In this document: one piece after another, positions 1-635 of the stretch
Layout of the letters: each line of letters starts with the position of its first letter
Position numbering within the stretch: position 1 is the first letter of the stretch
Source: Escherichia coli
GTDB taxonomy: Bacteria > Pseudomonadota > Gammaproteobacteria > Enterobacterales > Enterobacteriaceae
Reading direction: 5' to 3' (one strand)
DNA length: 635 bases
Assembly: GCF_003334255.1 (NCBI RefSeq)
Contig: NZ_QOWU01000206.1
The notes under the pieces: model-generated
What the model saw: only the letters and a program-made list of their open reading frames with translations
The model's database searches: none
What the model was told of the DNA's origin: nothing
Program-made: the position numbers and the translations under genes

Positions 1-635
1 GTTCTGGCATCGAAGTCTATGGCTTTCCCCAGCTCAACGATTGTGCGTACATCGCGATCGTTGTAGTAACGCCACGGGCAGGGGATCCCCTGCCGTTCGT
101 ATGAACGGCGCAAAATCGTGTTGTCGAAGTTGGCTCCATTTCCCCAAACCTGAACAAAAAATTCACCGGAGTTTTCGTCGATAAATTCTCGCAATTGTAA
201 CAGTGCATCATCTAACGGGATTTCATCGGTCATAATGGCAGATTGCGCTTCGCGTGATTGCTTAAGCCACCATTTAATGGTGTCCCGATCAATGACTCCG
301 CCAGCAGTTTCCAGATCGATAGTCTTACTAAATTCCGGTCCCATATCTCCGGTTTGCGGATCGAAAAATATTGCACCTATTGAGATGATCGGGGCATCAG
401 GATTTTTTCCCATGGTTTCAAGGTCAATCATCAGATGGTGCCACAACCTGCTGGTGGATGTGATAACGTGATGACCGTTCACCGTAATTAAGGGATCTGC
501 CGTCTCGCCAGTTTCACTATCGCTGGCGTGATCCTGAGCGCTGCCAGCATTCTCCTTGTGTGGATGTTCAGCGCCTTCCATTTCCTCCGGATCATCTTCC
601 TGAACTTCAACCTGATACTCTTCATCGAATGTTTC
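1..635 (-). CDS. Partial CDS (5' and 3' ends outside window): acidic low-complexity segment followed by a DnaQ-like DEDD-family 3'-5' exonuclease domain; possibly part of a prophage RecE/exodeoxyribonuclease VIII-like protein (hypothesis)
   Basis: Hand translation of the minus strand in the frame whose codons occupy 635..633 down to 5..3 gives 211 sense codons with no stop. The other two minus frames contain stops (e.g. TAA at 488..490 in the +1 frame). Exo I-like motif MIDLETMG is encoded by 408..431 (D-x-E-T-x-G). Exo II-like motif WGNGANFD is encoded by 123..146 (N-x-x-F-D, cf. RNase T/epsilon H-N-A-x-F-D). The hydrophobic strand [10 protein letters not shown] after Exo I fits the DnaQ fold. 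No good Shine-Dalgarno precedes either in-frame ATG (429..431 and 579..581), consistent with the true start lying beyond 635. Family assignment is from motif recognition only; no search was run. Confidence 0.85.
77..94. repeat. Perfect 18-bp palindrome GGCAGGGGATCCCCTGCC (contains GGATCC and a central GATC) inside the CDS; function unassigned
   Basis: Base-by-base check: positions 77..94 equal their own reverse complement (9 of 9 pairs); symmetry breaks at 76/95. The chance of a 9-pair perfect palindrome somewhere in about 630 positions is roughly 0.002 for random sequence. It encodes R-Q-G-I-P-C-P on the minus strand. No downstream T-tract, so it is not a terminator. Confidence 0.5.

Follow-up and report, generated by a model that had tools for sequence, protein, structure and literature searches.

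An acidic, predicted disordered linker between a RecE-type scaffold and a putative DEDDh exonuclease domain in an Escherichia coli prophage protein

Results

A single 823-residue prophage protein spans the locus in near-identical genomes

The DNA analysed here is a stretch of 635 nucleotides from Escherichia coli (the window, with positions counted from its first letter). On its minus strand, frame 1 is open over all 211 codons, and the other five frames contain 6 to 18 stops each. A preliminary description, made from the letters of the window, had proposed that a strongly acidic segment is fused to an exonuclease domain in the same frame and with no intervening stop, and the frame indeed runs unbroken from one to the other. 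Several complete E. coli genomes contain prophage DNA that matches the window with 99.5-99.7% identity, and in strains 99RCEF (locus L001) and STEC2018-607 (locus L002) the window lies inside a single CDS of 2472 nt that encodes 823 amino acids and of which it covers residues 576-786. The protein read from the window is identical to that of the L001 CDS, both base differences being synonymous. In these near-identical genomes the frame extends 575 codons further upstream to an ATG, a full-length context that is taken from them, as the window's own flanks are not part of the data. In them the exonuclease domain is thus embedded in a larger protein, as had been claimed, and the frame does not close just past the point that corresponds to position 635.

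When 5426 complete E. coli genomes were searched, 4713 had sequence related to the window and 4247 had the acidic segment. Many genomes contain an intact copy of 823 aa, as does the phage record mEp460_ev081, and RefSeq and phage annotations give one CDS of this length. The gene order (dicB, a ydfD-like gene of the DUF1482 family, the 823-aa gene, a xis-like gene and int) recurs in phage mEp460, the PPompW phages and prophages integrated at other attachment sites. In the Qin prophage of K-12, this slot is occupied by the pseudogene ydfE (b1577; L012:4079-4999), which is cut off by IS2E and whose product is 89% identical to residues 1-256 of the 823-aa protein. From the common slot and this identity we conclude that the 823-aa protein is the intact form of YdfE; the papers on ydfE in the literature hold no functional data. 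Other damaged copies were seen: in Stx2a_JNE202033 (L006:1166-1168) an in-frame stop replaces W498 of the PKW motif, the copy of PPompW_EH2246 (L011:2086-4553) is annotated as frameshifted, and that of vB_EcoM-606R7 (L009:2110-4553) is split in two CDSs. The features of the window are collected in Table 1.

Table 1. Features of the 635-nt window, with residue numbers of the 823-aa protein.
Feature	Window position	Strand	Remarks
Acidic low-complexity linker	492..635	-	Residues 576-623; homologous to RecE 542-589
Junction piece	441..491	-	Residues 624-640; BLASTP alignment to RecE stops at residue 626
DEDDh domain (Rv2179c-like, PF16473; putative exonuclease), part inside the window	3..440	-	Residues 641-786; runs on to ~813, past window position 1
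First DEDDh acidic motif, MIDLET	417..425	-	D646 at 423-425, E648 at 417-419; aligned to 'IDFET' of DexA
Third DEDDh acidic residue, D746 (NGANFD motif)	123..125	-	Motif positions

Composition of the acidic stretch

Translation reproduces exactly the count first made for the 48 residues of the linker, namely 18 acidic residues (12 Glu and 6 Asp) against a single Lys, with no Arg and three His. With a net charge of -17, this is the most acidic window of 48 residues in the 823-aa protein; when the residues of the whole protein were shuffled, 56 of 5000 shuffles gave any window of that size with at least 18 Asp/Glu and at most one Lys/Arg. The preliminary description had drawn the acidic segment down to position 432, which holds only for its greater part, because the 20 residues encoded by 432-491 are not acidic and belong to a short junction piece. 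A repeat scan of the window found no tandem repeats, and the low complexity of the stretch is a matter of compositional bias and is not derived from repeats. Scans of the window for RNA families (Rfam) and for composition gave no match.

At 579-590 (-), in codons P591-M594, the sequence CCGGAGGAAATG includes a strong Shine-Dalgarno-like motif, GGAGG, at a distance of 2 nt from the in-frame ATG of M594. Open reading frames on the plus strand of the window were considered and rejected. Also rejected as a gene was a basic ORF of 45 aa at 488-625 (-), in an alternative frame, which is a frameshifted reading of the GAA/GAG-rich acidic codons. The same 45-aa peptide ends the frameshifted database proteins P0046, P0102, P0070 and P0075, and such proteins are therefore best seen as pseudogene products and not as evidence of a gene.

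A putative exonuclease domain of the DEDDh type

The domain downstream of the linker is matched by the Pfam model PF16473 at residues 66-209 of the window protein (E = 3.7e-54) and, in the full protein, at residues 641-813, where the match takes in the entire model (positions 1-177 of 177, E = 5.5e-67). The DEDDh catalytic residues are all present in the sequence (D646, E648, D746, H796 and D801), the last two, within the HNALDDA motif, falling outside the window. As judged from these residues and matches, the C-terminal domain is a Rv2179c-like DEDDh 3'-5' exonuclease with putative catalysis. It groups with T4 DexA, Rv2179c-like proteins, RNase T and Orn, and a sequence search of the PDB returned T4 DexA (8KEL and 8KEN) as the nearest solved structures. 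Most of its relatives are free-standing proteins of ~180-230 aa that start at the equivalent of residues 641-644. PADLOC gave a weak generic DEDDh match only, so that no defence system can be assigned, and literature searches for a DEDDh variant of a RecE-type protein (Rv2179c with prophage, RecE with DEDDh, PF16473) found no paper.

Similarity to the scaffold and connector of RecE

A BLASTP comparison of the 823-aa protein with RecE of K-12 gave E = 7e-64, with a similarity that is unevenly distributed: residues 470-626, which hold the zinc ribbon and the acidic tail, are a close match to RecE 450-592, residues 262-472 are only ~25% identical, and residues 1-261 have no detectable similarity to RecE. 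The two proteins have in common, and in the same order, a DKLLAASRGEFxxGISDPNDPKWVKG motif, a Q/E-rich stretch, a zinc ribbon and the acidic stretch. The zinc ribbon (CxxC-x7-CxxC; C551, C554, C562 and C565) is 92% identical to that of RecE and lies directly before the acidic stretch, which aligns to RecE 542-589 with 71% amino-acid identity and closes a connector cassette ~170 residues long. Acidic linkers of this kind had been associated from the start with large RecE-like nucleases, and the association proves to be one of direct homology and not of mere resemblance. The similarity ends at ADPLIT (residue 626 of the query), opposite ADPVIV (RecE 592), and the solved structure of the RecE nuclease, 3H4R, starts at about residue 606, just past the linker. 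PDB sequence searches with the connector returned nothing that covers the acidic stretch.

Judging by sequence, then, the 823-aa protein shares ancestry with the non-catalytic scaffold and connector of RecE. The comparison of domain architectures that had been suggested thus gives a divided answer, as the nuclease domain is unrelated to that of RecE. The PD-(D/E)XK (RecB-like) 5'-3' exonuclease domain is not present, the C-terminus being PF16473 with PDB matches to DexA and not to 3H4R. The NCBIfam model of exonuclease VIII (NF007259, PRK09709) matches residues 229-626 only (model positions 252-603 of 877), with a score of 285.3 bits that is below the curated equivalog cut-off of 1269. As for the neighbourhood, the gene is directly followed by a xis-like gene and int, with no recT, in L001, L002, L008 and L011; recE is followed by recT in K-12, Rac-SA53, 673R7 and Gifsy-2. 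Lacking the PD-(D/E)XK domain, scoring below the NCBIfam cut-off and having no recT neighbour, the protein is not a RecE orthologue, nor, with a nuclease domain unrelated to that of RecE, can it be called exonuclease VIII. The annotation 'exodeoxyribonuclease VIII' that it bears in several phage records is therefore misleading.

Two other proteins share the motif of the zinc ribbon, C-x2-C-x7-CPDCGAVMGDATY, which in L001 lies at 5926-5973 (residues 551-566), a short way upstream of the window. It sits at the extreme C-terminus of the Dam methylase of a P2-like Enterobacter phage (L013:649-1620), where it is followed by '...TFDDLEAF' and the stop, and inside a hypothetical protein of an Aeromonas phage (L014:2072-2971). 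From its sequence distribution, the ribbon looks like a mobile mini-domain.

Different nuclease domains follow the same connector

Three types of nuclease domain are found after this connector: the short PD-(D/E)XK domain of K-12 RecE, the long Gifsy-like PD-(D/E)XK domain of Rac-SA53 RecE, which carries the same acidic linker before it, and the DEDDh domain of the 823-aa protein. A representative of our protein library, P0124, joins a K-12-RecE-type N-terminus to a DEDDh domain. A 682-aa protein of Shigella phage 75/02 Stx (L004:2049-4097) combines the RecE-type scaffold and the zinc ribbon with an acidic tail of another sequence and contains no nuclease at all, which shows that the scaffold can stand alone as a module. 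Residues 624-640, the junction piece, find their match not in RecE but in the segment that precedes the domain in other DEDDh fusions (for example ANPVVVMNGNNI); in the AlphaFold2 model this piece has short strands at 625-627 and 630-632, with block means of 37 for residues 621-630 and 50 for residues 631-640. Because the connector is shared and the domains after it differ, we place the acidic stretch at the distal end of the connector cassette, at the seam where nucleases are exchanged.

Several other sequences deserve mention. The Shigella phage 75/02 protein, alongside which P0150 is listed, is annotated 'exodeoxyribonuclease VIII' and ends in a short hydrophobic segment; downstream of it lie gam, a recT/bet-like gene and a lambda-exo-like gene. 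The pattern A-[DN]-P-[LV]-[IV]-[TV] at the crossover, at window positions 477-494 (-) (A621-T626, ADPLIT), is common to K-12 RecE (ADPVIV) and to diverged DEDDh fusions (ANPVVV, PNSVVS), and this sequence likeness makes it a candidate microhomology for domain exchange. The diverged members P0135-P0147 and P0158, together with the RecE of Gifsy-2 (L007:2289-5174), have no zinc ribbon and show at the equivalent position a conserved 'G-x-G-[IV]-F-[SD]-[IV]-x-x-L' followed by '[ST][SD][ND]-V-Q-M-E-E'. Both of these motifs occur upstream of DEDDh domains as well as upstream of the PD-(D/E)XK domain of Gifsy-2.

Predicted disorder and relaxed constraint

The structure of the full protein was predicted with AlphaFold2 from an alignment of 102 sequences. 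Folded regions are predicted at residues 100-210, 240-345, 385-435 and 641-820, the last of them, which holds the exonuclease domain, with pLDDT >90. Confidence is low across most of 438-640, and at 566-599 and 601-624 the pLDDT is <50, which is only a proxy for disorder, with no secondary structure. The idea of a disordered linker, advanced at first from composition, is thereby upheld as a prediction, and the pattern of substitution agrees with it, non-synonymous change being enriched relative to the flanks. In pairwise comparisons (Nei-Gojobori), dN/dS is 0.8-1.25 in the linker, where no more than 2-5 synonymous differences over the 48 codons underlie the estimates; the flanking motif, the zinc ribbon and the DEDDh region give 0.06-0.28. 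The excess in the linker of non-synonymous over synonymous counts was significant in four comparisons that are not independent of each other (Fisher p = 0.015, 0.031, 0.0007 and 0.001). Short islands are conserved within the linker (ETFDEE, EEMEG and ETGE), and a '[ST][SD][ND]VQME' motif recurs in diverged relatives. With its biased composition, its lack of predicted structure and its faster evolution than the flanks, the stretch fits, as far as the model can be trusted on disorder, the generic class of disordered acidic interdomain linkers.

Acidity before the nuclease recurs in most of the family

Variation of the linker was studied with a word-indexed protein search using the connector, which returned only fragments of <300 aa, nearly all from E. 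coli, and served for this analysis only. Among 71 distinct linkers of the E. coli group, the intact variants (frameshifted and truncated ones being excluded) have net charges of -9 to -18. When random mutation was simulated within E. coli, the retention of acidity did not differ significantly from drift (p >0.05) in six of eight comparisons. The linker of the 823-aa protein, from which the simulation starts, is the acidic extreme of the group, so the result is confounded by regression toward the mean.

A wider comparison was made with a representative library of diverged proteins. In 16 of 17 fusions of the RecE-scaffold type, the 80 residues before the DEDDh domain contain 12-20 Asp/Glu against 0-10 Lys/Arg. 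In an acidity ranking across the family, made without phylogenetic control, the 60-residue window ahead of the nuclease falls in the top 16% of its own protein for 12 of 14 diverged DEDDh fusions; for the three RecE types, among them Gifsy-2 with its unalignable linker, it is always in the top 4%. The other two diverged fusions, P0144 and P0154, have no acidic stretch before the nuclease. Since retention within E. coli cannot be told from random mutation, the argument for selection on charge rests on this comparison across the family.

Discussion

The acidic stretch is an ordinary, probably disordered linker in a widespread and already annotated prophage gene, and not a new kind of element. 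We think it likely that, as a disordered acidic interdomain linker, it tethers a nuclease to a scaffold and marks the seam at which nucleases have been exchanged. This reading builds on the composition and frame of the stretch, its homology to RecE 542-589, its position at the seam, its predicted disorder, its relaxed constraint and the recurrence of acidity across the family, all documented above. The linker would connect the nuclease domain at the C-terminus with the folded scaffold at the N-terminus, and recombination between lambdoid prophages may have exchanged nuclease domains at its end. We infer that it would act as a flexible and soluble spacer, devoid of sequence specificity and repelled by DNA, that gives the nuclease freedom of movement with respect to the scaffold; in that case the charge and length of the linker, and not its exact sequence, would be under selection.

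The evidence leans weakly against a sequence-specific role, and a certain number of observations could be read in favour of one. Under such a role, the stretch would be a specific functional element, either a DNA mimic that folds back on the nucleic-acid-binding face of the nuclease and inhibits it in cis, or a motif or decoy for RecBCD, a restriction enzyme or a protein that binds SSB tails. A net charge of -17 in 48 residues would suit a mimic, and the islands ETF-D-E-E, EEMEG and ETGE stand out in an otherwise variable stretch. Relatives that are ~45-50% identical carry '[ST][SD][ND]-V-Q-M-E-E...DE[TA]' before the DEDDh domain and the RecE of Gifsy-2 has TTSNVQVQ, yet the 'YQVE' of the 823-aa protein corresponds to the 'VQME' of the others only through an ambiguous alignment. 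In RecE itself, the full-length protein carries out linear-linear recombination and the bare nuclease does not, and two reviews of 2023 give no known function for its N-terminal region (PMC11611040, PMC11610958). However, the linker has a dN/dS of about 1, and having the nuclease domain in one chain with it does not raise the confidence of AlphaFold2 in this stretch. A general electrostatic fold-back is also disfavoured by the nuclease domains, all three kinds of which are net acidic (-12, -15 and -19). Moreover, the known DNA mimics Ocr and ArdA are folded proteins, and we consider a specific element unlikely. A related proposal makes the connector cassette a mobile regulatory adaptor, whose acidic tail would gate any enzyme joined to it, either as a DNA mimic that inhibits in cis or as a decoy for a host factor. 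The cassette occurs in proteins whose nuclease domains are unrelated, and a phage Dam methylase carries its zinc ribbon too, which bears on this proposal, but we regard it as quite unlikely.

It could be argued, at the other extreme, that the stretch has no function and is a relic, a spacer that travels with a recombining cassette, the gene itself often decaying in cryptic prophages. Copies of the gene are often inactivated, from ydfE of K-12 with its IS2E to those of PPompW_EH2246, 606R7 and Stx2a_JNE, and frameshifted linker products are found among database proteins; substitution in the linker looks neutral, and the retention of its charge within E. coli is not significant. Nonetheless, intact 823-aa copies persist in mEp460_ev081 and in many genomes, and the domains that flank the linker are under clear purifying selection. 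Acidity before the nuclease recurs, besides, in lineages whose linkers are unalignable, something hard to explain without some selection on composition, so that a mere relic seems very unlikely to us. It is scarcely credible that the exonuclease domain is made separately from an internal start, with the acidic stretch as the tail of a distinct upstream product or otherwise unjoined to the domain. Most relatives of the domain are, it is true, free-standing proteins of ~180 aa that begin at the equivalent of 641-644, and in-frame ATGs exist at M594, after GGAGGAA, and at M644. Internal initiation was nevertheless rejected, because the 2 nt that separate GGAGG from the ATG of M594 are too few for efficient initiation (the bases simply encode P-E-E-M) and no Shine-Dalgarno-like sequence is suitably spaced before M644. 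Between linker and domain there is no stop codon, and the annotations in RefSeq and in phages are of a single CDS of 823 aa.

The value of the linker, a modest one, is in our opinion as a marker of the domain-swap seam in the RecE family. Many phage records read 'exodeoxyribonuclease VIII' where only the RecE scaffold and connector are shared and the catalytic domain would, from its sequence, be of opposite polarity (3'-5' DEDDh). The presence of the same connector before at least three nuclease domains, and before none in one relative, suggests that scaffold and connector form an independent module, which offers a handle on what full-length RecE does beyond its nuclease. A possibility, quite unlikely in our view, is that the RecE-type scaffold serves as a general delivery platform, used here for a 3'-5' DEDDh exonuclease without RecT. 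If this were true, the role of the protein would be other than recombination, such as interference with the nucleic acids of the host or of rival phages.

Some comparisons with known systems help to situate the linker. Ocr and ArdA are rigidly folded DNA mimics whose charges are arranged like the phosphates of DNA. The linker has a similarly high density of negative charge, but it is predicted to be disordered and has no relative in the PDB that covers it, and so it would lack the stable fold of an Ocr- or ArdA-type mimic. Another comparison is with the C-terminal tail of SSB, the tail of T7 gp2.5 and the acidic tail of HMGB1, which are terminal, have demonstrated partners and bear conserved terminal motifs. 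Like the linker, they are acidic, disordered and joined to domains that process nucleic acids, and they provide a model for regulation in cis or recruitment of partners; unlike them, the linker is internal, nearly neutral in its sequence evolution and has no known partner. The free-standing Rv2179c-like and T4 DexA-type exonucleases (PF16473) belong to the same family as the domain downstream of the linker, although most of them consist of that single domain, with neither the acidic linker nor the N-terminal scaffold. YdfE of the K-12 Qin prophage is of the same gene family as the 823-aa protein and has the same neighbours (dicB-ydfD-ydfE-intQ), but truncation by IS2E has deprived it of the connector, the acidic linker and the exonuclease domain. 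The nearest counterpart of the linker is found in RecE of the Rac prophage (connector ~455-592, acidic stretch 542-589), which is homologous, has the same order of elements and likewise places the stretch immediately before its catalytic domain. The two genes occupy the same slot in the early-left operon of their prophages, next to xis and int, and differ in what the scaffold carries, a PD-(D/E)XK 5'-3' exonuclease accompanied by recT in the case of RecE and, in the 823-aa protein, a putative DEDDh 3'-5' exonuclease with no recT.

Follow-up and report, generated by a model that had tools for sequence, protein, structure and literature searches.

RecE, the exodeoxyribonuclease VIII encoded by the Rac prophage of Escherichia coli K-12, is a characterized protein of 866 aa, in which the nuclease corresponds to the C-terminal part (residues 564/602-866) and the function of the N-terminal domain is unknown; the nuclease domain is functional when isolated (PMC11611040). 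A second group of relevant enzymes is formed by the standalone Rv2179c-like/T4 DexA-like exonucleases, proteins of about 180-230 aa that carry a full-length PF16473 domain, the DEDDh residues, and a Met before the first Asp. Among these, EcD/HREX, a standalone E. coli homolog of DexA, was reported to digest 5hmC DNA and to protect against T4 (PMC12153337, 2025). The EcD ORF was cloned from the equivalent Met (MIDTET; primer ATGATTGACACCGAAAC) and its product was reported to be active; according to the discussion of that paper, EcD apparently occurs outside K-12 laboratory strains (PMC12153337). A literature search pairing "Rv2179c" with "prophage" returned no paper.

We analyzed a stretch of E. 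coli DNA of 635 nt (hereafter, the window), the minus strand of which (1..635) carries codons 576-786 of one long prophage coding sequence (CDS), with both the start and the stop codon located outside the window. The best match was a 2,472-nt CDS encoding 823 aa (locus L001, 3276..5747; 99.7% identity, 2 mismatches). The corresponding minus-strand frame was free of stop codons across all 635 nt (211 codons), and the other two minus-strand frames contained many stops. A previous reading of the window from its letters alone (the sequence-only reading) had noted that the frame was open to position 635 and had favored a long fusion protein with its start outside the window; on both points, the present data are in agreement. 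Indeed, a single long CDS was annotated in all seven of the RefSeq loci that were inspected by hand, out of several thousand (823 aa in L001 and 820-847 aa in the six others), as well as in phage Evi, which shares 79% nucleotide identity and for which one CDS of 826 aa is annotated. The gene order dicB, ydfD (DUF1482), exonuclease gene, xis, and int was constant in the seven RefSeq loci and in phage Evi.

The gene proved to be widespread. Of 5,426 complete E. coli genomes, 4,061 contained at least 80% of the window; the matching places numbered about 9,900 in total and no more than eight per genome. The window was also found in lambdoid and Stx phages. Most of the scorable IMG/VR copies exhibited an intact ORF of 812-828 aa, and the few shorter ones were broken far upstream. 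The 823-aa protein matched phrog_2082 over 823 of its 823 positions. No Rfam match was obtained for the window at E ≤ 1.

Overall, sequence comparison makes it highly probable, at roughly 0.9, that the window covers an internal-to-C-terminal portion of a single long prophage gene and that M644, the Met that opens the MIDLETMG motif, is an internal residue and not the start of a separate gene. Translation would begin at the ATG at position 3276 of L001, some 1.7 kb 5' of the window, and the ribosome would successively read a RecE-like N-terminal region, a CxxC...CxxC zinc ribbon, an acidic disordered linker, an 18-residue variable segment, and the DEDDh domain.

The window covers the first 146 residues (641-786; 1..440, minus strand) of an Rv2179c-like/DexA-like DEDDh 3'-5' exonuclease domain, which extends in full from residue 641 to residue 813. 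PF16473, the only Pfam domain identified in the full protein, matched these residues over model positions 1-177 of 177, with an E-value of 5.5e-67 (3.7e-54 for the window). The first two acidic DEDDh residues are encoded within the D646-L647-E648 codons (417..425, minus strand), as GAC and GAA, and the third one, D746 of an NFD motif, is encoded at 123..125 (minus strand); the window does not reach H796 and D801. In family alignments that included T4 DexA, D646, E648, D746, and H796 were invariant and D801 was near-invariant. A D646N substitution was observed in two prophage copies (L017 and L021). The exonuclease domain was modeled by AlphaFold (AF2) with a pLDDT of 90-98, its best sequence match in the PDB was T4 DexA (8KEL), and PADLOC returned a weak, generic DEDDh match (3.8e-05). 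D90 of DexA aligned to D718 of the 823-aa protein, with A719 adjacent, and EcD has an Ala, in a loop where the alignment is of low confidence. We infer that this domain works as a two-metal 3'-5' exonuclease.

The part of the protein that precedes this domain was found to be related to RecE. In a BLASTP search (7e-64), residues 262-626 aligned to residues 278-592 of K-12 RecE with an overall identity of 40%, and near-identity between the two proteins was reached in the zinc ribbon (CxxC...CxxC) and in the acidic stretch. The NCBIfam model of RecE, NF007259, aligned residues 229-626 with model positions 252-603 of 877, at 285 bits, which is below its cut-off of 1269. When the full protein was scanned with Pfam, PF06630 (Exonuc_VIII) was not reported, and a precomputed table lists it for P0132, a distant fused relative; the homology with RecE is therefore demonstrated by NCBIfam, BLASTP, and DNA alignment. 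At the DNA level, nucleotides 1-149 of the window, in gene sense, were 85% identical to K-12 recE, after which the similarity ended abruptly. The break was located at ADP(L/V)I, near plus-strand coordinate 486, which corresponds approximately to RecE residue 592. The acidic disordered linker, encoded by codons 576-625 (486..635, minus strand), is thus the portion of the window homologous to K-12 RecE, in which it corresponds to residues ~542-591. With 28% of Asp and Glu and a net charge of -16, this linker falls in a region predicted to be disordered in the AF2 model (pLDDT below 50 at residues 569-610), and the pLDDT reached about 70 at residues 620-639.

Beyond the break, the C-terminal PD-(D/E)XK nuclease of RecE (residues ~602-866) is missing from the 823-aa protein and PF16473 is present instead. 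As the homology stops just before the nuclease domain of RecE, the window holds a module-exchange junction: the gene would have arisen by the exchange of modules, with a DEDDh cassette in place of the 5'-3' PD-(D/E)XK nuclease and the junction at about plus-strand coordinate 486. The two proteins share the N-terminal/central region, the zinc ribbon, and the acidic linker, as well as an architecture consisting of a long N-terminal region, a linker, and then a C-terminal nuclease (PMC11611040). Their genes also occupy the same spot in the prophage early-left operon, near xis and int. They differ in the nuclease itself, which is of the 5'-3' PD-(D/E)XK type in RecE and of the 3'-5' DEDDh type (PF16473) in the 823-aa protein. 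Moreover, Rac carries the recE-recT pair, whereas a recT annealase gene was absent on the 3' side of the exonuclease gene in the seven RefSeq loci inspected, where xis and int follow directly.

M644, whose ATG is located at 429..431 (minus strand), is a Met typical of the family, situated two residues before the catalytic Asp and within β-strand 1, which spans residues 642-649 in the AF2 model. The sequence-only reading had recognized that this ATG begins MIDLETMG and that the 21 nt upstream of it lack a Shine-Dalgarno (SD) sequence, and our calculations concurred: these 21 nt (agcaggttgtggcaccatctg) gave an anti-SD duplex energy of -3.6 kcal/mol, which corresponds to the 27th percentile when every in-frame codon of the gene is considered. 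By comparison, -6.3 kcal/mol was obtained at the annotated start, and the neighboring genes ranged from -3.2 to -6.6 kcal/mol. That reading had also placed M644 exactly at the usual start of the standalone enzymes, which was correct only in part. M644 does lie close to the beginning of the domain, three residues after position 1 of the PF16473 model (residue 641), but standalone relatives usually begin four residues earlier, so that this Met is normally residue 5 and not residue 1. The consensus start of the standalone enzymes is MxHxMIDLET, and T4 DexA begins MFDFIIDFETMG (aligned as MFDF-IIDFETMG).

The ATG of M644 was retained in 96 of 96 copies, no more than four residues separate M644 from the N-terminus of the standalone enzymes, and seven family representatives, along with the cloned EcD, start exactly at the equivalent Met. 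Standalone members of the family are active enzymes, with activity reported for EcD (PMC12153337), and a disordered linker would allow the domain to behave autonomously. Such features would fit a gene with two products, the long protein and a DexA-like isoform of about 20 kDa initiated internally at M644 (or at M650). We nevertheless judge this isoform improbable, as it finds no support in the sequence. The conservation of the ATG in all 96 copies is fully explained by the residue being a family one: a Met occupies this position in 116 of the 123 family representatives, where it is usually residue 5, and is invariant in one family alignment. The exonuclease family would keep this Met for structural reasons, just before the catalytic residues D646 and E648, and a product started at M644 would miss the first residues of strand 1.

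The nucleotides that precede M644 did not behave as an initiation signal either. Among the 96 copies, the 21 nt occurred as 15 variants with non-synonymous changes, whose SD energies ranged from +1.5 to -7.3 kcal/mol; the last seven codons before M644 most commonly read SRTCDHL (72 of 96 copies), and the SRLWHHL of the window was found in eight. No conserved and suitably spaced SD sequence preceded M644 among homologs. Local mRNA folding at M644 was ordinary (-9.3 kcal/mol, versus -3.5 kcal/mol at the annotated start), and neither a promoter-like site nor a terminator was found in a scan of L001 4700-5800. L093, a genuinely standalone relative with 56% identity, presents a different picture: an AAGGA motif is located 8 nt before an ATG that lies four codons 5' of the Met, whereas fused genes encode Trp, Cys, or Phe at the position of this standalone start (Trp in the 823-aa protein). 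M644 looks like a start only because the domain descends from standalone genes, the first codon of which lay four codons before it. From these data, we infer that the long protein would be the sole product of the gene.

Two other in-frame ATGs are present in this part of the window. The first one, at 579..581 (minus strand), encodes M594 (EEMEG; MEGAEHPH), and, as the sequence-only reading had stated, a GGAGG (584..588, minus strand) is located only 2 nt before it. We rejected this motif as a conserved ribosome-binding site: in addition to its 2-nt spacer, it was intact in 51 of the 96 copies, the others having GGAGA or GAAGG, and it is simply part of the codons for Pro-Glu-Glu in the linker. 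K-12 recE also carries this GGAGG at the corresponding internal site. M594, which is an internal residue and not a start, was replaced by Ile at locus L088. The remaining in-frame ATG, at 411..413 (minus strand), lies within the 408-590 range that the earlier reading had considered, but was missing from it; it encodes M650 (MGKNPD), has an SD energy of +0.4 kcal/mol, and is the start of some database entries of 174 aa.

Such short entries could suggest that the exonuclease domain is encoded by a gene of its own, beginning at MIDLETMG, with the upstream frame being non-coding or part of another gene, and the sequence-only reading had rightly anticipated that gene callers may start a short protein there. 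Indeed, entries of 180 aa start at MIDLETMG (clusters P0110, P0117, and P0119), and the 180-aa and 174-aa entries (e.g., WP_305881238.1 and MCZ5339523.1) include RefSeq WP_ accessions and are not flagged as partial. Their clusters contain 28, 3, and 3 members, versus 23,183 for the long form. The three short calls that we examined were artefacts, with the frame open upstream in each case: an intact ORF of 813 aa was present at the first (L003), and 401 and 337 stop-free codons extended 5' up to the contig edge at the other two (L096 and L097, respectively). More broadly, in 91 copies from IMG/VR prophages, RefSeq genomes, and phages, the nearest in-frame stop 5' of M644 was 130 codons away. 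A conserved stop/start junction at this position, which had been proposed as the observation that would point to a separate gene, was not found among close relatives.

To describe selection along the gene, dN/dS was computed by region on 42 unique full-length ORFs of 823 codons. The ratio was 0.19-0.28 in the N-terminal region (codons 1-550), 0.09 in the zinc ribbon (codons 551-575), 0.62 in the acidic linker (codons 576-625), 1.22 in the pre-domain segment (codons 626-643), and 0.17 in the exonuclease domain (codons 644-823). Ka/Ks and codon periodicity had been suggested as a check of the acidic region, and this check could be carried out but was uninformative by itself. The linker is near-neutral (dN/dS of 0.6-0.8, with 0.84 among 70 unique close sequences), which is compatible with a separate exonuclease gene, and Ka/Ks alone cannot therefore decide on its coding status. 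Its changes by codon position (38:25:30) exhibited no third-position excess. Among close relatives, 2.1 stops were expected in the linker and none was seen, a weakly significant deficit (P(0) = 0.12), and codons 576-823 of the close set contained no indels, so that the preservation of the frame is untestable there.

The low dN/dS values of the N-terminal region and zinc ribbon imply that a selected coding region runs stop-free into the linker. Judging from these ratios, codons 1-575 are genuine coding sequence in the same frame, under purifying selection. The linker itself belongs to RecE in K-12, and distant relatives also carry the domain as a fusion: those whose domain shares 55-75% identity were mostly long fusions (385-901 aa), the linkers of which were unrelated in sequence yet acidic (net charge of -3 to -15 over 64 residues). 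A [Q/E]ME motif was located 40-59 residues before the domain in nine of the 12 fused proteins compared, including the 823-aa protein. The pre-domain segment, which corresponds to the 18 codons 626-643 (432..485, minus strand), is part of the DEDDh cassette: it is absent from RecE, hypervariable, and without an SD sequence, and its GHH/GHQ motif is common to the distant fused relatives. One of these relatives, the 848-aa protein P0132, is encoded in another prophage, where the order of the genes is identical. At the level of sequence evidence, the selected N-terminal region and the distant fused relatives are decisive for one long gene, and the comparison of gene calls across related prophages, another check that had been suggested, pointed the same way, with a long CDS in the inspected loci. 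A separate exonuclease gene is already contradicted by the present data, and we regard it as very improbable.

Post-translational cleavage of the long protein in the long, acidic linker, which, being predicted to be disordered, would be accessible to proteases, could free an exonuclease domain just as the RecE nuclease domain functions alone (PMC11611040), but we found no evidence of a cleavage site or of a protease and, as this proposal is drawn purely from disorder, we give it hardly any credence.

Taken as one long gene, the locus can be compared with EcD. Both proteins contain a domain of the same exonuclease family and both occur in E. coli, but the work on EcD concerned a standalone protein, whereas the domain described here forms the C-terminus of an 823-aa protein; the standalone enzymes also start about four residues before the Met, and at least one of them (L093) has its own SD sequence. 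We considered whether EcD (PMC12153337) could be the gene analyzed here and rejected this identity, as the published primers encode MIDTET and ...IPETY, versus MIDLET and ...PSQADF in the present gene. Since EcD is a different gene, its activity gives no more than a lead regarding the fused protein. In K-12 C600, only recE was found at the corresponding locus, with no copy of the DEDDh domain.

The finding is real but ordinary, and already annotated: M644 is a family-conserved internal Met in a well-annotated long prophage gene. It has a practical side, in that a small number of short database entries, RefSeq WP_ records of 180 and 174 aa among them, present the last domain of this protein as a standalone one. 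Choosing "uncharacterized E. coli DexA-like exonucleases" from such records for cloning or for defense screens risks the selection of a fragment devoid of the 640-residue RecE-like part.

Finally, the RecE-like N-terminal region and the acidic linker might constitute a reusable carrier for alternative nuclease cassettes in lambdoid prophages, with a 5'-3' PD-(D/E)XK nuclease in Rac and, here, a 3'-5' DEDDh nuclease without an annealase partner. The DEDDh version might then serve as a DexA/EcD-like nuclease against phages with modified DNA, and not as a recombinase, with the free domain possibly arising from internal initiation at M644 or from cleavage of the disordered linker. We put this forward as a speculative proposal that is unlikely to hold. 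The clean junction between the RecE-like part and the DEDDh cassette is a useful landmark for thinking about the role of the enigmatic N-terminal region of RecE.

Homology between the exonuclease gene and K-12 recE at the DNA level ends abruptly at ADP(L/V)I (RecE residue ~592), which corresponds to window position ~486 (+ strand), ~5150 in the 99.7%-identical RefSeq locus (L001) and ~3650 in the K-12 recE locus. Based on this comparison, the site is the junction of a nuclease-cassette swap, with a RecE-type PD-(D/E)XK domain on one side of the exchange and a DEDDh domain on the other. A short distance upstream of the window, a zinc-ribbon-like motif, CTACGQTGGGNCPDCG (residues 551-566, L001 4926-4973), is common to K-12 RecE and the prophage exonuclease protein, and is under the strongest constraint of the whole protein (dN/dS 0.09).

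Codons 626-643 (window 432..485), located between the RecE-type linker and the exonuclease domain, encode 18 hypervariable residues (dN/dS 1.22). Two main alleles of this segment were observed: SRTCDHL (72 of the 96 copies) and SRLWHHL (8 out of 96), the latter being that of the window. Within the linker, the EME of EEMEG (window 576..584) is an instance of a [Q/E]-M-E motif, which was found 40-59 residues ahead of the conserved Met in 9 of the 12 fused proteins compared, including that of the window. In more distant relatives (P0131-P0141), linker sequences were otherwise unrelated despite the recurrence of [Q/E]-M-E, which may be a short linear motif.

The last domain is also represented alone by NCBI entries of 180 and 174 aa, which carry no partial flag (WP_305881238.1, WP_305367912.1, WP_244566938.1, WP_244582715.1, WP_251003408.1, WP_420883579.1, and MCZ5339523.1); in an E. 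albertii cluster, 807-aa and 180-aa forms occur together. A standalone relative (L093, 460-560; 56% identity) has its annotated start at MIDLETMG. This call is probably four codons short, because an in-frame ATG lies four codons 5' of it and is preceded, at 8 nt, by AAGGA. A small uncalled ORF, ending in DDDEDEEDDDWDEDDD and a stop codon, was observed immediately upstream in the same frame.

Split or truncated copies were present in phage vB_EcoM-606R7 (L086, 1804-4247) and at L020, L038, L044, L049, L061, L067, L071, L072, and L075. In these copies, which probably correspond to decaying prophages, the break was located far upstream, leaving ORFs of 255-621 aa, and in none of them did it fall inside the linker. 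Moreover, two IMG/VR prophage copies (L017 and L021) exhibited a substitution of the catalytic Asp646 by Asn (MINLETMG; codon equivalent to window 423..425), and are probably exonuclease-dead variants.

In the annotated loci L001 (3276-7054), L002, and L088-L092, xis/int directly followed the exonuclease gene and no annealase gene (recT/bet) was found nearby, whereas the Rac prophage carries a recE-recT pair. Because of this lack of a neighbouring annealase, a RecET-type recombination role for the exonuclease gene is doubtful.

Follow-up and report, generated by a model that had tools for sequence, protein, structure and literature searches.

A perfect 18-bp palindrome in an Escherichia coli prophage exonuclease gene is very probably a chance consequence of the coding sequence

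The stretch of E. coli DNA analysed here, 635 nucleotides in length and referred to below as the window, lies within a single gene: minus-strand frame 0 alone is open across all 635 bases, and the window shares 99.7% identity with part of a CDS of E. coli 99RCEF (WP_439402590.1, 823 aa). In that strain the gene belongs to a lambdoid prophage beside yccA; it lies downstream of dicB and of cI/cro-like genes and is followed directly, in the same orientation, by a DUF4224 gene and an integrase gene. A match to the window is carried by 4713 of 5426 complete E. coli genomes. The features of the window are as follows.

1–635, minus strand: internal fragment (residues 576–786) of an 823-aa prophage exonuclease gene, assigned from the open frame, the 99.7% identity, Pfam and PHROG
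1–440, minus strand: part of the C-terminal Rv2179c-like 3'-5' exonuclease domain (PF16473 match)
77–94, no strand: perfect 18-bp palindrome, P1, which on the coding (minus) strand comprises positions 2 and 3 of an Arg codon, the Gln, Gly, Ile, Pro and Cys codons, and position 1 of a Pro codon (residues 756–762 of the 823-aa protein)
92–109, no strand: near-palindrome, P2 (GCCGTTCGTATGAACGGC), with eight of nine pairs, encoding part of R-R-S-Y-E-R-Q

The 823-aa protein matched PHROG 2082 (‘exonuclease’) from end to end, and the full length of the PF16473 (Rv2179c-like) model, positions 1–177 of 177, was aligned to residues 641–813 with an E-value of 5.5e-67. The DEDDh motifs are readily found in the translation, MIDLETMG and WGNGANFD inside the window and HNALDDA just downstream of it. 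Judged from these matches, the host gene is a widespread E. coli lambdoid-prophage gene for a predicted exonuclease with a DEDDh-type, Rv2179c-like domain. The match to the whole Pfam model is a likeness that concerns the gene and not the palindrome; the host protein differs from the family in that the domain is fused to an N-terminal region of approximately 640 aa (residues 1–640; locus L001 5889–8360, minus strand), with a weak, partial match of the RecE/exodeoxyribonuclease VIII model to residues 229–626 (285 bits vs. a cut-off of 1269). In the N-terminal region, shortly before the part covered by the window, there is a CxxC...CxxC motif (CTACGQTGGGNCPDCG), and in phage PhiR47 the exonuclease domain is a stand-alone protein of 190 aa. 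The peptide encoded at P1, R756-Q-G-I-P-C-P762, is located between the WGNGANFD (Exo II) motif and a conserved C-P-W block, and the alignment with the nearest solved relative by sequence, PDB 8KEL (‘Exodeoxyribonuclease’, E 6.5e-8), has gaps exactly at this loop.

P1 (GGCAGGGGATCCCCTGCC) is its own reverse complement over 18 bp, with GGATCC, and within it GATC, at the centre; the symmetry stops at the flanking G76 and G95, and no further perfect palindrome in the window exceeds 8 bp. A preliminary description of this DNA, which had reported a perfectly self-complementary 18-mer with a GGATCC centre inside a coding region specifying R-Q-G-I-P-C-P, is confirmed on each of these points, the reading frame being on the minus strand. 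The same description considered such a palindrome unlikely by chance in a window of this size, and this too was borne out: mononucleotide shuffling of the window produced a perfect palindrome of 18 bp or longer in 31 of 20 000 trials (0.16%), and shuffling of synonymous codons, with the protein kept, did so in 60 of 5000 (1.2%). Yet simple arithmetic on the scale of a genome of approximately 5 Mb (5.1e6 centres × 4^-9) gives an expectation of about 20 palindromes of at least 18 bp, so that P1 is unusual for a single window and unremarkable for a genome scan. Besides P1, about twelve different perfect palindromes of this length or longer were seen in the approximately 0.95 Mb of distinct sequence that we collected.

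Much of the symmetry follows from the protein sequence. The coding strand reads Arg CGG, Gln CAG, Gly GGG, Ile ATC, Pro CCC, Cys TGC and Pro CCG, the palindrome taking the last two bases of the first codon and the first base of the last, and its centre lies within the Ile codon, directly after the first base. Because the symmetry is centred in this way, six of the nine pairs form automatically, all of them joining first and second codon positions: one between Arg position 2 and Pro position 1, two between the CA of Gln and the TG of Cys, two between the GG of Gly and the CC of Pro, and one between the A and T of Ile. The three pairs left to chance are all wobble–wobble (Arg3–Cys3, Gln3–Pro3 and Gly3–Ile3), and with the gene's own codon usage their joint probability of being complementary is 0.11 × 0.15 × 0.22, or approximately 0.004. 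Three of the codons concerned are minor ones in the gene (CGG, 10%; GGG, 17%; CCC, 11%), which counts against an explanation by chance.

A second dyad overlaps the first by three bases (GCC). P2 has the same anatomy as P1, with six pairs fixed by R-R-S-Y-E-R-Q (given CGN for Arg and TCN for Ser) and three wobble–wobble pairs, and a single synonymous change, G99 to A (Tyr TAC to TAT), turns it into a perfect 18-mer with a CATATG centre, a form that was present in 46 of the collected loci. The common change of CGG to CGA breaks one pair in each of P1 and P2. In random sequence an overlapping pair of the P1 and P2 type would be expected about 0.1 times per genome, a rough estimate made before any coding constraint is taken into account; the figure counts against chance, and the occurrence of the two side by side is somewhat unexpected.

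The conservation of P1 was first examined in the 80 loci closest by protein similarity, comprising 60 unique sequences, a set too shallow to decide the matter. P1 was kept in 56, with synonymous breaks in three (GGG to GGA in two and CCC to CCA in one), and third-position diversity was 0.027 in P1 compared with 0.020–0.032 in neighbouring 30-bp bins. A set selected by exact match to P1 is biased and was left out of the conservation estimates. We therefore rely on two flank-anchored scans in which the sampling was independent of the palindrome, one blind to P1 and the other blind to both P1 and P2. The scan blind to P1 gave 97 newly fetched loci, of which 63 were perfect, three were compensated (GACAGGGGATCCCCTGTC) and 31 were broken; 23 earlier-collected loci among the 120 listed matches, probably enriched for perfect P1, were not counted, and the broken fraction is accordingly between 26% (31/120) and 32% (31/97). 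In 21 of the 31 broken loci R-Q-G-I-P-C-P was retained and the changes were synonymous only (CGA, GGT, GGA, GGC, ATA), the remaining ten having amino-acid changes (G to E, P to T, I to L, I to S). The scan blind to both palindromes listed 80 loci; 52 belonged to the family of the window (40 perfect, one compensated and 11 broken, with five keeping the peptide yet breaking P1), and 26 belonged to a sister family encoding RGAYERAGQICP, in which one of the nine P1 pairs is present and P2 is absent. Overall, in these palindrome-blind samples, P1 was broken in 21–32% of close relatives. The preliminary description had stated that homologues conserving the peptide while freely varying the synonymous positions would indicate no selection on the palindrome, and this is what was found, in 21 of 97 and five of 52 loci.

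In the sample blind to both palindromes, diversity at the wobble sites of P1 (0.094) was below that elsewhere (0.202), and Gln3 and Pro3 were invariant in the samples; elsewhere, 22% of stretches of six successive wobble sites were as low as P1 or lower, which places P1 below the local mean and within the normal range. Covariation was not found at either dyad. The palindrome-blind sample contained 22 distinct sequences, in which 64.1% of P1 cells were paired compared with 61.5% in shuffles (score 0.057 vs. 0.067). For P2 the values were 72.7% and 71.3% (0.053 vs. 0.053).

The compensated variant GACAGGGGATCCCCTGTC combines CGA for Arg with TGT for Cys, both synonymous, and is again a perfect palindrome; it occurs in locus L355 and two others. 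It may have arisen just once, or through a quasi-palindrome template switch. Mutation by quasi-palindrome correction is an established process in E. coli, and if template switching during replication had repeatedly ‘corrected’ two adjacent imperfect inverted repeats, the symmetry would be non-functional without being pure chance. Such a process would explain both why TAC and TAT interchange in the middle of P2 and why CGA and TGT occur together in P1, and it fits the presence of two overlapping near-perfect 18-mers, the coexistence of perfect and eight-of-nine forms of P2, and the finding of TGT on a CGA background only, in three unique contexts. However, this one apparent compensated event stands against many uncompensated ones (CGA with TGC in 16 loci; GGT, GGA and GGC without a matching change at Ile), and the TAC/TAT polymorphism is also seen in the non-palindromic sister family. 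We regard template switching as a very improbable source of the symmetry.

Beyond the close relatives P1 is largely lost. In 58 homologues (one genome per species, from Enterobacterales to Bacteroidota) and in phages Evi and PhiR47, this peptide is variable, and between zero and six of the nine pairs are present; all nine were kept, within the cross-species set, only in the E. albertii copy and in one near-identical MAG contig, and outside the clade R-Q-G-I-P-C-P is not conserved. P1 is kept in L002, an Stx2a phage of 81% identity. This phage is almost identical to the window over positions 1–175 and about 30% different thereafter, and we rejected its retention of P1 as a sign of selection because the near-identical shared block points to mosaic exchange.

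The preliminary description had suggested that, as RNA, the palindrome could form a 7-bp stem with a GAUC tetraloop, possibly acting as a translational pause or RNase site. RNAfold did predict this hairpin, in both the minimum-free-energy and the centroid structures; a 78-nt RNA folded with −28.4 kcal/mol (z = −2.8, better than 199 of 200 shuffles), in a region that was chosen because of the palindrome, and a 200-nt segment gave z = −2.25. Searches for a recognized element were negative: Rfam 15 gave no match at E ≤ 1 on either strand, there was no terminator-like site in L001 5400–6700 and no U-run after the stem (the sequence there is CGUGGCGUUAC), and no promoter-like site was found near P1. 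A known RNA family, a terminator and an internal promoter for xis/int were rejected on this basis. P1 resembles intrinsic terminators and lambda sib in being a G+C-rich hairpin in a leftward phage transcript close to xis/int, but it differs in having no U-run and a stem of only 7–9 bp, in its place within an ORF ahead of xis/int and not past int, and in its lack of conservation.

A lineage-specific mRNA hairpin, possibly alternating with a P2 hairpin, might nevertheless modulate translation or mRNA decay, from a position towards the 3' end of the exonuclease gene and ahead of the xis-like and int genes in the same transcript. The predicted fold with its z-scores, the position of the gene directly upstream of the DUF4224 and integrase genes on the same strand, and the one compensated variant are what this proposal has in its favour. 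Set against it, P1 and P2 show no covariation, the hairpin is broken in 21–32% of close relatives, often synonymously, neither the sister family nor other genera possess it, and it has no Rfam match. In addition, RNase III substrates need a stem of roughly 20 bp, far above that available here, and stems of this kind are unwound by translating ribosomes. Thus, of the properties looked for in a conserved cis-acting RNA, a stable fold was present, whereas maintained or compensated pairs and an Rfam match were absent. With neither conservation, covariation, an Rfam match nor a terminator, the proposal of a pause or RNase hairpin is unsupported, and we consider a regulatory hairpin improbable.

The palindrome had also been put forward as a DNA-level target, namely an operator-like sequence bound by a dimeric protein of phage or host, or a site of restriction-modification or Dam control through GGATCC/GATC, and a perfect dyad with a central GATC is indeed what such a target might look like. 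The window contains nine GATC sites (at 56, 84, 287, 314, 359, 387, 494, 530 and 590), approximately 3.6 times the random expectation. The high count is explained by the Asp- and Ile-rich protein sequence, because codon shuffles that kept the protein gave 7.25 ± 1.65 sites (P = 0.22), and we therefore rejected the cluster of nine in 635 nt as a Dam/SeqA feature. Natural variants, moreover, destroy the central GATC/GGATCC, giving GGTATCC, GGAATCC, GGATACC or GGATTCC, so that the site is lost through GGT, GGA and ATA codons as well as in the GGATTCC form. The dyad is broken by synonymous variants, no promoter was found nearby, and P1 occurs as a single coding copy in each prophage.

This last point rests on scans for further copies. 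An exact-match scan of viral contigs placed P1 at the same position in 120 of 120 listed matches, none of the at least 120 matches listed lying outside the homologous gene; no second copy was found in the 12.6-kb prophage locus, and a literature search for the 18-mer found nothing. The search for other copies that the preliminary description had proposed thus gave, among the viral contigs, at least 120 listed copies, each of them in the homologous gene and one per prophage. A dispersed repeat of the REP type, with many, mostly intergenic copies, was rejected on the same evidence: P1 shares with REP/BIME repeats a G+C-rich dyad of similar size, but those repeats are multi-copy and intergenic, whereas P1 is single-copy and coding, with each sampled copy in one gene. 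A dimeric-protein or restriction-modification target is thus unsupported by the lack of conservation, of repetition and of a nearby promoter-like site and by a GATC count explained by the protein, and we hold such a role to be extremely improbable.

The explanation that we favour is that P1 is, very probably, a chance and lineage-specific consequence of the coding sequence with no function of its own. P1 lies in a variable loop of the exonuclease domain, where the peptide supplies six pairs and only the three wobble–wobble pairs had to match by chance, and the palindrome decays at about the neutral synonymous rate; we infer that it is neither bound nor cleaved in vivo. The preliminary description had kept as its fallback a coincidental by-product of the R-Q-G-I-P-C-P codons, and it is this suggestion that the data support, six of the nine pairs being fixed by the peptide and relatives breaking the symmetry synonymously. 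P1 behaves as do other chance coding palindromes (built from Gln/Cys, Gly/Pro and Arg/Pro pairs and self-paired Ile): it is a single in-frame copy, it owes two thirds of its symmetry to the peptide, conservation does not extend past near-identical relatives, and synonymous variants break it. It is slightly unusual in overlapping the near-palindrome P2, and otherwise there is no substantive difference.

The two adjacent dyads and the single compensated variant leave a small probability for alternative hairpins or template-switch mutation, although neither gains evidence from one compensated event set against many without compensation. It is improbable that the dyads at 77–94 and 92–109 together constitute a lineage-specific alternative-hairpin switch in the leftward transcript, tuning expression of the exonuclease or of the downstream xis/int, or a self-regenerating template-switch hotspot; even if correct, this minority reading would amount to a minor regulatory detail of one prophage gene, restricted to one clade.

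The result for P1 itself matters little beyond removing a false lead, but it illustrates a general trap in sequence scans. If the centre of a palindrome separates the first from the second position of a codon, two thirds of its symmetry come at no cost from complementary pairs of residues (Gln/Cys, Gly/Pro, Ser/Glu, Arg/Arg, and Ile or Tyr paired with itself). The apparent conservation of P1 among E. coli prophages arises because the copies are recent, near-identical mosaic relatives, and it reflects shared ancestry and mosaic exchange rather than selection.

Divergence among the prophage copies is block-wise (L002, L004, L109, L157 and others), a pattern typical of mosaic lambdoid prophages, here with junctions within the exonuclease domain, and the homology of the L002 protein to the product of the window's gene ends at about window position 1. 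Two further copies of the gene carry unexpected taxonomic labels: L207 (SFGN01000167.1, a ‘Lachnospiraceae bacterium’ MAG) is 87% identical in protein and L221 (CACSKA010000005.1, ‘Chryseobacterium sp. 18061’) is 58% identical. These identities are comparable with those of enterobacterial copies, and both contigs are probably mis-binned or contaminating enterobacterial prophage DNA.

Follow-up and report, generated by a model that had tools for sequence, protein, structure and literature searches.

The locus and the encoded exonuclease

The window, by which we mean the whole 635-bp stretch of Escherichia coli DNA that was analyzed, covers the 3′ part of a minus-strand gene in a lambdoid prophage. 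In a six-frame translation, the minus strand was open over all 211 codons in the frame starting at base 635, and the other reading frames were stop-rich throughout. The E. coli 99RCEF chromosome carries the window with 99.7% identity at L001 20001-20635, within a minus-strand coding sequence (CDS 19889-22360) annotated as an exonuclease or 3′-5′ exoribonuclease domain-containing protein. The matches to the window are E. coli temperate phages and lambdoid prophages; phages 204576 and PhiR42_1 match it with 96.5% identity, and 4,713 of the 5,426 complete E. coli genomes contain a match to it. An earlier reading of the letters without database searches (hereafter the sequence-only reading) had guessed at phage DNA, which these matches bear out. 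In 99RCEF, the 3′ neighbors of the CDS are a DUF4224 gene, the integrase gene and the adjoining host gene yccA, and its 5′ neighbors are a DUF1482 gene, dicB and a cI/cro-like immunity region. With DUF4224 and integrase on one side and DUF1482, dicB and the immunity region on the other, the gene is part of a lambdoid early-left operon.

The full protein combines a RecE-like middle region with a C-terminal Rv2179c-like DEDDh 3′-5′ exonuclease domain; the window encodes an acidic linker and then the greater part of this domain (Table 1). PF16473 matched the translation of the window with an E value of 3.7e-54 and the full protein with an E value of 5.5e-67 (residues 641-813, model positions 1-177 of 177). 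PF16473 was thus covered over most of its length, which places the domain in the Rv2179c-like DEDDh exonuclease family. Its relatives in the PDB are weak ones, 8kel and 8ken, both named "Exodeoxyribonuclease." Several phage records name the gene "exodeoxyribonuclease VIII." We rejected an assignment as a RecE/exodeoxyribonuclease VIII equivalog, since the match to the NCBIfam RecE model NF007259 is partial and below the cut-off: it scored 285 bits, the cut-off being 1,269, and spanned only residues 229-626 (profile positions 252-603 of 877). The C-terminal part of the NF007259 profile had no match in the prophage protein in the NCBIfam profile search. These matches suggest a domain-swapped architecture, RecE-like in the middle and DEDDh at the C terminus, which most E. 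coli genomes would contain. The Stx2_14040/PPompW homologue (L006 1688-4155) has a frameshift in its annotation, attributed to a 4-bp deletion, and the vB_EcoM-606R7 homologue is split into two CDSs (L003 2889-4256 and 4412-5332), with a run of N also in the sequence. Judging from the frameshift and the split CDS, the gene appears to be dispensable or decaying in some prophages.

TABLE 1 Coordinates of the gene, protein regions, GATC sites and palindrome in the 635-bp window
Feature	Position	Strand	Context or evidence	Remarks; state in the aligned sequences
Part of 2,472-bp prophage gene (internal)	1..635	-	Six-frame translation and 99RCEF match	About residues 576-786 of 823
Rv2179c-like DEDDh 3′-5′ exonuclease domain	9..440	-	PF16473; window residues 66-209	6 of the 9 GATC sites inside
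Acidic linker rich in Asp and Glu, upstream of the exonuclease domain	441..635	-	Translation	3 GATC sites, via dipeptides DP, DH, DP
GATC	56..59		Asp GAT + Arg CGC (N-D-R-D)	Kept in 7/7 aligned; surrounding stretch near-invariant
Perfect 18-bp palindrome	77..94		GGCAGGGGATCCCCTGCC	Centered on GATC 84..87
GATC	84..87		Gly GGG + Ile ATC	Center of the palindrome; lost in 606R7 (TATC) and Evi (CATC)
GATC	287..290		Asp GAT + Arg CGG	Lost in JNE160313, Evi
GATC	314..317		Asp GAT + Leu CTG	Lost in JNE160313, Evi
GATC	359..362		Asp GAT + Pro CCG (F-D-P-Q)	Lost in Evi (GACC)
GATC	387..390		Pro CCG + Ile ATC	Lost in mEp460, 606R7, JNE160313, Evi
GATC	494..497		Asp GAT + Pro CCC	Lost in JNE160313
GATC	530..533		Asp GAT + His CAC	Window and 99RCEF only; lost in the other five homologues
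GATC	590..593		Asp GAT + Pro CCG	Kept in 7/7 aligned

Nine GATC sites at codon junctions

The window contains nine GATC sites, all of them within 538 bp. The sequence-only reading had listed eight; each of these lies where it was placed, and the site at 359-362 had been overlooked. All nine sites fall at codon junctions, seven of the GAT-C type and two of the G-ATC type (an NNG codon followed by Ile ATC), and 7/9 are in codon phase 0. The dipeptides at the GAT-C junctions are DP (three times), DR (twice), DH and DL. Asp accounts for 10.4% of the residues encoded in the window versus 5.0% in 20 flanking host proteins, and Ile accounts for 8.1% versus 5.6%. Seventeen of the 22 Asp codons in the window are GAT. 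A codon with C as its first base comes after eight of the 22 Asp residues, and GAT is used at seven of these eight junctions. Among the 25 dipeptides in the window that are capable of encoding GATC, 9 do so.

Raw excess of GATC over simple expectations

The excess of GATC is real when measured against simple null models. For random sequence, the sequence-only reading had expected about 2.5 sites, which is correct (632/256 = 2.47 for equiprobable bases and 2.41 with the base frequencies of the window); the count is 3.7 times the equiprobable expectation. A first-order Markov model predicted 4.78 sites, and dinucleotide-preserving shuffles contained 4.75 ± 2.06 sites, with 7 of 200 shuffles reaching at least 9. 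The density in the window was 14.2/kb, compared with 3.3/kb in the remainder of the same gene, 2.9/kb in 22 kb of prophage and 4.4/kb in 18 kb of flanking host DNA, which makes the window 4 to 5 times denser than the DNA around it.

Real as it is, the raw excess is not rare. We drew an empirical distribution from 90 kb of 99RCEF, the E. coli genome with the best match; in these 90 kb, sliding 635-bp windows contained on average 2.29 GATC (variance, 3.63) and 0.39% of the windows reached 9. At this proportion, a 5.1-Mb genome would contain ∼30 such patches. Two further 635-bp patches with 9 to 10 GATC were present in the sampled 90 kb, at the matP 3′ end/ompA (L001 5431-6157) and in gntP (L007 2724-3509), which shows that ordinary genes of the chromosome also reach such densities. 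At the other extreme, GATC is completely absent from two genes of the prophage, one for an ATP-binding replication protein (L001 26115-26855, 741 bp) and one for a DNA methyltransferase (L001 34268-35326, 1,059 bp).

The count is within the range expected from the protein and its codons

A trinucleotide (maximal-order Markov) model, N(GAT) × N(ATC)/N(AT) = 23 × 22/57, predicted 8.9 sites against the 9 observed. When codons were resampled with the amino acid sequence preserved, 7.27 sites were expected with host codon usage [P(≥9) = 0.25], 6.64 with prophage usage [P(≥9) = 0.16] and 6.02 with the gene's own usage [P(≥9) = 0.10]. Synonymous permutation inside the window gave 7.24 sites [P(≥9) = 0.22], and a codon-order shuffle gave 5.28 [P(≥9) = 0.058]. 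The observed count is above the mean of every amino-acid-preserving null, and this residual surplus (9 versus 6 to 7) is within sampling noise. With respect to selection on the GATC word itself, the result was therefore negative, as the count was not above the null that preserves protein and codon usage (6.0 to 7.3 versus 9; P = 0.10 to 0.25). The sequence-only reading had proposed that a codon-preserving shuffle giving a similar count would reveal a composition artifact, and a similar count is what we obtained. The over-representation that it described thus holds against simple nulls and flanking DNA, but is no more than chance once the coding content is preserved.

Conservation of the sites and of the palindrome

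We aligned six homologues with 99.7, 95.9, 93.5, 91.3, 80.9 and 79.2% identity to the window, several of which are closely related and not phylogenetically independent. The GATC counts in the matching stretch fell with divergence (9, 9, 8, 7, 6 and 4). The nine sites of the window were retained in numbers of 9, 8, 7, 6, 4 and 3, and the retention predicted from all 4-mers in the same alignments was 8.9, 7.9, 7.3, 6.6, 4.7 and 4.3. The GATC count of each homologue was within its own amino-acid-preserving expectation, including that of Evi, with 4 sites versus 6.5 expected. Only 2/9 sites (56-59 and 590-593) were invariant, and one of these lies in a stretch that is near-invariant in all homologues. 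Among the six homologues, there was thus no sign of purifying selection on the GATC sites or on their number, retention being equal to the 4-mer background. Weak selection on a few sites would be formally compatible with six partly related homologues, but nothing supports it.

The 3′ 100 to 110 bases (window 1-110; L001 20001-20110) are near-identical across all of the homologues, even in Evi and JNE160313, whose identity elsewhere is only ∼80%, and JNE160313 diverges abruptly just past base ∼20 of the window. The near-identical stretch and the abrupt break look like lambdoid mosaic junctions or recent recombination, and not like site-specific constraint.

One of the G-ATC sites is at the center of a perfect palindrome, the longest in the window, which includes a BamHI site and encodes Q-G-I-P-C. 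The chance of a palindrome this long was ∼0.002 in mononucleotide shuffles and 0.011 under synonymous permutation. It is intact in 99RCEF, mEp460, JNE160313 and Stx2_14040 and broken in 606R7 and Evi. An intrinsic terminator was ruled out because no U-tract follows the palindrome. As a genome scan covers many windows, the palindrome is probably a chance occurrence.

Promoter-like features, helical phasing and the prophage methyltransferase

We found no sigma-70-like promoter site in the window, compared with 1.1 expected in shuffles, and no terminator-like site. A structured RNA was also ruled out, with no Rfam match to the window at an E value of ≤1. All nine GATC sites lie inside the open reading frame (ORF), 1.7 to 2.3 kb from its start, which sets them apart from promoter switches. 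A Dam-regulated promoter was excluded on these grounds, the GATC sites being deep inside the ORF and promoter- and terminator-like sites being absent. The start-to-start spacings of consecutive sites are 28, 203, 27, 45, 28, 107, 36 and 60 bp. The close pairs, separated by 27, 28, 28, 36 and 45 bp, correspond to 2.6, 2.7, 2.7, 3.4 and 4.3 helical turns, respectively, and are thus out of helical phase, which led us to reject SeqA phasing and speaks against a high-affinity sequestration site. We also considered a phage-encoded Dam as the cause of selection for GATC. This candidate was discarded, since the methyltransferase of the prophage matched models of the N6/N4 type alone (PRK11524-like and CcrM-like), with scores far below the cut-offs, and no Dam model was among its NCBIfam results.

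Interpretation of the GATC richness

The GATC richness of the window is very probably a passive by-product of the encoded protein and its composition. On the minus strand, the window encodes an acidic linker followed by a DEDDh exonuclease domain; Asp is twice as frequent there as usual and is mostly spelled GAT, the commoner Asp codon of E. coli. As Asp precedes Pro, His, Arg or Leu codons starting with C in 8 of 22 cases, seven GAT-C junctions are generated, and two NNG-ATC (Ile) junctions supply the remaining two sites. Dam would be expected to methylate these nine sites like any other GATC. The same possibility had been raised by the sequence-only reading, which pointed to GAT-C and G-ATC junctions in an Asp/Ile-rich protein, and it is substantiated here by the 7 GAT-C and 2 G-ATC junctions and by the codon nulls. 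What we observed are the codon contexts, the results of the null models and the absence of conservation; from these we infer that the nine sites are without function. The count, although well above the equiprobable expectation and the flanking DNA, is accounted for by the encoded protein. Since the protein explains the excess, Dam-site counts in coding DNA need codon-aware nulls.

Among the alternatives, we consider it very unlikely that the window is a selected target of Dam and SeqA, whose dense GATC sites, when hemimethylated, would bind SeqA or stay hemimethylated longer after passage of the fork, with a transient effect on transcription passing through the early-left operon's end into xis/int or on the organization of prophage DNA. 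SeqA is known to bind hemimethylated GATC pairs, to prefer sites that share a helical face and to follow GATC density at replication forks (PMC2691817). The local density, about five times that of the prophage (14.2 versus 2.9/kb), and the similar spacing of three neighboring GATC pairs (27 to 28 bp) are in line with such a target. However, 27 to 28 bp amounts to 2.6 to 2.7 turns, which does not put the sites on the same face, the count is not significant when the protein is preserved, and the sites decay as any 4-mer does, down to only 4 in the Evi homologue. Moreover, transient binding of SeqA is expected of any GATC-dense DNA without being a function. We give slightly less credence still to the proposal that the 3′ end of the exonuclease gene, with its dense GATC sites, is under weak selection as a patch sensitive to SeqA and Dam that couples xis/int transcription or local DNA structure to fork passage, with the palindrome perhaps acting as a binding or cruciform element. 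Selected sites would have pointed to an unrecognized input of Dam and SeqA at the excision region in a prophage family that is very common in E. coli, a reading for which the evidence offers no support.

Two further proposals concern the sites inside genes and the repair of phage DNA. In the intragenic GATC clusters of Henaut and Riva, under-methylated, more stable DNA would block transcription elongation upon a cold or oxygen shift. The definition of these clusters calls for pairs separated by <8 bp, triplets within 62 bp and four or more motifs spaced <18 bp apart on average, and the clusters are conserved between E. coli and Salmonella (PMC493266). The window bears a superficial resemblance to them, with GATC concentrated inside a gene and mostly in phase 0. 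Nevertheless, its smallest spacing is 27 bp, its tightest triplet spans 76 bp and its best mean spacing for four motifs is 33.3 bp, and among the homologues the counts fall with divergence and site retention is that of all 4-mers, so that membership in this class is highly improbable. The idea that we regard as nearly negligible is an enrichment for better methyl-directed mismatch repair of phage DNA, through MutH incision, which had been suggested by the sequence-only reading. Nothing specific speaks in its favor. For MutHLS, one GATC no farther than ∼1 kb from a mismatch suffices, and a cluster therefore brings no obvious benefit. In addition, the prophage is otherwise GATC-poor compared with its host (2.9 versus 4.4/kb) and includes the two genes of 741 and 1,059 bp with zero GATC, and the sites are not conserved above background. 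Mismatch-repair targeting is thus left without support, and the other suggestion of the sequence-only reading, Dam-dependent regulation, fares no better: the sites are retained at the background rate, lie >1.7 kb inside the ORF, are out of helical phase and fall outside the cluster definitions above, and no promoter-like sites accompany them.

Comparison with known GATC-rich systems

Dam-dependent promoter switches, such as those of pap, agn43, the IS10 transposase and P1 cre, have Dam-methylated GATC in common with the window. In agn43, the IS10 transposase gene and P1 cre, the GATC sites are in promoters or regulator-binding sites. The pap switch likewise has its GATC in promoter or regulator-binding DNA, whereas those of the window are inside an ORF. 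An above-average local GATC density is also common to the window and to the clusters sequestered by SeqA at oriC and the dnaA promoter. oriC contains 11 GATC in ∼245 bp, most of them separated by about one helical turn. In contrast, the window has its nine sites in 538 bp, out of phase and within a prophage ORF, which is neither an origin nor a promoter. The network of intragenic clusters (Henaut et al. 1996; Riva et al. 2004, PMC493266) resembles the window in that GATC is concentrated in an enterobacterial CDS but differs in that the spacings in the window are 27 to 203 bp and its sites are not conserved. The system that matches the window throughout is the generic and well-known enrichment of motifs driven by codons and amino acids: the window shares all of its features, shows no difference from it, and belongs to this category.

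Follow-up and report, generated by a model that had tools for sequence, protein, structure and literature searches.

A recurring IDLET pentapeptide in the predicted DEDDh exonuclease domain of an Escherichia coli prophage protein

The pentapeptide IDLET occurs twice in the translation of the window, that is, of the whole 635-nt stretch of Escherichia coli DNA that was analysed. With a probability of about 0.85, the two copies are unrelated parts of one single-copy DEDDh exonuclease domain, copy 1 being catalytic and copy 2 a structural connector. The recurrence as such is real but ordinary. This reading removes an internal duplication as a possible false lead and gives a residue-level account of a prophage exonuclease domain present in 4713 of 5426 complete E. 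coli genomes (window matches occupy a median of one place per genome and a maximum of eight).

Frame 0 of the minus strand runs without a stop across all 635 nt and yields 211 aa. Copy 1 is read from the reverse complement of nt 414-428, ATTGACCTTGAAACC (ATT GAC CTT GAA ACC), corresponds to window residues 70-74 and is followed by MG. Copy 2 is read from the reverse complement of nt 306-320, ATCGATCTGGAAACT (ATC GAT CTG GAA ACT), corresponds to residues 106-110 and is followed by AG, and the spacing between the copies is 36 residues, or 108 nt. The coding segments are identical at 11 of 15 nt; a third-position change separates the codons at four of the five residues. An earlier note on this DNA had reported the same five residues at these two places with different codons, and translation confirms it in all details. 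The note had further regarded the pair as a recurrence of protein rather than of DNA, which also holds: the pair is not among the repeats reported by a DNA repeat search of the window, and only 23 of 93 nt are identical outside the 15-nt motif. A DNA repeat was rejected on both counts. The coordinates of all features are collected in Table 1.

Table 1. Positions of the features discussed, in nucleotides of the window unless a locus is named
Feature	Position	Strand	Basis or remark
Internal gene fragment, parent residues 576-786 of 823 aa	1..635	-	lambdoid-prophage exonuclease gene, E. coli
Acidic low-complexity linker, N-terminal to the exonuclease domain	471..635, and upstream in L002	-	translation
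Rv2179c-like (PF16473) DEDDh 3'-5' exonuclease domain, truncated at the left end of the window	9..440	-	Pfam
IDLET copy 1 = Exo I, parent I645-T649	414..428	-	conservation, DexA alignment, AF2
IDLET copy 2, parent I681-T685	306..320	-	AF2/DSSP, column counts
Helix RDTIKWWL (model 62-69), T-x-x-W-W signature	264..287	-	AF2, conservation
Exo II WGNGANFD, catalytic Asp = model D116 (predicted)	123..146	-	conservation, DexA alignment
Parent gene, 823-aa protein	5889-8360 of locus L002	-	

The exonuclease domain and its Exo I motif

The Pfam search found a single domain, PF16473, which covers window residues 66-209 (E=3.7e-54, model positions 1-148 of 177) and, in the complete parent protein, residues 641-813 (E=5.5e-67, model positions 1-177 of 177). 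The match to PF00929 was weak in both window and parent (E=0.003-0.07). An AF2 model of parent residues 631-823, built from an 81-sequence alignment, reached a pLDDT of 94.2 and a pTM of 0.90. This model and its Foldseek comparison with the PDB identified an RNase H-like DEDD exonuclease fold, with phage T4 DexA as the top hit (E ~1e-11), followed by RNase T, oligoribonuclease/REXO2 (Orn) and DnaQ domains. Since the PF16473 match, the similarity to DexA and the AF2/Foldseek fold all point the same way, the window domain is, as judged from sequence and model, an ordinary DEDDh 3'-5' exonuclease domain. Indeed, with a full-length HMM match in the parent and the DEDDh motifs in place, it shows no family-level difference from PF16473, the Rv2179c-like 3'-5' exoribonuclease family. 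PADLOC returned only a weak generic DEDDh match (E=3.8e-5) and the domain is therefore not assignable to any catalogued defence system.

In the AF2 model, strand beta1 comprises residues 12-19 (HLMIDLET, nt 414-437), beta2 residues 28-36 and beta3 residues 43-51 (MGPEFSKTI, nt 318-344). Copy 1 lies wholly within beta1, at its C-terminal end, and aligns to D7-F8-E9-T10 of DexA. To follow both sites through the family, we used 147 aligned representatives of 50%-identity clusters, among the matches listed (150 of 11,279 family matches). At the first site, the columns read I/L/V, D (134/137), L/I, E (133/137) and T (128/137), which places the conservation of D, E and T at 93-98%. Copy 1 is thus the Exo I motif, D-x-E, and its Asp and Glu, D646 and E648, are predicted to ligate the catalytic metal ions. 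The earlier note had assigned the Exo I position to the first copy only, and the Pfam match, the DexA alignment and the family column counts all agree with this.

In the 81-sequence alignment, the signature T-x-x-W-W-x-x-Q is nearly invariant, T64, W67, W68 and Q71 being at least 90% conserved. In Exo II, which follows the pattern N-x-x-F-D, W109 is invariant, conservation is at least 90% at G110, N111, G112, F115 and D116, and the motif aligns to G-M-S-F-D119 of DexA. The Exo III motif, H-x4-D, lies beyond nt 1 and outside the window; in the parent protein it reads HNALDD, with H166 and D171 at least 90% conserved.

Structure and conservation of the second site

The DSSP assignment of the copy 2 region is E at residues 43-51, '-' at 52 and HHH at 53-55. 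Hence, the Ile is the last residue of beta3, the Asp is coil, and Leu-Glu-Thr form a three-residue helical turn (nt 306-314). A loop, A-G-G-V-I-D, and then the helix RDTIKWWL follow, and copy 2 connects beta3 to this helix. The same pentapeptide thus adopts two conformations in the AF2 model, EEEEE in copy 1 versus E-HHH in copy 2, within non-equivalent elements of a single fold.

The earlier note had made its reading of the second IDLET depend on conservation in homologues, and here the answer is divided: the exact word is not conserved, being limited to close alleles, whereas the underlying pattern is, T4 DexA included. In a close-homologue set of 120 clusters, mostly from Enterobacteriaceae, the exact second IDLET was found only in alleles that are at least about 88% identical, and close alleles also carry IDLDT, VDLET or IDMKT at this place. 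More distant homologues, of 54-70% identity, show V-[SND]-L-[KEAS]-S-[AS]-G here. Among the family representatives (141 sequences at these columns), the first position is V in 75 and I in 58, and the second D in 77, S in 35, N in 8 and T in 5; L occupies the third position in 102, the fourth holds E (55), A (17), D (13) or Q (11), and the fifth S (83), T (20), D (18) or N (6). The next residue is A in 70 and S in 41 of the 141, and a Gly follows in 107 of 142. The family pattern can be written as [VI]-[DSNT]-L-x-[STDN]-[AS]-G, with D at 55% and E at 39%; the D position holds D, S, N or T in 89% of sequences, and the S/T/D/N position such a residue in 90%. The 81-sequence alignment agrees with the representative column counts for both sites. 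The second site is, on these alignments, a real, semi-conserved family motif with the consensus V-D-L-E-S-A-G-G, whose acidic residues, unlike those of Exo I, are replaceable. The exact IDLET at this place is a clade-specific variant of a semi-conserved PF16473 position.

The residues that replace the Asp, namely S, N and T, are, like D itself, classic helix N-cap residues and stand just before the turn, and the site is therefore better explained as a capped turn than as a metal site. From the secondary structure of the model and these substitutions, we infer that copy 2 consists of a strand end, an N-cap, a turn and a Gly. Its role would be structural: the end of beta3 and a short capped turn would lead toward the T-x-x-W-W helix, the side chains of Ile and Leu probably facing the hydrophobic core. 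The D position would then accept any N-cap-type residue (D/S/N/T), the T position would accept S, T, D or N, and the following Gly would make the turn.

On the other hand, the second h-D-L-E-[ST] could be a functional acidic site, a sort of pseudo-Exo I of the DexA-like exonucleases that provides an extra metal site, a substrate contact or part of the dimer interface. We regard this as unlikely, although several features speak for it. D is the majority residue (55%), while L, S/T and G are well kept, and D-L-x-S persists in T4 DexA (D50) in spite of ~22% identity. Furthermore, beta1 and beta3 are parallel, so that, judging from the fold topology, both strand ends should lie at the active-site face. 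Against it, D gives way to S, N or T in 34% of the sequences and E to a non-acidic residue in about half, whereas D and E of Exo I are 97-98% invariant. In addition, residues 49-54 of DexA do not appear among the functional residues given in the DexA structural paper (D7, E12 (sic), D119, H186, D191, W152 and D169), and a text search of that paper found no mention of F49-Q54. A more specific version, namely that h-D-L-E-[ST]-[AS]-G-G after beta3 is a second acidic site peculiar to DexA-like exonucleases, with IDLET being selected in the E. coli prophage clade, seems to us quite unlikely. If it were true, this second acidic site might hold an additional metal or the penultimate nucleotide in place, or contribute to a dimer interface that controls substrate choice.

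Origin of the recurrence

With copy 2 read as a structural connector, the likeness of the two words would follow from similar local architecture. Both segments would be composed of a strand end, a polar cap and a glycine, with alternating core hydrophobics, so that the two site consensuses are already alike, [ILV]-D-L-E-T-M-G versus [VI]-D-L-E-S-A-G. Conservative replacements of V by I and of S by T at the second site would then, in the clade of E. coli prophages, have made the two words identical by chance. Exact 5/5 identity of the sites was found, among 138 representatives, in the window's clade and in one further protein only, P0150. Residues 36-185 of P0150, an unrelated representative only 50% identical to the query, carry VDLET at both sites. 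The exact coincidence therefore arose at least twice, independently, in the family, as is expected if the two consensuses are simply close.

The two sites show no co-variation: across the 138 representatives their mean identity is 1.91/5, compared with 1.88 +/- 0.04 when the pairing is shuffled. Co-evolution of the sites or gene conversion between them was rejected by this test.

Within a single protein, such an exact match is slightly out of the ordinary, but it is unremarkable as a similarity and given that it was selected post hoc. IDLET is the only repeated 5-mer of the 211-aa protein. When the 211 aa are shuffled with their composition preserved, some repeated 5-mer arises in 1.4% of the shuffles; for the 147-aa domain part the figure is 0.56%. 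When the domain is aligned locally to itself (BLOSUM62), the IDLET pair is the best off-diagonal match, with a score of 29 that 18% of shuffles reach.

The earlier note had also suggested that the recurrence might be a trace of an ancient internal duplication. Spelled out, a ~36-residue unit that begins with h-D-L-E-T-x-G would have been duplicated in tandem and have diverged except for its first seven residues. In favour of this, an exact 5-mer repeat with G at +7 in both copies is found in only 0.6-1.4% of shuffles, the second-site consensus VDLESAG resembles that of Exo I, and the different codons would fit an old event. Nevertheless, the flanks, the profile comparison and the secondary structure do not support it, and we hold a duplication to be very unlikely. 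In an ungapped comparison of the two units, the flanks share 3 of 31 aa (BLOSUM sum -25) and, at the DNA level, the 23 of 93 nt given above, both of them random levels; the ten residues upstream share none. Comparison by hhalign of the beta1-beta3 sub-alignment with the next 38 columns or with the rest of the domain gave scores of ~15 and probabilities of 12.8% and 3.5%, respectively, and aligned 15 columns only, starting from the motif. The nominal P of this local match is 0.002-0.012, so the two site consensuses resemble each other slightly more than random sequences do. Structurally, the AF2 model shows copy 1 as strand throughout and copy 2 as the end of a strand with a helical turn; copy 1 is followed by beta2-beta3, copy 2 by loop-helix-helix, and Foldseek recognises the whole as a single RNase H-like DEDDh domain. 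To our knowledge, no internal symmetry of the RNase H-like DEDDh fold relates beta1 to the end of beta3. Moreover, the DnaQ domain of S. thermophilus (8h18) has IKYEE at the position that profile alignment equates with copy 2 and, unlike the window domain, no D-L-E-S-like word after beta3; the motif is therefore not ancestral to the fold. Collectively, none of the three properties of a tandem-repeat protein, that is, extended similarity, a profile match and equivalent secondary structure, was found.

The note's other suggestion, coincidence, stands insofar as the exact second word occurs in the closest alleles only, but not insofar as the site belongs to a semi-conserved motif, represented by FDLKS in DexA. 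Pure coincidence, in which an unconstrained site happens to spell IDLET, is in line with the confinement of the exact word to alleles of at least about 88% identity and with the self-alignment score reached by 18% of shuffles, but is most improbable in view of a clearly constrained site (V/I 133/141, L 102/141, S/T/D/N 127/141, G 107/142) whose pattern is also kept in T4 DexA.

The parent protein and its relatives

T4 DexA (8KEL/8KEN) is the only close solved relative of the domain and ranks first in the PDB by sequence (E=1.5e-7; 4.2e-23 when the family profile is used) as well as by fold. The two share Exo I (IDLETMG here, IDFETMG in DexA), the T-x-x-W-W helix (T64-I-E-W67-W68 in DexA) and the N/S-F-D of Exo II. 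At the position aligned to copy 2, DexA has F49-D50-L51-K52-S53, that is, h-D-L-x-S, and contains no pentapeptide repeat. The differences are nonetheless considerable: identity amounts to ~22% only, DexA has extra loops and helices, and it is a stand-alone enzyme, whereas the window domain forms the C-terminal part of a protein of 823 aa. The DexA structural paper counts D7 and D119 among the catalytic residues and reports that W152 stacks on 5hmC. This W152, which serves 5hmC recognition, aligns to a Tyr in P-W-R-Y-Y of the window domain (window ~30-44, minus strand), and, should the protein function like DexA, this Tyr may matter for which substrate is preferred. The region of D169 aligns ambiguously, at or beyond the window edge. 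With RNase T, oligoribonuclease and DnaQ epsilon (PF00929), the domain shares the fold (Foldseek E 1e-7 to 1e-6) and the arrangement of Exo I, II and III.

An E. coli homologue of DexA, EcD, has been described as 'HREX' (Kang et al., NAR 2025, PMC12153337), and such homologues are proposed to act as anti-T4 defence enzymes that selectively degrade 5hmC DNA (PMC12153337). The wider relevance of the present domain lies in this DexA-like branch, for which an anti-phage role has thus been proposed recently (PMC12153337); for the prophage protein it would apply by analogy only. Compared by the stated Ala78 alone, EcD had no match among the stand-alone E. coli homologues of 180-185 aa that were inspected.

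The window translation is identical over all 211 aa to residues 576-786 of WP_439402590.1 (NZ_CP196679.1, E. coli), so RefSeq already contains the protein; the family has likewise been described, motifs included. The prophage that carries the gene of this 823-aa protein is lambdoid and sits downstream of yccA. Matches to the window, at up to 96.5% nucleotide identity, were obtained in 29 records of Escherichia phages and Stx-converting phages. The matched phage gene is 2.47 kb long, adjoins xis/int and bears the label 'exonuclease' or 'exodeoxyribonuclease VIII'. In the collection of complete E. coli genomes the gene is very widespread, yet no more than 12 records reach 99% identity to the window, which indicates that many alleles exist.

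The label 'exodeoxyribonuclease VIII' of several phage records deserves comment. Like RecE, the exodeoxyribonuclease VIII of the Rac prophage, the gene is positioned beside int/xis of lambdoid prophages, and parent residues 229-626 match positions 252-603 of NF007259. However, this partial match scores 285 bits against a curated equivalog cutoff of 1269, and the DEDDh domain occupies the region of the C-terminal nuclease of RecE. The label was rejected as unsupported. From its sequence, the 823-aa protein appears to be a chimera of a non-catalytic RecE middle and a C-terminal Rv2179c-like DEDDh nuclease. Since a partial RecE match is combined with a DEDDh C-terminus, the phage label looks like annotation transfer.

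Just upstream of the window, parent residues ~551-566 contain a CxxC-x8-CxxC word (CTACGQTGGGNCPDCG) of zinc-ribbon-like look, at which Pfam called no domain in the parent protein. This word separates the RecE-like region from the acidic linker. No significant Pfam domain was found in the linker itself. Amino-acid differences from related alleles fall at window residues 30-66, upstream of the domain and mostly in the linker; in the stretch compared against ENTGGNQHHNSDNETGETADHPIKVNGHHEITSTSRTCDH, they affect the linker and the short segment that leads into the domain. In E. coli and E. albertii, the domain is also annotated on its own, as proteins of 180 aa (P0009, P0015 and P0016). All three start exactly at the Met of M-IDLETMG, the residue that precedes copy 1 in the 823-aa protein. 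They may be genuine stand-alone genes, or else gene calls that reflect an internal start or a truncation.
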